Below, piece after piece: positions 1-64,000 of a stretch of 64,000 nucleotides of DNA (position 1 is the first letter of the stretch; the number at the start of each line of letters is the position of its first letter). Location: the NCBI GenBank assembly GCA_965261085.1, contig OZ253442.1:1728001-1792000 (forward strand), in the 5' to 3' direction. The stretch comes from a bacterium (GTDB taxonomy: Bacteria > UBA8248). A program made the position numbers and the translations under genes. A model generated the notes under the pieces. The model was not told where the DNA came from. It searched no databases and was given only the letters and a program-made list of their open reading frames with translations.

Positions 1-1
1 G

Positions 2-2205
<2,204 letters not shown>

Positions 2206-2232
2206 TGCGCCCTCTCGTGCCGTTCATTCGGC

Positions 2233-3087
2233 ATGGGGCTGGATAAGATAAAAATGGCTGAGAAAAAGATAGTAAATATTGGGGATGTAGCAATCGGTGA
2301 GCCGGGGTCTATATGCGTCATCGCAGGGCCTTGTATGATCGAAAGTGAGGATTTGGCCGAGAAATGCGCCCAACAAATAAAACAAGCGACAGAGAAATGC
2401 GGTATCGGCGGAGTATTCAAGGCCTCGTATGATAAGGCGAACCGCAGCTCGGGGAAATCTCCGCGCGGGCCCGGCATCGATAAGGGGTTGAAAATCCTCG
2501 AGATGATAAGACGCGAGACCGGCCTTCCCGTGATGTCAGACGTTCATAGCCCTGAGGAGGCCGAACGCGCGGCACAGGTACTGGACGCCATTCAGATTCC
2601 CGCTTTTTTATGCCGCCAGACGGACCTCCTCCATGCGGCGGGAAGATCGGGGAAGCCCGTGAACGTCAAAAAAGGACAGTTCATGGCGCCCGAGGACATG
2701 AAATACGTCGTAGAAAAACTCGAGGAAGCGGGTTGTCGACAAATACTTCTAACCGAAAGAGGGACCAGTTTCGGCTACCACAACCTGGTTTCCGACATGC
2801 GTTCGCTCGTGAAGATGCGCGAATCGGGATATCCCGTGGTTTTCGATGCGACGCACAGCGTTCAGTCGCCGGGCGGACTCGGGGTAAGTTCAGGAGGGGA
2901 TAGAAGCATGGTTCCTCATCTTGCTCGTGCTGCAGCGGGCGTGGGCGTCGACGCTTTTTTTCTTGAATGTCATCCGAAGCCTGATGAAGCATTATCCGAT
3001 GGTCCTAATATGATGGATGTCGAGGATCTTCATTCTCTTCTCATCTCGTTGCAGGCGATAGATTCTGCGCGCCTCAGCACACAATAG
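2233..3087 (+). CDS. kdsA: KDO-8-phosphate synthase (start may be 2254)
   Basis: IAGPC, KASYDKANRSS, QIPAFLCRQTDL, DATHSVQ. Confidence 0.97.
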   Translation: MGLDKIKMAEKKIVNIGDVAIGEPGSICVIAGPCMIESEDLAEKCAQQIKQATEKCGIGGVFKASYDKANRSSGKSPRGPGIDKGLKILEMIRRETGLPVMSDVHSPEEAERAAQVLDAIQIPAFLCRQTDLLHAAGRSGKPVNVKKGQFMAPEDMKYVVEKLEEAGCRQILLTERGTSFGYHNLVSDMRSLVKMRESGYPVVFDATHSVQSPGGLGVSSGGDRSMVPHLARAAAGVGVDAFFLECHPKPDEALSDGPNMMDVEDLHSLLISLQAIDSARLSTQ

Positions 3088-3347
3088 AATATCAAGAAGT
3101 TTGTTCGTCATTACATTGCAGATTTCACTCGTTTTCTGTGTGTTCCGTCTCATGCCTCCCCCGGCCAATAGGCCCACTTTGTCTTTATCGGGTGGATGAG
3201 GCCAGGAAATTTCTGGGTTTCTTGTGATGGCGGACTTTGGGTTTGGCGTCAAATATAAATTGGCGCAACTTTTGAACATTTTGATAAGATATGATTCATA
3301 TGGAATGATTGAGAACTTGTGATTCACACTTTCGTGGGAAAAGTTCC

Positions 3348-5090
3348 ATGCCAAATCAGCGACTCTATTCCGGTCCTCAGTCGAATCTCTCTTTCATAGG
3401 CACGAGTGTGCGCCTGGAAGGCTCGCTGCTTTTTGCAGGTAAAATTTTCGTGGAAGGCGAGTTCGAAGGAGTAATCCATGGCGACGGACACCTTGAGGTT
3501 GCAGAATCAGGAAAGGTCGAGGGCGATATCCATACGAATGAGTTGGTGAATCACGGCCATACCAAAGGTTCTATATTGGTGGCTAATCGTGTTGAATTCA
3601 AAGCCGGATGCTCTCACGAAGGCAATGTAACGGCTCGCAAAATATATATGGATCCAGAAGCAAAGTTCGAAGGCAGATTGATAATGCCCGACGTCGCTCC
3701 GACGCCTGCGCCCAAACCGTGGATTTCGAAAAAACGCCTGCAAATTGCGGTGGGGTTGATGCTGTTTTTGGCTGTCGGCATTGCCTCCACGGCGATTTCT
3801 CGTGAGTCTCCGGATTACTTGCGCAATATCTGGAAGCGCCTCGACGCAATTTGGGAGGCGAGGGTTGGTGAATGGCTAGAGTCGCGCGAGCCGACAAATC
3901 CGAAGCTCAGGGTCGAAGAACAACAGAGAAGATATATTGCTGAGGCGGCTCAACACGAAAGCAAGGGAGAGTTCGATAAGGCTGTGACCAGTCTGAGAAA
4001 AGCGTTGAAGTTCAAGGGGAGTCGCCAGAATGTGGCCCGGTACCGCTTGGCGAAAATTCTGGCGCAACAGAATCATACCCGAAAGGCCATACGTGAAATA
4101 CAATTTTTACTCCAGCGTACTCCGGCGCACATCGAAGGGATGATCCTGCTTGGCGATTTGTATGTTCGGAGTGGGCAACTCTCAAAGGCGTTGGAAATAT
4201 ATAGAGAAGCTTATCTACGTGAACCCGAGGACATCGTTCTGAAAAGACGGCTTCAGATTGTTGAATCGCGTGTCAGGTCGGTTCGGCCCGAATTGCCCAA
4301 GCCTGTGAAAGAGATATTGGACCCGTCCCAAGTTTTAATCAATGCGGAGCGTTTCATATCCGGTAAGGAGCCAGCGAGGGCCGTGAACCTGCTTAGAGGC
4401 GCCATCGAAAAAACACCAGACAATGCGAGGTTCCATTTCTTGTTGGGCGCCGCTTTGGTTCAAATGAATCTGAGGGACGAAGCAATTCGAGCTTATGAAA
4501 AAGTTGTTTCTTTATCGCCCGACTGGCTGGATGGTTATATACGCCTTGGCGCTCTTTTGGAAGCTCAGGGTCGAGACAAAGATGCGATTGCACTATATGA
4601 AAAAGCAGGGGGATTGGACTCGAACGACATCGAGATGAAAATTCGCATTGCTAAACTTCATAATTCGAGGGGCCGGAAAGACACCGCTAATAAGATACTT
4701 TTGGATTTGTTGAAAAAGAACCCCCGCTCGTCTCGCGTTTTAGTGGAGCTTGGTGTTTTCCTTTGGGAAAACAGACAACCGAAAGAGTCGAAGATGGTGT
4801 TCATGCAGGTGCTCGAAATAGACAAAAATTCAGCGCCGGCGTTGAATCGTTTGGCGTGGTTTCATAGGAAGGATCAAGAAGGTTTGGAGCACGGCATCAA
4901 ACTTTCAAAACGCTCGCTCGAAATCCAGCCCGATACGCCGGCGTATCTCGATACCTTGGCGGAGTTGTATTATCGTAACGGAGAATCGGTAAAGGCGCTC
5001 CCGCTTATTCAAAGGGCGATTGAATTAGATCCTGGAAGTCGCTATTTTCGTCTACAATTGGAAAAATTCAAGAGAGCGAGTCGCAAATGA
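3348..5090 (+). CDS. Bactofilin-domain, transmembrane, TPR-repeat protein
   Basis: N-terminal beta-helix pattern (SFIGTSVRLEGSL..GEFEGVIHG..VEGDI..FEGRL), hydrophobic segment LQIAVGLMLFLAVGIA, many TPR-like repeats. Confidence 0.75.
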   Translation: MPNQRLYSGPQSNLSFIGTSVRLEGSLLFAGKIFVEGEFEGVIHGDGHLEVAESGKVEGDIHTNELVNHGHTKGSILVANRVEFKAGCSHEGNVTARKIYMDPEAKFEGRLIMPDVAPTPAPKPWISKKRLQIAVGLMLFLAVGIASTAISRESPDYLRNIWKRLDAIWEARVGEWLESREPTNPKLRVEEQQRRYIAEAAQHESKGEFDKAVTSLRKALKFKGSRQNVARYRLAKILAQQNHTRKAIREIQFLLQRTPAHIEGMILLGDLYVRSGQLSKALEIYREAYLREPEDIVLKRRLQIVESRVRSVRPELPKPVKEILDPSQVLINAERFISGKEPARAVNLLRGAIEKTPDNARFHFLLGAALVQMNLRDEAIRAYEKVVSLSPDWLDGYIRLGALLEAQGRDKDAIALYEKAGGLDSNDIEMKIRIAKLHNSRGRKDTANKILLDLLKKNPRSSRVLVELGVFLWENRQPKESKMVFMQVLEIDKNSAPALNRLAWFHRKDQEGLEHGIKLSKRSLEIQPDTPAYLDTLAELYYRNGESVKALPLIQRAIELDPGSRYFRLQLEKFKRASRK

Positions 5091-5279
5091 TTGCCGAAAA
5101 AGATCGGATGGATGTTTATACTCCCCACATTTTGATGGTTTTGAGCAACTGAGCACTTGTTCGCACATGAATAAAAGTGTTGTATGAGATGGTTGCAAAC
5201 TAATGATATGAAGGGATGATAAGGCGTGATTCATCCCGCCCTTTTAGTGGTCGCTACTCTTGGTTTGGAGGGCTGAGAA

Positions 5280-6113
5280 ATGGGTATTCTGACGATCTCG
5301 AGAGAGCTTGGAAGCGGTGGTGATGCTATTGGGAAGAAAGTCGCTGAAGAATTGGGATGGGCCCTTTTGGATAACGATGGATTTGCGGATGCCGCGCAAT
5401 CGTATGGTTATGTCCGAGACGAACTGGAGCAGGTGGATGAGAGGAAGCCCGGTTTGATAGACCGCTTTTTCCGGGACAGGCAACTCGTATATCTCGATAT
5501 CATGCGCGCCATTGTGTATGAGTCGGCCCTGAAAAATAATTTCGTCATCCTGGGACGTGGTTCTCACATACTCCTGGAGGGAATCGAAGGTGCTTTTCGG
5601 GCGCGCATCGTGGCGCCTAGGGATTATCGCCAACGAACATTGGTGAAGAACGAGGGGATTACCCCATCGATGGCGGAGCAGTTCATACGCCATAATGATG
5701 ATGAAAGGATGGCGTATACGCGGCATTTTTTCGATGTCCGATGGGGAGAGCCGAGTCACTTCGATATCATATTGAACACCGGGCTGTTCGATGAAGACAT
5801 GTCGACACGATTGCTGGTGAATATATTGGAAAGTGAAAAATTTTCACAATCTCAACCATCGGGATCTCAAAAACTCCAAAATCTGGCTTTTGCGCAAAAG
5901 ATTAAAGCGACAATCATGACGGATGAGCGAATTGATGCGAGTGGCATTGTCGTGGACTGTCTCGGACCAGGAGAGCTATTTTTACATGGGCGCGTCAATA
6001 GCGATGAAGAAAAAGAATTGGCTGAATCAATTTCCAGAGAATATGCTGGAGTTGTCGGGTTGAGCAGCGAACTGGTCGTGATGCCACCTATCGAAGGATG
6101 GTATCCGGTATGA
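5280..6113 (+). CDS. Cytidylate kinase-like family protein with C-terminal BON domain
   Basis: LTISRELGSGG, VILGRG, FDIILNT; C-terminal BON-like LHGRVNSDEEKELAESI. Confidence 0.8.
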   Translation: MGILTISRELGSGGDAIGKKVAEELGWALLDNDGFADAAQSYGYVRDELEQVDERKPGLIDRFFRDRQLVYLDIMRAIVYESALKNNFVILGRGSHILLEGIEGAFRARIVAPRDYRQRTLVKNEGITPSMAEQFIRHNDDERMAYTRHFFDVRWGEPSHFDIILNTGLFDEDMSTRLLVNILESEKFSQSQPSGSQKLQNLAFAQKIKATIMTDERIDASGIVVDCLGPGELFLHGRVNSDEEKELAESISREYAGVVGLSSELVVMPPIEGWYPV

Positions 6114-6739
6114 GTGCGAGATGTGGTCGACACATTGAACCATTGATGGGCAAGTTTCCTAAATTGCAAATGATGTTTTTGGGCGGGCTTATGATGATGC
6201 TATCCGCTTGTAGCTTGGTGGTAACACAAGCCGACTACGATATGGATAAGGAAAAAACTAGAAAAGATTTTGTTGCGATCCGCGGCCAGCTTCTTGCGCA
6301 CACGCAAATCCTGGCGAATCATGGAAAGTCATTGAACGAATTTAAATTGCAGCTTCGTGACGCCGTCTCAAATGTGGAGAAGACGGTGAAGGAATTAAAA
6401 TCGAAGCCCACGCCGGTGATTGTTTCTCCAAAGTTGGAGCGCAAAAAAGAATCTGTTGGGAAGCTGGTCAAACAAAATCGAAAGTCCAAGGAGACCAGAT
6501 ATATTCGCCGCACATATCAGGGGTTGTTGCTGAGTTATGCGGGAGGCTATGACGAGCCGCGTGGCTCTCGTTATCCCTACAAACTCAAGCCCGGAACGCG
6601 CGTAGCCATTATTTCCGGCGACCGGCGTGGTTTCACCAGAGTGGAGGTGGAATCAGGCCGTTGGGAGGGGAAGAAAATGTGGGTGCGCACCCGCTGGCTT
6701 GCAGAGGAGGTTCCGAAGCGCATGGGAGGCAAAAGTTGA
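6110..6739 (+). CDS. Putative lipoprotein with coiled coil and C-terminal SH3-like domain (start uncertain)
   Basis: Lipobox LSAC after hydrophobic stretch; SH3-like LKPGTRVAII..TRVEV..MWVRTRWL; ATG overlaps upstream TGA. Confidence 0.6.
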   Translation: MSARCGRHIEPLMGKFPKLQMMFLGGLMMMLSACSLVVTQADYDMDKEKTRKDFVAIRGQLLAHTQILANHGKSLNEFKLQLRDAVSNVEKTVKELKSKPTPVIVSPKLERKKESVGKLVKQNRKSKETRYIRRTYQGLLLSYAGGYDEPRGSRYPYKLKPGTRVAIISGDRRGFTRVEVESGRWEGKKMWVRTRWLAEEVPKRMGGKS

Positions 6740-6741
6740 TT

Positions 6742-7920
6742 CTATAGTTTTTTCAGTCCCTCGCTGAGATCGTCCCTTAAAACCTCAAAATCCTCGAGTC
6801 CCACTGAATATCGAATCAGACCTGCGGAAATGCCCCGATTCTCAGCGCCTTCTATCCCGATATCCGCATACGCCATCTTTACGTGATGTTCCACCTGGCT
6901 CTCTGTGCCGCCGAAGCCGGGAGCAAACACGGGAATTTGCAGAGCGTTCACCAACTCGTCGGCTTTTTCAGGCTCTCCATGCAGTTCAAAGCTGACCAGC
7001 CCGCCAAAAGCGGACATGTATTTAACGGCTCGCTCATGATCCGGGTGAGATTCGAGGCCGGGGTAGTGAACCCGGGAGACCTTGGGGTGAGCGGCGAGAA
7101 ATTCAGCCAATCGAAGGGCCGTGTCGCTGATGCTCCGGACACGCAATTCGAGCGTTTTCAATCCTCGCTCCACCAAAAACGCATCTTGCGGTCCGAGAAT
7201 GGAGCCCAGCAAAGCTTGTTGTTCACGTAACGCGTCTATTATGTTCAGGCGGCCTGAAACCGCACCCGCGATGACGTCGTTGTGCCCGCCGATATATTTC
7301 GTCGCGCTTTGAACGGCTAAATCGGCTCCATGCTCCAGCGGGCGAAACAAAGCGGGAGATGCGATGGTTGAGTCCACGATGAACCTGGCTTTTCTTTCGT
7401 GGGCCCATTCGGCCATTTTTTCGATATCGGGTATACGCAGCGTGGGGTTGGATGGAATTTCCGTGAACAACACCCGCACCGGCTCGTCAGAGAGGTCTTC
7501 CAGAGATTCCACCGAATTCTCCGCCAGGATTTCGACGCATACCCCGTACCGTGAAAGGAGGCCCTCTGCGACGTCTCTCGTATGCCTGTAGCATTCTTGC
7601 GGGATGACGATTCGCGCTTTTGGCGCCAGGAGCGAGAGAAATACAGAAGAGACGGCCGCCATGCCGCTAGCGTATAAGAGGGAAGCCTCCGCGCCTTCCA
7701 TGCGGGCGAGCCTGCGCTCGGCGGCTTCGTTCGTCGGGTTGCCGTAGCGTGAATAAAAAAACGCGTTTTTCTCGCCGCTATGAAAAGCTGCTAGATCATC
7801 CGAACTGTCAAACGTGAAAGTCGCGGTTTGGAAAATTGGCGGTGAGAGAGACTTCTTTGCCTGATTGCGCTCATCTCTCCTCATGTTTTTCGACAATGTA
7901 CTCATCTCCTGTTGTTGCAT
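6742..7920 (-). CDS. metB: Cystathionine gamma-synthase family PLP enzyme
   Basis: YSRYGNPT, SGMAA, SATKYIGGHND, IRYSVGLED. Confidence 0.8.
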   Translation of the reverse strand: MQQQEMSTLSKNMRRDERNQAKKSLSPPIFQTATFTFDSSDDLAAFHSGEKNAFFYSRYGNPTNEAAERRLARMEGAEASLLYASGMAAVSSVFLSLLAPKARIVIPQECYRHTRDVAEGLLSRYGVCVEILAENSVESLEDLSDEPVRVLFTEIPSNPTLRIPDIEKMAEWAHERKARFIVDSTIASPALFRPLEHGADLAVQSATKYIGGHNDVIAGAVSGRLNIIDALREQQALLGSILGPQDAFLVERGLKTLELRVRSISDTALRLAEFLAAHPKVSRVHYPGLESHPDHERAVKYMSAFGGLVSFELHGEPEKADELVNALQIPVFAPGFGGTESQVEHHVKMAYADIGIEGAENRGISAGLIRYSVGLEDFEVLRDDLSEGLKKL

Positions 7921-7953
7921 GGGTAGAGCGAGGAAACGAAAAGCAAATGGATG

Positions 7954-9297
7954 TTACGTGACGGACAATGCTCCAAGTTTTTTCTCGATGACATCTTGAA
8001 CCGCGTTGATATCCTCTGGAAGATCGATGGGAGTATTCGCGAATCGGCTATCAAGGCCCGGAATTTCTTTTTTGTGATAATTGACCTTGAATTCAGTAAA
8101 TTTTAGCCCGTGCGCCGTAGAGATGACTACGACCCGGTCTTTGGGGTTTATTTCTCCGCGCGCGATTATTTTTTCAAGGGCGGCCAATGCCACGCCGGTC
8201 TGGGGACAGTTGTACATTCCGGTTCTGTCCGCGCGAGCAGCAGCGTTGGCCAATTCCTCTTCGCTCGCCTGTTCAACGGAGCCCTCGAAAGCTTTCAAGG
8301 TTCTGATAGCCCTCTCGATGCTTACCGGATTACCGATTTGGATTGCCGTCGCCAGCGTTGGTTCGGCGGCTATGGGGTGAAATTCCCGGAAACCGGTCAT
8401 AAAACTTCTGTACAGGGGATTGGCTTTTTCCGTCTGAGCGCAAACGATGCGGGGCAACTTGTCTATCAGCCCCAAATCACGCATCTGCATGAAACCTTTG
8501 CCCAGCGCGCTCACGTTTCCCAGGTTTCCGCCAGGGATAATGATTAAATCGGGAACCTCCCAGTCAAACTGCTGAACGAGCTCTATGCTGATGGTTTTCT
8601 GGCCTTCGATTCGCAGTGAATTCATGCTGTTGGCAAGGTATATACCTTGTTCCTCGCACACCTGTTTCACGATGCGCATACAACCATCGAAATCCGTATC
8701 GATAGCGAGCACCATGGCGCCGTTCGCGATAGGCTGAATGAGCTGCGCCACCGATACTTTCTCTCGCGGTAGAAAAACGATGGCAGGGATATCGGCCGCT
8801 GCGGCGTACGCAGCCAGTGCGGCGGAAGTATCGCCTGTCGATGCGCAGGCGACGGCGTGAAGTTTTTTCCCATCGGCCATCATTTGCTGGGCGGCGGATA
8901 CGAGCACCGTCATGCCGAGATCCTTGAAAGAGCCCGTGTGGCTGTTCCCGCATTGTTTGATCCACAACTCGCCGATTCCGAGTTCCCGGCCCAGACGGTT
9001 GGCCCAGAAAAGGTTCGTCCCTCCCTCATAGAACGAAATGATGTTTTCATCATTTATCAACGGACAAACCCACTCTTTTTTCCCCCACACACCACTGCCG
9101 TACGGCCATATGTTGCGCTGGTAGCGGTCGTCGAACAAATGACGCCACTCGGACGCGCTCCGCATTCGCAGGGTTTCTAGATCGTGGGTGACTTCCAGAA
9201 GACTCTCGCATTCGCGGCACTGGTAGACGGAATCGAAAATGGAATAGGTTGCTTCGCATTCAGGATTTATACATTGGAACCAACAGTTGCAGTCCAT
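7954..9297 (-). CDS. thrC: Threonine synthase
   Basis: [13 protein letters not shown] lysine motif, [24 protein letters not shown]. Confidence 0.95.
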
Positions 9298-9429
9298 ATC
9301 ATCACCAAAAGTAAAAGGCGAAGCTTGGCCTCGCCCGATAGAGACAGTATTATTGCAAAGGCAACTCCAGGCGGCAAATCGGCATATTTATTTCGTGGCG
9401 TAAGGTTTCTGAATTCCATTCATGTGGAA

Positions 9430-10683
9430 TTATGTCGTAGCCACCTGGGTAATACGGACCTCTTTTTCGTTGATGAAAGTGACTATCACCGCCGCCTGTA
9501 GGCAAAGGTAAGCGGCCAGAGCGAATGCGAGGTTGTAGCTGCCAGTCACGTCATAGATGTATCCGCTCAACCAGGCGCTAAGACCCGAGCCGAGTTGGTG
9601 GCTGAACGTGATGAGCCCGAATAGAATGGCCACATTCTTGGATCCAAAGAAATCTCCCGTCAATGCCGAAGTGAGCGGGACGGTCGCTATCCATGAAAGG
9701 CCGATGATCATGGGTGTGGCCCAGACGGTAAAATCATTCTTGTAGAAGATGAACAGGACGAATCCGAGGCCCCTGAAGGCGTAAATCAGGCTCAAGGGGA
9801 TTTTTCTGCCTATTTTGTCCGATAGGGGGCCAACCGCCAGAACCCCAAGTGTGTTGAGGCCGCCTCCCAGGGCGAATGATGTGGCTGCAACGGTGGCGGA
9901 GAAACCCACGTCCGTCGCAAACGGCACCCAGTGGACGGAAACGACGGTCACGGTGAAACCGCAGGTGAAGAAACTCGTAAGCAAAAGCAGGAACGGCATC
10001 TTGTGAAGACACTGGACCCAGGGCAAATCGTATGGAACCACCATTTTGAAGTTGCCGCCGGAAGAGGTTGTGCCCGGGAGGGTATCCCCGGTTCCTGGAG
10101 AATTCTTGACGATGAAAATCGAAATGGGCATCAGAGTGAATATGAAAATGATGCCGATGGTGAGCGAAGTCGTTCTCCAGTCCAGAAAGCCCATCAGATA
10201 CGCGAAGAAAGGAAGCAGTAAGAGTTGTCCCATGCTCGACCCGGCGCTGACGATCGACATGCCCAAACCCCGTCTGTCCGGGAACCAGTTGGATACCAGC
10301 GGGGTAAAGGCGGTCACGCTGTTGCCGATTCCCCCTATTCCCAGCAGGATGCCGAAAAACAGATACACGCCCCACAGAGAGTCGACCTGGCTGATTCCCA
10401 GCATGGCGATGGTCGTCAACGCCGACCCCCAGATGATGATCGTTTTGGGGTCCCAGCGGCGCATCATGAGTCCGCCCAATGGCTGGGATGCTCCGTAGAG
10501 AATCAGGCAAAGAGAGAAGGGGAGTGACAATGCGGCGCGGCTGATCTTGAAATCTTCGATCATCGGCTTGAGGAAGAGCCCAAAGGAATTTCTGGTCGCC
10601 AGGCCCAAAAACATCATCGTGAAGCACCCGGCCAGGATGTACCAACCGTAATATATTTTTTTCGGGGAAGCGGTTTGGCTCAC
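9430..10683 (-). CDS. MFS transporter (OFA/monocarboxylate-like)
   Basis: About 12 hydrophobic segments, WFPDRRGLGMSI, GPLSDKIGRK, GYIYDVTGSY. Confidence 0.9.
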   Translation of the reverse strand: MSQTASPKKIYYGWYILAGCFTMMFLGLATRNSFGLFLKPMIEDFKISRAALSLPFSLCLILYGASQPLGGLMMRRWDPKTIIIWGSALTTIAMLGISQVDSLWGVYLFFGILLGIGGIGNSVTAFTPLVSNWFPDRRGLGMSIVSAGSSMGQLLLLPFFAYLMGFLDWRTTSLTIGIIFIFTLMPISIFIVKNSPGTGDTLPGTTSSGGNFKMVVPYDLPWVQCLHKMPFLLLLTSFFTCGFTVTVVSVHWVPFATDVGFSATVAATSFALGGGLNTLGVLAVGPLSDKIGRKIPLSLIYAFRGLGFVLFIFYKNDFTVWATPMIIGLSWIATVPLTSALTGDFFGSKNVAILFGLITFSHQLGSGLSAWLSGYIYDVTGSYNLAFALAAYLCLQAAVIVTFINEKEVRITQVATT

Positions 10684-10870
10684 AGATACCTCGATATTTT
10701 CAAGCGCGGATGGTCTCCAAATGTCCGTAATTTTCGCTTGACGCGCAGACTATAACATTAACGGAAGAAAGACACGCGCTCAGGACGCAGTTTCCCCGAA
10801 TGAACGGAGTGGTTCCTCATACATTTTAGAATATGATAGAGGTATTGGTGAATAACGAGGAGGGTTTCCA

Positions 10871-12208
10871 TTGAAAGCACCGAATTTTCTGGTTTCACAT
10901 CCCGGCCCCAAAACTCGCAAGGAACTTGAACGCCTCAGGCACACGGAGAGCCGCGCGGCCCTCAGCTTCGGGATGAGCCCCGAAACTGTCGTCGTGGAGC
11001 GTGCGCAAGGGGCGGTCATCGAGGACATTGACGGCAATTTGTTTTTGGATTTTGTCGCGGGTTTTGGTTCCCTGAATGCGGGCCATTGCCATCCCAAGGT
11101 TGTCTCGGCGATGCAAAAACAAGCGGAACAGGTTCACCAAGCCATGTCGCTGGGCTCGAGGGTGAGAAACGAATTTCTCGAGAAAGTTCTTTCCCTTCAT
11201 ACGGGCGCGACCCCGAAAAGTATGATTCTAGGCTCCTCGGGCAGCGAAGCGGCGGAAACCGCTCTCAAGATGGCCCGCCGGGCGACGGGGCGCGATGAGA
11301 TCGTCGGCTTTACGGGCGCGTTCCACGGCAGAACCTTGGGGGCCGTGGCCCTGATGGGTAGAAAGAACCAAAGAGAGGGACTGGGAACGCTTGTTCCGGG
11401 CATTCATCACGTTCCCTATCCCTATCCTTATCGAAACCCTTTCGGTGATGGAGCGGAAAAATGCGCGGAGGGGACGATTCGCTACATCAATGAATTTCTC
11501 GATAATCCGGTGAGCGGCTGGGGCGATGTTGCGGCCGTCATCATCGAGCCGGTTCAGGGAAACGGCGGCATGATTCCGGCCCCCATCGGGTTTTTGAAAG
11601 CGCTTCGAGAGGTATGCGACCGTCACGGGGTTTTGCTCATCATCGATGAGGTGATGAGCGGTTTTTGCCGTACGGGGAAGATGTTCGCCTACCAGTATGA
11701 AGATATAGAACCCGATCTGATCGTCATGGGAAAATCGATTTCAGGCGGGTTGCCTCTTGCTGCCTGCGTTGCGAAAAAAGAAATAGCCGACGCTTCGAAT
11801 CCCGGTACCGAGAGCAGTACCTATGCTGGAAATGTCATGGCGTGTGCCGCCGGCCTGGCTTCCATCGAGGTGTATGAGGAGGAAAACCTAGCCGATCGCT
11901 CCCTCGAGATGGGTTCTTATTTTCTGAGAAGGTTGGAGGAGCTATCGGAGCGCCATTCCATCGTTGGTGAAGTCCGTGGACGCGGGCTGATGGTAGCCGT
12001 TGAACTGGTTTCCGATCGCGCGACGCGCGAACCTTTGAGCGTCGCGAAAAAGGCGAGTGACATGGCCTTGAAAAAAGGTCTTCTCATCTATCCTGGAGGA
12101 CACCACGGGAATGTCCTGGCGTTTTTGCCTCCTCTGATTATCGACAAGGAGCAAGTGGATACGGCCGTGGGTATTGTGGATGAGGTATTGCTTGACATGG
12201 ATGTTTAA
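10871..12208 (+). CDS. Class III PLP aminotransferase (4-aminobutyrate aminotransferase-like)
   Basis: FHGRT, IIEPVQGNGG, IDEVMSGFCRTG, MGKSISGGLP. Confidence 0.9.
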   Translation: MKAPNFLVSHPGPKTRKELERLRHTESRAALSFGMSPETVVVERAQGAVIEDIDGNLFLDFVAGFGSLNAGHCHPKVVSAMQKQAEQVHQAMSLGSRVRNEFLEKVLSLHTGATPKSMILGSSGSEAAETALKMARRATGRDEIVGFTGAFHGRTLGAVALMGRKNQREGLGTLVPGIHHVPYPYPYRNPFGDGAEKCAEGTIRYINEFLDNPVSGWGDVAAVIIEPVQGNGGMIPAPIGFLKALREVCDRHGVLLIIDEVMSGFCRTGKMFAYQYEDIEPDLIVMGKSISGGLPLAACVAKKEIADASNPGTESSTYAGNVMACAAGLASIEVYEEENLADRSLEMGSYFLRRLEELSERHSIVGEVRGRGLMVAVELVSDRATREPLSVAKKASDMALKKGLLIYPGGHHGNVLAFLPPLIIDKEQVDTAVGIVDEVLLDMDV

Positions 12209-12254
12209 GAAACCCGTTTGTGGCGGGAAATAAAATGTTCTCCTTTGTGTTAAG

Positions 12255-13619
12255 ATGGAGCAATTGGTCCTGGCGCTTTTGAGGTATGGCATGCGGAGGA
12301 AATGTCACAGAAAAGTCCATTTGGCATTTTTGCTCTTTCTGGTGGCGATGGGCGCGATGTTGACCCTCTACCATGCCACCGCCGCGCCAAAGACGCCTCC
12401 CGTCGTGGTGTTGGACGTTGCCGACGCCATCTCGCCGGGCACTTCTGAATACATCGCATTTGGTATCGAAGAAGCCATCCGAAGGCAGGCGCAACTCCTC
12501 GTCATCCGTCTTGATACCCCTGGTGGTCTGGTCACCAGTACGCGGGATATCGTGAAATCGATTTTCGGCTCGGGCGTGCCCGTGGCCGTATACGTCGCTC
12601 CGGGAGGGGCGCGGGCCGCGTCCGCAGGGACGTTCATCACGATGTCGGCCCACATCGCCGCGATGGCGCCGGGCACGAACATCGGCGCTGCCTCTCCTGT
12701 TTCGGGCGGTGGAAAGCAGATTCAGGGGGATATGCGAAAAAAGGCGATGAACGACGTAGCCGCTTTCGCGCGGGCGGTGGCCTCCCGCACCGGGCGCAAC
12801 ATCGAATGGGCGGAGAGCGCTGTCAGAGAGGCGATATCCGTGGATGAGGCGGAGGCCCTGAAGCAAAAAGTAATCGACCTGGTGGCTGCGGACGTCAAAT
12901 CCCTTCTCCTGGCGGTTCACGGCAAAAAAATAAAGCTGGCGAGTGGCGCCACCGTCACCCTGTCGACCAGGGGTGCTGCGCAAATCGTGCTCGAGCGAAG
13001 TTGGCGCCAAAAGGTGCTCACCCTTCTGAGCGACCCCAACATCGCCTATATCCTGATGCTTCTGGGGATGTACGGGCTGTTCTTCGAGCTTTCGAATCCT
13101 GGCTCCATACTTCCCGGCGTGGTGGGCGCCATCAGCCTTCTCCTGGCTCTCTACGCGCTCAAAGTCTTGCCGGTGAACTATGTGGGTCTTTTGTTGATGG
13201 GGCTCGCCATCATCATGTTTCTCCTGGAAATCAAGGTGGTGAGCTATGGGGGGCTCACTATTGGCGGAATTATTGCCATGACGCTCGGCTCGGTCATGCT
13301 CATCGATTCCCCGGACCCCTACCTGCAAATCAGCCTGAAGGTGATTCTGCCCGCGGTAGCCGGCACGGCCATGTTCTTCGTTTGGCTCGTGGGAATGGGC
13401 TTTCGCGCCCAGCGGGTGCGGCCGGTCTCGGGTTCGGAGGGAATGCTCGATCAATCCGGCATTGTGAGCGCCTCGCCCGGGGAAGGGTCGCCGGCCCAGG
13501 TTCGGGTGCACGGCGAAATATGGCAGGCGGATTCTCATGATCCCCTGGAAATCGGCGACAAAGTCCGCGTGGTGTCGGTGGATGGCCTCAGGCTCCACGT
13601 AGAGAAGGAGGGTGTGTAA
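12255..13619 (+). CDS. nfeD: NfeD membrane-bound serine protease (ClpP class); start may be downstream
   Basis: LDTPGG, AASAG, GTNIGAASPV, transmembrane block, C-terminal VRVHGEIWQA OB domain; adjacent to stomatin. Confidence 0.93.
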   Translation: MEQLVLALLRYGMRRKCHRKVHLAFLLFLVAMGAMLTLYHATAAPKTPPVVVLDVADAISPGTSEYIAFGIEEAIRRQAQLLVIRLDTPGGLVTSTRDIVKSIFGSGVPVAVYVAPGGARAASAGTFITMSAHIAAMAPGTNIGAASPVSGGGKQIQGDMRKKAMNDVAAFARAVASRTGRNIEWAESAVREAISVDEAEALKQKVIDLVAADVKSLLLAVHGKKIKLASGATVTLSTRGAAQIVLERSWRQKVLTLLSDPNIAYILMLLGMYGLFFELSNPGSILPGVVGAISLLLALYALKVLPVNYVGLLLMGLAIIMFLLEIKVVSYGGLTIGGIIAMTLGSVMLIDSPDPYLQISLKVILPAVAGTAMFFVWLVGMGFRAQRVRPVSGSEGMLDQSGIVSASPGEGSPAQVRVHGEIWQADSHDPLEIGDKVRVVSVDGLRLHVEKEGV

Positions 13620-14405
13620 ATGAATTGGAGCTTGATAATCGCTGCTATCATCATCTTGTTGTTCTTCGTGAGTTCCATCCGCGTGCTGAACGAATACGAG
13701 CGCGGGGTCATCTTCCGGCTGGGGCGTTTCCTTTCCACCAAGGGGCCCGGCCTCATCATCGTGTTTCCGGTAATCGACCGCATGGTTCGCGTCGGTTTGC
13801 GGCTGGTGACGATGGACGTGCCGCCACAGGATATCGTCACGAAAGACAACGTGTCGGTGAAGGTGAACGCCGTGGTCTACTTCCGCGTGCTGAACCCCGA
13901 GCGCGCGATCATCGAGGTGGAGGATTTCCTCTACGCCACGGGCCAGTTGAGCCAGACGACGCTCCGGAGCGTACTGGGCCAGATGGATTTGGACGATCTG
14001 CTTTCCGAACGCGAAAAAATCAACTCCCAGCTTCAGGAGCTTCTCGATCAAGCCACCGACCCATGGGGCATCAAGGTCACCAACGTGGAACTCAAGCACG
14101 TGGACCTTCCCCACGAGATGCAGCGCGCCATCGCCCGCCAGGCCGAGGCGGAGCGCGAGCGTCGAGCCAAGGTCATTCACGCGGAGGGCGAATACCAGGC
14201 GAGCGAGCGGCTGGCCCAGGCCGCCACCACCATCGCCACGGCCCCGGGCGCGCTTCAGCTCCGGTTTCTGCAAACCCTCGCCGAAATCGCCACCGAGAAC
14301 AACTCCACCATCATCTTCCCCTTGCCGATCGATCTGCTCAGGCCCTTCATAGAGGCGGGCACGGGCAACGCGCCCAAAGGAGAGATAGAAGGCGGCGACG
14401 CTTAA
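13620..14405 (+). CDS. Stomatin/SPFH (slipin) family protein
   Basis: [41 protein letters not shown]. Confidence 0.95.
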
Positions 14406-14555
14406 GCGGGCAAATGCGGGTAAATGCGCGGCGCGAAATATTTTTTTTATTCGATAAATTTCGATAAAATGTCGATGCGTTGCTTGAGTATATCTTGGTA
14501 AATATCTGAAATAAATTGTAATATCGAGTTGATTTCCACCATGAACCTTTTCATC

Positions 14556-14648
14556 AATTTATCGATATTTATCGTATTTTTCAGGTATTCGAAATCCACG
14601 ATTCTCATCCTGATCCCATTGGAATTCATCGTCCTGGCATCTGCATCC
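14556..14648. repeat. Dispersed intergenic repeat, copy A
   Basis: Colinear blocks AATTTATCGATATT, TTCAG, ATTCGAAAT, TTCATCGT shared with 60242-60323. Confidence 0.55.
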
Positions 14649-14988
14649 ATGTGAAACCACCTCCCTTTTCTCACGAGGGATTCTGGCGCATCCCCGGGAA
14701 ACGCGATAACGGCAAATGCGGGGAACTGCATGGTCCAACCCGATCGAGGAGGAAGGGTTGCCGTGGTTGTAATCCGTAGGGGCGAACTCCTCCTCGGGGT
14801 CGCCCCACAATTCGCGAATCGCCCCTGCTCACTTTGAGAATGATGGGAGATGGTTTCGTAGGGTCGAACATATATGTTCGCCATCTGCGCGTTCTCCCGC
14901 AACGAGAGGCGAACTGCGCCAAAACGAACAGGGCGGACACACGGGTCTTCCCCTGCGAATGCGATTTCCCAGCCGGGTCCGCTCGCCA

Positions 14989-15217
14989 GAAACGGCTGCA
15001 AAGGATTCGGTTACCCACCGAACTTGTCCGTATGAATCGGCTGCAAAGGATTTTGGTGGGCCACCGGGCTTGCCTGTATGAATCGGCTGCAAAGGATTTG
15101 GTTGCGTCACCGAGCCTGCCCATATGAATCGGCTGCAAAGGATTCGGTTGCATCGCCGGGCTTGCCCGTATGAAGCGGCTACGAGGGATTCGATTTCTTC
15201 ACCGAGCCTGCCCTTAT
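14989..15217. repeat. Tandem array of five 45-46 bp units
   Basis: Units start at 14989, 15034, 15080, 15126, 15172; consensus GAATCGGCTGCAAAGGATT-N9-CACCGRGCYTGCCYRTAT. Confidence 0.9.
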
Positions 15218-15222
15218 GAAAT

Positions 15223-15714
15223 TTAGCGGTCTATCGGGTCGCGCGGGTCGAATTCGTTTCCCCACACGCCCCGGCTGTATCGCTTGGCGAGGTTTTCGGC
15301 TTCTATCAATTCCTTGCGGTAGCGCACGTTGGGGTGTTTCACGAGGGCGCGGCCCAGACCCCGGAGCACCATGAGCACGTTCACGTGGCCGCCTTCTTCC
15401 AGAAAAACGTTATAAAGCGTCTGCCCATAGGCGTCCACGGGTTTTTCGTCGATTTCGAGGCTCACCGTCCTGTTCTCGATGAGGCGCTTCAGGTACGCAT
15501 GGGCTTGGGCGGAGCCTGGCGCGCCGGGAGCGGGAGCGGCCACGCCGATGAGGGCGGAGCGCAGCCCGCCGCCTAGTTGAAAGCTCGCCCCGTCGTACAC
15601 CTTGGTGACGCGCGCTTTGAGGCGTCTTCGGGGCGTCTCACCTTGCGCGGGGAGGGAAGAACTCAAAATGACGGCGAGCGCGAGCGCGCACAGAAAGGAA
15701 ACCGTTTTTTTCAT
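15223..15714 (-). CDS. Exported thermonuclease (SNase)-fold protein, catalytic residues substituted
   Basis: Signal peptide; VTKVYDG, DAYG, VNVLMVLRGLGR, AENLAK..RGVW. Confidence 0.8.
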   Translation of the reverse strand: MKKTVSFLCALALAVILSSSLPAQGETPRRRLKARVTKVYDGASFQLGGGLRSALIGVAAPAPGAPGSAQAHAYLKRLIENRTVSLEIDEKPVDAYGQTLYNVFLEEGGHVNVLMVLRGLGRALVKHPNVRYRKELIEAENLAKRYSRGVWGNEFDPRDPIDR

Positions 15715-15953
15715 CCTCGCCTCATTCGGTTTTTATGGGGACAACCCCGAAATCTTTCGCGTTTTCTCAGGCTCATAAATCCCGCGCCATGAACCCCGCG
15801 CGGGTGTTTTTGATGGCGATAAGGAGAGGGAACAATCGAAGCCTTCCCGCCCCTTTCGGGGTTTGTTTATACCACAGAGGAAGCCGATGCGCTTTTGGGG
15901 AGACCGAGGGAGGAGAATTGCGTCCCCGAAGTGCCGGAATTGAGATGAGTTCG

Positions 15954-15982
15954 TGGACTTCAAAAGTGGCTTATCGTATCAT
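15954..15982 (+). promoter_or_regulatory. Candidate sigma70 promoter of the Ubl cassette
   Basis: TGGACT-N17-TATCAT ending 55 bp before the GTG start. Confidence 0.4.
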
Positions 15983-16037
15983 AAACGTGCTTGGTTGTCT
16001 TGAGTCTGAATCTAGCCGACGCTACAGGAGAAACGAC

Positions 16038-16295
16038 GTGAAACAAGATGACGACACTAAGGACGGACGCTTTGAATTCAAAATCGATGGTGAACAACTG
16101 TATGCTCCGCACGAATCGATAACCGTTGCAGAACTTATCCAGATTGCTTTGGATGCAAAGGTTCTTGATCCAGTACAGGAGGGCTACACCCTTGAAGATG
16201 GCAAGGGAAATACCTTCGCCCCTGATGCTGTCATCGATCTTGACAAGACTAATGTGTTCTATGCAACAGAAAATGAACCAGGACCCGCTTCGTAG
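16038..16295 (+). CDS. Ubiquitin-like (multi-ubiquitin family beta-grasp) protein, 85 aa
   Basis: AGGAG RBS then GTG; FEFKIDGEQLY..ITVAELIQIA..VIDL..FY pattern; first gene of an E2/JAB-E1 operon. Confidence 0.8.
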   Translation: MKQDDDTKDGRFEFKIDGEQLYAPHESITVAELIQIALDAKVLDPVQEGYTLEDGKGNTFAPDAVIDLDKTNVFYATENEPGPAS

Positions 16296-16324
16296 ATTCT
16301 TCCCCGCCTGGAAATGGATAGTGA

Positions 16325-16732
16325 TTGGTGGAACCTCTAACTGACTCCTTCCCGCCAAACCTTGTTCAGCTCCGTGACGCACTTTATGAAATAGACGTTG
16401 CGGACTTGGAGATATGCACGTGGCTTACGCGTCGCATGTTACGTGCGTGCGTTCCCGTTTATGTCGGCAAGTACGCCGGATCGATCAAACGGGTTGGGTG
16501 GAGCTTTCCCGACGACTCACAACCGTTTCCAGAATACGCTCCCCATTGGTTCCATGTAGCGGGAGAATACGACGATGGGAAAGAGGGTGCATGTGAGAAA
16601 GATCACGATGAAGATGGCAAATTGTGGCTTGCTTGGAGTCGTCCAATTGGCCCGTCCTGGATCGGCCCGTATCGGACTCCAAAGAAGCTCCTTCGGTCGA
16701 CTGTTACTCGATTTTGGAAGGCTTTGAAATGA
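16325..16732 (+). CDS. Prokaryotic E2/UBC-like protein (family E / BubB-like)
   Basis: FPEYAPHWFHV and WLAWSRP..W motifs; lies between Ubl and E1. Confidence 0.72.
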   Translation: MVEPLTDSFPPNLVQLRDALYEIDVADLEICTWLTRRMLRACVPVYVGKYAGSIKRVGWSFPDDSQPFPEYAPHWFHVAGEYDDGKEGACEKDHDEDGKLWLAWSRPIGPSWIGPYRTPKKLLRSTVTRFWKALK

Positions 16733-18135
16733 CTACTTACTCAGTGGCTTGGCGTTCTGAAGTTGAAGCTATTGCCCGCCGTCACCTTCTGCAGCATCAC
16801 CATCTTGGCCGTCGCCAAGAGGATATTGCACTTGCTACATGGTATCCCGCGAGCGGTTCCAATCGCTATACTGCCATCATTGACGAAGTACTTTTGCCTA
16901 CAGAAGAAGAACGTATTCTCCAAGGCAACGTACAGATGACACGCGATTTTCTGCGTCGTTGCCGCCAGCGAGCGCTTTCGAAGGGTGCCGGTATGGCGGT
17001 AATGCACAATCATTTCGGTCCCGGTTGGCAGGAAATGAGTCCGGACGACGTTATTATGGAGCGTCGGAGTGTCTCCAATCCTGCCCGTGCGACCGGGCTA
17101 CCGGCTTTGGGCTTGACGCTCGGTACTGACGGAGCTTGGAGTGCTCGGTTCTGGATCCGAAAAAGATCGGATTTCGAGCGTCGGTGGTGCTCTTCAATCC
17201 GTATAATTTCTCCAAGCCGACTGTCGTTTCATGCCAATCCCCATGTTTTTCATTCTGACCTGAATGAATCGTCTTTGGAACGTTTTCGTCGATCTGTTGA
17301 GGCATGGGGTGTTGAGAGCCAAGCACTCCTAGGACAGTTGAAAGTTGGAATAGTCGGTCTCGGTAGCGTAGGCGCGCTAGCAGCCGAGGCGATGGGCCGA
17401 ATGGGTATACGACGGCTGGTCCTGATAGATATGGACTGTGTCGAGCCACATAATTTGGATCGCCTTGTTAATGCAGGTCGTTGGGATATTGGTCGATATA
17501 AAGTTCACGTGGCAGCAGAACATCTAGAACGTACGGCGTCTCATCCTTTTCATGAACTTATCGCTTTACCATTATCGCTTCGTGAGTCAAAAGCCTATCG
17601 ATCACTAGCTGATTGTGATGTTATCTTGGCCTGCGCAGATAAACCTATTGCACGTGATCTTGTAAACCATCTTGCTGTATGTCACTTGATCCCGGCAATT
17701 GAAGCTGGTGTTGCCCTTCGAAGCCGTGGTGGTCGCCTACATAAGGGTCATATCGTCTCTCAGGTGGTTACACCCGATAGCCGGTGTCTCAGATGCACAA
17801 AACAGTACACGACGGATCAACTCAGCCTGGAACTGGAAGGTCTACTAGAAGATCCGGAGTACATCCGCACCTTGCCGACTGACAAACGTCCCAATGCAGC
17901 CAACATTTTTCCAGCCAGTTTAGCGGCTGCATCGCAGCAAGTCGGTCTATTCACAAGAATGGTCCTTGGCCCGGAATGGTGGCCTCCGGTGTACCAACAG
18001 CGCCACCATTTAAGTGTTGCCTCACAACATATATCAATGGATGTTTGCAAGCCTTATTGCGACGTTCATGCACGCAACTGCCAAGGTAACCTCGGTGAGC
18101 CGAAGTGGCTTCTGCTATCAGGCGATTCTTCGTGA
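16729..18135 (+). CDS. JAB/JAMM peptidase - ThiF/E1 adenylyltransferase fusion
   Basis: ATGA overlap with E2 stop; JAMM motif E...HNHFGPGWQEMSPDD; GLGSVG, D..EPHNLDR, CLRC and CKPYC zinc ligands. Confidence 0.88.
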   Translation: MTTYSVAWRSEVEAIARRHLLQHHHLGRRQEDIALATWYPASGSNRYTAIIDEVLLPTEEERILQGNVQMTRDFLRRCRQRALSKGAGMAVMHNHFGPGWQEMSPDDVIMERRSVSNPARATGLPALGLTLGTDGAWSARFWIRKRSDFERRWCSSIRIISPSRLSFHANPHVFHSDLNESSLERFRRSVEAWGVESQALLGQLKVGIVGLGSVGALAAEAMGRMGIRRLVLIDMDCVEPHNLDRLVNAGRWDIGRYKVHVAAEHLERTASHPFHELIALPLSLRESKAYRSLADCDVILACADKPIARDLVNHLAVCHLIPAIEAGVALRSRGGRLHKGHIVSQVVTPDSRCLRCTKQYTTDQLSLELEGLLEDPEYIRTLPTDKRPNAANIFPASLAAASQQVGLFTRMVLGPEWWPPVYQQRHHLSVASQHISMDVCKPYCDVHARNCQGNLGEPKWLLLSGDSS

Positions 18136-18138
18136 CTT

Positions 18139-19113
18139 ATGAGTGATTCCAAGGAATTAGAAGCGTTGCTACTGGAAGCGGACGGGATTGTCAATCGCGC
18201 CCATGAACTTCTTCATTCATGGCCTAACGCCAAAGCTGATCTAAAATCAGCCGAGGAGCTATCGTCATTACATCTAGCTCACTATACCTCTTTGGAAGCC
18301 ATTGTTTATATGCTTCAAACTTCAGATGGTGGCCTTCGACTCTCTCATACCTCAATAATGAACGATCCTGAGGAGGGGCGTGCCACTCTAGAAGGTCGTA
18401 TGATCTCGCATTTGCTGGAAAATGAATTCGGTGATGAGTCTTGGCTTTGGCAACGCTATGGTGCAGCTAATGTTTGCTGTTTTGTTGGTATCGTGCGTGA
18501 CGGTGAGCAAACTATCGACGCTGGTGACGACCTTCTCTTCTGGCGTCTTTATGGTAATGACTGTCGAGGCATTTCCATTACCCTCCCTCCTCACGTATCG
18601 AGGCGACTTGTTGATTCTTCTACTGTCGATTGCGTTATATATACCGACGATCCATCACTCGAAATTGATCTGTCGTTATTTTCATCTCTACTAAGGGACC
18701 TTGATTCTCTCCGCTGTCGTGCCCGCAATGCAGGACTTTGGTCTAAGATTTGTCCAGATGTTCTTGCCGCTTGTGATCCGCTCTTAAAGCAACGTTTTCT
18801 GCGCAAACGTTCCCATTATGCAATAGAACGCGAATATCGTGTCGTCGCGTTTCAATCAGAAGATGACGCTGAGGATGTTCTCTACTCCGGTGGTGGTCGG
18901 CATGTGCAACACGGGCTAATTCGAAATTACATACAAATTCCTGAACTGAGTTGTGAAGATATCCTCACTACAAATAGCCAAATTACGATTGGTTCCAATG
19001 TCCTCGAATCTTCAACTACGAAAGACATACTTTACAATTTGCTCGAATCTCGTGGGATAGTCCGTGGTGTAGTTTCCGTTCGTATTTCGGAAATTCCTTA
19101 TCGACCGCGCTGA
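18139..19113 (+). CDS. DUF2971 domain protein
   Basis: HYTS, MNDPEEG, DDLLFWRLYG..GISI, K..Y..EREYR. Confidence 0.8.
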   Translation: MSDSKELEALLLEADGIVNRAHELLHSWPNAKADLKSAEELSSLHLAHYTSLEAIVYMLQTSDGGLRLSHTSIMNDPEEGRATLEGRMISHLLENEFGDESWLWQRYGAANVCCFVGIVRDGEQTIDAGDDLLFWRLYGNDCRGISITLPPHVSRRLVDSSTVDCVIYTDDPSLEIDLSLFSSLLRDLDSLRCRARNAGLWSKICPDVLAACDPLLKQRFLRKRSHYAIEREYRVVAFQSEDDAEDVLYSGGGRHVQHGLIRNYIQIPELSCEDILTTNSQITIGSNVLESSTTKDILYNLLESRGIVRGVVSVRISEIPYRPR

Positions 19114-19121
19114 AATCCAGC

Positions 19122-19271
19122 CACGACGTGCCCGAGGCGGTGATTCGCAAGAGGTTCGACGCCGGGTGGCGCAACTTCGAGCAAGTCTACCAGGACTTGG
19201 TCGATGGGTGGATTTTGTACGATAATTCGGGCGATGAGCCGAAATTGCTGGTAGAGGAGTCGAGTGAATGA
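19122..19271 (+). pseudogene. 3' fragment of zeta-toxin family P-loop ATPase
   Basis: Translates HDVPEAVIRKRFDAGWRNFEQVYQDLVDGWILYDNSGDEPKLL; no start codon or P-loop part present. Confidence 0.75.
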
Positions 19272-19495
19272 ATTCACGGAAACAAAACCTGACGCTAAAG
19301 CCTCGCGACCCGGACTTCGTAGGTTCTGATGTCGCGATGCTGAGGGCCGCCAAACGTGCGCGGCAACGAGCGAAAGAAACAGCCGAAATCGCCGCGGCGA
19401 CCAAAGGAAGCGGCGAGAGCGGACGAGGCGTCCGAGGGTTTAGAGCGCAAACCGGGCGAGATACAGGGGATGAACACCAACCGCGACCCACGTGA
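19268..19495 (+). CDS. Small protein of the type partnered with zeta-toxin family ATPases (putative antitoxin; C-terminus possibly degenerate)
   Basis: ATGA overlap with the zeta fragment; RDPDFVGSDVAMLRAAKRAR. Confidence 0.55.
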   Translation: MNSRKQNLTLKPRDPDFVGSDVAMLRAAKRARQRAKETAEIAAATKGSGESGRGVRGFRAQTGRDTGDEHQPRPT

Positions 19496-19556
19496 GCGAG
19501 GCTCCCGCAAGGCGGAGTGAGAATCCATCACGACCGAGGAAGGTCATTGTGTCTTA

Positions 19557-19793
19557 GTAGGGGCGGACCTATGTGTCCGCCCTGGTATTGATAACGGGCG
19601 TATGCGTCAGACCCTGCTTCTCAATCGCCGTCATTCTTGCGAATGCCGGAATCCAGAACTGATGCGTTTCTCGTCTGCCTAGATTCCGGCATGCGCCGGA
19701 ATGACGAGGTGGTGAATTTCGATGGTGTGGGTGTGATGCTTTGTAGGGACAGGTCGAGACCTGTCCCCACCCCTTCTTGAGGCCCGCCCCTAC
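19557..19793. repeat. Cluster of REP-like palindromes
   Basis: GTAG-GGGCGGAC..GTCCGCCC (19557-19582), CGTCATTC..GAATGACG inverted pair (19629-19706), GTAG-GGACAGGTCGAGACCTGTCCC (19743-19767), CCGCCCCTAC (19784-19793). Confidence 0.75.
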
Positions 19794-19981
19794 GGGAAAA
19801 TCTAACCAAGAGTGGCTACGTGGGATTCGATTGCTCCACCTGCTCCGCCCCTATGAAAGCCTTTCATTGCGACTCACCCCCCCTTGCCCCTACAATGTCA
19901 AACCCGACTGAGAAAGGAGGGTCTGCGCGTTCATATCGCGGCGGTTTTATTTTTCTAGGCACAGGGCGGGTTCGACAAATC

Positions 19982-20971
19982 ATGGCCAATATATCGATAC
20001 TGAAAGAGGGCGAGCGGTTCGATTCTTTTTTCAAGATCAAGGAATACGAGGCGCGCCAGAGCCGTGCGGGCAGGGAGTATCTCGATCTGACCCTGGAGGA
20101 CGCGACGGGCGAGGTTCCCGCCAAGGTCTGGGAGCCTGCGACCCAGGTGCAGGGGGCGATTCAGGCGGGCGATTTCATCAAGGTGCGGGCCGCAGCCGAG
20201 AACTACCAGGGCCGCTTGCAACTCAGGGTGGAGCGTGTCCGCCGGGTGAACGAGCAGGATTACGAGAGCGGCTTCAAGCACGAGGACTACGTGCAGCGCA
20301 CGCCTTACGATATCGACGTGATGTGGGAAGAGGCGAAACGCATCGCAGGCGGCTGCCACCCGCTCGTGGCCGCGTATCTCACGGCGATACTGAATGGGTA
20401 TGAAGAGAAATTCCGCGAATGGCCCGCCGCCCAGCGCATTCACCATCCTTATCTCGGCGGACTGCTCGAGCACACCTTATCAGTCACGAAAACGTGCCTA
20501 TATCTCGCGGATAAATACGACGTCTCAAAAGACCTCCTCGTCGCGGGCGCGCTCTTGCACGACATCGGAAAACTCGAGGAACTCTCCACCGAGGGCGCGA
20601 CGCACTACACCGCCGCCGGCCGCCTCCTCGGCCACATCGTGCTGGGGCGCGACATCGCCCGCGAATGGGCGCGGCGCGAGGGTGTTTTCCCAGAAGGAGA
20701 GTCGTTGCCCGAGGATTTTCTGCTGCATTTAGAGCACCTCATCCTCTCGCATCAGGGACAGCCCGACTGGGGCACCGTGAAAGTTCCCATGTCGGCGGAG
20801 GCGCTCCTGCTCCACTACGCGGACGACATCGACGCCAAGTTCAACCTGCTGAAGCGCGCGGTGGAGCAAGACGCCGGGGATGAGGATTTCACGGCCAGAA
20901 ACCACATCATGGCGCGCGCCTTCTACAAGGGTGGCCCGCCGCTCCCGCCGGAGAATCCGGCCGATGTATGA
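19982..20971 (+). CDS. yhaM: 3'-5' exoribonuclease YhaM family (OB fold + HD domain)
   Basis: YLDLTLEDATGEVPAKVW, PAAQRIHHPYLGGLLEH, LLHDIGK, HYADDIDAK. Confidence 0.88.
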   Translation: MANISILKEGERFDSFFKIKEYEARQSRAGREYLDLTLEDATGEVPAKVWEPATQVQGAIQAGDFIKVRAAAENYQGRLQLRVERVRRVNEQDYESGFKHEDYVQRTPYDIDVMWEEAKRIAGGCHPLVAAYLTAILNGYEEKFREWPAAQRIHHPYLGGLLEHTLSVTKTCLYLADKYDVSKDLLVAGALLHDIGKLEELSTEGATHYTAAGRLLGHIVLGRDIAREWARREGVFPEGESLPEDFLLHLEHLILSHQGQPDWGTVKVPMSAEALLLHYADDIDAKFNLLKRAVEQDAGDEDFTARNHIMARAFYKGGPPLPPENPADV

Positions 20972-21045
20972 GTTTGAAATGAATCTCGTCTCCTGCATAC
21001 ACCCCAACGCGGCTCGCCCCGGGCCACTGCTGGAGATTCCAGAAA

Positions 21046-21939
21046 ATGTCTAACCATATGAAAGAGATTATGAACGAGAAGACGGGGCGCATCGTCATGC
21101 TGGCGGTGGACCACGGCTATTTCCAGGGGCCGACCTCGGGTCTCGAAGAACCGGGGAAGACCATCGAACCTCTCTTGGCCTATTGCGACGCGGTGAGTCC
21201 CACGAAGGGCGTTTTCCTGCGCTGTATGCCGCCCGAGAGCAAGACGCCCGTCATCTTAAGGGCTACGGGCGGAAACGCCATCGTCTATTCAGACCCCGTG
21301 GAACTGGAGCGCGAGTTGAGCATCCGGGGAGCGGGCCTTGCGGATGAGGCGGCGCGCGAGGCGCTTCGAGAGCGAATCGCCGATGAAATCTTGAACCGCG
21401 AGTTATCGAACGAGTCCATCACCGTCTCGGCGGCGGAGGCGGCGCGACTGGGCGTGGCGGGCGTTTCGGTGTCCATCTACGTGGGCGCGCGCTACCAGAA
21501 AGAATCCATCCTGAACCTCGCGCGAATGAGCGATGAGGGGCGCAAGAATGGCTTGATCGTTTTGGGCATCACTGCGGTGGGCAAGGAGATGACGCGCGAC
21601 GCGCGCTATCTCGGGCTGGCGACGCGCATCGCGGCCGAGCACGGAGCGGACGTCGTGAAGACGTATTACTGCGAGGGGTTTGAGCGGGTGGTGCGCGGTT
21701 GTTTCGCGCCCATCGTCATCGCGGGCGGCAAGAAGGCGCCCGAGCGCGAGGCGCTCGCGTTTTGCCGCCGGGCCATCGATGAGGGAGCGGTGGGCGTGGA
21801 TATGGGCCGGAACATCTTCCAGAGCGCGCATCCGGTCGCGATGATTCAGGCGGTGCGCGCCGTCGTGCATGATAATGTAAGCCCCGACGCCGCCTATGAG
21901 ATGTTCGAGGATCTGAGCGCGGTGCCCCTCACGGATTGA
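21046..21939 (+). CDS. lsrF: LsrF-like class I aldolase/thiolase
   Basis: MLAVDHGYFQGPTSGLE, ADVVKTYY, IAGGKK, GVDMGRNIFQS. Confidence 0.85.
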   Translation: MSNHMKEIMNEKTGRIVMLAVDHGYFQGPTSGLEEPGKTIEPLLAYCDAVSPTKGVFLRCMPPESKTPVILRATGGNAIVYSDPVELERELSIRGAGLADEAAREALRERIADEILNRELSNESITVSAAEAARLGVAGVSVSIYVGARYQKESILNLARMSDEGRKNGLIVLGITAVGKEMTRDARYLGLATRIAAEHGADVVKTYYCEGFERVVRGCFAPIVIAGGKKAPEREALAFCRRAIDEGAVGVDMGRNIFQSAHPVAMIQAVRAVVHDNVSPDAAYEMFEDLSAVPLTD

Positions 21940-21963
21940 AATCGGACGCATAGCCCAGGAAGT

Positions 21964-22998
21964 ATGAAAATGCCTGATACCATGCAAGCGGCGGTTTATT
22001 ACCGAAACGACGACGTGCGGGTCGAGGAGATGGCCACGCCCCGCGCCGGAGCGGGCGAGCTTCTTATCGAGACGCGCGCGAGCGGCATCTGCGGCAGTGA
22101 CGTCATGGAGTGGTACCGGGTCAAAAACGCGCCGCGCGTTCTGGGCCACGAGGTGACGGGCGTCGTCGCGGAAGCGGGCGAGGGGGTGGAGCGTTTTAGT
22201 GTGGGTGATCGCGTCTGCGTGACCCATCACGTGCCGTGCAACCGCTGCGCGCATTGTCTGCGCGGAGACCACACGGCCTGCGCGACGCTCAAGAGCACGA
22301 ATTTCGACCCGGGCGGTTTCGCCGAATTCATCCGGGCGCCCGCCATCAACGTGGAGCGGGGGACGTTCCATCTGCCCGATGAGGTGTCCGATGACGCGGG
22401 CGTGTTCGTCGAACCCTTGGGCTGCGTCCTGCGCGGTTGGAAGCGTTTTCGGTTGACGCCGGGCCTGAGCGTCCTCGTGGTGGGAAGCGGCATGTCGGGT
22501 CTGCTGCACGTTCAGGCGGCGCGCCTCCTGGGAGCGGGCCCCGTTTTCGCGACGGACGTTCATCCTTATCGCTTAGACGCCGCCGAGCGGTTTGGCGCGC
22601 GCGCGCTGCCCCCGTGTGCGGATATGGCCGAGGCCCTACGGGAGGCGAACGGCGGCCGGCTGTCGGACCGCGTCGTCTTGTGCGCGGGCGCGCCCGAGGC
22701 GCTTGAGACGGCACTCGCGTGCGTGGCGTCTTGCGGCGTCTTGCAGCTTTTCGCCCCCACGCCGCCGGGTTACCGTCCCGAGATGGATTTGAACCGAATC
22801 TGGAGTGAGCAAATCGCCATCACCACCACCTACGGCGCGGCCCCGCTCGACCTGGAAGAAGCGCTCGCGCTCATTCGCGCCGGACGCCTGGACGTCGAGG
22901 AGATGATTACCCACAGGCTCCCGCTCGCGCAGGCGCAGGAGGGCTTCCGCCTCGTCGCCCAAGCTGGTGAATCGCTGAAGGTGGTGCTCAGGCCGTAG
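21964..22998 (+). CDS. Zinc-dependent alcohol/polyol dehydrogenase
   Basis: GICGSD, GHE, C..C..C structural zinc site, GSGMSG. Confidence 0.9.
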   Translation: MKMPDTMQAAVYYRNDDVRVEEMATPRAGAGELLIETRASGICGSDVMEWYRVKNAPRVLGHEVTGVVAEAGEGVERFSVGDRVCVTHHVPCNRCAHCLRGDHTACATLKSTNFDPGGFAEFIRAPAINVERGTFHLPDEVSDDAGVFVEPLGCVLRGWKRFRLTPGLSVLVVGSGMSGLLHVQAARLLGAGPVFATDVHPYRLDAAERFGARALPPCADMAEALREANGGRLSDRVVLCAGAPEALETALACVASCGVLQLFAPTPPGYRPEMDLNRIWSEQIAITTTYGAAPLDLEEALALIRAGRLDVEEMITHRLPLAQAQEGFRLVAQAGESLKVVLRP

Positions 22999-23017
22999 AG
23001 GCGCGTAAAGTCGAATC

Positions 23018-23046
23018 TTGCAGGAGGGGGCGAAAGAGGGTAGTGT
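23018..23046 (+). promoter_or_regulatory. Sigma70-like promoter, unit 1
   Basis: TTGCAG-N17-TAGTGT, conserved in all three units. Confidence 0.65.
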
Positions 23047-23128
23047 TTTATACGAGATTGCGAGCCATGGGACGCGAGGCCATGGAGTTTCGTAGTGTGA
23101 AAATAAAGGACCCGTAAGGGGAAACGGG

Positions 23129-23344
23129 ATGACGGGTTTTGAAACGGCGACACTCGGGTTCTACACCATGCAGTCCATGATCGGGCTCGCGCAGTGCGGG
23201 CTCATCTGGATGGGCCTTAGGCAAATGGGCCGCTCTTCGGAATTGCGTGAAAGAGAAGGAGCGAGACGGCATGATGAGGTCATGAAAAATCACTCTGAAT
23301 CCATGACCGCGCTTAAGACGCTCATCGAGCGGACAGCGAAGTAA
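23129..23344 (+). CDS. Small membrane-anchored coiled-coil protein, copy 1 (71 aa, 1 heptad)
   Basis: AAGGGG RBS; protein conserved across three copies with mainly third-position changes. Confidence 0.8.
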   Translation: MTGFETATLGFYTMQSMIGLAQCGLIWMGLRQMGRSSELREREGARRHDEVMKNHSESMTALKTLIERTAK

Positions 23345-23368
23345 CACCCGCTTCCTACCACATTTCCC

Positions 23369-23398
23369 GCCTCCGTCCTCCAGGACGGGGGCTTTTTT
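23369..23398 (+). terminator. Rho-independent terminator, unit 1
   Basis: GCCTCCGTCC-TCCA-GGACGGGGGC followed by T6. Confidence 0.85.
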
Positions 23399-23465
23399 CG
23401 TCGATCCTTTGCCACTCGTCCACGGGGTGGTAGGTCAGTTCGTTTTCGGGCGGGAGGCCCGAATC

Positions 23466-23494
23466 TTGCGGGAGGGGGCGAAAGAGGGTAGTAT
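23466..23494 (+). promoter_or_regulatory. Sigma70-like promoter, unit 2
   Basis: TTGCGG-N17-TAGTAT. Confidence 0.65.
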
Positions 23495-23584
23495 TTTGCC
23501 TGAGATTTCGAGCAACGCAGGGTGAGATGCCCTGGGTTCACGAGGTTTTCAATGTAACGACGGGGGACCCGTAAGGAGGAAGGA

Positions 23585-23821
23585 ATGACGGGTTTTGAAA
23601 CGGCGACACTCGGGTTCTACACCATGCAATCCATGATCGGGCTTGCGCAGTGCGGCCTCATCTGGATGGGCCTTAGGCAGATGAGCCGCTCCTCGGAATT
23701 GCGCGAAAGAGAAGGAGCCAGGCGGCATGAGGAGGTCATGAAAAATCATACCGAGACCATGAAAAATCACGAGGAGTCCATGACCTCCCTCAAGACGCTT
23801 ATCGAGCGGACAGCGAAGTAA
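23585..23821 (+). CDS. Small membrane-anchored coiled-coil protein, copy 2 (78 aa, 2 heptads)
   Basis: AAGGAGG RBS; paralog of 23129-23344. Confidence 0.8.
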   Translation: MTGFETATLGFYTMQSMIGLAQCGLIWMGLRQMSRSSELREREGARRHEEVMKNHTETMKNHEESMTSLKTLIERTAK

Positions 23822-23845
23822 CTCTCGCTTTCCGGCAGCCATACC

Positions 23846-23875
23846 GCCTCCGTCCTTCGGGACGGGGGCTTTTTT
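23846..23875 (+). terminator. Rho-independent terminator, unit 2
   Basis: GCCTCCGTCC-TTCG-GGACGGGGGC followed by T6 (UUCG tetraloop). Confidence 0.85.
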
Positions 23876-23942
23876 CGTCGATCCTTTGCTACTCGTCCAC
23901 GGGATGGCGAGTCGGTTCGTTGTCAAACGCCATGCCCGAATC

Positions 23943-23971
23943 TTGCAGGAGGGGGCGAAAGAGGGTAGTGT
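23943..23971 (+). promoter_or_regulatory. Sigma70-like promoter, unit 3
   Basis: TTGCAG-N17-TAGTGT. Confidence 0.65.
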
Positions 23972-24053
23972 TTTATTCGAGATTGCGAGCCATGGGACGC
24001 GAGGCCATGGAGTTTCGTAGTGTGAAAATAAAGGACCCGCAAGGGGAAACGGG

Positions 24054-24332
24054 ATGACGGGTTTTGAAACGGCGACACTCGGGTTCTACACCATGCAGTC
24101 CATGATCGGGCTCGCGCAGTGCCTGCTCATCTGGATGGGCTTGAAGCAAATGGGCCGCTCCTCGGAATTGCGCGAAAGAGAAGGAGCCAGACGGCATGAT
24201 GAGGTCATTAAAAATCACGCCGAGACCATGAACAATCACGCGGAGTCCATGAACAATCACGCGGAGACCATGAAAAATCATGAGGAGTCCATGACCGCTC
24301 TCAAGACTTTAATCGAGCGGACGGCGAAGTAA
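24054..24332 (+). CDS. Small membrane-anchored coiled-coil protein, copy 3 (92 aa, 4 heptads)
   Basis: AAGGGG RBS; paralog of 23129-23344. Confidence 0.8.
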   Translation: MTGFETATLGFYTMQSMIGLAQCLLIWMGLKQMGRSSELREREGARRHDEVIKNHAETMNNHAESMNNHAETMKNHEESMTALKTLIERTAK

Positions 24333-24356
24333 CTCTCGCTTTCCGGCAGCCATACC

Positions 24357-24388
24357 GCCTCCGTCCTTCGGGACGGGGGTTTTCTTTT
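24357..24388 (+). terminator. Rho-independent terminator, unit 3
   Basis: GCCTCCGTCC-TTCG-GGACGGGGGT followed by a T-rich tract. Confidence 0.8.
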
Positions 24389-24404
24389 GCTCTACAGATT
24401 GGTG

Positions 24405-26909
24405 TTACTCATCCACGGGGTGGTAGGTCAGTTCGTTTTCGGGCGGGGGGTCCTCGTCGCCCTCGGTTGCTTCATTCTCGTAAAGGGAATCGGGCGGGGC
24501 TTCTTCGGTGAATTGCGCCTCGTCCGCCTCGGTGTCCTGTATCTCCTCGGCCTCAGGCGAGGGAGGGGAAGCCTCCTTGAGGAGCGGGGCGAGTTTCGCC
24601 TCGCGGCGGATTCTTTCGGGCAGGCCGCTCCACCTTCTTCTCACGCGCGCGTTTCCTATCGCCATGGCGAGCGCTTTTTTCGCCCCGACGAGCACCACCA
24701 GCCGCCTCGCCCGCGTGAGGGCGGTGTAGACGAGGTTTCTCTGCAGCATCGGGTAGTGCTGGGTGTGGAGCGGGATGACGACGGCGGGGTATTCGCTTCC
24801 CTGGCTCTTGTGCACGGTGATGGCGTAGGCGTGCATCACCTCATCGAGCGCGCCGCGCGTGTATTCGACGACGTTCGAATCGAAGGCCACGCGAATGCTT
24901 CCCTCCTCGGGCGCTACGCTTTTGACGACGCCGATGTCGCCGTTGAACACGTCTTTTTCGTAGTTGTTCCTCACCTGGATGAGCTTGTCGCCCGTGCGGA
25001 ATGTGCGGCCCCCGCTCTGGAGCGCCGGGGCGTTTCCTGCGGGGTTGAGCGCTTCCTGTAAGCGCGCGTTCAAGCTCTGCACGCCGAGCACGCCGCGCTG
25101 CATGGGGGAGATGACCTGAAGATCGGCGATGGCGTCGATCCCGAACCGCTCGGGAATGCGCTCGCGGCACAGTTCGATGATGAGGTCCGCGCAGCGCTCC
25201 GCCTCGCTCTCCTCGATGAAATAGTAATCGAACGGTGCGTCTTCTTTTTCCCCTTTGCCGTTTCTGGGCATCTCGCCGCGGTTCACGCGGTGGGCGTTTT
25301 CGACGATCAGACTCTCCTGCGCCTGGCGGAAGACTTCGGTGAGCCGCACCACGGGGAGGGTTTCGGAGGTGATGGCGTCGCTCAGGACGTTGCCGGGCCC
25401 CACGGAGGGGAGTTGATCCACGTCGCCCACCAGGACGAGCGTCGCCGCGTCCGGCACCGCGCGCAGCAGATGGGCCGTCAGGTGCACGTCGAGCATCGAG
25501 GCCTCATCGATGATCACGATGTCCCCTGCGAGCGGGTTTTCCGCGTCGCGGGTAAAGCCGCCCGAGTGCCAGCTATACGCCAGCAATCTGTGGATGGTGG
25601 CCGCCTCGTGGCCGGTGACTTCCGAGAGGCGCTTGGCCGCCCGGCCCGTGGGCGCGCCCAGGATGACCTGGAGGCCGAGTTTCGTATAGAGGTTGGTGAC
25701 GGCGCTTACGATGGTCGTCTTGCCGGTGCCGGGGCCTCCCGTGACGATGAGCACTTTTTGCGTGAGCGCGCCCTCTATCGCCGCGCCCTGATTGCCGGTC
25801 GCCTTTCCGCCTTCGAGCGCGCGCCGGGCGAGGTGTCCGAGGCGCTCTTTGGTCGTGTTTCCGGGCGCTCCCTGCCCCCGCATGGCGGCTTCGAGGCGCG
25901 CCTCGTCACGCGGCGTGCAAATGAGCGCGGCGAGGCGGCGGGCGACCTCGCATTCCGCGGCGTACAGCGGTCGCGCGTAGACGCGCTTGCCCTCGGCCGA
26001 GGCCAGGTTCTCGGTCATGTTCGCCGATTCGATCACCAGGGCGCCGCCCTGGCCCAGGCTCTCGAGGACGGGGGTCAAGGCGTCGGCTTCCGTCTCGAGC
26101 ATTTCAGCGGCTGTCTCGACCAGATCCCCATAGGGCGAAAAGCAGTGGCCCTCGCGCTCGGCGAGTTGGTTCAGGACATAGACGGCTCCCGCCGCCAGGC
26201 GTTCGGGCGAGTCCGCGGGGATGCCCAGATTCTGGGCGATGCGGTCCGCGCTCTTGAAGCCCACGCCGTGAATCTCCGCCGCCAGGCGGTAGGGGTCTTC
26301 GCGGAGAATCCGTATGGAGGCTTCACCGTAGGTTCGGAGAATTTTCTCGGACAGATGAAGCGAGATGTCGTATTGACGCAGGAAGAGCATGATCTCCTTG
26401 ACCTCGCTCTGGCTCTTCCAGCTCTCGACGATCGCCTCGAGTTTCTTCGCGCCCAGTCCGTTGATTTCCGTGAGGCGCTCGGGTTGGTTGTCCAGAATGT
26501 CGAGGGATTTCTCGCCGAAGCGCGCCACGATTCTCCTGGCCAGCGCCGGGCCGATGTTCTTCACGATGCCCGAAGCCAGGTATTTTTCGATTCCCTCGAT
26601 CGTCGTGGGCTCCAGAGGGCGGGCGAGTTCGGCGTGGAACTGGCGGCCGAACCTGGGGTGATCCTTCCAGGCGCCCTCGAACCGGACGCGCTCGCCCTCG
26701 CGTATGGAAGAGAGATAACCCACCACGGCCACGCGCGGAAAATCCTCGTTGTCCGGCTGGACGAGCAAGACGGTGTAGCCGGTGTCCTCCGCGCGGAAGC
26801 GAATCCGCTCCACCGCGCCGGTCAGCTCGGTAGCGTCTTCGGGGAAAAGGCCCGCCTGGGGAGGAGGGGTCCCTCTTCTGGGGCGATGCGTTCTGGGTTT
26901 TCGCGTCAT
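24405..26909 (-). CDS. recD2: ATP-dependent RecD-like helicase RecD2
   Basis: HPRFGRQF, HhH repeats, TGGPGTGKTT, IIDEASM, AITVHKSQGSE; start at 26909 avoids overlap with mazG. Confidence 0.95.
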   Translation of the reverse strand: MTRKPRTHRPRRGTPPPQAGLFPEDATELTGAVERIRFRAEDTGYTVLLVQPDNEDFPRVAVVGYLSSIREGERVRFEGAWKDHPRFGRQFHAELARPLEPTTIEGIEKYLASGIVKNIGPALARRIVARFGEKSLDILDNQPERLTEINGLGAKKLEAIVESWKSQSEVKEIMLFLRQYDISLHLSEKILRTYGEASIRILREDPYRLAAEIHGVGFKSADRIAQNLGIPADSPERLAAGAVYVLNQLAEREGHCFSPYGDLVETAAEMLETEADALTPVLESLGQGGALVIESANMTENLASAEGKRVYARPLYAAECEVARRLAALICTPRDEARLEAAMRGQGAPGNTTKERLGHLARRALEGGKATGNQGAAIEGALTQKVLIVTGGPGTGKTTIVSAVTNLYTKLGLQVILGAPTGRAAKRLSEVTGHEAATIHRLLAYSWHSGGFTRDAENPLAGDIVIIDEASMLDVHLTAHLLRAVPDAATLVLVGDVDQLPSVGPGNVLSDAITSETLPVVRLTEVFRQAQESLIVENAHRVNRGEMPRNGKGEKEDAPFDYYFIEESEAERCADLIIELCRERIPERFGIDAIADLQVISPMQRGVLGVQSLNARLQEALNPAGNAPALQSGGRTFRTGDKLIQVRNNYEKDVFNGDIGVVKSVAPEEGSIRVAFDSNVVEYTRGALDEVMHAYAITVHKSQGSEYPAVVIPLHTQHYPMLQRNLVYTALTRARRLVVLVGAKKALAMAIGNARVRRRWSGLPERIRREAKLAPLLKEASPPSPEAEEIQDTEADEAQFTEEAPPDSLYENEATEGDEDPPPENELTYHPVDE

Positions 26910-26988
26910 GAATCGATCCTGGTCGCAGCCGGGCGGGCGGGGCGATGTGTCACCGGGTGCGCATGGCCGGGGTCGTGCGAGAGTCAGG

Positions 26989-27792
26989 TTAGCCCTCGCT
27001 CCTCCCGGCTTTTTTCGCTTCACTCCAAAGCGCTTCCAATTCTTCGAGAGACACGTCCTCGGGCGAGAGTCCCCGGGCGCGCAACGCTTGTTCCATATAA
27101 TGAAAACGCGCGGTGAAACGGCCGATGCAGGCGCGGGCCGCCCCCTCGGCGTTCACCCCGATCTTTCGGGAAAGGTTCACGGCGGCGAAGAGAAAATCAC
27201 CCATCTCCTCCTCCAGCGCCTCGCGGTCTCCGCTACGCATCGCCTCTTTGAGTTCCGTCCATTCTTCTTCCACCTTGTCCGCCGCTCCGGCCGCATCCGG
27301 CCAGTCGAAGCCCACGCGCGAGGCCTTTCCCTGAAGCCTTTGGGCGCGCTGGAGGGCAGGCATGGCGGCGGGCACGCCGTCGAGAATGGATGCGGAGTTG
27401 TTCTCGTCCTCCGCGCGGGCCTTTCTCTTGTTGATCTCCCAGTTTCTGAGCACCTCGCCGCTGGTTTCGGCGAGAGCGTCCTCGAACACGTGGGGATGGC
27501 GGTCGATCATCTTTTGGGCGAGGGCGCGGGCGGTCTCCTGGGCGTCGAAGTGTCCGTTCTCCTCCGCGAGTCGGCAGTGGAATAGCACCTGAAGCAGGAG
27601 GTCGCCCAACTCTTCTTTGAGCATCGCGGGGTCGCCCGCCTCGATGGCCTCCATCACCTCGTAGGCCTCCTCGATGAGGTAGGGCTTGAGACTCTGGTGG
27701 TTCTGCTCCTTGTCCCAGGGGCAGCCGTCCGGCGCTCTGAGGCGGGCCATGACCTCCACCGCGCGCTCGAAACCGCTTTTATTCTCGCTCAA
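26989..27792 (-). CDS. mazG: Nucleoside triphosphate pyrophosphohydrolase
   Basis: GCPWDKEQ, EEAYE, EELGDLL, RHPHVF, second MazG domain EEMGDFLF. Confidence 0.95.
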   Translation of the reverse strand: MSENKSGFERAVEVMARLRAPDGCPWDKEQNHQSLKPYLIEEAYEVMEAIEAGDPAMLKEELGDLLLQVLFHCRLAEENGHFDAQETARALAQKMIDRHPHVFEDALAETSGEVLRNWEINKRKARAEDENNSASILDGVPAAMPALQRAQRLQGKASRVGFDWPDAAGAADKVEEEWTELKEAMRSGDREALEEEMGDFLFAAVNLSRKIGVNAEGAARACIGRFTARFHYMEQALRARGLSPEDVSLEELEALWSEAKKAGRSEG

Positions 27793-28033
27793 GGCTTGGT
27801 GGCCTCATGATTGGGGAATTCCGACGCCCGCAGTATACGCGCAACCGCCGAAAACAAGCAATAAGGCTCTGGTGGGCAATATCGCATGATATGGGAGAAT
27901 CACAAGCCCCCGAGCGCAATATGTCGTGATGGGAGATGGGGCGCGGGGGGGAGTGGAGGAGTGATTCTGGAAACCACGTATGGGGAAGTAACGCGGGCGG
28001 ACATACAGGTCCAACTCTACATAAGGGAATACT

Positions 28034-31000
28034 CTACCAGCGCACGGAACCGAACAGGCCGATGCCGTGCGAGGCGTCGCCTCCCACGCGTTCGCGGCGG
28101 TCTCCTTCGAGCCTCAGGCTCACGCGATCGCCGACCCGCAGGCGTCCGCCCAGGCGGTAGGTCTGGCTTCCCCTGTCTGAGAGCGCAAGGCCGGCGTAGG
28201 GCTTGATGAGTGCGCCGCCGGGCGCGTCCATCCCGTAGCCCACTTCGGCTTCATAACGTGCGCCTTCACTCTGTACGCTCGAGGCCAGACTCGCCGTGGA
28301 GGCTTGCGACCAGAGACGCTCCGCCCCGCTCGCGGCGTCACCCCACGAGGAACCCACCCGCACCGAGAGGCCTCGTTTCCGGGTGCCCCAGGTGAAGTGA
28401 GCCGAACCCGACACGCCCATCTCGCTGAACCTGCTCTCCTCGTGCAGCAGCAAACCGCGCGCGTTCACGTCTATCACCATGTCCAGCGAGGGGTCGAAGA
28501 AACGGAAGCCGCCGCCCAGCTCGATGCCTCCTCCTTCTTCCGCGTCGCCTTTGTCGTAGCGTACGCCCATCACCAGCGAGGGCGTGATCGATGCGCCGTG
28601 TCCGAGCTTGTACTCTCGCGAACCCTCGAGAAGCAGCCGAAAGCGGTTCGTGTTCGTATCCACCGGGAGCAGTTTGTCGCGCACCTCATCCGCCTCTATC
28701 TCGACCACCATGACGTCGCCCTTCACCGCGAGGTCGTAGCCAATCTGGCGCGCCAACGGCAAGAGGGAACTACGGAAACCGAACGCCCCCATCCGCATCG
28801 AGATGTCGGTTTCGATCTTCTCGATACCTTCTTCTTTCTGCGCATACTCACCGTTCCCGAAACCGAACATGCCCCAGATAGTGAGGCGCTCGCTCACCGT
28901 GTAGCGGATGTAGGGATAAGCGCCCGTGAGCCTGGCCTCCACGTCGTTGCGCCGCCCGTCGATCGAGAAGTATCCCTCGCCCAGGGTGTGTGAGAGCGCG
29001 ACGCCCACCATGGTGCGGCCCCATTCGAAATCGCTCCCAATAGTGCCCGTGGTCACGTCGCCGTCGAAGGTGGAACTGTTCTCATCCCCAAAGAAGCTCG
29101 TCCGCGAGCCCCGGCCCCAGGCCGTCCAACTCGCGCCCAGGCCGTTTTCTGCGTTCTGCGCCGAGGCGAGATGGAACGAACTCGCCAGAAGAAGGTCGCT
29201 CATGGATATCTCGCGGTATTCCGCCGCGGAACCATCTCCGTAAGGCCGCCTAAGCCCAGGGTGCGGCTAGCGAGGCGGGAAGCGGAAGCGAAATCCGGGT
29301 CGTCCTGAGCGAGCGGAAGCGGAGAATCATCATCAAAGAAGTTCACGTCCTGTCCGGCGAGGGTCACCTTCGACTCCCGCCTCATGGAAGGCGATTTGAG
29401 GCGATTCTCGATCATCTCCACCGCCTGGCTCGCCACCGTGCGCCCGAAGCGCGTAAGCCAGTCGTTCGTCCCCTGGGCTCTGTTATCATCGACCTTCGGA
29501 GTGGAGTTGTTTAACTTCAAATTGTTGATGGGTCCGGCGGGAATTTCGGTCAAGTCGACGATGCGAGGGCTGCCGGGTGTGTAGCTGAGCGTTACTTCCT
29601 CCCCCGGCGCCACCGCCGATTCCAGTGTCAGCGTCACCTTCTTGCCTTTGACCTCGACCTTGGAGACCGTCCGATTCGCGCCATCCACCATCACCGTGAA
29701 AGAGCCCGTCGTCGGAACGGAAGCCTCATCCAGTGGCTCGTCGTAAGTCAAAGTTATCTGATCGTCCTGCAAACTCGTGTCCACCAGCACCGGCGCTTTT
29801 CCGATGTTCTCGACCGGCATGTTCGTGAAAGACGGGGCGTCGACCCCGGTTATGTGTTTGATCGGTTTTTTCCCGGTTGAATAGGAGAGCGTCACTTCCT
29901 CGCCGGGCATCGCCGGAGTTTCCAGAATCATCGTCACGCGCGAGCCGCTCACGTTGACCGATTCGACGTCACCCGTGCTCACCGTGAAATCACCGGGGGC
30001 AGGCACGGAACCCCTGTCCAGAAGCTCGTTGTAGGTGAGCACCAGCTTGTTTCCGTCTACGGTCGCGCTAATCGGCGTCGGGGGATCGGGTTGAGCGGGA
30101 GATTTCGTAACCCCGCCGCCGCCGCCACCGCCGCCACCGCCGCCACCGCCACCGGGATTGTTGTTGCCCGGGTTGGTGTTGGTGCCGGGGTTGGTGTCGG
30201 GGTTGTTGGTGGTGTCGGGGGTGGTGTCGGGGGTGGTGTCGGGGGTGGTGTCGGGGTTGGTGTTGGTGTCGGGGTTGGTGTTGGTGTCGGGGTTGGTGTT
30301 GGTGTCGGGGTTGGTGTTGGTGTCGGGGTTGGTGTTGGTGTCGGGGTTGGTGTTGGTGTCGGGGTTGGTGTTGGTGTCGGGGTTGGTGTTGGTGTTGGTG
30401 TCGGGGTTGGTGTTGGTGTCGGGGTTGGTGTTGGTGTCGGGGTTGGTGTTGGTGTCGGGGTTGGTGTTGGTGTCGGGGTTGGTGTTGGTGTCGGGGTTGG
30501 TGTTGGTGTCGGGGTTGGTGTTGGTGTCGGGGTTGGTGTTGGTGTCGGGATTGTTGTTGGTGTCGGGATTGTTGATAGAGTCGCTTACCGTTATCACGCC
30601 CACATTGTGTATCGGGCAATCTTTATCGGTATTGTTCTCCCACACCTCGTGCATGAATGTTATCGGCGTATTAATATCAAAATTCATTTCCGCCCTAATC
30701 GTGACCGTTCGCCATTGAGTCGGCTGATTTAGGTCCGAGTTGTCCGGGTCGAACTCCCAGCCGACCGACGGCACCCAGGTGATCATTGCGTCTTCGCGGT
30801 CGACGTTTGGCGGGTAGATTCCGTCTGACACCACCATGTTATTGACGTGTATCCTGACCCACCAGCCGTCAGTTATCGGCTGCTTCGTCAGTCTCAAGCG
30901 GTAGGTGAGGGTCCCTCTAACTCCGCTGTTCAACGTGTTCGTCAACACCTCCACTTCCACGGTTCCAGTGCTCGGGTCTTGGTTCACCCAAGTCGTACGT

Positions 31001-31116
31001 GGGGGTGATTGCGCCAGGGAGTTCGCGCCGTAGAATCCGTAGGCGGCGAGCAGGAACGAGAGCGTGAATGCGACGACAGTGCGGAAGCGCCTGCCCCGAT
31101 TCGAGCGGACGCTCAT
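28034..31116 (-). pseudogene. Autotransporter adhesin (signal peptide, VNTR stalk, two SwmB-like repeats, beta-barrel) split by a frameshift at about 29200-29266
   Basis: Passenger ORF ends shortly after WLTRFGRTVASQAV; the overlapping frame continues REISMSDLLLASSFHL into a barrel ending in terminal W. Confidence 0.8.
30112..30575. repeat. 18-bp VNTR (PDTNTN, about 17 copies) plus 12-bp PDTT units and a poly-Gly run
   Basis: Tandem GTGTCGGGGTTGGTGTTG units read directly. Confidence 0.97.
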
Positions 31117-31546
31117 GAGGCGAAGGCGGGGGACCGCTCCGCTCGTGATTCTCACCATCTGGTTTTTTGGCTTTCGCACTTTTTCAGTCCGTTTGCCCGG
31201 TTCACTCCCTCGTTGCGGTTTCACGGCGACAAGCCGATCCGCCGTGGGGAGTAGAACCACGATTGCCGGGCGGGCAGTTCGGTGCGTTGGTGCAACGGCC
31301 GGGTGCTCGGTGGTGCAGATATATACAGGACGGGCGAATGTACTACCTTGGGGGCAGTAAATGTCGCATAAATGCGCGTTGTATGCAACCCCTATAATGC
31401 GCGTTACTCCCCAAAACATCGTTGTGGGTAGATATCCCATTATATGGCGTAATCAGGTTCTCGAAGACACAAAATGTTGTGGTTTACGCTTGACATCTCT
31501 GTCGAAATGAGAGAAATTGCCTTGTGAGGAGCCACGAGGAATCCCC

Positions 31547-33451
31547 ATGAGCAAAGAATCTCGCATACGCATACTGTCGGAATCGCTTGCGAACCAGATC
31601 GCCGCGGGCGAGGTGGTGCAGCGCCCAGCCTCCCTCCTCAAGGAATTGGTGGAGAACAGCATCGACGCGGGCGCCGCGCGGGTGGAAATCGATTTGGAAT
31701 CTGGCGGCGCCGCGCGCGTGCAGGTGGTCGACGACGGACACGGCATGAGCGAAGACGACGCGCTGTTGTGCCTCGAGCGCCACGCGACGAGCAAGATAGC
31801 CACGGATTGGGACCTGGGCCGCGTCGCCACCCTGGGCTTCCGGGGAGAGGCGCTGCCGAGCATCGCCGCGGTCTCCAAGATGACCATCACCACCAGAAGA
31901 CCTGGGGACGCCCTGGGCACGGAAGTGCGCGTGGAGGGCGGCAAGCTCCTGCGCGTCACCGAGATGGGCGCCGCTCCCGGCACCAGGGTCGAGGCGCGCT
32001 CGTTGTTCTACAACGTGCCGGCGAGGCGCAAGTTCCTCAAGAGAAAAGAAACCGAACTCGCCCGCTGCTTAGAAGTAGCGAACCAGGCGGCCATGGCGAA
32101 CCCGGGCGTCTCGTTCGTTCTGCGCCACGGGCGGAGGACGCTGCTCGATCTCGACGTCTCCGGAGGGCTTCTCACCCGCGCGGCGGAACTTGTGGGCGAG
32201 GCGGCGGCCTCTCATCTGCTAAAGATCCCCCGCGCCTCGTCCGGGAACATGACGTTCAGCGGCTGGGCGGGCGCGCCGGGGCTCAACCGCTCCACGCGAG
32301 ACGCGCAGTATCTGTTCGTGAACGGACGCCCCATCCGAGACCGTCTTTTCGTCCACGCGGCGTATGCGGCCTACCGCAGCTTCATGCCGGTGAGGCGCCA
32401 GCCCGTCTTCATCCTCTTTCTGGACATGCCGCCCGAGGACGTGGACGTGAACGTCCACCCAGCCAAGCAAGAGGTGCGTTTTCGCTTCGCATCGGGCGTC
32501 TACGATCTCGTGCGCGATAGCGTCGCCGCCGTGCTGGGCGCGCGGCCGGAGGGAGTGCGGCGCGATTTCGCCCACCAGGGCGCAGGCCATGCAACGTCCG
32601 GCGGGCCGCATTCTCCACCGGGCAATCCTGCCGAGGAAGAACTGACTACCCCGCCTTCAGCACCCTCTTTACTGGGCGGAGGCGGATACTTTGGGGACTA
32701 TGGCGCCGCCGGGGATTACGGCGTCTCCGCGGAGGGGTCCGCGCCTGAGGTCGAAGGCGCCGGGTCGGCGGAACCCTCCCCGCCCGCGCCCGTGAGTCCG
32801 CCGCCAGAATCGACGGCGCCCTCGCCGCTCGAGCGCATGCTGGAACCGCCCCATCCGGCGGATCCCGTCGCTCTCTCCGAATGCCGCTATCTGGGGCAGT
32901 GGGAGGAGTGCTTTCTGCTCTTCGGCTCCCCGCAGGGGCTGGTGCTCGTCGATCAGCACGCTGCGCACGAGCGCGTGCTCTACAACCGCTTCCGCGACCA
33001 GTTCAGGGAGAGCCGCGTGGACAGCCAGGCGTGTCTCGTGCCCGAGGAGATTCGGCTCAGGCCCGAGGAGGCGCTCGGCCTCGAGGCGCACTTTGAGAAT
33101 CTGTCGCGCTCGGGGTTCGAACTCGAATGCGCGGGTCCCGGGGAATACCGGATTCGGGCCGTGCCCGCGCTTCTGGCGGATCGCGACCCCGCAGGCGCGG
33201 TGCGCCAGATCGTGGAGGGTCTGGCGGATCTCGAACAGCCCGTGAGCTTCGCGGATCTCATCGACGGCATCATCGCGAGGATGAGTTGTAAGGGCGCGGT
33301 GAAGGCGGCGCGGCCCATGCGCCCCGAGGAAGTGGCCTCCCTCGTCGAGGAACTCGAGAAAACGCCGGGCAGGTGGACCTGTCCGCATGGGCGGCCCGTC
33401 ATGCTCGTGATGGGCGCAGGCCTCGTGAGAAGGCGCTTTCTGCGAAGTTGA
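31547..33451 (+). CDS. mutL: DNA mismatch repair endonuclease MutL
   Basis: IAAGEVVQRP, GFRGEAL, DVNVHPAK, DQHAAHER, CPHGRP. Confidence 0.98.
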   Translation: MSKESRIRILSESLANQIAAGEVVQRPASLLKELVENSIDAGAARVEIDLESGGAARVQVVDDGHGMSEDDALLCLERHATSKIATDWDLGRVATLGFRGEALPSIAAVSKMTITTRRPGDALGTEVRVEGGKLLRVTEMGAAPGTRVEARSLFYNVPARRKFLKRKETELARCLEVANQAAMANPGVSFVLRHGRRTLLDLDVSGGLLTRAAELVGEAAASHLLKIPRASSGNMTFSGWAGAPGLNRSTRDAQYLFVNGRPIRDRLFVHAAYAAYRSFMPVRRQPVFILFLDMPPEDVDVNVHPAKQEVRFRFASGVYDLVRDSVAAVLGARPEGVRRDFAHQGAGHATSGGPHSPPGNPAEEELTTPPSAPSLLGGGGYFGDYGAAGDYGVSAEGSAPEVEGAGSAEPSPPAPVSPPPESTAPSPLERMLEPPHPADPVALSECRYLGQWEECFLLFGSPQGLVLVDQHAAHERVLYNRFRDQFRESRVDSQACLVPEEIRLRPEEALGLEAHFENLSRSGFELECAGPGEYRIRAVPALLADRDPAGAVRQIVEGLADLEQPVSFADLIDGIIARMSCKGAVKAARPMRPEEVASLVEELEKTPGRWTCPHGRPVMLVMGAGLVRRRFLRS

Positions 33452-33568
33452 GCCGATTTTTTGCGCCAGGCCGGTGACGCTCTTGACACCCGCGCCCAAG
33501 CGCAACAGAATGACGAGGCAAGAAAAGGAGGGCCATCGGGGAGGGTTTTCGATGCCGCATCCTTTTGA

Positions 33569-35248
<1,680 letters not shown>

Positions 35249-35473
35249 TTGATACAGCATAGTCCAGGCGATGCCCGTTGGCGTCGAGGAGGGCGTGAGC
35301 GCACGGATGAGCGCTTACCCATCGCCCGGAAAAACGAAAGCGTCGGGTTGTCCAAGGGATCATGGAGTCCCGATTCATCCGCCCCGGCGCAGGAAATGTT
35401 TACCGATGGCCCGGCTCGGGAGCGGGCCTGAGAGTGGAGGGGGGATAGGCGGTTCGTTCCGCTGCATCCGAAA

Positions 35474-37009
35474 ATGAAGATGCGCGATCAGATACTCATC
35501 CTGGATTTCGGCTCGCAGTATACGCAACTCATCGCCCGGCGCGTTCGGGAGTTGAACTTGTATTGCGAAATTCAACCATGCACCCGGGATTGGCGCGAGA
35601 TAACGGGCCCGCACACGAAAGGCGTCATCCTCTCTGGCGGGCCGAGCAGCGTGTACGAGAACGGCTCCCCCTCGGTCGACCCCGCGCTGTTCGAGAGCGA
35701 CTTCCCCATTCTGGGGATTTGCTACGGCATGCAGCTCATGACCCACCTTCTCGGCGGGAAGGTCGGCCCATACGCCAAAAGAGAATTCGGACGCGCGCAA
35801 GTGGTGGTTGAGGAGTCCGTCGGTATTTTTCTCGGTTTCCAGGGCGAGGAGACCGTTTGGATGAGTCATGGAGACACGATAGAGGCGCCGCCGCCGGGCT
35901 ACAGGTCGCTCGCGCGCTCGGAAGGCTCCCCTGTGGCGGCGATGATGTCCGACGATGGACGGCGCTACGGTATACAGTTTCACCCGGAGGTGGCGCACAC
36001 CCCGCGAGGCAAGGAGATTCTCCACAATTTCGTGCACAGGATTTGCGGATGCGCGGGCGATTGGACGATGCGCTCCTTCATCGAGGAGGCGGTCAAGCGC
36101 ATTAAGGAGCAGGTGGGGCCAAAGCGGGTGGTGTGCGGCCTCTCGGGAGGCGTGGATTCCTCCGTGACGGCGATGCTCGTCAAAGAGGCGATAGGCGAGC
36201 GGCTCACCTGTATCTTCGTGGACAACGGCCTGCTCAGAAAAAACGAGGCCGAGCAAGTGGTGGAGACTTTCGGCGACAGGCTCAACCTCGTGCACGTGGA
36301 CGCGAGCGGGGAATTCCTGAGCGCGTTGCGCGGCGTCACGCACCCCGAAGCCAAGAGAAAGAGAATCGGCGAGATATTCATCCGCGTGTTCGAGCGCGTG
36401 GCGAGGAAGCTGGGCGACGTGAAGTTCCTGGCCCAGGGGACGCTCTACCCCGACGTCATCGAGAGCGTCTCGTTCAAGGGGCCTTCAGCGACCATTAAGA
36501 GCCACCACAACGTGGGCGGGCTGCCGAAATGGATGCGGCTCGCGCTCATCGAGCCCCTGCGCGAGTTGTTCAAGGATGAGGTTCGCGAGGCGGGCGAGGA
36601 GTTGGGACTGCCGCGCGAGTTGCTCTGGCGGCATCCGTTCCCCGGACCGGGGCTCGCCGTGCGCGTTTTGGGCGAGGTGACGGAGAAGCGCGTGAAAACC
36701 TTACAAGAGGCGGACGCCATTTTCATCGAAACGCTCCGCAAGCACGATCACTACTACAAGGTCTGGCAGGCGTTCGCCGTCTTGCTGCCCGTGAACACCG
36801 TGGGCGTGATGGGTGATGCGAGAACCTATGAGAACGCCCTTGCGCTCCGGGCCGTCACCAGTCAGGACGGGATGACGGCGGACTGGGCCAGGCTTCCGCC
36901 GGAATTGCTGGCCGAGGCCTCATCGCGCATCATCAACGAGGTGCGCGGCGTGAACCGCGTGGTGTACGACGTCTCCTCCAAGCCGCCGGGCACGATCGAG
37001 TGGGAGTAG
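35474..37009 (+). CDS. guaA: GMP synthase (glutamine-hydrolysing)
   Basis: [32 protein letters not shown]. Confidence 0.99.
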
Positions 37010-37046
37010 GGCGGGGCCAGAAAATTTTGCAAACCAGGAAAATACT

Positions 37047-37520
37047 ATGTCGATAAGGATTATCGTTCTACTTGCCTTTATTTTGTTTCCACATTGGGCT
37101 TTTGCTCAAATAATCACCTCTTGCCAGAACCCTAAGGGTAAAGCTTTCTATCATTTTCAGGGGCTAGTTTCGAAAAAAAATAGTGGTTGGGTAGAAGATA
37201 AAATTACCGGTGGAATTACGATGTTACAAAAACTTGGTAGCGACAAATACGATATTCTACTGGATGACGTTAGAAAAAAGGTCCTTTCACTCACCAAAGA
37301 TGATGGGGGGTCAGTGAAACTTTTTCGAAAAGGGGCCAAAGATGCATCGTTTCTTTATTACTTTCCCGGTAGGGTGCTGGAAATCTATACGTTTTGGCAA
37401 GATTCAGATGGTAATTACAAGCTAGATATGATTTCGAGCAAAGGTGGGAGTTGGATCGTTCACAAAAGTTCAATTTTAGTTGCAGATTGCGCCCGGATAG
37501 ATTTTTCTTTGATAAAGTGA
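37047..37520 (+). CDS. Hypothetical exported protein (AT-rich islet cargo)
   Basis: Signal peptide ending AFA-Q; 157 aa; Cys near each end of the mature protein. Confidence 0.75.
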   Translation: MSIRIIVLLAFILFPHWAFAQIITSCQNPKGKAFYHFQGLVSKKNSGWVEDKITGGITMLQKLGSDKYDILLDDVRKKVLSLTKDDGGSVKLFRKGAKDASFLYYFPGRVLEIYTFWQDSDGNYKLDMISSKGGSWIVHKSSILVADCARIDFSLIK

Positions 37521-37578
37521 TTGAAAGACTAGTAGTCGGATTGCCTTCACGGATTCAAAGACAATAATTTGGTCATGG

Positions 37579-37591
37579 AATCAACATGTTA
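37579..37591 (+). promoter_or_regulatory. IHF-consensus site beside the right direct repeat
   Basis: AATCAACATGTTA matches WATCAANNNNTTR; near-match AAACAATGAGTTG at 37634-37646. Confidence 0.6.
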
Positions 37592-37717
37592 GAAGAATGA
37601 TCCTATCGAGTGGGAGTAGGATATATAATTCAAAAACAATGAGTTGCGTGAAATCATACCGTTTTTCTTTGTAATACCCGTCGCCGAGTCTGAAATTTTC
37701 CTGAAGGAGTCGAAAGA

Positions 37718-38038
37718 ATGTATCGCGTGTTAAAGACTTCGCTCGCTGTGGTTCCGCTCTTTTTCCTGGGTTGGCTTCTCACGGGAGCGAGCGCCCATGA
37801 GGCGAATCAGCCTCACTGGCATATTGCTCAGGCTCATCACGGCAAGAAGGGCCATGCGCATCTGTACCTGAACGGGAAGAAGGTGACGAGGTTGTACGCA
37901 ACTTCCCATTTCATGGATAAATTGCCTAAAGGGAATCTCGAGATAAGGGTCACGCTGAACACGAACATGCACGAAGACCTGAGCTACAAGGCAAAGCTCG
38001 TTCAGGACGTCGTGGTGTTCAAGGACTTCAACAACTAG
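37718..38038 (+). CDS. His-rich exported hypothetical protein
   Basis: AAGGAG RBS, signal peptide, GHAHLYLNGKK..EIRVTLN..H motif. Confidence 0.65.
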   Translation: MYRVLKTSLAVVPLFFLGWLLTGASAHEANQPHWHIAQAHHGKKGHAHLYLNGKKVTRLYATSHFMDKLPKGNLEIRVTLNTNMHEDLSYKAKLVQDVVVFKDFNN

Positions 38039-38056
38039 GGGCGGGGGGCTGAAACC

Positions 38057-38422
38057 TTGCTGATATGGACGCATTTTATTCTGGCCGTGCTGGCGATTGC
38101 GCTCGGCCTCGTCAATCTAGCGTCCGAGAAGGGAACGCGCAGGCACCGGTTTATCGGCTGGTGCTGGCTCGTCGTGATGACCTACGTCACGGTCTCATCC
38201 TTTTGGATACGTGAGCTCAACGACGGCGATTTCAGTTGGATTCACATTCTCACGGTCTGGACGATTTTCTGCATGGTGGTCGCGGTGGTCTCGATACGGC
38301 GGGGAAGGGTGCGCACGCACGCGGCGTTCATGACGGGCACGATGATAGGCGCCCTCATCGCGGGCGGGTTCGCCATGATGCCCGGCAGGTTCATCAGCGA
38401 GCTTTTCGGATACGGCGGGTAA
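38057..38422 (+). CDS. DUF2306 family membrane protein
   Basis: KGTRRHRFIG, SSFWI, FSWIH, PGR. Confidence 0.8.
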   Translation: MLIWTHFILAVLAIALGLVNLASEKGTRRHRFIGWCWLVVMTYVTVSSFWIRELNDGDFSWIHILTVWTIFCMVVAVVSIRRGRVRTHAAFMTGTMIGALIAGGFAMMPGRFISELFGYGG

Positions 38423-38586
38423 TTTGTCGCAGGCGCGAAGGCGCTCTCGCGTAGTTGGGAAGATGGCGCCGACAGGTTCTAAGCGTTAAACTGAGATGCC
38501 GCACCGGCTACACGGGCTACACAAAAAGCAGTATCCTAAAAGAGCATGCCAGTATTAAAATACCGCCCCCGGGGAGCAGACCAGAC

Positions 38587-42010
<3,424 letters not shown>

Positions 42011-42018
<8 letters not shown>

Positions 42019-42712
42019 ATCATCCATCAGGGCCGCCTTCCTGGGGCGGGTGGCATTCCATGAGGCCTGGGATTTGCAAAAGCGCTTGTGGACCGAGCGC
42101 GCCGAAGGCCGCTTGAAGCAGGATATTTTTCTCTTTCTGGAACACGAGCCGGTCATGACGCTGGGCAAAGGGGGGGCCGAGGAAAACGTGCTTCTCAGGC
42201 GCTCTCCCGTCGATGGCGCGGAGGTTCCCCTGGTTCGAATCAACCGGGGCGGCGAGGTGACTTTTCATGGCCCGGGCCAATTGATGCTTTATGCCATATG
42301 CGATCTTCGCGAATGGGAGCGTGACGTGCACCTCCACTGCAGGCGGCTGGAGGAGGTCTTTCGGCGCTATCTCGAAAGAAAAGGGCTCCGCGCCGAGAGA
42401 AGGCCTGGGAACCCGGGCCTTTGGGTGGGTGATGAGAAAATTCTCGCCCTGGGCGTGGGCGCGAGACGCTGGGTGACGATGCACGGGGTTTCGTTCAACG
42501 CATCGCCTGATTTGAGATATTTCGAGATGATGCACCCCTGCGGCGAGGTGGGCGGGCGCGTGACTTCCTTAGAAGAGCTCCTGGGGAATTCACCGCCACT
42601 CTTAGAACTCGCGCAAGATCTGATTCCCGTTTGCGCGGACGTTTTCGATGCGGACATCACGATGGAAACCGACCCGGCGCGGGTCTTAGGAGCTCTCCCC
42701 GGTGTTTCGTGA
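42011..42712 (+). CDS. lipB: Octanoyltransferase LipB
   Basis: LEHEPVMTLG, RGGEVTFHGPGQ, HGVSFN, PCG. Confidence 0.93.
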
Positions 42713-43526
42713 ACCGACAAATTCAAGAAGTCTAAAGTGGGCTTTCGTCGTGAGTCTGGCGGGCGCTTTTCTCCTGCTCGCCGAGGCGCAGGCGTTCGCG
42801 GCCTGGGACGTTGCCGGGTGGGGATTTACGCCCAAAATATGGGAACTCCTGAAGAAGGGGGGGTATACGATGATCCCCCTGGGGCTGTGCTCGGTCATTG
42901 CGCTCATGGTGACGCTCGAGCGCCTCATCTCTCTCAGGCGAAAGAAAGTCCTGCCCCATGCTCTGGTGAGCGCTTCTGAGAGATATTGGCAAAGCGGTGA
43001 TTTCGAGGGGGCCGCCGGTATTTGTGAGCGATTCGACTCACCCCTCGCGCGTGTGCTGAAAGCGGGGCTGTCGAGGCGGCGCCTGGGACTCGGCGAAATG
43101 GAGCGCGCGATGGTCGGCGCGGGCCGGCACGAATCGACCATCTTGTCTCGAAACCTGCGTGGTTTGGGCGTCATCGCGAATCTGGCGCCTATGCTGGGCC
43201 TGTTCGGTACCGTCGTCGGCATGATTCGCGCCTTCGACGTCATCAGCCGCGCAGGCACGGGAAATCCGAATCTGGTGGCGGAGGGGATATCCGAAGCGCT
43301 TCTGACCACGGCGGCGGGCCTTTTGATAGGCATTCCGGCCCTTGCGGCGTATCACTTTTTCCGTTCGCGCAGCGGTCGCCTCCTGTTCGAGATGGAATCT
43401 ATCGCTCTGGCGCTTTTGCAAAACCTGGCGGCGCAATCCGGAGAGCCAGGCGATGACCTGGAAGTTTCTTCCCAACACGAGGCGCAGGACCTGGAAAGCC
43501 TGAGTCCGCAGCACGAGGATATGTGA
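42702..43526 (+). CDS. exbB: MotA/TolQ/ExbB proton channel protein
   Basis: APMLGLFGTVVGMI, GISEALLTTAAGL. Confidence 0.88.
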   Translation: MFREPTNSRSLKWAFVVSLAGAFLLLAEAQAFAAWDVAGWGFTPKIWELLKKGGYTMIPLGLCSVIALMVTLERLISLRRKKVLPHALVSASERYWQSGDFEGAAGICERFDSPLARVLKAGLSRRRLGLGEMERAMVGAGRHESTILSRNLRGLGVIANLAPMLGLFGTVVGMIRAFDVISRAGTGNPNLVAEGISEALLTTAAGLLIGIPALAAYHFFRSRSGRLLFEMESIALALLQNLAAQSGEPGDDLEVSSQHEAQDLESLSPQHEDM

Positions 43527-43928
43527 GTGCGCTTTCAGGGTGACTCGGAGGAGGATTACAGCCTCCAGCTCACGTCGCTGATAGACGTCGTCTTTTTGCT
43601 CCTGATCTTTTTCATGGTCTCCACCTCTTTCGTGGATTTCACCCGCAGGCTCGACATCGAACTGCCCGAAGCGAAATCGAGCGCCGAGGTGGTGGAGAAA
43701 AAATCGTTTCTCATCGAAGTCGGTGTGAAGAAGCGAATTTCGCTGAACGGAAAAACGGTGCTGCTCGATGACCTCGAAAGCGAATTGAAGGCGGGCGTCG
43801 TGAGCGGAAAGTTCAAACCTTCCCTGACGGTCAAGGCGGATAAGCGCCTCGATTACGGCTATGTGATCAAAGTGATGGGCCTCATATCCGGGGCGGGCAT
43901 TCGGGACATCTCTCTGGCCACGAAATAG
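43527..43928 (+). CDS. exbD: ExbD/TolR family protein
   Basis: LIDVVFLLLIFFMV, KADK..YG.VIKVM. Confidence 0.9.
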   Translation: MRFQGDSEEDYSLQLTSLIDVVFLLLIFFMVSTSFVDFTRRLDIELPEAKSSAEVVEKKSFLIEVGVKKRISLNGKTVLLDDLESELKAGVVSGKFKPSLTVKADKRLDYGYVIKVMGLISGAGIRDISLATK

Positions 43929-44026
43929 CGTCGAAACGGTTTTCGGGCGCGGCGGGAAGGCTTTTGCGCCTCATTTTACCCTGGAGAATAGGCGTGAACC
44001 AAAGGCGGGCCGATTCCACCGTTTCC

Positions 44027-44656
44027 ATGCCCCACAAGGCCAAATCCAACACGCGCGTTCTTCTGCTCAGACACGGCGCGGCGGAGGGTTCGAAAGAGGG
44101 TTTTTTCTACGGCAGCACCGATGCGCCGCTCTTGGCCGAGGGCGAGACGCAGGTGCGGGAAGCGGCGGCGTGCGTCAAGGACTGGCTCATGGAGAGCGAA
44201 ACGGCGCTTTACGCAAGTTCCCTTAGCCGCTCTGTGAGGACGGCGGAGATTTTATCCGAGACGCTGAACTTGGGACTCAAACCCGTGAGCGTCCCCGGTA
44301 TCTCCGAACTCCATTTAGGCGATTGGGAAGGAGAGACGCACGCCGGCCTCACGGAAAAAGAACCCGAACGACTGGCCGCGCATTACAGGGATTTCGTTCA
44401 TTCCAAACCGCCGGGCGATGGGGAATCCTTAGAAGAACTCGCCGCTCGCGTTTTGCCTGCGTTTCGCGGCATCTGCGCCCGCGAGAAAGGCAATAACATC
44501 ATCATCTGCGCCCATGCGGCGGTGAACCGAGTGATTCTGTGCGATGCGCTGGGCGCTCCACTCGAGAGCTTTTTTCGGCTGGAGCAAGACTTTGCGGCGT
44601 TGAACGTGATCGACCTTCACGAGGGCGCGCCCCTCGTCCGCATGATGAACATTTGA
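44027..44656 (+). CDS. Histidine phosphatase family protein (CobC-like)
   Basis: LLRHG, SSLSRS, ELHLGDWEG, GESL, CAH. Confidence 0.88.
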   Translation: MPHKAKSNTRVLLLRHGAAEGSKEGFFYGSTDAPLLAEGETQVREAAACVKDWLMESETALYASSLSRSVRTAEILSETLNLGLKPVSVPGISELHLGDWEGETHAGLTEKEPERLAAHYRDFVHSKPPGDGESLEELAARVLPAFRGICAREKGNNIIICAHAAVNRVILCDALGAPLESFFRLEQDFAALNVIDLHEGAPLVRMMNI

Positions 44657-44713
44657 TGAAATACGCTTGGTGCGCCTTTTGGTGTAGTAATCCTTAAAGG
44701 CCCGTCTGATCCC

Positions 44714-44749
44714 CTAGCGCCCTTGAAAGCGCTGATGCGCAATAACCAT
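44714..44749 (-). pseudogene. Probable vapC relic
   Basis: ATG overlaps vapB stop; ATG GTT ATT G.C GCA TCA GCG CT resembles MVI(D)ASAL and is joined to TTC AAG GGC (FKG). Confidence 0.5.
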
Positions 44750-45003
44750 CACGCGGGCAGGCCGCTTTCGTCATACCCGATGGTCTCATCGCTGCTTCGC
44801 TCGTCACGTCTCGGCAGCTTGGCGCAAAACAGAGCGATGCGGTCCAGTTCATCGGCAAGCGCTGCTCCGCCCTGAATCATCTCCAACTGCGCCAGTTTCT
44901 CCTGTATGGCGCGCTTGACGGCCTTGGCCATGGATTCTCCGTTCAAGCTCGCGAGCCTTTTCGCCAACTGATGGGTATCGTCATCTTTGATGTTGAGTTG
45001 CAT
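44749..45003 (-). CDS. vapB: VapB family antitoxin (Rv0623-like)
   Basis: LNIKD..LAKRLA...GESM..AV..A, DETIGYDESGLP. Confidence 0.88.
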   Translation of the reverse strand: MQLNIKDDDTHQLAKRLASLNGESMAKAVKRAIQEKLAQLEMIQGGAALADELDRIALFCAKLPRRDERSSDETIGYDESGLPA

Positions 45004-45036
45004 CGCGTAAACCTTGCAAGTCAAGAGACTGAGTCC

Positions 45037-46005
45037 CTACTTCCCCCTGAAGGCCTTGATGATCGCAGCGCCTTCGGCCCCTGCGGCCTTGGTCCATTCG
45101 GCGGACATGGTAGCGCCGATTTTGGCCAGATCGGCGGCGAGGCGCTTCCCCTGCCTCTGTACGCTCATGCCGTTGGCGGCGAGTTGTTCGAGATAAAAGC
45201 CGGTCAACTCCCGCACTCGCGCCGTTCCTGCCGCTTCGGCCAGCAGCGCCGCCGAGCGCAGGCAGTTCCGGGCATGGGCGTCGAGCGCTTTGAAGGCGCG
45301 TTTGTTTGCGAACACGTAGTTGCGCGGCAACCAGGCGCGCAAATCATAAAAATGGCTCACTTGTTTCCAGAGCTTGTGGTCATAGGCGGTCGCGCTCGAA
45401 GTGATGAAGGCCTCCACCTTCCCGCTCGCGAGCGCCCGGTCGAGCTCCGCCAACTCGATGTGCACCGAGGGCATTCCGGCGAGTTTCGCGAATCGCGCCG
45501 TCACGGCGTTGTAGGTGCGGAACCTGACCCCGCGCATGTCGGCGACGCCGCCGATCGCGCGTTTGAAGTACATCCCCTGCGGCGGCCAGGGGACGGAGTA
45601 GAGAAGTACGAGATTCTGCTCGGCGAGAATCTTCGTCAGCCGGCTTCGGGCCGCCCGCCAAAGCTTGTCAGACGCCTCGAAAGACGTGGCCAGCAGCGGC
45701 ACGGAGTCGAACCCGAAGACGGCGTTTTCGTTCTGGTGCGCGCTCAGCAAGCGCTCGCCGATGGGAGCCTCCCCGCTCTCTACGGCGCGCTTGATTTCAC
45801 CGCCCTTGATGAGTGAACCGCCTCCATGCACCACGATATCCAGCTTTCCTCCGGTGCATACGCCCACCGCCTTGGCGAATAACTTTGCGTTTTGCGTGTG
45901 GTAGTTCGCGTTCCCATATGCCGTCGGCATGTTCCATTTTTCCGCCGCTTGGGCCGTCCCAGCCCACAGGAGCAGGCCCGCTGCCAGTCCCGCCAACCAT
46001 TTCAT
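45037..46005 (-). CDS. TRAP transporter substrate-binding protein (DctP family)
   Basis: Signal peptide; WNMPTAY, GERLLSAH, SVPWPPQG. Confidence 0.88.
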   Translation of the reverse strand: MKWLAGLAAGLLLWAGTAQAAEKWNMPTAYGNANYHTQNAKLFAKAVGVCTGGKLDIVVHGGGSLIKGGEIKRAVESGEAPIGERLLSAHQNENAVFGFDSVPLLATSFEASDKLWRAARSRLTKILAEQNLVLLYSVPWPPQGMYFKRAIGGVADMRGVRFRTYNAVTARFAKLAGMPSVHIELAELDRALASGKVEAFITSSATAYDHKLWKQVSHFYDLRAWLPRNYVFANKRAFKALDAHARNCLRSAALLAEAAGTARVRELTGFYLEQLAANGMSVQRQGKRLAADLAKIGATMSAEWTKAAGAEGAAIIKAFRGK

Positions 46006-46137
46006 GATCGAGTCTTCCGTTATGTAAACGCCGTGATAGCCGTCGATTGAAGCAAACGATGTACGAAAATACTGGTTGTTATTCTATACTAACAATCGTT
46101 CTCAGAGGACCCTCAATCTTCTCTCATAGAGGGTCTC

Positions 46138-47436
46138 ATGCAACTAATCGAGAAAATCCGCAAAAAACAGGTTCGCGTGTGCGTGATGGGTTTGGGGTAC
46201 GTCGGACTCCCGCTCGCGCTGGAGTTCGTGCGCGCAGGCTACCGGGTCTTCGGTCTGGATTCAGATTCCCGCCGGGTTCGTGACCTGAAAGAGGCGAAGA
46301 GCCATATTCTGGATGTTTCCTCAAAAAGCTTGGCTGCGGGGTTGGGGACGAATCGGCTCGAGTTCACTTGCGATCATCGAGCGATTGCGGAGGCCGACGC
46401 GATCAGCATTTGCGTCCCCACGCCGTTGGGCAAGACTGGCGACCCGGATTTGTCCTTCGTGCAATCCGCCATCGAGAGTATCGGGCATCACCGCAGGCGA
46501 GGGCAGCTTTATGTGCTCGAAAGCACCACCTACCCGGGGACGACCGAAGAAATCATTTTGCCCGTTTTATCCGAAGGAGGCTGGAAGGCGGGCGAGGATT
46601 TCTGCCTCGCTTTCTCACCCGAGCGTGTGGATCCCGGAAACGAGCGATACACCACGCGAAACATACCGAAAGTCGTGGGTGGCGTGACGCCAAAGTGCGC
46701 CGATTGCGCTTGCGCCTTGTATGAAGGAGTCATCGAGCAGATCGTACGGGTCGCCTCGCCCCGGGTCGCTGAGATGGTGAAGTTGCTCGAAAATACGTTT
46801 CGCAGCGTCAACATCGCCCTTGTGAACGAGATGGCGAAAATGTGCCATGCCCTCGACCTGGATGTTTGGGAGGTGATTGAGGCGGCGAAGACGAAGCCTT
46901 TCGGTTTCATGCCCTTTTATCCCGGGCCGGGTCTCGGAGGGCACTGTATACCCGTGGATCCCGTTTATTTGTCCTGGAAGGCGCGGCAGGCGGGATTCGA
47001 GTCGAAGTTCATCGACCTGGCCGATAAGGTGAACAACTCGATGCCGGGGTTTGTCGTGGAACTCATATCCAAGGCCCTGAACGAGACGGGCAAGGCGCTC
47101 AAGGGAGCGAGGATCCTGCTGGCCGGTGTGACGTATAAAGCGGACGTGTCCGACATCAGGGAGAGTCCCGCTTTAGACCTCTGGCTGCGTCTGGAGCGCC
47201 TCGGAGCGGTCGTTTGCTATTCGGACCCCCATGTGCCGAAAATCGACGCGCCCCCGATTAGGGCGCATTCGCGGCCTATCGGCGCCGATTTACTGCGTCA
47301 ATACGACTGCGTGGTCGTGCTCGCGAATCACGAATTATTGGACAGAGAGTGCATCCACGCCCATGCGAATTGCATCGTGGATACGCGAAACGCCTTCGCG
47401 GATTTCGAGCAAAACAGCCGTTTGTTCAAACTGTGA
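46138..47436 (+). CDS. Nucleotide-sugar (UDP-N-acetylhexosamine) 6-dehydrogenase
   Basis: GLGYVGLP, CVPTP, ESTTYPGTT, FSPER, GGHCIPVDP. Confidence 0.93.
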   Translation: MQLIEKIRKKQVRVCVMGLGYVGLPLALEFVRAGYRVFGLDSDSRRVRDLKEAKSHILDVSSKSLAAGLGTNRLEFTCDHRAIAEADAISICVPTPLGKTGDPDLSFVQSAIESIGHHRRRGQLYVLESTTYPGTTEEIILPVLSEGGWKAGEDFCLAFSPERVDPGNERYTTRNIPKVVGGVTPKCADCACALYEGVIEQIVRVASPRVAEMVKLLENTFRSVNIALVNEMAKMCHALDLDVWEVIEAAKTKPFGFMPFYPGPGLGGHCIPVDPVYLSWKARQAGFESKFIDLADKVNNSMPGFVVELISKALNETGKALKGARILLAGVTYKADVSDIRESPALDLWLRLERLGAVVCYSDPHVPKIDAPPIRAHSRPIGADLLRQYDCVVVLANHELLDRECIHAHANCIVDTRNAFADFEQNSRLFKL

Positions 47437-47649
47437 TGCGACTTTCTTCGGCCGATGGTTTCATTTGGAGTCGGCACTGGGTCTAAAGTGCATGAAAAAC
47501 AATAAAATACGCACTACGTCCGCGTCCGGGTCCCTTTCCCGGGAAATTCCGCCCGAGGTGGTTGACATCGCCCGGCCATCTGGGGTTTATATACACCCTC
47601 GTCTTCTCCAGGGAAGATTGTTTGTGAACCAAAGAAGAGAAGAGAGCCG

Positions 47650-48099
47650 ATGAGAATGTACCGCAAGACAGTCAGTCTCACGAAAGAGAAGGCCAACGCC
47701 CAGCGCGGTTGGGTGCTGGTGGATGCGAAAGACCAGACGCTGGGGCGTCTTTCCACGCGCGTGGCGACGTTGCTGCGCGGGAAGCACAAACCGGACTGGA
47801 CGCCGCACGTCGATAATGGCGAATACGTCGTCATCATCAATGCGGAGCGCATCATACTCACGGGCCGCAAGCTTACGGAGAAAAAGTATTATCGCCATTC
47901 CGGCTATCCGGGGCATCTCAAGGAGGTGAGTGCGGAGCGCATGCTGGAAACGCATCCTGAACGCGTGATAGAACACGCCGTGCGGGGAATGTTGCCCAAA
48001 AGCAAGCTGGGGCGCTCCCTGTTGCAGAAACTCAAAGTATACGCGGGCGAAAAACATCCGCATGAGGCGCAATGCCCCGAAGTGATTCAGTTTGACTGA
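47650..48099 (+). CDS. rplM: 50S ribosomal protein L13
   Basis: LGRLST..LRGKHKP.WTPHVD, HSGYPG, HPHEAQ. Confidence 0.99.
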
Positions 48100-48125
48100 A
48101 ACTCCAAGAGGTTTTTGAAATCGAT

Positions 48126-48521
48126 ATGGCTACGATACCGAAGCATTACGCAACGGGAAAACGGAAAACAGCCGTCGCGCGCGTCTGGATAGAGCCGGGC
48201 GATGGCAGAATTCTGGTCAACAACACGCCGGCGGACGAGTATTTCCTCCGCGACACCTCGCTCATGGTAATCAAGCAGCCCTTCGAGTTGACCGAGACCT
48301 GGGGCAGCTACGACGTGCGGGCAACCGTGAAGGGCGGGGGACTCACCGGTCAGGCGGGCGCCGTTCGCCACGGGATTTCAAAAGCCCTGTTGGACGTAGA
48401 CCCCGCATTTCGGACGATTCTGAAAAAAGCGGGCCTCATCACGCGCGATTCCCGCGTGAAAGAGCGCAAAAAATACGGCTTGAAAGGCGCGCGCAAGAGC
48501 TCCCAGTTCTCCAAGCGCTAA
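48126..48521 (+). CDS. rpsI: 30S ribosomal protein S9
   Basis: [26 protein letters not shown]. Confidence 0.99.
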
Positions 48522-48541
48522 CCACTGCGGTGGTCGATTCG

Positions 48542-48569
48542 GGGGCTGGCTTTGCCGGCCCCTTTTTTT
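48542..48569 (+). terminator. Rho-independent terminator after rpsI
   Basis: GGGGCTGGC-TTT-GCCGGCCCC followed by T7. Confidence 0.85.
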
Positions 48570-48650
48570 GTGCGGAAAAATGTATTCTAGCCGATATTCA
48601 TTTTGAGTGAGGTTTGATGCGAAGGGCCGAGGATTCTGGAGGAGAAGGAG

Positions 48651-49688
48651 ATGCCTAAAATCGCCGTGGTGGGCGCCACGGGATACACGGGTTTTGAATT
48701 ATTGAGGCTTCTCGGGTCGCACGGGGGGGTGGAGGTGATGGCCCTCACGTCCGAGACCTATGCAGGCAAGAAGGTGGATGAGGTGTTTCCCGCCCTCGCT
48801 TCGGTGCACGATCACACGCTCGTGAAGTTCGAGCTCTCCGTCTGCGAGGGAGCCGACCTCGTATTCTGCTGCCTGCCCCACCGGGTGGCGATGAACACCG
48901 TGCCCTCTTTGCTGGAAGCTGGTCACCGGGTGGTGGATTTTTCCGCGGATTACCGTTTGAGGGATTTCGGCGTGTATGAAGCCTGGTACAAGACCAAACA
49001 TACCTCACCCGAGAGGATAGCGGACGCCGTCTACGGAATACCCGAACTCTATCGCGAGGACATCAAGAAGGCGCGCCTCGTCGCCAACCCGGGTTGTTAC
49101 CCCACGGGAGCGATTCTCTCCCTCGCCCCGCTTTTGAGGGCGGGACTCATCAAGCCCGATTCCATCATCGTGGATGCTAAATCGGGTGTTTCAGGAGCGG
49201 GCAGAAAAGCGGACCTGGGCCTTCAGTTCGGTGAGGTGAACGAGGGCTTTAAAGCCTATGGCGTCGGGAACCATCGCCATACGCCCGAAATCGAGCAGGA
49301 ATTGTCCGTCGCCTTAGGCGACGCCGTGCAGGTTTCCTTCACACCGCATCTGGCGCCCATGACACGGGGCATTCTCTCGACCATATACGCTGGGGGCGAG
49401 GGAGGCGCCGATGCTTCGGCGGTTCGGGCGGCGCTGCGCGACGCCTATGCGGATGAGCCGTTCATCCGCCTGATGCCCGAGGGCGCGCTTCCCAACGTAA
49501 CGCAGGTGGCCGGCTCGAATTACGTGGACATCGGGCTGGTTTATGATGAGCGGACGTCGCGCTTTATCGTTGTGGTGGCGATAGATAATCTGGTGAAAGG
49601 CGCATCGGGAGCGGCGGTTCAGAACATGAATCTGATGCTGGGGCTTCCCGAGACGCAAGGTCTCCTTCACCCGGGGTTTTGGATGTGA
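48651..49688 (+). CDS. argC: N-acetyl-gamma-glutamyl-phosphate reductase
   Basis: GATGYTG, ANPGCY, SGVSGAG, DNLVKGA. Confidence 0.98.
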   Translation: MPKIAVVGATGYTGFELLRLLGSHGGVEVMALTSETYAGKKVDEVFPALASVHDHTLVKFELSVCEGADLVFCCLPHRVAMNTVPSLLEAGHRVVDFSADYRLRDFGVYEAWYKTKHTSPERIADAVYGIPELYREDIKKARLVANPGCYPTGAILSLAPLLRAGLIKPDSIIVDAKSGVSGAGRKADLGLQFGEVNEGFKAYGVGNHRHTPEIEQELSVALGDAVQVSFTPHLAPMTRGILSTIYAGGEGGADASAVRAALRDAYADEPFIRLMPEGALPNVTQVAGSNYVDIGLVYDERTSRFIVVVAIDNLVKGASGAAVQNMNLMLGLPETQGLLHPGFWM

Positions 49689-50899
49689 GCGAACAAGAAT
49701 TCATACAGGCGATTGATGGCGGCATCTGCGCGGCCGAGGGAGTCCGCGCCGCATCGGTGACGGCGGGCATCAAGCCCTCGGGCAAGCCCGATATGGTGTT
49801 GCTTGTCTTTGACCCCCCGGCTACGGCTGCGGGTGTTTATACCCAGAACAAGATGTGCGCCGCTCCGGTCACCCTGTGCAGGGAGCGGGTCGGGAAATCG
49901 CCTTTGCGGGCGTTTCTCGTCAACAGCGGCAACGCGAACGCCTGCACGGGCGGGCAGGGTTATGAGGACGCAGTAACCCTGTGCGGCGTGGTGGCGGATT
50001 CGCTCGATTGCCCGGAAGCGCAAGTCGCCATGTCTTCCACCGGGCTTATAGGCGCTCCGCTCCCGGTGGACGTCATGAAGGCCCAGATCGGGAATCTGGT
50101 GTCCGGCCTTTCCGCGGATAACGGCCACGAGGCGGCGGTGGGTATCATGACGACCGACACGCGGCCCAAGGAGCACGCCGTCCGGGTGAGCGTGGATGAA
50201 GGCGTTTTCCACATCGGTGGCATCACCAAGGGTGCCGGTATGATCGCCCCCAACATGGCGACCATGCTCGCCTATATTGCGACCGACGCCGCCTGCTCGC
50301 AAACCGACCTCCAGGCCATCCTGCGGGCCGTCGTGCGCAAGACGTTCAACTGCGTGACGATTGACGGCGACACCTCGACGAACGACACGGTGATTCTGGC
50401 CGCCACGGGCGCATCCGGCGTTGCGTTGGAATCGGCGGATGCCCTGGCGCGGTTCAAGGCGGGGCTTTACCGGGTGTGCAAGGAACTGGCCCTGGCCATC
50501 GTTCGCGATGGGGAGGGAGTCAACAAGGTGGTGGAGGTGAAAATCACGGGCGCCGCCAGCGAGGAGCAGGCGCATCTGGCGGCGAAGTCGGTTTCCGAGA
50601 GCCTGTTGGTGAAGACGGCCATTCATGGCGAGATGCCCAACTGGGGCCGAATGTTCGCGGCGGCCGGCTACAGCGGCGCGGACATGGCGCCCGAGAAGAT
50701 GTCGCTGAGATTCGAGAACGTGGAAGTGATGCGCGATGGCGCGCCTGTTCCCGGCTGGACCGAAGCCCTGGCTCCCTTGCTCAAGCAGCCCGAATACGGC
50801 CTCGAACTGGGCTTGGGGGTTGGTGATGCGGAGGCCGTCTTTTGGACGACGGATTTGAGCGCGGAATACGTGCGGTTCAACGCGGATTACAAGACGTGA
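49685..50899 (+). CDS. argJ: Ornithine acetyltransferase
   Basis: NSGNANACTG, KGAGMIAPNMATML, DTSTND. Confidence 0.98.
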   Translation: MSEQEFIQAIDGGICAAEGVRAASVTAGIKPSGKPDMVLLVFDPPATAAGVYTQNKMCAAPVTLCRERVGKSPLRAFLVNSGNANACTGGQGYEDAVTLCGVVADSLDCPEAQVAMSSTGLIGAPLPVDVMKAQIGNLVSGLSADNGHEAAVGIMTTDTRPKEHAVRVSVDEGVFHIGGITKGAGMIAPNMATMLAYIATDAACSQTDLQAILRAVVRKTFNCVTIDGDTSTNDTVILAATGASGVALESADALARFKAGLYRVCKELALAIVRDGEGVNKVVEVKITGAASEEQAHLAAKSVSESLLVKTAIHGEMPNWGRMFAAAGYSGADMAPEKMSLRFENVEVMRDGAPVPGWTEALAPLLKQPEYGLELGLGVGDAEAVFWTTDLSAEYVRFNADYKT

Positions 50900-51094
50900 A
50901 CGCTTTTGATTCGCAGACTTGAATCGTCGGTGTTCTTATGAGACATTCCATGCGCCGAACGGTGGCGGACGCCGTGGTGGCGGAGCTGCTCGGCGAATTA
51001 CTCAAACAAAATCAAATGCTTAAAAATTCGGTCTCATCCGCCAAGAGACTGGCGGGGCCCCCCTGATGAAAGGCGGGGCAAAAGGAGTGTTCCC

Positions 51095-51892
51095 TTGAAC
51101 CCGATTACATTGCGCGAGTTGCTGGAAGCCGGCGCCCACTTCGGGCACCAGACCACCCGATGGAACCCCAAGATGCGCCCCTATATTTTCGGCGCGCGAA
51201 ACGGGATTTACATCATCGACCTTCAAAAAACCCTCAAGTTGTTCAACACCGCTCGGGAGGTGATTCGCGATATCGCCGCGAAGGACGGCAAGGTGCTCTT
51301 TGTGGGAACGAAACAACAGGCCCAGGAAATCGTGATGGAAGAGGCCCGCAACGTGGGAATGCCCTTCGTCACCCAGCGCTGGCTCGGCGGGACGCTCACG
51401 AATTTCTCGACGATCAAAAATTCCATTGCGCGTCTTCTCGATCTGGAGACGATGAAGAACGACGGCACCTTCGAGCTTTTGGCCAAAAAAGAGGCCGTCA
51501 GGCGCGAGAAGGACATGGCGCGGCTCGAGAAGTTCCTGGGTGGCATCAAGCATATGGACAAGCTGCCGCAAGCCATGTTCATCGTCGATACGGGTCATGA
51601 GTACAACGCCATTAGCGAGGCCAGGAAACTGGGGATTCCCGTCATAGCGGTAGTGGACACGAATTCCAACCCCGACGGGGTGGATCATATCCTGCCGGGC
51701 AATGACGACGCCCTACGCTCGATTCGCTTCTTCGTGTCGCGGGTGGCGGAGGCCATCGCAGAGGGAGCCACCGTGCGCAAGGAGACTGGGGCCGAGGACG
51801 TCGAAGCCGTCGTCGCATCGGGCGACGCGGTGGCGGCGGAAATGATGGCGGTGGCCGCTGCGGGCGGCGAGGGAACAAAAGCGGAAAAATAA
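51095..51892 (+). CDS. rpsB: 30S ribosomal protein S2
   Basis: [32 protein letters not shown]. Confidence 0.99.
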
Positions 51893-51941
51893 CCTTTACT
51901 TTTTCAGTGATTGCTGGATTTCATGAGGAGAGGTGCAGGGC

Positions 51942-52820
51942 ATGGAAGTAACTGCTCAGATGGTCAAGGAGTTAAGAACCCGCACCGGTGCGGGCATCAT
52001 GGATTGCAAGGAAGCCCTCAAGGAAAACGAGGGAGATTTTGATGAAGCGGTGCGTTATTTGCGGGAAAAAGGACTTTCCAGCGCCGCCAAGAAGGCAGGG
52101 CGCGCGGCGAGCGAGGGCCAGGTATACGCTTCTCTTGGAGAAGACGGCCGTATGGGCGCCATCGTCGAGGTGAATTGCGAGACCGATTTCGTGGCCCGCA
52201 CGGATGATTTTCAAGCGCTTCTCGAAACCGTAGCGAGCCATGTGAAGGACAATGGAGGCGATAATCTCGCCGAAGCGCTGAAAGATGTGTCTACGGGGGC
52301 TATTGCCAAACTGGGCGAGAACATCGTCGTCACTCGCGGGGAGCGCCTCGCCTTGGGAGACGGCGATTTGGGTAAGGTGGTTTCCTATATTCACCCGGGC
52401 GGTCGGATTGGCGTCTTGCTTGGGGTGAGATGTGAAACGTCCGAGAAGACGGGTGATGCCGCATTCGGCGAAACTGCACGCGATCTGGCGATGCACATCG
52501 CGGCGAGCAGTCCACAATTTCTCTCGGAAGATCAGGTGCCGGAAGTGGTTCTGCAGAGTGAGCGAGAGATTCTTCTTGCCCAGCAGAAAGATTCCGGAAA
52601 GCCCGAGAACATTTTGGAGAAAATCGTCGAAGGACGCATCAAGAAATACAAAAAAGAGATTTGCCTGCTCGATCAGCCATTCGTCAAGGACCCCGACAAG
52701 ATGGTTCAGGCGTATTTGAAAGACAGAAGCGCGGAATTGGGTGAAGAAATTCGGGTTTCTTCCTGGGCTCGCTTTCAACTCGGTGAACTTTCCGCGTCGG
52801 ATGTAGGTAGGTCTTTCTAA
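51942..52820 (+). CDS. tsf: Elongation factor Ts
   Basis: [24 protein letters not shown]. Confidence 0.99.
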
Positions 52821-52872
52821 CGAATTATTCGCACCGCCCGTTGTCATTGGCTTGAAATTTCTGGGGATGTCC

Positions 52873-53601
52873 ATGCGCGGCGACCTGCGATTCAAGAAGA
52901 TTTTGCTCAAACTCTCAGGCGAAGCACTGGGGGGAGATCTCAAGTATGGGATCGACCATAATGTCGTTGACGACATAGCGCAAGAAATCCATGAAATCCA
53001 CCACATGGGAGTCGAAATCGCCATTGTCGTAGGCGGCGGGAACATCTTCCGGGGCGCGGCTGCCGCCGCTACCGGCATGGAGCGCACCAACGCCGACTAC
53101 ATGGGTATGCTCGGTACGGTCATCAACGCTCTGGCTCTTCAGCACGCGCTCGAGAAAGTGGACCTCGCCACGCGCGTCCAGAGCGCCATCCACATGGCGG
53201 AGTTGTGCGAGCCCTACATCAGAAGGCGCGCGATACGCCACATGGAAAAAGGCCGGGTCGTCATCTTCGCCGGCGGCACCGGCAATCCCTACTTTACGAC
53301 GGATACCACCGCGAGTCTCAGAGCCATAGAGGTGGGTGCCGAGTGCATACTCAAGGCCACGAATGTGGATGGCGTTTTCTCCGCCGATCCCAATCAAGAC
53401 GATACGGCCGAGTTCATCGATGAGTTGACGTATATCGAGGTGCTCAATCGCCAACTCGCCGTCATGGACACCACCGCCGTGAGCTTGTGCATGGACAACA
53501 ATTTGCCCATTATTGTCTTTAACCTGCTAAAGCCCGGCAACATTCGCCGCGTGGTGGAGGGCGAGCAGGTGGGGACTTTGGTGAAGGCCGCCGGGGTCTG
53601 A
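52873..53601 (+). CDS. pyrH: UMP kinase
   Basis: [25 protein letters not shown]. Confidence 0.99.
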
Positions 53602-53699
53602 TGGGGCGCGGGTCGCACTAGCCCGGAATCGGCGCGCGAGAGTCTTTGACGAGAGGTGTAAAGTGATGATTTTGGACTTCCTACAGGGAGAGATGGTCG

Positions 53700-54254
53700 A
53701 TGGATGAGGTTCTCGCCGCGTTAAGGAAAAGGATGCTGGCTACTGTGGAATCATACAAGTCGGAAATCGCCCGCGTGCGAACCGGGCGCGCTTCCACGAA
53801 TCTCATCAGTGGGGTGATGGTCGACTACTATGGAACGTCCACGCCGCTGAATCAACTCGCCACCCTGAACGTGCCTGAACCACAACTCATCATCGTTCAG
53901 CCTTTCGACATCAACTCGTTGGGCGACATCGAAAAGGCGATTCAATCGGCGGAGCTGGGCTTGAACCCATCGAACGACGGTAAGATCATCCGCGTTCCGG
54001 TGCCGGCGCTCACCGAGGAGCGCCGCAAGGAGATGGTGAAACTACTCAAGAAGATGACCGAAGAGCATAAGGTCGCGCTTCGCAACATTCGGCGCGATGG
54101 CAACGATGACATAAAAAACCTTGAGAAGAACAATGAGATTACCGAGGATGATCTCAGGAAAGGGCAGGGGGACGTTCAGAGGTTGACGGATCAGTTCGTC
54201 TCCGATTTGGATGACTTGCTTTCAGCTAAAGAGAAAGAGATTCTAGAGGTCTAG
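53700..54254 (+). CDS. frr: Ribosome recycling factor
   Basis: RTGRA, DYYG, LTEERRKE. Confidence 0.99.
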   Translation: MDEVLAALRKRMLATVESYKSEIARVRTGRASTNLISGVMVDYYGTSTPLNQLATLNVPEPQLIIVQPFDINSLGDIEKAIQSAELGLNPSNDGKIIRVPVPALTEERRKEMVKLLKKMTEEHKVALRNIRRDGNDDIKNLEKNNEITEDDLRKGQGDVQRLTDQFVSDLDDLLSAKEKEILEV

Positions 54255-54271
54255 TTTTCACCGGAGCGTGT

Positions 54272-55030
54272 ATGGAATCTCGCATCGACTCACGCATCGA
54301 TCTTGAACGGCTTCCCCGCCATATCGGCGTTATCATGGACGGTAACGGTCGCTGGGCCCAAAAACGGTTCCTCCCCCGAGTCGCTGGTCACCGGGAGGGC
54401 GTGAAATCGGTCGATAAGGTGGTGGCGCATGCGCGCCGCATCGGTATCAAAGCTCTTACTCTGTATAGCTTCTCTCTGGAGAATTGGAACAGACCCAAAG
54501 ACGAGGTAGACGCGCTCATGGATATCCTGGCGGATTACCTCGAACGTGAACTTCAAAGGATGCTCAGAGAGGGTATCCGTTTCAATACGATCGGGCACGA
54601 AGAGGATTTGCCCTTGTTTGCGCGTGAGATCGTTCACCGCGTAAAAGAGCAAACGGCAGACCAGGATGGGATGGTTTTGACTTTGGCGCTGAGTTACGGC
54701 GCACGGCGGGAAATCACCGACGCGGCGAGAGCCATCTCCAGGGAAGTGCAGAAAGGGATGCTTCAGCCCGAGGAAATCGATGAAAGTGACGTCGAGCGCC
54801 ATCTGTATACGGCGGATTTGCCCAAACTCGACCTCTTGATTCGGACCAGCGGCGAACTCAGGCTCTCCAACTATCTTCTCTGGCAAGCGGCGTATGCGGA
54901 ACTGTATTTCACGGATATCAAGTGGCCCGAATTCGGAGAACGCGAACTCGAAGACGCCATTCTCGCCTATCAGTCCCGGGTGCGGAAATTCGGTCTCACC
55001 GAGGAGCAGTTCACGACTCGGAGAAACTAG
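54272..55030 (+). CDS. uppS: Undecaprenyl diphosphate synthase
   Basis: IMDGNGRWA, FSLENW.RP, IRTSGE.RLSN. Confidence 0.98.
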   Translation: MESRIDSRIDLERLPRHIGVIMDGNGRWAQKRFLPRVAGHREGVKSVDKVVAHARRIGIKALTLYSFSLENWNRPKDEVDALMDILADYLERELQRMLREGIRFNTIGHEEDLPLFAREIVHRVKEQTADQDGMVLTLALSYGARREITDAARAISREVQKGMLQPEEIDESDVERHLYTADLPKLDLLIRTSGELRLSNYLLWQAAYAELYFTDIKWPEFGERELEDAILAYQSRVRKFGLTEEQFTTRRN

Positions 55031-55033
55031 GTT

Positions 55034-55825
55034 TTGACCCGCCTCATCAGCGCCCTGGTTCTTGCGGCGCCCATTCTCGTCGTCTTGTTTTTCACCTCTT
55101 CGGCCGTATTTCTCTGTGTGGTGCTTCTGCTCGTTTTTCGCGCGGGATGGGAATTTCAGACCCTGATCAACCTTTGCGGATGGCGCGTGAGAGCATGGGA
55201 AGGAGCCCTGGATGCCTGTGCTTTTGTGCTCGCCGTTTGGGTGGGCGGCCTTTTGCCGGCGGCGGTCCTCGCGGTGATTTTGTTTCGCGTCTTTCTCAAG
55301 GCGTTTTCGAGTGAGGCCCTTCGGGACAGTCTCTCCTTGACGGGCATGTCGCTTCTCGGCGTGATATGGGTGGGCGGCGCCGGTGGTTTGATCGCGCTTA
55401 TCAGGACTTTCCCGGGTGGCATGGAGGCCACTTTCTTTTTGTTCGTCGTCGTCTGGGCGAATGATATCGCGGCGATGTTCACCGGCAAGATGCTGGGCAA
55501 TAGAAAAATCGCCCCGAGAATCAGCCCCGGGAAAACGGTGGAAGGAGCAATCGGGGGGATCCTAGCAGGTGTCCTCGTGGGTGTCCTCACGGCGTTATAT
55601 ATGGATGTCCCCGGTGTCGACCCGTGGCTCGCGATTCCTGTTTCGGTCTTAATTGGACTATTCGCACTGATAGGGGATTTGGGTGAATCGCTACTAAAGC
55701 GCGCTGCCGGCGAGAAAGACTCGTCGGACATCATCCCGGGTCATGGGGGCCTGCTCGACAGAATTGATGGTTTGCTTATGGCGGGCCCTGCGTTTTACTG
55801 TTACTTGTACTGGATCCGGTTTTAG
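55034..55825 (+). CDS. cdsA: Phosphatidate cytidylyltransferase
   Basis: ISPGKTVEG, GDLGESLLKR, KDS..IPGHGGLLDRID. Confidence 0.97.
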   Translation: MTRLISALVLAAPILVVLFFTSSAVFLCVVLLLVFRAGWEFQTLINLCGWRVRAWEGALDACAFVLAVWVGGLLPAAVLAVILFRVFLKAFSSEALRDSLSLTGMSLLGVIWVGGAGGLIALIRTFPGGMEATFFLFVVVWANDIAAMFTGKMLGNRKIAPRISPGKTVEGAIGGILAGVLVGVLTALYMDVPGVDPWLAIPVSVLIGLFALIGDLGESLLKRAAGEKDSSDIIPGHGGLLDRIDGLLMAGPAFYCYLYWIRF

Positions 55826-55853
55826 AGCATCGCGCACCGGGGGTAGCCGAAAA

Positions 55854-57023
55854 ATGGAACGGCGAAAAATTGCCATATTAGGCTCTACCGGCAGCATCGG
55901 GGAAAATGCTCTCAGCGTCGTGGCGCAATTTCCCGAGAGAATCGACGTAGTGGCGCTTGCCGCTGGAAGAAATTGGAAGCGTCTATTAGAGCAGGCGAGG
56001 CGGTTTCGGCCGGACATTGTATCCGTGGCCGATGATGCGGACGCGGCGCGAATCAAGGATGCGCTCCCGCCCGGGACCCGCGTGCTTTCGGGGGATGAGG
56101 GCTTGAGGGAGGTGGCCGCGGGTGCGGGCGCAAGTCTCGTGGTCTCCGCTCTGGTGGGCGCGGCGGGATTACCACCGACGCTGGCCGCCATCGATGTGGG
56201 CGCCTCGATTGCGCTTGCGAACAAAGAAGTCCTCGTCATGGCTGGAGAGCTCGTTACGTCGCGCGTTTCGGCCCGGGGGGTCGAGTTGCTCCCTGTCGAT
56301 AGCGAACACGCGGGCGTGTCGCAAGCGCTGGCGGGCAGGCCGCAGTTCCAGGTGGAGCGGGTCGTGCTTACGGCCTCGGGCGGCCCTTTCCGGAACCATT
56401 CCATAGAGGCGATGAAGAACGTATCCCTTGAAGAAGCATTGAATCATCCGAACTGGAAGATGGGCCCCAAGATTACCATTGATTCCGCATCCATGATGAA
56501 CAAGGGTCTTGAAATTATCGAAGCAAGGTGGCTCTTCGGGCTCAAGCCAGAACAGGTGGACGTGCTGGTTCATCCACAGAGCATCGTGCACGCCATGGTG
56601 GAGTTCGTCGACGGGAGTTTCGTGGCGCAAATGAGCATGCCCGACATGCGGATTCCCATCGCCCAGGCCATTTTCTCTCCGGAGAGGTTGCCCATCGATT
56701 CTCCAAGACTCGATTTGGCGCAGGTCGGCTCCCTGACGTTCGAAGCCCCTGCCCCTGAGCGATTCCCCTGCCTCGTCCATGCCAAAAACGCGATGCGCGA
56801 GGGGGGGACGGCCCCTGCCGTTCTCAACGCGGCGAACGAGGTGGCCGTCGCGTCGTTCTTGTCGGGCGCGTCGAAATTCACGGATATCCCGGATGTAGTG
56901 AGGGCTGCGCTGGAAGCGCACGAGAAGATGGAGGCGGATGGGCTGGAGACGATTCTGGAGGCGGATCGCTGGGCGAGGGAGTACGCCGCCTCCCGCCTGA
57001 ACGGAACCGCCACAAGCCACTAA
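55854..57023 (+). CDS. dxr: 1-deoxy-D-xylulose 5-phosphate reductoisomerase
   Basis: ILGSTGSIG, LANKE, PVDSEH, MGPKITIDSA. Confidence 0.99.
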   Translation: MERRKIAILGSTGSIGENALSVVAQFPERIDVVALAAGRNWKRLLEQARRFRPDIVSVADDADAARIKDALPPGTRVLSGDEGLREVAAGAGASLVVSALVGAAGLPPTLAAIDVGASIALANKEVLVMAGELVTSRVSARGVELLPVDSEHAGVSQALAGRPQFQVERVVLTASGGPFRNHSIEAMKNVSLEEALNHPNWKMGPKITIDSASMMNKGLEIIEARWLFGLKPEQVDVLVHPQSIVHAMVEFVDGSFVAQMSMPDMRIPIAQAIFSPERLPIDSPRLDLAQVGSLTFEAPAPERFPCLVHAKNAMREGGTAPAVLNAANEVAVASFLSGASKFTDIPDVVRAALEAHEKMEADGLETILEADRWAREYAASRLNGTATSH

Positions 57024-57028
57024 AATCA

Positions 57029-57499
57029 ATGAACCATCGAGATGAGAGCGAGGCCTTGCCCCGGCTTGTCGCCACGCTGGGAGGCCTTGGGCTGGTTCCT
57101 CTCGCACCGGGAACAGTGGCTTCTCTCTTTGCTGTTCTGGCGTATTTTTTGCTCTATGAGCTCAACCCCTATGCACCAGTCTTGTTTTTGATCTTCCTGA
57201 TTCCCATCGCCATATGGGGGTCCGGCAAATACGAAGCGAGTATGAATCAGCAAGACCCCCCGGAAATCGTCGTGGATGAATGGGTGGGCCAGTTCATCTG
57301 CTTCATCGGGGTCGAGCCGAGCTTAAGCGCTCTGGTAGCGGGTTTTTTCCTTTTTCGTATTTTTGACATTATCAAACTGCCGCCGGTCCGGCGCCTGGAA
57401 GAGTTGTCGGGCGGGTTGGGCGTCGTGGCGGACGACGTTGCCGCGGGAATTATCGGCTGGGTAATCTTGTTTGGTCTGTCGTACTTGGGAGTCGTTTGA
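57029..57499 (+). CDS. pgpA: Phosphatidylglycerophosphatase A
   Basis: APGT, DP.EIVVDE, FRIFDIIK, GV.ADD. Confidence 0.93.
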   Translation: MNHRDESEALPRLVATLGGLGLVPLAPGTVASLFAVLAYFLLYELNPYAPVLFLIFLIPIAIWGSGKYEASMNQQDPPEIVVDEWVGQFICFIGVEPSLSALVAGFFLFRIFDIIKLPPVRRLEELSGGLGVVADDVAAGIIGWVILFGLSYLGVV

Positions 57500-57519
57500 T
57501 TTCTGGGGAGCAAAGGCGA

Positions 57520-58011
57520 ATGGCGGGATCCGTGGAGGAATGGATTGGGGCGTATCTCAATGATAAGGGCTGGCGCATCGCTACGGCGGAGAGTTGTACG
57601 GGCGGCCTCATCGCCAGCCGCATCACGGATGTTTCCGGCAGTTCCGCTTATTTTGAACAGGGTTTCATCACCTATAGCAACGAAGCGAAAATGGCGCTTC
57701 TGGGTGTGTCGAAAGACATCGTGGCGACCGAGGGCGGGCCGGGTGCGGTGAGCGAAGCCTGCGCACGCGCGATGGCGGATGGTGTTCGCGCGGCGACGGG
57801 TAGTGAGATCGGGCTCTCCGTCACGGGCATCGCCGGCCCTACAGGCGGTAGCGCCGAGAAGCCGGTGGGCACGGTGTATATTGCCGTCGCCACGTCTTTC
57901 GGCACCACCTGCCGCCACTATGTGTTCGAAGGCTCCCGCCTGGAAGTGAAGGCCCAAACGGCGCAGGCCGCACTCGATATGGCGCGCGATGCCCTGGAAG
58001 CGTCGGGCTGA
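57520..58011 (+). CDS. cinA: CinA/PncC NMN deamidase domain protein
   Basis: AESCTGG, GSS.YF, TYSNEAK, TGIAGPTGG. Confidence 0.92.
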   Translation: MAGSVEEWIGAYLNDKGWRIATAESCTGGLIASRITDVSGSSAYFEQGFITYSNEAKMALLGVSKDIVATEGGPGAVSEACARAMADGVRAATGSEIGLSVTGIAGPTGGSAEKPVGTVYIAVATSFGTTCRHYVFEGSRLEVKAQTAQAALDMARDALEASG

Positions 58012-58081
58012 CTATAAAATGCATGAGAGTGCTCATTCCCCGCGCAAGCGGGTGTGACCGGTCCTGAGAAGGAGATTCTCT

Positions 58082-58669
58082 ATGCGCGCATTTCTGGCGA
58101 TTCCATTCAGCACGGATGAATACAGGCTCTTCGAATCGCTTCAGGCCTTGCTTGCCACCATGCCGGCTCTGGAAGATTTCCGCTGGGTAAGACCTGAGAA
58201 CATTCACATCACTCTGCGTTTTCTGGGTGATATCGAAGAGGAACAGGCCGCCGCCGCAGAGGCCCTGCTCCGTACGGGAGAAGACGTGCCTGCTTTTGAT
58301 ATTTCGATAGATCGCTTTGGTGTTTTTCCGCATCTCAAGCGCCCCAATGTGCTCTGGGCGGGGCCTTCGGAAACGCCGGAACCTCTGGTGGAATTCGAGG
58401 CAAGCCTTTCCCGTTATCTGATGGAGGCGGGGTTCCCGTCTGCGGAGGGACTTTTTCACCCGCATCTGACGCTGGCGAGGCGCCGCTCCCGCGACCGACC
58501 ACCCGCAGGTCTCGAGGGAGAGCTCGAAGTTGCCGAGCAGCGATGGTTGACACCTCCCCTCATATGCCGCGCGCGCAAAGCGGTATTGTTCAGAAGCGAA
58601 CTCAACCCCTCGGGCGCCATACACACCGCGCTGGAAAAAGTGACTTTAGGCCAGGCGCACGGCGGGTAA
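58082..58669 (+). CDS. thpR: RNA 2',3'-cyclic phosphodiesterase
   Basis: Two HxT motifs: HITLRFLG and HPHLTL. Confidence 0.93.
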   Translation: MRAFLAIPFSTDEYRLFESLQALLATMPALEDFRWVRPENIHITLRFLGDIEEEQAAAAEALLRTGEDVPAFDISIDRFGVFPHLKRPNVLWAGPSETPEPLVEFEASLSRYLMEAGFPSAEGLFHPHLTLARRRSRDRPPAGLEGELEVAEQRWLTPPLICRARKAVLFRSELNPSGAIHTALEKVTLGQAHGG

Positions 58670-58997
58670 TTCGTCCGTTTCGTGGCGTCAGATGTCCACC
58701 CGGAGCACTAGGTATTGGGCCATATTCTACTCCCTTTGGAAGAAAAATCGGACTTTGTACAGATTTTCGCTTTATATACTTGATTCTGAGCGTCATTTAA
58801 CGTATATTTAGCGAAAATAAACCGCCGCCGTTGTTGGGAATCATGGATAGACAATGGAATGAGGCCTGCTCCTCACGAACCCTTTTGGAAGTAACGGCGC
58901 ATGCCGTATTGCAGAAAAAGGGTCGATCCCCTAAATTGGTCCTATGTCCGCCATCGCCCGATCCGGTGCGTATTCCTCCATCCAAGGGAGTTTTCCG

Positions 58998-60098
58998 ATG
59001 AACCTCAAAAACGGGTCCCCCTCCTCGAAATCCGAGAATCCGCAAGGGCGTGAGAGCCGCGAGAAGGCGCTGGACATGGCTTTCAACCAGATCAACCGTC
59101 AATTCGGCAAAGGCTCCATCATGCGCCTGGGCGAAGGGCCGGGTATGGGAGCGATTGAGGCTATTTCGACGGGTTCGGTATCGCTCGATGCCGCCTTGGG
59201 CTGCGGCGGTGTGCCGCGCGGGCGCATTGTGGAGATATTCGGGCCCGAGTCTTCGGGCAAGACGACCATCGCACTGCAAATCATCGCGGAGGTGCAGCGC
59301 AGCGGCGGAATGGCCGCCTTCGTGGATGCGGAGCACGCTCTGGACCCGATCTACGCCAAAGCGCTTGGGGTGCAGACGGACAACCTCATCGTCTCCCAAC
59401 CCGATACGGGTGAGCAGGCCCTGGAGATAGCCGAAATTTTGACGAGCAGCGGCTCGCTCGGCGTGGTCGTTATAGACTCCGTAGCCGCCCTGGTGCCCAA
59501 GGCGGAACTGGAAGGCGACATGGGGGATCACCACGTAGGTCTCCAGGCGCGGCTCATGAGCCAGGCGCTTCGCAAACTCACGGGTGTCGTGCACCGCAGC
59601 AACACGTGTTTCATCTTCATCAACCAGATTCGCATGAAGATCGGCGTGATGTTCGGCAACCCGGAAACCACTTCCGGTGGAAACGCGCTCAAATTCTATG
59701 CTTCCGTACGCTTGGACATCCGGCGAATCGCCGCGATTAAAGAAGGTGAGAACAACGTGGGCAACAGGACGCGGGTGCGCGTGGTGAAGAACAAGTTAGC
59801 ATCTCCGTTTCGCACGGCGGAATTCGACATTATGTTCGGGCGCGGCGTTTCGAAAGAAGGCGACGTACTCGATTTGGCCGTTGAAAAAGACATAGTCGCC
59901 AAGACGGGGTCGTGGTACTCCTATGGTGAGGAGCGCATCGGCCAGGGGCGTGAGAACGTGAAACGGTTTTTGAGCGAGAACGCGGATATCTTCTCGGAAA
60001 TCGAGAGGCAGGTGCGCGCCGCCGTCGGAATCGGCGCGCCGAAAGCGACCCCACAGGCTAAGGAGACGCCCCAGGCGCAGGCGGCGACGCCGAAGTAG
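58998..60098 (+). CDS. recA: Recombinase A
   Basis: [26 protein letters not shown]. Confidence 0.99.
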
Positions 60099-60241
60099 GA
60101 GCGAGAGCGGAGAAGCACTCTTTTCGGGGTGTGGATGAGGGTCGGCGTGGTTGGATGGATATCATAACTCATTGAAAATAAAAGGAATAATTTGATTCCC
60201 GCCGCTCTTATGGTCGGTTTATTTTATCGAAAAACCCCGTG

Positions 60242-60323
60242 AATTTATCGATATTTTCAGTAATTCGAAATGCGTGTTTTCATTGCGTTTCCAGGGTATT
60301 TCATCGTTTCGGCGCCTCTGTCC
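60242..60323. repeat. Dispersed intergenic repeat, copy B
   Basis: Colinear similarity to 14556-14648. Confidence 0.55.
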
Positions 60324-60520
60324 TCGTTTCACTTCGCTGTCCCGGAAAGCGCAATCCCTCTTTTCTCCCTCGTGATGTACTCCCCCTCCATCGGGACGAT
60401 CCCTCCCTCCTCAATCGGGATGGGGCCGCGAATTTGCTTCCCCGCTTCGGATGGGTTACATGATGGCAATCGGCTTGGCGAGTGAGCCGATTGCGTACCC
60501 ATTTCACCGGGGAATATCTC

Positions 60521-61030
60521 ATGGCCGTGTTGGAAATTCTCAAGTATCCGGCTTCTGCTCTTCGCCGGAAATGCCTTCCCGTCGAGCGCGTCACGGAGCG
60601 GATAGAGGAACTGGCGCGCGCGATGCTCGACACCCTGCATGATGCGCCCGGCGTCGGCCTCGCCGCCCCCCAGGTGGGAGAGAACGTCCGGCTCATCGTG
60701 GTGGACGTCTCGCTCGGGAAAGACCTCAAGCAGGTGTATTTTCTCATCAATCCTGAAATCGAAAGCGCCGAAGGCGAGCGAATCGTGGAGGAGGGCTGCC
60801 TCTCGCTGCCGGACGTGACTGAAAAAATCCGCCGCCACGAGGCGGTGCGGGTGCGGGCGCTGAACTTAAACGGTGAGGAAGTGGTTCTCGACGCGCGCGA
60901 GGTTCTCGCCTTCGTCTTACAGCATGAAATCGATCATTTAGACGGAAAACTCATCCTGGATCACCTCAACAAGACGAAACGCGACGTCGTGAAGCGCCGC
61001 CTCAAGAAACAGGCCAGGGCCGCCTCTTAG
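60521..61030 (+). CDS. def: Peptide deformylase
   Basis: GVGLAAPQ, EGCLS, QHEIDHL. Confidence 0.98.
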   Translation: MAVLEILKYPASALRRKCLPVERVTERIEELARAMLDTLHDAPGVGLAAPQVGENVRLIVVDVSLGKDLKQVYFLINPEIESAEGERIVEEGCLSLPDVTEKIRRHEAVRVRALNLNGEEVVLDAREVLAFVLQHEIDHLDGKLILDHLNKTKRDVVKRRLKKQARAAS

Positions 61031-61114
61031 AAAACCCTCATTCGCTCGTGCTATATTTTCGTGGTTGATCCGCGCGCGCTTTGGTCGGCGCCGCGGTTTT
61101 TCGGGGAGGAATCC

Positions 61115-62059
61115 ATGCGGGCGGTTTTTTTCGGCACATCCGAATTCGCCGTGCCTGCGCTTCGCGCCTTGATGGCGTCGTCCATCGAGTTGGCGGCGGT
61201 GTTCACGCAGCCGGACAGGCCCGCGGGGAGGGGACGCAAGCTGACGCCGCCGCCCGTCAAAATATGCGCGCTCGAGGCGGGAGTCCCCGTCTTACAACCC
61301 GAGAGAATCCGCTCGACCGACGTAGCGGAATTTCGGCCCGACGTGGGCGTGGTGGCGGCGTATGGCCAGATTCTGAACAGAAAACTCTTGAACGTACCCC
61401 GGTTGGGATTGTTGAACCTGCATCCATCGCTTCTTCCGCGCTGGCGGGGAGCTGCGCCGATTCAGCGCGCCCTCCTAGAAGGTGATTCCGAAACGGGAGT
61501 CTGCGTGATGCGGGTTGCTCCGGAACTCGACGCAGGCCCCGTGCTCGCGAGGCGCTCGCTGCCGATTGGGCCAAGGGACACTTCGGGCGCGCTGCACGAC
61601 AAGCTGGCCGCGCTAGGGGCCGAGCAGATGGTGGCGACGTTGATCGCGCTCGAAAATGGAAAAATCACAGAGCAGCCGCAGGATGAATCCCTCGTCACCT
61701 ATGCGGAAAAACTCCAAAAAGAAGAAGCGAAACTCGATTGGCGCTTACCCGCGAGCCGGCTCGACAGGTTGATCAGAGGATTAAACCCCTGGCCCGTGGC
61801 GCAGACCTCATGGCCGGGTATGGCGAACCCGGTGCGGATTTGGCGGGCCTGGCCGAATCCGGGCGAATCCGGCGAAGCCGCCGGTGAGATTCTGGGATTG
61901 GTCGAATCGCCCGAGGGCGAGGGAATCCGCGTGGCCACAGGGAAGGGAGATTTGATTATTCTGGAGATACAGCCGCCGGGCAAGAAGAAAATGGACGCAG
62001 AAGCATTCGCCAGGGGATATCCATGCCGGCCCGGCCTCGTGCTTGGAGAGGACGCGTGA
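61115..62059 (+). CDS. fmt: Methionyl-tRNA formyltransferase
   Basis: FFGTSEFA, TQPDRPAGRG, HPSLLPRWRGAAP. Confidence 0.98.
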   Translation: MRAVFFGTSEFAVPALRALMASSIELAAVFTQPDRPAGRGRKLTPPPVKICALEAGVPVLQPERIRSTDVAEFRPDVGVVAAYGQILNRKLLNVPRLGLLNLHPSLLPRWRGAAPIQRALLEGDSETGVCVMRVAPELDAGPVLARRSLPIGPRDTSGALHDKLAALGAEQMVATLIALENGKITEQPQDESLVTYAEKLQKEEAKLDWRLPASRLDRLIRGLNPWPVAQTSWPGMANPVRIWRAWPNPGESGEAAGEILGLVESPEGEGIRVATGKGDLIILEIQPPGKKKMDAEAFARGYPCRPGLVLGEDA

Positions 62060-63426
62060 GCCGGAATCTCGCGGTGGGTGAGAAAAGCGCACGTTCTGCC
62101 GACCTCGTTCGCCGGGCGGCGCACGCCGCTCTTCTCTCTTTTGAGAAAAACCCCCTCGCGGCGGATTTGCTGGTCGATCGATTCTCATCGGCGGATTTCG
62201 ACCCACGCGACCGCGCGTTTTTGCGCGATTTGATCTATGGCGTCCTGAGATGGCGTAATCGCCTGGATTTCGTTTTCGGCCATTTCCTGAACAAACCGAA
62301 CGTGGCTCCTCCCGTGCGGGAAGCGTTGCGGTTGGGAACTTACCAGCTTTTGTTCATGGATCGCGTGCCTGCGCACAGTGCGGTGGATGGCAGTGTTTCT
62401 TTGTTGAATCGCCGGAATCTGGGCTGGGCGCGTGGATTGGTGAACGCGGTTTTGCGCAAGGTGGCGGAGCATGATGTTTCGCCGCCCGAAAATCGAGAAG
62501 ATTATCTGACGATATGGGAATCTCACCCGGGATGGCTGGTGAGACGCTGGATGCGTGACCTCGGAGAAGAGGAGGCGCAAAGGCGGTGCCGGGCGAACAA
62601 CGCCGAAGCGCCTGTCGTCTTTCGCGTGAACACCCGGGTGTCGAACGCCCAAAGTTTGGTAGCCGAATTGAAAAGCGAGGGCATCGCCGCACGGCCCGGA
62701 TGCGTGGACCCTGATTGTTTGGTATTTGCGCCGGATGAGAGCACGCCTGGCGTACGCTTCAGCGATGCGGCGGCATATCGCGAGGGCAAGTTCATCGTCA
62801 TGGATGAGAGTTCGAGCCTGGTGTCGCGTTTCGCAGGTGTCGCCGCCGGGGAGAGAATTCTCGATGCCTGTGCGGCCCCCGGCGGGAAAACGGCTTGTCT
62901 CGCCTGGGCTGCGGGAGAGAACGGGAGCGTCGTGGCGGGGGATGAGTCTTCTCACCGGCTGGCTCGCCTCAAGGGTAATTGTGTTAGGATTCGGGCGGTC
63001 GCGCGGCTTTTGCGGATGGATGCAATGAGGCCGCCGTTTCATGAAAAATTCGACCTCGTTCTCGTGGATGCGCCGTGCAGCGGGCTGGGGGTATTCAGGC
63101 GGCATCCCGATGCGAGGTGGCGGGTGCGAGAAAAAGACTTGAAGGCGCAGGCGCGTCGACAGATCGCGATTTTGCGGGGTGCGGCCGGTGCTGTTCGCCG
63201 GGGCGGCAGACTGGTGTATTCGGTCTGCACGAACGAGCCCGAGGAAACCGAAGAAGTGGCCGCTTCATTTCAAGAGCCCGGGTTCGTCCCCATACGGGAC
63301 GGAGGCGCCCTCCCCGAAGTCGCAAGAGGTTTTCGGGGCGCGGACGGAGCGTTGCGGATAACGCCGGGAGGCGGGCTTGACGGCTTTTTCGCCATGAGTT
63401 GGCGCAAAGAGGGCGGAAATTGCTGA
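62056..63426 (+). CDS. rsmB: 16S rRNA m5C967 methyltransferase
   Basis: NusB-like N-terminus, DACAAPGGK, DAPCSG, YSVCT. Confidence 0.96.
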   Translation: MSRNLAVGEKSARSADLVRRAAHAALLSFEKNPLAADLLVDRFSSADFDPRDRAFLRDLIYGVLRWRNRLDFVFGHFLNKPNVAPPVREALRLGTYQLLFMDRVPAHSAVDGSVSLLNRRNLGWARGLVNAVLRKVAEHDVSPPENREDYLTIWESHPGWLVRRWMRDLGEEEAQRRCRANNAEAPVVFRVNTRVSNAQSLVAELKSEGIAARPGCVDPDCLVFAPDESTPGVRFSDAAAYREGKFIVMDESSSLVSRFAGVAAGERILDACAAPGGKTACLAWAAGENGSVVAGDESSHRLARLKGNCVRIRAVARLLRMDAMRPPFHEKFDLVLVDAPCSGLGVFRRHPDARWRVREKDLKAQARRQIAILRGAAGAVRRGGRLVYSVCTNEPEETEEVAASFQEPGFVPIRDGGALPEVARGFRGADGALRITPGGGLDGFFAMSWRKEGGNC

Positions 63427-64000
63427 AAGGGATATTGAAGGGTATTTTCTGGGTTGCGCTCCTCGTCGGACTGGGCGGCGTGGGGGGCGCTGCGGGCCTT
63501 TACGTCTTCAGGGGGGGAGAGGGCGTCTTCCTGCCCCAGGTCACAGGCTTCGACGTGGTTCGCGCGCTCGAGTTGCTGGGAGAGAAAGGAATACCCATGC
63601 AGGTCTCCGGGCGCGTGTTCAGCGATGCGGTATCCATGAATCACGTCGTGCGGCAGAATCCTCCAGGTGGACGCCGTATTCGCAAGGGAAGAATCGTATC
63701 GCTCGTTCTCAGCAAAGGCCCACGCGATGTGGCGGTGCCTGCGGTGGTGGGCAAGAACCTCAACCGCGCGGAGACTCTCATTCGCCTCGAAGGCCTTCGC
63801 CTTCGGCTGGTGGAGCGATTGTATGATCCCAAGCGGCCCATCGACCAGGTTTTGGGCGTCTGGCCGAATGAGGGTGAAAATATCAGGCGCGGCGAGGGCG
63901 TGGTTCTCGTCGTCAGCCAGGGTTTCCGCGAGCGGGCCTACGTCATGCCGTCCCTGATCGGGGAACCCGTCAACAATGCTCTTGATAAGGTTCGCGCGCT
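63420..64000 (+). CDS. PASTA-domain protein (3' end outside window; absent from ORF track)
   Basis: TTG start overlapping rsmB stop; N-terminal TM, then LPQVTG..VVRQNP..LSKGP..VPAVVG..VSQG..MPSLIG repeats. Confidence 0.85.
   Translation, partial: MLKGILKGIFWVALLVGLGGVGGAAGLYVFRGGEGVFLPQVTGFDVVRALELLGEKGIPMQVSGRVFSDAVSMNHVVRQNPPGGRRIRKGRIVSLVLSKGPRDVAVPAVVGKNLNRAETLIRLEGLRLRLVERLYDPKRPIDQVLGVWPNEGENIRRGEGVVLVVSQGFRERAYVMPSLIGEPVNNALDKVRA

Follow-up and report, generated by a model that had tools for sequence, protein, structure and literature searches.

A Bub-like ubiquitin-like conjugation cassette coupled to a DUF2971 gene predicted to encode an ADP-ribosyltransferase-fold effector

Background

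The four genes at positions 16038-19113 of the DNA analysed here (the window: 64,000 nucleotides of contig OZ253442.1, assembly GCA_965261085.1, from a bacterium of lineage UBA8248) raise the question of whether a bacterial ubiquitin-like conjugation pathway can carry an effector of its own. A first-pass annotation had read them as a horizontally acquired Bub-like system extended by a coupled DUF2971 gene. Profile searches, structural models and comparison of related loci indicate that the cassette is probably a new Bub-like variant coupled to a predicted NAD+-using effector, for defence, a role that we infer from context.

Organization and acquisition of the locus

All four genes are tightly packed on the plus strand, and their coordinates bear out the spacing first described, with an ATGA overlap between genes 2 and 3 and a 3-bp gap before gene 4. 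The higher AT content first noted also holds: the segment spanning genes 1-4 has a G+C content of 49.2%, compared with 58.5% in the remainder of the window. As 218 other segments of the same size have a standard deviation of 4.0% and a minimum of 47.8%, the cassette is clearly more AT-rich than its flanks, yet not unique within the window.

The cassette is sporadic and horizontally inserted relative to congeners, as had been proposed: opposite its 3.2 kb, three congeners (G008, G004 and G006) have only about 470-478 bp (~0.47 kb) of other sequence, and a full-length relative is present in two of the 23 genomes searched in the genus, namely this one and G011 (43% identity). On the left, homology to the three congeners ends at 15895-15902 and is followed by an upstream leader that arrived with the cassette (15903-16037, plus strand), containing a weak promoter-like site (15954-15982; three promoter-like matches compared with a shuffle mean of 3.5, i.e. 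no excess) and an AGGAG ribosome-binding site (16027-16031) 6 nt upstream of the start of gene 1; nucleotide homology to clade-1 loci (see below) begins at 16019-16026. At the right junction (19114-19270, plus strand), congener homology resumes at 19120-19122 within the C-terminal remnant of an older open reading frame, which was cut further by the insertion and is likewise just a 63-aa remnant in G008. The neighbours of the cassette are housekeeping genes, with no defence island, and no mobility genes, tRNA or flanking repeats were found within the window.

The conjugation genes

Gene 1 (16038-16295, plus strand, GTG start) encodes an 85-aa ubiquitin-like protein (Ubl; P0001), a predicted Multi_ubiq-type tag ending in EPGPAS. 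P0001 has no Pfam match of its own; however, Multi_ubiq (PF14452) is matched by 10 of 36 members of its family (best E-value 9.8e-19), and the Atlas feature matches of P0001 are to Multi_ubiq clusters in 30 cases out of 30 (best 0.92). P0001 thus probably belongs to the Multi_ubiq family, and the beta-grasp fold first attributed to the protein finds support at the level of the family rather than of P0001 itself. A profile of the Ubls of clades 1 and 2 also finds Ubls in clade-3 loci (e.g. L060 at 3e-8). The C terminus is PGPAS or PTPVA, not glycine: 45 of 51 family members end exactly in P-x-P-[AVI]-[AS], and six have 2-9 extra residues.

Gene 2 (16325-16732, plus strand) lies in a different frame from gene 1, the TAG stop codon of which is at 16293-16295, and encodes an E2-like protein (P0002) of 135 aa if translated from TTG at 16325 or 134 aa from GTG at 16328, the latter start aligning better with relatives. 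Prok-E2_E is matched by 11 of 37 family members (best 8e-5). The AF2 model of P0002 (pLDDT 89.2) has a predicted UBC fold closest to BubB: the best VIA-align match is Citrobacter BubB (9eae_C; Z 8.5, rmsd 4.1, 120 of 128 residues aligned), and the best 50 matches listed are all UBC/UEV folds. Invariant residues are G48, W101, S105 and W112, with Ser105 situated in the motif W-x3-S-R-P, and no cysteine is conserved in the family.

Gene 3 (16729-18135, plus strand), the start codon (ATG) of which overlaps the gene 2 stop codon (TGA) at 16729-16732, encodes a 468-aa fusion (P0003) of a JAB/JAMM peptidase (approximately residues 1-170) to a ThiF-type adenylation domain (approximately residues 188-468; Pfam ThiF, 4e-32). 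Judging by conservation, both the JAMM and the adenylation residues of this JAB-E1 architecture are intact: E31, H93, H95, S104 and D107 do not vary among 19 homologues and fall in alignment with the HxH region of BubCD, and the E1 part has invariant G210, G212, G215, D234, D236, N242, R245, K258 and D304. Further invariant residues are Y378, C353, C356, C440 and C444; beyond the Rossmann motif, cysteines are invariant at these four positions alone, and the two pairs that they form (C353/C356 and C440/C444) resemble a zinc site. Y378, between the two cysteine pairs, is invariant in all three clades, and Y360 is nearly so. Among all solved chains, the family profile matches Citrobacter BubCD (9ea4) best, at 2.6e-27 compared with 3.5e-16 for the next E1, in an alignment that spans positions 55-329, reaches BubCD 55-317 and includes the HxH region; a single-sequence search with P0003 finds BubCD at 2.3e-11, over the Rossmann part only. 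PADLOC models of E1-E2 proteins (Cap2) match the E1 domain at up to 8.6e-23, and the BilD model matches P0003 at 1.5e-4 over only 65 residues (206-270).

The ThiF, JAMM and E2-like features first noted all stand. Among the Pfam families named at that stage, ThiF was called on the window proteins; Multi_ubiq, Prok-E2_E and Prok-JAB were not, and DUF2971 fell below its cut-off.

Comparison with known bacterial ubiquitin-like systems

Type I Bub operons consist of BubAB, BubCD and BubE (formerly 6E.1/DUF6527), exemplified by Citrobacter sp. RHBSTW-00271 (PDB 9ea4/9eae; bioRxiv 10.1101/2024.11.21.623953). According to that 2024 preprint, Bub pathways conjugate proteins via oxyester intermediates, all Bub operons have BubE, a regulator of conjugates, and the E1 has a crossover loop without a catalytic cysteine but with an invariant tyrosine, Y370; by the same account, no Bub operon tested in E. 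coli gave phage protection, and no target or output is known (bioRxiv 10.1101/2024.11.21.623953). The present cassette resembles type I Bub in its predicted Multi_ubiq-type Ubl; in its JAB/JAMM-E1 fusion of equal size and domain order, with catalytic residues at nearly the same positions (E31/H93/H95/D107 here, E28/H91/H93/D104 in BubCD); in an E2 closest to BubB in predicted fold, in which a serine is invariant and no cysteine is conserved; and, in some relatives, in HTH+M78 (CapH/CapP-like) neighbours. Sequence similarity to BubCD is remote, and a profile of the C-terminal part of the E1 found no PDB relative; Y378 is a candidate counterpart of BubCD Y370.

Several features set the cassette apart. 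Instead of a BubAB fusion there is one gene for the Ubl and another, in a different frame, for the E2; the two are separate in clade-1 and clade-2 relatives too. The JAB domain of type I Bub releases the Ubl after a conserved glycine, unlike the C termini found here, and the E2 lacks the histidine two residues after the serine (S-R-P) that BubB possesses (S-x-H; S333/H335). Lastly, the position of BubE is taken by the DUF2971 gene: DUF6527 (PF20137) was absent from the four proteins (E-values up to 1) and from 193 neighbouring open reading frames of 39 related loci, and the same model finds two DUF6527 genes or operons elsewhere in this genome. The cassette departs from the canonical Bub operon, with DUF2971 in place of BubE. 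The relationship to Bub first suggested is upheld by BubCD as best E1 profile match and BubB as closest E2, whereas neither the layout of type I Bub nor the extension of a complete Bub operon was found.

Elsewhere in the same genome is a type II Bub operon (Multi_ubiq, DUF6791-ThiF and DUF6527). Type II systems (BubA, BubBD, BubE) are described as having a Multi_ubiq Ubl and oxyester-type chemistry (bioRxiv 10.1101/2024.11.21.623953). Unlike this cassette, they possess BubE and fuse their E2 to the E1, and they have no JAB domain. The parts list of Ubl, E2, JAB and E1 is shared with BilABCD, an anti-phage defence system that uses thioester chemistry; unlike Bil, with its large E1 of tandem adenylation domains plus a cysteine domain and its separate JAB, this cassette has a single ThiF domain in 468 aa, with JAB fused to it. 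As in type II CBASS, where conjugation by Cap2/Cap3 regulates the cyclase, and in the related Pycsar and 6A-MBL systems, E1/E2/JAB machinery is attached to a putative defence enzyme; however, Cap2 is an E2-E1 fusion that functions without a free Ubl and has the CD-NTase as substrate, and there is no cyclase in the cassette.

The DUF2971 protein

Gene 4 (18139-19113, plus strand), which follows gene 3 after the 3-bp gap, encodes a divergent DUF2971 protein of 324 aa (P0004). Its match to Pfam DUF2971 (PF11185) is below the cut-off (E-value 0.019; 16.7 bits, compared with 22), but 39 of 46 family members match at 0.1 or better (best 1.3e-7), and all 30 of the 30 Atlas feature matches of P0004 are DUF2971 clusters (best 0.97, with a recognition value just below the tool's mark). 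The family also resembles two single-gene systems, the PADLOC candidate PDC-S31, the model of which is matched by 40 of 46 members, and Aristaios, a 316-aa DUF2971 protein of a Lactococcus plasmid listed among discovered antiphage systems and described with an abortive-infection phenotype (PMC11381338). It shares with them the Pfam family, a similar size and a predicted ADP-ribosyltransferase (ART) fold; unlike them, the P0004 subfamily is tied to the Ubl/E2/JAB-E1 module.

Another study predicts DUF2971 to be a DarT-like ART of the HYE clade, linked to DarT by sequence (PMC12522546). P0004 contains the motifs HYTS (residues 48-51), NDPxEG (75-80), FWRxYG (134-139) and Y-x2-E-x-E-x-R (227-234); among 46 sequences, E230 and E232 (ExE), R234, Y49, Y138 and Y168 are invariant and H48 is conserved in at least 90%. 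The features that this source assigns to HYE-clade ARTs, i.e. a histidine in motif I, a tyrosine in motif II and ExE in motif III, are all present in the family, motif II being one among several invariant tyrosines (PMC12522546). The AF2 model of P0004 (pLDDT 89.3, pTM 0.88) has as its best non-helical VIA-align matches Tpt1 (Z 8.1) and four DarT entries (Z 7.0-7.8) over residues ~32-323, with 120-153 residues aligned, although by the tool's own note Z-scores of 7-8 are typically reached by models without a true match, so that the similarity to Tpt1/KptA and to DarT of DarTG (PF14487; PDB 7omv, 7yk3, 8baq) is at chance level for this aligner. An acidic motif falls on the corresponding strand. 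Foldseek placed DarT in the top row at an E-value of 0.32, with nothing at 0.001 or better; P0004 differs from DarT in its large helical inserts, and none of the four cassette proteins matches Pfam DarT or Macro (the DarG macrodomain). Together, motifs and model point to a predicted ART-fold effector with a DarT/Tpt1-like core.

Association between the DUF2971 and E1 genes

Related loci fall into three clades. Sixty loci of clades 1 and 2, from many phyla, share the gene order found here, and the DUF2971 gene adjoins the E1 gene in 53 of these (5/5 in clade 1 and 48/55 in clade 2), confirming the co-occurrence that had been anticipated around E1 homologues. A search that started from DUF2971 instead showed all five metagenome loci with DNA beyond the gene (two distinct sequences) to contain Ubl, E2 and E1, and when 34 genomes were searched with E1 and DUF2971 queries, the same three contained both and 31 contained neither. 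The intergenic distance is 3 nt in four of the five clade-1 loci. Of the 48 clade-2 loci, 42 have the DUF2971 gene in reverse orientation to the other three genes, with which it is therefore mostly not co-transcribed; the 3' ends of the convergent pairs overlap by exactly 35 nt in 23 of 42 loci. Pairwise identities of E1 and DUF2971 proteins are correlated (r = 0.85; 47 loci, Mantel p = 0.001) nearly as closely as those of E1 and E2 (r = 0.88). The DUF2971 gene is thus conserved next to E1 and co-diverges with it, and the coupling first proposed is sustained.

The partnership has exceptions. Clade 3 (20 of the 80 loci) has E1 without any DUF2971 partner, actinobacterial plasmids likewise have the three-gene core without DUF2971, a TIR/SEFIR protein occupies the DUF2971 slot in one locus (L014), and the effector gene is broken in 3 of 53 loci (L029, L034 and L085). 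Restriction-modification, toxin-antitoxin/Abi, HTH+M78 (CapH/CapP-like) or transposase genes were found within ~3 kb in 16 of the 20 related loci scanned.

Proposed function and alternative explanations

On balance we favour, with somewhat better than even confidence, a Bub-like Ubl conjugation module locked to a DarT/Tpt1-like ART of the DUF2971 family. The system likely acts against phages or as a toxin set off by stress, and its NAD+-using effector is predicted to be under the control of Ubl conjugation. By analogy with Bub, the E1 would adenylate the C terminus of the Ubl (serine or alanine after P-x-P-V/A), the Ubl would pass as an oxyester to a tyrosine of the E1 (Y378 being the best candidate) and then to Ser105 of the E2, and would finally be joined to a lysine of its target; the JAB domain would trim forms of the Ubl with C-terminal extensions and may also remove conjugates. 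From its fold, motifs and family, the DUF2971 protein would consume NAD+ in ADP-ribosylating nucleic acid (DNA or RNA), or perhaps protein, and so halt growth or phage replication. More speculatively, the effector could be switched on or off when the Ubl is attached to it, or to a target that depends on infection, in the way that Cap2/Cap3 regulate the type II CBASS cyclase. A tentative further possibility, to which we give distinctly less credence, is that this cysteine-free machine turns on and off, or restrains as an antitoxin would, a DarT-like toxin that ADP-ribosylates nucleic acid, with an NAD+-consuming output that can be swapped (mostly DUF2971, TIR in one locus).

The ART might instead modify the Ubl pathway itself (Ubl, E2 or conjugate), as part of the conjugation chemistry or as its switch and not as a nucleic-acid toxin, much as Legionella SidE-type enzymes ADP-ribosylate ubiquitin. 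Tight co-divergence with E1 and the unusual Ubl C terminus, with serine or alanine last and no glycine, fit such a role, and the gene occupies the position of BubE, the regulator of conjugates in the Bub operons described (bioRxiv 10.1101/2024.11.21.623953). We nonetheless consider it rather unlikely, since the best fold matches, DarT and Tpt1, are nucleic-acid-directed ARTs, and a slot that TIR can fill better suits a generic NAD+-consuming effector.

It is unlikely, too, that the DUF2971 gene works on its own, as a single-gene defence or toxin, and has come to lie next to the three genes of a Ubl module through the tendency of both to accumulate in variable regions. Aristaios, in the account cited, acts as a single-gene system (PMC11381338), most of the family matches the single-gene candidate PDC-S31, the gene is usually on the opposite strand in clade 2, and the three-gene core exists alone in clade 3 and on actinobacterial plasmids; but adjacency across many phyla at fixed distances (the 3-nt gap or the 35-nt overlap), co-divergence approaching that of E1 with E2, and a subfamily found only beside E1 (3/3 genomes with E1 and 0/31 without it, in addition to the reverse loci) argue against it. 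Improbable to much the same degree is a selfish addiction module of mobile DNA, similar to toxin-antitoxin systems, in which the conjugation genes restrain the ART toxin and have no dedicated anti-phage role. Sporadic, horizontal occurrence would suit it, broken effectors are expected of a toxic gene, and the convergent 3' overlap could permit antisense control, whereas the window is devoid of mobility genes, tRNA and flanking repeats. Because toxin-antitoxin and abortive-infection functions overlap, such a module would differ from the favoured explanation mainly in its trigger. A sulfur-carrier or cofactor pathway of the ThiF/MoeB type, not protein conjugation, is very improbable: ThiF and MoeB models are the best NCBIfam rows for P0003, but far below curated cut-offs (e.g. 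73 versus 275 bits), and a fused JAMM peptidase, a UBC-fold partner, the lack of a Gly-Gly carrier, patchy distribution and an ART partner do not fit it.

If the more tentative switch or antitoxin reading is correct, this family would provide the first visible effector for Bub-type pathways and a new way to control a toxin by protein tagging. The family has kept a BubCD-like E1 and a BubB-like E2 and dropped the BubE peptidase; because it is locked to a predicted NAD+-using toxin, its phenotype is testable as toxicity, NAD+ use and ADP-ribosylation of DNA or RNA. Bacterial ubiquitin-like systems thereby extend past the set known through DUF6527, and at 72-81% protein identity this family is seen to spread between distant phyla.

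Organization of the cassette

The four + strand genes at 16038-19113 of the window constitute a distinct variant of Bub-type ubiquitin-like (Ubl) conjugation. Its constant partner is a predicted DarT-like DUF2971 enzyme in place of BubE. The genes encode, in order, an 85-residue Ubl (P0001; 16038-16295; GTG start codon, with AGGAG six bases upstream); an E2-like protein (P0002; 16325-16732) that starts at TTG 16325 or at GTG 16328, the latter aligning with the start codons of relatives; a 468-residue JAB-E1 fusion (P0003; 16729-18135), the ATG of which overlaps the TGA of the E2 gene (ATGA); and a 324-residue DUF2971 protein (P0004; 18139-19113) beginning three bases after the JAB-E1 gene. This tight same-strand packing is as the first-pass annotation described it, and its remark that the segment is AT-richer than its surroundings is borne out by a GC content of 49.2% versus 58.5% in the rest of the window (background standard deviation 4.0% and minimum 47.8% among 218 other windows of equal size). 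Promoter and terminator scans performed no better than shuffles.

Coupling of the DUF2971 gene to the conjugation genes

With each species represented by a single genome, a scan returned 412 stretches encoding an E1 relative; the best 80 of the 412 form three clades, for which Ubl, E2 and partner genes were counted from profile searches. Clade 1 (E1 identity to the window 72-81%; five loci) has five E2 genes, four Ubl genes and five DUF2971 relatives; clade 2 (38-44%; 55 loci) has 55, 55 and 48, respectively; and clade 3 (37-41%; 20 loci) has 14, six and none. The coupling of DUF2971 to E1, claimed earlier from the window itself, thus recurs in 53 of the 60 loci of clades 1 and 2 among the best 80 of 412. 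The clade-1 loci derive from Acidobacteriota, Binatia, Rhodothermales, Chloroflexota and Marinacidobacterales, and their DUF2971 genes are codirectional with E1, four of them after a 3-nt gap (the copy of L012 is cut by the contig end). Altogether, 42 partner genes converge on E1 and 11 are codirectional with it; in 23 of the 42 convergent clade-2 loci the E1 and DUF2971 genes share exactly 35 nt at their 3' ends (for example, L013:7445-7479).

Pairwise identities of E1 and the DUF2971 protein are correlated (r = 0.85 over 47 loci; Mantel p = 0.001, a type of value that kinship inflates), also within clade 2 alone (r = 0.86, 44 loci), as are those of E1 and E2 (r = 0.88), and the DUF2971 partner evolves faster than E1 (mean pairwise identity 37% versus 64%). 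Both queries were run against 34 genomes of the phylum: the same three have the two genes, side by side, and the other 31 lack both. Approached from the DUF2971 side, one metagenome scan yielded seven loci: two end at the DUF2971 gene, and in all five that extend past it (two distinct sequences) E1, E2 and Ubl genes follow. Literature searches found no link between DUF2971 and a ubiquitin-like system; operons of this type may already appear in the older comparative genomics of Iyer, Burroughs and Aravind.

The seven clade-2 loci without a DUF2971 gene vary in what follows E1: a TIR/SEFIR protein in L014 of Latescibacterota (7524-8441, +); a STAND-like ATPase in L059; a 911-residue DNA methylase in L047 and L056, with PIN and helicase genes as well in L047; resolvase and Tn3-type genes in L040; an ORF without a Pfam match and then the contig end in L036; and nothing recognisable in L061. 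Three loci have a disrupted DUF2971 gene: in L029 it is split into two ORFs; in L034 of clade 1 (7411-8713) a 71-residue stump is left, with an HNH_5 gene after it; and in L085 (G030:C6:1758167-1766830) the 5' part carries an internal TAG and lies at a distance of 8 kb. Some relatives (L019, L023, L025) have two Ubl-E2 pairs before one E1, and in others (L038, L044, L049, L050, L053) a second E2 gene converges on the DUF2971 gene, which is then codirectional.

Conjugation enzymes

Pfam recognizes ThiF alone in P0003 (4e-32); the NCBIfam ThiF and MoeB models score far under their cut-offs. These low scores, the fused JAMM peptidase, the UBC-fold partner, the missing Gly-Gly carrier, the patchy distribution and the predicted ADP-ribosyltransferase partner all speak against a sulfur-carrier reading of the cassette, which is rejected. 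In an alignment of 19 homologues, the N-terminal domain has a JAMM signature of invariant residues (E31, H93, H95, S104, D107); invariant in the adenylation domain are a glycine loop, D234, D236, N242, R245, K258 and D304, along with four cysteines in two pairs (C353/C356 and C440/C444). With a profile of the E1 family, no solved chain scores better than Citrobacter BubCD (E 2.6e-27 over positions 55-329, HxH stretch included); the next E1-like enzymes follow at 3.5e-16. In a search with the single sequence BubCD is merely one of several matches near 1e-11, and the relationship of P0003 to BubCD is therefore remote. In Type I Bub operons the JAB-E1 fusion is BubCD, with active-site residues E28, H91, H93 and D104 and a catalytic tyrosine, Y370, within a cysteine-free crossover loop (10.1101/2024.11.21.623953). 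P0003 has no conserved cysteine between its cysteine pairs, where Y378 is invariant in all three clades and Y360 nearly so. A profile of the C-terminal part of E1 found no relative in the PDB, and a sequence match of Y378 or Y360 to Y370 of BubCD was not obtained. We take the spacing of the tyrosine site from the first cysteine pair to resemble that of the catalytic cysteine of UBA5.

P0002 has no match in Pfam or, by sequence, in the PDB, and Prok-E2_E is matched weakly by 11 of 37 members of its family (best 8e-5). Its AF2 model is confident (pLDDT 89.2), and the proposal that the second protein is E2-like is upheld by that model: each of the 50 VIA-align rows listed has a UBC or UEV fold, with Citrobacter BubB in first place (Z 8.5, rmsd 4.1, 120 of 128 residues). 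Foldseek returned only matches at E > 0.03 for P0002, mostly E2 and UEV chains, and against the PDB nothing at E <= 0.001 for either P0002 or P0004. G48, W101, S105 and W112 are invariant in the family, H77 is nearly so within P-E-Y-P-P-H-W-x-H, and no cysteine is conserved. BubB acts through S333 with H335 and D299 (10.1101/2024.11.21.623953); the serine of P0002, unlike that of BubB, sits in W-x3-S-R-P without a histidine at +2.

The first protein had been read as a beta-grasp Ubl, an assignment that P0001 does not earn from Pfam directly and that its family makes probable: Multi_ubiq is matched by 10 of 36 family members (best 9.8e-19) and by the clusters of all 30 Atlas feature matches (best 0.92), and the Ubl profile of clades 1 and 2 detects Ubls in clade-3 loci. 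With two mis-called ORFs dropped, 45 of 51 family members end exactly in P-x-P-[AVI]-[AS] (PGPAS for P0001 and the four proteins most closely related to it, mostly PTPVA elsewhere), and terminal glycine is absent from the family. The other six extend 2-9 residues further; because these few forms carry C-terminal extensions, the JAB domain would have something to trim.

The DUF2971 protein

Identification of the fourth protein as DUF2971 stands for its family and less so for P0004 alone, which scores 16.7 bits, under the 22-bit Pfam cut-off: DUF2971 is matched by 39 of 46 family members (best 1.3e-7) and by all 30 Atlas matches of P0004, and 40 of the 46 match the PADLOC single-gene candidate PDC-S31. 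The family shares the motifs H-Y-T-S (48-51), N-D-P-x-E-G (75-80), F-W-R-x-Y-G (134-139), G-x-G-C-S (142-146) and Y-x2-E-x-E-x-R (227-234), and a conserved C-terminal S-x-I-x-Y-R. DUF2971 has been predicted to be a DarT-like ADP-ribosyltransferase of the HYE clade with large helical inserts (PMC12522546). The AF2 model of P0004 is confident (pLDDT 89.3, pTM 0.88); its top Foldseek row is M. tuberculosis DarT (E 0.32), and VIA-align against 48,161 chains places yeast Tpt1 (120 residues aligned at Z 8.1) and four DarT entries (142-153 residues at Z 7.0-7.8), matched across residues ~32-323, among top rows that are otherwise helical bundles matching the helical inserts. Because Z values of 7-8 are common without true kinship, according to the tool's own note, the modelled fold agrees with the prediction and is no proof of it. 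Aristaios, from a Lactococcus plasmid, is a DUF2971 protein that one study lists with its discovered antiphage systems and describes as having an abortive-infection phenotype (PMC11381338).

Acquisition and genomic context

The four-gene cassette is a real, horizontally acquired unit, as had been surmised. Homology to three congeneric genomes (G008, G004, G006) stops at 15895-15902 on the left and restarts at 19120-19122 on the right, with 470-478 bp from flank to flank in the congeners versus 3.2 kb here, and only two of 23 genus genomes searched, the window's own and G011 (43% identity), have a full-length E1 relative. Nucleotide similarity to the nearest relatives in other phyla is confined to the genes, from 16019-16026 onward. 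The right junction falls within the C-terminal remnant of an older ORF, of which the G008 copy is also just a 63-residue remnant. No tRNA was found in the window, no integrase near the cassette, and no direct, inverted or terminal repeats worth noting around it. Viral contigs gave no sign of a phage-borne origin, because their ThiF-domain matches are short (27-47% identity) and none is a full-length or close relative. Sequencing runs that contain the whole stretch all come from a single sample, and no RNA run is listed among them.

The remnant cut by the insertion lies at 19122-19495 and is followed by a conserved 75-residue ORF without a Pfam match; by eye, we take the remnant to be reminiscent of the end of a zeta-toxin-like kinase. 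At ~19624-19724 lies a stretch of ~80 nt with the look of a REP/MITE-like repeat: it occurs in tens of copies, on both strands, here and in the majority of genomes of the genus.

Genes for restriction-modification enzymes, GmrSD, Fic, HigB, PIN, DarT, HTH with CapH/CapP-like M78 peptidase, or transposases lie within ~3 kb in 16 of 20 related loci scanned, and clade-3 loci have neighbours of the same kinds. The window's cassette has unremarkable neighbours, which encode an SNase-type nuclease, an HD/OB protein, an aldolase, and NfeD and SPFH proteins. Two paralogous small ORFs (23129-23344 and 23585-23821; 71 and 78 residues), both beginning MTGFETATLGFYTMQSMIGLAQ and without a Pfam match, lie in a tandem unit of ~456 bp.

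Comparison with known systems

DarTG, type II CBASS and Bil are ruled out as identities of the cassette, since a DarT Pfam match and a macrodomain are absent from its four proteins, type II CBASS has an E2-E1 fusion and a cyclase, and in Bil the E1 is large and tandem and the JAB protein is separate. The Bub-like layout proposed earlier holds for the JAB-E1 fusion, for which BubCD is the best match among solved chains, and the cassette departs from it in two respects: in contrast to Type I Bub (BubAB, BubCD and BubE), clades 1 and 2 encode Ubl and E2 in separate genes, and BubE is absent, with DUF2971 in its stead. Fused Ubl-E2 occurs in some clade-3 loci (for example, L060). According to one study, all Bub operons include BubE (DUF6527), which acts as a Ser-His peptidase in the removal of conjugates (10.1101/2024.11.21.623953); the Bub catalogue was assembled from DUF6527-containing operons (10.1101/2024.11.21.623966). 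DUF6527 matches none of the four cassette proteins and none of 193 neighbouring ORFs of 39 related loci. The same model detects two DUF6527 genes in other parts of this genome, both of them next to a different E1 (G000:C1:2449741-2452917 and 2403994-2407176), and the genome therefore holds canonical Bub-type operons plus a different cassette. One of these DUF6527 (BubE) operons has the Type II Bub layout of Multi_ubiq (66 aa), DUF6791-ThiF (398 aa) and DUF6527 (143 aa); the other encodes ThiF (417 aa), DUF6527 (138 aa) and an SDH/ClpP-like protease (336 aa).

In the plasmid collection, JAB-E1 genes (~30% identical) occur on actinobacterial plasmids only, as a three-gene core with no DUF2971 annotated nearby. 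Clavibacter plasmid pCCa and an M. avium plasmid encode multiubiquitin, a small hypothetical protein and JAB-ThiF (~30% identity), with neither DUF2971 nor DUF6527 annotated near either core; the Clavibacter core lies beside AbiE and HigA genes.

Proposed function

The analysis establishes the parts of the cassette, that they are linked, and that their catalytic residues are conserved. By analogy with Bub, the E1 would adenylate the Ubl C-terminus, which would pass to an E1 tyrosine and then to Ser105 of E2 as oxyesters and finally onto lysine, and the JAB domain would trim extended Ubls and perhaps remove conjugates. The DUF2971 protein, judging from its family and fold, would ADP-ribosylate nucleic acid using NAD+. 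The cassette probably functions in defence or as a toxin. Speculatively, conjugation could gate the effector: the tag might be attached to the effector, in the way that the cyclase of type II CBASS is tagged by Cap2, or to an infection-dependent target; alternatively, the conjugation module could serve as the antitoxin of the effector. Convergent transcription and the fixed 35-nt overlap in clade 2 would permit separate, possibly antisense, control. The TIR protein in the DUF2971 slot of L014 fits an interchangeable NAD+-consuming output. The same locus also has a bona fide DarT gene (L014:10019-10660, +; 1.7e-62), located 1.6 kb beyond the TIR/SEFIR gene.

What the first reader, a model, noticed from the sequence alone, without database searches (positions are those of the whole stretch)
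23012..24447. Array of three autonomous mini-cassettes encoding an uncharacterised small membrane protein
Seen: each unit carries its own -35/-10 promoter with 17-bp spacing, an approximately 80-nt leader, an RBS, a 71-92 aa ORF (hydrophobic N-half, charged helical C-half ending LKTLIERTAK) and an intrinsic terminator. Nucleotide differences are mostly synonymous, so the protein seems under selection. Known: tandem long repeats with small hydrophobic ORFs and structured leaders typify type I toxin-antitoxin loci (ldr/rdl, ibs/sib). Inference: an undescribed type I TA-like or dosage-amplified small-protein system.
Basis: partly seen in the sequence, partly recalled or inferred. Interest (0 to 1): 0.8.

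Follow-up and report, generated by a model that had tools for sequence, protein, structure and literature searches.

The report
Tandem genes of unannotated small membrane protein
Three self-contained copies of a small gene sit head to tail; they belong to a large protein family that no database names, are probably membrane-anchored helices with a histidine/methionine ladder, and show no sign of being a toxin-antitoxin pair.

Summary
Window 23012-24453 carries three head-to-tail units. Each has a conserved promoter-like block, a 76-84 nt leader, a Shine-Dalgarno site, an ORF of 71, 78 or 92 aa and a strong intrinsic terminator. dN/dS between copies is 0.10-0.20.

The proteins match no Pfam, NCBIfam, PHROG, PADLOC or PDB family. 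They do belong to a large unannotated family:
- 17 paralogs in this genome.
- Matches in 22 of 22 genomes of the genus and 0 of 19 in the other genera of its family.
- 612 clusters at 50% identity in public data.
- Also present in a second lineage.

The shared architecture is a short acidic N-end, one hydrophobic helix, a basic cluster, a variable number of HxxxM heptads and a conserved ALxxLIERT end.

The array occupies one syntenic slot, between an alcohol dehydrogenase gene and recD2, with 1-5 units in 14 genomes. It arose by segmental duplication that copied the 3' end of recD2.

The type I toxin-antitoxin reading is not supported: the proteins are too long, no antisense gene was found, and the Shine-Dalgarno sites are strong. 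I read them as N-out/C-in membrane-anchored coiled-coil proteins. Their function is unknown and no RNA data were available.

The parts
23012..23467 (+). Unit 1 of the tandem array, running from the promoter block to the spacer
   Evidence: Direct repeat family D1/D2; alignment of the units
23018..23046 (+). Promoter-like block of unit 1: TTGCAG, 17 nt, TAGTGT
   Evidence: Read. The consensus scan did not call it. The block is 75% identical between genomes, against 51% just upstream.
23053..23128 (+). Leader of unit 1 (type A), with a 5' hairpin and a GGACCCG motif before the Shine-Dalgarno site
   Evidence: Fold. 6-bp consensus hairpin in 28 type-A leaders with no compensatory change. The hairpin block is 83% identical between genomes. 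Motif enrichment.
23129..23344 (+). ORF 1, 71 aa, one HxxxM heptad
23369..23402 (+). Intrinsic terminator of unit 1
   Evidence: 10 pairs, 8 of them GC, loop of 4, T run
23414..23460 (-). Copy of the 3' end of recD2 carried inside the repeat unit (relic 1)
   Evidence: family D5: 94% identical to the true recD2 end at 24407-24453
23466..23494 (+). Promoter-like block of unit 2: TTGCGG, 17 nt, TAGTAT
23501..23584 (+). Leader of unit 2 (type B, a different hairpin)
23585..23821 (+). ORF 2, 78 aa, two HxxxM heptads
   Evidence: AlphaFold2 gives a single helix over residues 3-77, mean pLDDT 73.
23846..23879 (+). Intrinsic terminator of unit 2
23891..23937 (-). Copy of the 3' end of recD2 (relic 2)
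   Evidence: family D5: 74% identical to the reference copy
23943..23971 (+). Promoter-like block of unit 3: TTGCAG, 17 nt, TAGTGT
23978..24053 (+). Leader of unit 3 (type A)
24054..24332 (+). ORF 3, 92 aa, four HxxxM heptads
24357..24390 (+). Intrinsic terminator of unit 3
24405..27023 (-). Convergent recD2-type helicase gene. Its last codons are the source of the relics in units 1 and 2.
   Evidence: Pfam AAA_19, AAA_30, HHH_RecD2, SH3_13, OB_YrrC and UvrD_C_2
21964..22998 (+). Upstream zinc alcohol dehydrogenase gene, the left border of the syntenic slot
   Evidence: Pfam ADH_N and ADH_zinc_N. It lies upstream of the array in 13 of 13 other genomes.

Best explanation
Shown:
- The three units are separate single-gene cassettes (promoter block, leader, Shine-Dalgarno site, ORF, terminator).
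- They encode paralogs of a large protein family that no database annotates.
- The array arose by segmental tandem duplication. The copied unit ran past the stop codon of the convergent recD2 gene.
- It has since changed by unequal crossing-over and gene conversion, giving 1-5 units in the same slot in 14 genomes and mosaic units.
- It also changes by gain and loss of a 21-nt repeat that adds or removes one heptad.
- The coding frame is under purifying selection.

Inferred:
- The protein is a single long helix.
- Its short acidic N-end, which has no Lys or Arg, faces out.
- One hydrophobic stretch with a conserved Gln spans the membrane.
- A basic cluster holds the C-terminal 45-66 residues in the cytoplasm.
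- That tail is a heptad repeat with Met at position a and His at position d, closed by a canonical Leu/Ile cap (ALxxLIERT).

Most likely mechanism. The proteins self-associate into membrane-anchored coiled coils through the membrane helix and the C-terminal cap. The number of His/Met layers sets the length of the stalk. It may also set the stalk's response to pH or metal ions. Gene copy number sets the dose.

This is not a toxin-antitoxin module. The cellular function is not known.
For: Anatomy.

Selection: dN/dS is 0.10-0.20.

Family size and spread:
- 17 paralogs in the genome at E <= 1e-3.
- 22 of 22 genomes of the genus have matches, 0 of 19 in the 8 other genera of the family, with 1-38 matches per genome.
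- 612 representatives at E <= 1e-3 among 1.84 billion.
- 6 of 20 genomes of a second lineage have matches; one of them has seven copies within 4.1 kb.

Synteny and copy number: the dehydrogenase gene lies upstream in 13 of 13 loci. recD2 lies downstream at full length in 12 of 13. Unit counts are 1, 1, 2, 2, 2, 2, 2, 3, 3, 3, 4, 4, 4, 5, window included.

Origin by duplication: relics of the recD2 3' end sit in units 1 and 2 (D5).

Mosaic units: window unit 2 joins a type-B leader to a GFY-type ORF. Elsewhere 8 of 10 type-B leaders go with the other membrane-helix type.

Population variants: contigs of other samples join unit to unit, skipping 490 nt with a 67-letter side and 457 nt with a 23-letter side.

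Structure: AlphaFold2 gives one helix over residues 3-77, mean pLDDT 73.

Topology: the N-flank holds 0-3 Lys+Arg and the 15 residues after the hydrophobic stretch hold 2-4, in 17 of 17 paralogs.

Heptad register: position a is I/M and position d is H/L.

HxxxM motif: it occurs 362 times in 146 representatives, against 29 on average (44 at most) in 200 shuffles. 132 of 146 have at least one.

Conserved columns across 40 diverse members: M1, G29, M33, L83 and R89 are invariant; Q22, R40, A82, L86 and T90 are at least 90% conserved.
Against: - There are no transcription or translation data. No RNA holder was listed for this stretch.
- The hydrophobic stretch of the three window copies is weak for a membrane helix (Kyte-Doolittle 1.03-1.25), so membrane insertion of these copies is not certain.
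- The promoter hexamers are poor consensus matches and the scan did not call them.
- Self-association rests on sequence pattern alone.
- Two paralogs in this genome, the 166-aa and 189-aa ones, have other repeats with no His or Met. The His/Met ladder therefore cannot be the whole function of the family.
- No conserved partner gene or fused domain gives a functional anchor.
Confidence: 0.5

Rival explanations
1. Type I toxin-antitoxin array of the ldr/rdl or ibs/sib kind. Each unit would encode a membrane-damaging peptide whose translation is blocked by an antisense small RNA made from the same unit.
For: - The units are tandem repeats of about 460-510 bp in one intergenic slot.
- Each ORF has a hydrophobic N-half and a polar, charged C-half.
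- Each unit has its own promoter-like block and terminator.
- The leader hairpin is more conserved between genomes (83%) than third codon positions (68.5%), as an RNA target or an antisense gene would be.
- Units 1 and 3 carry a minus-strand hairpin plus T run opposite the ribosome-binding site, at 23128-23111 and 24053-24036.
Against: - Length is 71-92 aa, and 60-268 aa (median 112) among 146 relatives. The cited paper gives under 60-70 aa.
- Most of the protein is a conserved charged helix with a conserved end motif.
- The minus-strand hairpin is absent from unit 2 and from the leaders of other genomes.
- The single minus-strand promoter-like site (24304-24277) is in unit 3 only.
- Synonymous sites vary all along the first 50 codons in 17 units.
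- The Shine-Dalgarno sites are strong, and the predicted folds are no more stable than shuffles (z -1.44, -0.19, -0.65).
- There is no Pfam or PADLOC match.
Confidence: 0.1
2. Metal-binding or heme-binding ladder. The repeated His(d)/Met(a) layers of an assembled coil would bind Cu, Ni, Zn or heme at the inner face of the membrane. The proteins would then buffer, store or sense metal, and the number of heptads would set the capacity.
For: - HxxxM is enriched about 12-fold over shuffles and is present in 132 of 146 relatives.
- His and Met fall on the core positions of the heptad.
- Glu follows His in most repeats.
- Heptad number varies from 1 to about 6 among orthologs.
- His/Met pairs one helical turn apart are metal ligands in periplasmic silver- and copper-binding proteins such as SilE and PcoE (recalled, not checked here).
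Against: - The tail is predicted to be cytoplasmic. In the cytoplasm, Met-based Cu(I) sites are unusual (established knowledge, recalled).
- Two paralogs of this genome have repeats with no His or Met.
- No metal-transport or heme gene recurs next to family members.
- No homology to any metal-binding protein was found. The best PDB profile match has E 0.48, and one member in 40 matches NicO at E 0.00028, below Pfam's standard.
Confidence: 0.15
3. Holin-like or phage-derived membrane-permeabilising protein (BhlA-type architecture) that was domesticated and multiplied.
For: - The architecture is the same: an N-terminal membrane helix and a charged C-terminal helix.
- Language-model look-alikes include clusters that carry Holin_BhlA, but at low scores of 0.77-0.88. 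These are leads only.
Against: - The Holin_BhlA model matches none of the 17 family loci in the genome. Its two sub-threshold hits lie elsewhere.
- No Pfam or PHROG match passes threshold.
- tblastn finds nothing in 50,697 phage records or 72,556 plasmid records.
- The array sits in a conserved chromosomal slot with no phage genes.
- No endolysin or other recurrent neighbour was found.
Confidence: 0.05
4. The ORFs are not the functional product. The repeats would be non-coding, or the real gene would lie on the minus strand, which carries ORFs of 99-125 aa.
For: The codon-aligned antisense frame is open in 30 of 38 units. One search lists minus-strand ORFs of 99, 125 and 102 aa over the three units.
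Against: - The antisense frame is broken by stop codons in 8 of 38 units, unit 3 of the window among them.
- The plus frame has dN/dS 0.10-0.20, Shine-Dalgarno sites and terminators.
- It has relatives at 30-45% protein identity that share no nucleotide similarity.
Confidence: 0.02

Closest known systems
E. coli long direct repeats (ldr/rdl) and ibs/sib type I toxin-antitoxin arrays
   Same: Both are tandem repeats of a few hundred bases in one intergenic region. Each unit has its own promoter, a leader and a small ORF with a hydrophobic segment and a polar C-end (passages of PMC2887945).
   Different: - The ORFs here are 71-92 aa, not 19-35 aa.
- Most of the protein is a conserved charged heptad helix.
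- No antisense RNA gene was found.
- There is no sequence relationship.
- The family has 17-38 diverged copies per genome.
BhlA/UviB-type holins (Pfam PF10960)
   Same: They are small proteins with one N-terminal membrane helix and a charged helical C-terminal part. They appear as weak language-model look-alikes.
   Different: - No profile match.
- No phage context.
- Many paralogs per genome.
- HxxxM heptads and the LIERT end are not features of that family, so far as these searches show.
PspB (phage-shock protein B), a small N-out/C-in membrane protein with a cytoplasmic leucine zipper (architecture recalled)
   Same: The predicted topology and size class are the same: a membrane-anchored cytoplasmic coiled coil that would act by protein-protein contact.
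   Different: - No Pfam PspB match in 6 + 40 proteins scanned.
- No psp operon context.
- Variable repeat number and multi-copy arrays.
Mitochondrial ATPase inhibitor IF1, a His-rich pH-sensitive coiled coil
   Same: It is the best PDB profile match, over the His/Glu-rich heptad region. It offers an analogy for a coiled coil whose assembly depends on histidine protonation (the IF1 behaviour is recalled).
   Different: The match is not significant (E 0.48-0.87). IF1 is soluble and has no membrane helix.
SilE/PcoE-type Met/His metal-binding proteins (recalled)
   Same: Both have repeated His and Met one helical turn apart on an alpha-helix.
   Different: Those proteins are periplasmic and soluble and use HxxM/MxxH spacing. 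Here the spacing is HxxxM on a tail predicted to be cytoplasmic. No homology was found.

Membership tests
Type I toxin-antitoxin system | The toxin is small (under 60 aa, at most about 70) and highly hydrophobic | tested here: not met
   The ORFs are 71, 78 and 92 aa, and 146 relatives have a median of 112 aa. The best 19-residue window scores Kyte-Doolittle 1.03-1.25, and 45-66 residues form a charged tail. The criterion is taken from passages of PMC2887945.
Type I toxin-antitoxin system | An antisense or trans-encoded small RNA pairs with the toxin mRNA | tested here: inconclusive
   No conserved minus-strand promoter or terminator was found. There is no block of frozen synonymous sites and no Rfam match. 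The leader is conserved at the nucleotide level, and no RNA run was available.
Type I toxin-antitoxin system | Tandem duplication of the locus in one intergenic region | tested here: met
   Three units in the window and 1-5 units in 13 related genomes.
Type I toxin-antitoxin system | The protein is toxic when overexpressed | not testable with these tools
   This needs an induction experiment.
Known type I toxin protein families in Pfam (Ldr, Fst, Hok, Ibs and others) | Profile match to the family model | tested here: not met
   No Pfam family at E <= 0.1 for units 1 and 3. Unit 2 has only sub-threshold DUF5305 and L31 matches. No family is shared by more than 2 of 40 diverse relatives.
Holin_BhlA (PF10960) | Profile match above the curated cut-off | tested here: not met
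   The model run against the whole genome gives two sub-threshold hits (E 0.048 and 0.44). Neither lies at any of the 17 family loci. Pfam scans agree.
Anti-phage defence proteins (PADLOC) | Profile match | tested here: not met
   0 families at E <= 1 for the three proteins.
The new family itself (MTxFE ... QC ... HxxxM repeats ... ALxxLIERT) | N-terminal MT-x-[FY]-[EQ], one hydrophobic helix with Gln, a basic cluster, HxxxM repeats and a C-terminal L-[ILV]-x-R-[TSN] | tested here: met
   All three window proteins carry every element. Among 146 representatives the counts are: N-terminal motif 105, G..Q in the helix 128, at least one HxxxM 132, C-terminal motif 106.

The most novel reading that the evidence does not exclude
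The family is a previously unrecognised class of membrane-anchored coiled coils whose core is a ladder of alternating His and Met layers. Once assembled, the ladder would bind a row of metal ions or hemes at the cytoplasmic face of the membrane. Its length would be tuned by gain and loss of 21-nt repeats and its dose by unequal crossing-over in arrays of autonomous mini-genes. The family would have spread between unrelated lineages that share a habitat.
Probability: 0.12. Interest if true: 0.8.

Novelty: new variant of a known kind. Interest (0 to 1): 0.55.

Why it matters
Small membrane proteins are badly under-annotated. Here one family is under purifying selection and has 612 clusters at 50% identity in public data. 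It has up to 38 matches per genome, yet carries no name in Pfam, NCBIfam, PHROGs, PADLOC or the PDB.

The family shows a clear mode of evolution: self-contained mini-genes that multiply in place and change length one heptad at a time. Its hallmark, His and Met on the core positions of a coiled coil, can be tested directly with a synthetic peptide.

For the scan, the case also shows that the pattern 'tandem repeat plus small hydrophobic ORF' alone does not identify a type I toxin-antitoxin locus.

Tried and rejected
Family and structure libraries:
- Rfam on the region (E <= 1) and on the whole window (gathering score) gave no match.
- Pfam, NCBIfam, PHROGs and PADLOC on the three proteins gave nothing above threshold.
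- Pfam on 40 diverse relatives gave nothing shared.
- A profile of the family against PDB sequences gave a best E of 0.48.

Expression and binding:
- No RNA holder was listed for the stretch, so expression could not be examined.
- The homodimer prediction gave no verdict. It is reported here only and is evidence neither way.

Regulation of the leader:
- I considered CsrA binding to the paired GGA motifs of the leader. I dropped the idea because the CsrA model finds no gene in the genome, which is 96% complete.
- I considered a sigma-54 promoter. It fits one unit by eye, but the GG at -24 is not conserved in the 38 aligned units.
- I considered pairing of GGACCCG with codons 2-4 to enclose the start site. 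The pairing exists in the window's units, but orthologs beginning MTTFQ lack the complementary bases.
- I looked for a leader regulon. nhmmer with both leader types finds only the three array units in the genome.

Genomic context:
- No recurrent partner gene was found. Only an IS transposase and aconitase-family genes recur near some paralogs.
- No fused longer forms scored among 8000 candidates of 414-2000 aa, which is weak evidence.
- There are no matches in phage or plasmid records.
- Arrays in the second lineage show no consensus promoter or terminator in the simple scan. The cassette design is therefore shown only for the window's genus.

Literature:
- Three searches were made. The first two used a recalled link between such bin names and sponge microbiomes. 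They listed nothing on this family; I saw titles and abstract starts only.
- PMC2887945 was read as passages only.
- Supplements were not consulted.

Not counted with a tool: in the printout, the terminators of the 38 units appear present by eye in all but one (the L021 unit starting at 2716).

Full report
WHAT IS THERE

Window 23012-24453 holds three head-to-tail units whose starts are spaced 456 and 469 nt. Read from left to right, each unit has the following parts.
- A conserved block with TTGC(A/G)G, 17 nt, then TAGT(G/A)T.
- A leader of about 76-84 nt.
- A Shine-Dalgarno site.
- An ORF of 71, 78 or 92 aa.
- A 10-bp GC-rich hairpin followed by a T run. The region has 9 terminator-like sites against 1.9 +/- 1.3 in shuffles.
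- A spacer.

The ORFs differ in length because a 21-nt unit, which encodes seven residues of the type E-[TS]-M-[KN]-N-H-x, is present once, twice and four times. The spacers of units 1 and 2 hold copies of the last codons of the convergent recD2-type helicase gene (24405-27023, minus strand; Pfam). These relics are 94% and 74% identical over 47 nt in the register, family D5. The duplicated segment therefore ran from the promoter block past the recD2 stop codon. This marks a segmental tandem duplication, not the insertion of a mobile element.

The promoter hexamers are poor consensus matches (3 of 6 in the first, 3-4 of 6 in the second), and the simple scan did not call them. What speaks for them is conservation. 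Between genomes the block is 75% identical, while the sequence just upstream of it is 51% identical.

IS IT A GENE?

Between the three copies there are 11-12.5 synonymous and 5.5-9 non-synonymous differences. This gives dN/dS 0.10-0.20 at dS about 0.3.

The codon-aligned antisense frame is open in 30 of 38 related units and broken in 8, window unit 3 among them. Open antisense frames of this kind are a usual side effect of GC-rich codon use. Relatives at 30-45% protein identity, which share no nucleotide similarity, keep the same protein architecture. The plus-strand ORFs are therefore real genes.

THE FAMILY

No library names these proteins.
- Pfam, NCBIfam, PHROGs and PADLOC give nothing above threshold.
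- A profile of 40 diverse members has its best PDB match at E 0.48.
- No Pfam family is shared by more than 2 of the 40.
- Ten clusters looked up carry no name from any source.

Yet the family is large.
- An iterated profile finds 17 ORFs in this 4.27-Mb genome.
- The profile hits 22 of 22 other genomes of the same genus and 0 of 19 genomes of the eight other genera of its family, with 1-38 matches per genome.
- In the whole phylum set, one further genome of another family matches.
- Among 1.84 billion representative proteins, 612 reach E <= 1e-3 and 180 reach E <= 1e-10.
- Record titles of related loci read 'Nitrospinota bacterium', 'uncultured Nitrospinaceae bacterium' or just 'bacterium'.
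- One record titled 'Alphaproteobacteria bacterium' holds 16 matches.
- In that record's family, 6 of 20 genomes match at E <= 1e-12. One of them has seven copies within 4.1 kb.

The family is thus patchy across at least two lineages and tends to form tandem arrays in both. There are no matches in 50,697 phage or 72,556 plasmid records.

ARCHITECTURE

Across 40 diverse members the conserved elements are these.
- An N-end M-T-x-[FY]-[EQ]-x-A-[ST]-L.
- One hydrophobic stretch with a nearly invariant Gln and an invariant Gly.
- A basic cluster.
- A variable middle.
- An end A-L-x-x-L-I-E-R-T.

Topology. In all 17 paralogs of this genome the N-flank has 0-3 Lys+Arg, and the 15 residues after the hydrophobic stretch have 2-4. 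By the positive-inside rule (established knowledge) this gives N-out/C-in. The three window copies have the weakest hydrophobic stretch of the family, Kyte-Doolittle 1.03-1.25 against 1.6-2.25 for most paralogs. Membrane insertion is therefore less certain for them.

Fold. AlphaFold2, run with the family alignment, gives a single helix over residues 3-77 with mean pLDDT 73.

Heptads. In the tail, the heptad register places Ile/Met at position a and His/Leu at position d. The repeated unit is therefore a His/Met core layer, and the conserved end is a normal Leu/Ile cap. HxxxM is a hallmark of the family. It occurs 362 times in 146 representatives, against 29 expected from shuffles (44 at most), and is present in 132 of 146. 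Two paralogs of this genome use other repeats with no His or Met.

THE ARRAY IN OTHER GENOMES

In 13 related genomes the array lies in the same slot. The alcohol dehydrogenase gene is upstream in 13 of 13. recD2 is downstream at full length in 12 of 13. In the thirteenth, only a short weak recD2 match lies at the edge of the locus.

Unit numbers are 1, 1, 2, 2, 2, 2, 2, 3, 3, 4, 4, 4 and 5. With the window's 3 this makes 38 units in all. Heptad number also varies among orthologs, whose lengths run from 64 to 112 aa.

Two leader types (A and B) and two types of hydrophobic stretch occur in different combinations. Window unit 2 joins a type-B leader to the ORF type of units 1 and 3, while 8 of 10 type-B leaders elsewhere go with the other ORF type. 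This points to gene conversion or recombination between units. Short-read contigs of other samples join unit to unit, skipping 490 nt (side of 67 letters) and 457 nt (side of only 23 letters, weak). That fits variants with fewer units in related populations.

LEADERS

Each leader type has a 5' hairpin, but no pair shows a compensatory change. The window's leaders also do not fold better than shuffles (z -1.44, -0.19, -0.65).

The type-A hairpin block is 83% identical between genomes, more than third codon positions at 68.5%. It is therefore selected at the nucleotide level, whether as an RNA element or as an operator. The leaders occur nowhere else in the genome.

The motif GGACCCG lies 20-27 nt before the start codon in 8 of 17 family leaders, against 0.0034 expected per leader. 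It spans subfamilies that share only a third of their residues. I have no explanation for it. CsrA is absent, and pairing with the start region is not conserved.

TOXIN-ANTITOXIN READING

The passages of PMC2887945 that I read describe type I toxins as under 60-70 aa and highly hydrophobic, with a small polar C-end. They are often tandemly duplicated and are always paired with a small antisense RNA.

Here the tandem duplication and the hydrophobic-then-polar layout are met. The size and hydrophobicity criteria are not met.

For the antisense RNA I found no conserved minus-strand promoter or terminator. The one minus-strand promoter-like site is in unit 3 only. The hairpin plus T run opposite the ribosome-binding site is in units 1 and 3 only and is absent in other genomes. 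Synonymous sites vary along the whole ORF. Without RNA data this stays open, and I put the reading at about 0.1.

The holin reading rests only on low-scoring look-alikes and fails the profile test.

MOST LIKELY MECHANISM (INFERRED)

The proteins are membrane-anchored coiled coils. They would assemble through the Gln-bearing membrane helix and the Leu/Ile cap. Between these two lies a stalk of His/Met layers. Its length changes by one heptad at a time, and its stability could depend on pH or metal ions. Gene dose would be set by array size.

No partner gene, fused domain or expression data anchors a cellular function. The dimer prediction gave no verdict and is listed under Tried and rejected only.

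VERDICT

The interpretation as a dosage-amplified small-protein system is compatible with the evidence, and the toxin-antitoxin label is not supported.

The finding is a real, selected, unannotated protein family with an unusual core motif and an instructive mode of evolution. I rate interest at 0.55 and novelty as a new variant of a known kind (tandemly amplified small membrane-protein genes). The boldest reading still open is a metal-binding or heme-binding His/Met ladder, at a probability of about 0.12.

Noticed in passing
window 29200-31440 (minus strand): A 746-aa ORF holds about 22 tandem copies of the hexapeptide TNPDTN, encoded by an 18-nt repeat at 30172-30571. A poly-Gly run and repeated domains follow.
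   Followed up: no
window 14989-15220: A 46-nt unit is repeated 5.1 times at 80% match. It lies across or between minus-strand ORFs.
   Followed up: no
G000:C1:2085442-2090285 (L016:10893-15736): Two nearly identical family paralogs of 81 aa lie 4.6 kb apart, with an IS transposase gene (DUF772 and DDE domains) between them.
   Followed up: partly
Leaders of family genes in G000 (for example window 23106-23112, 23563-23569, 24031-24037): The motif GGACCCG lies 20-27 nt upstream of the start codon in 8 of 17 family leaders, across diverged subfamilies. This is far above chance (0.0034 expected per leader) and is unexplained.
   Followed up: partly
L032-L036 (record titled Alphaproteobacteria MAG) and G059:C1:3061506-3065641: The same family forms tandem arrays in a second, unrelated lineage, with seven copies in 4.1 kb in G059. 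This hints at transfer between lineages. The simple scan finds no consensus promoters or terminators in those arrays.
   Followed up: partly
G000:C1:1967788-1970850 (L015) and 4221772-4224994 (L018): Aconitase-family genes lie next to family paralogs at two separate loci, with 23.6% identity between the two aconitase-family proteins. This may be coincidence.
   Followed up: no
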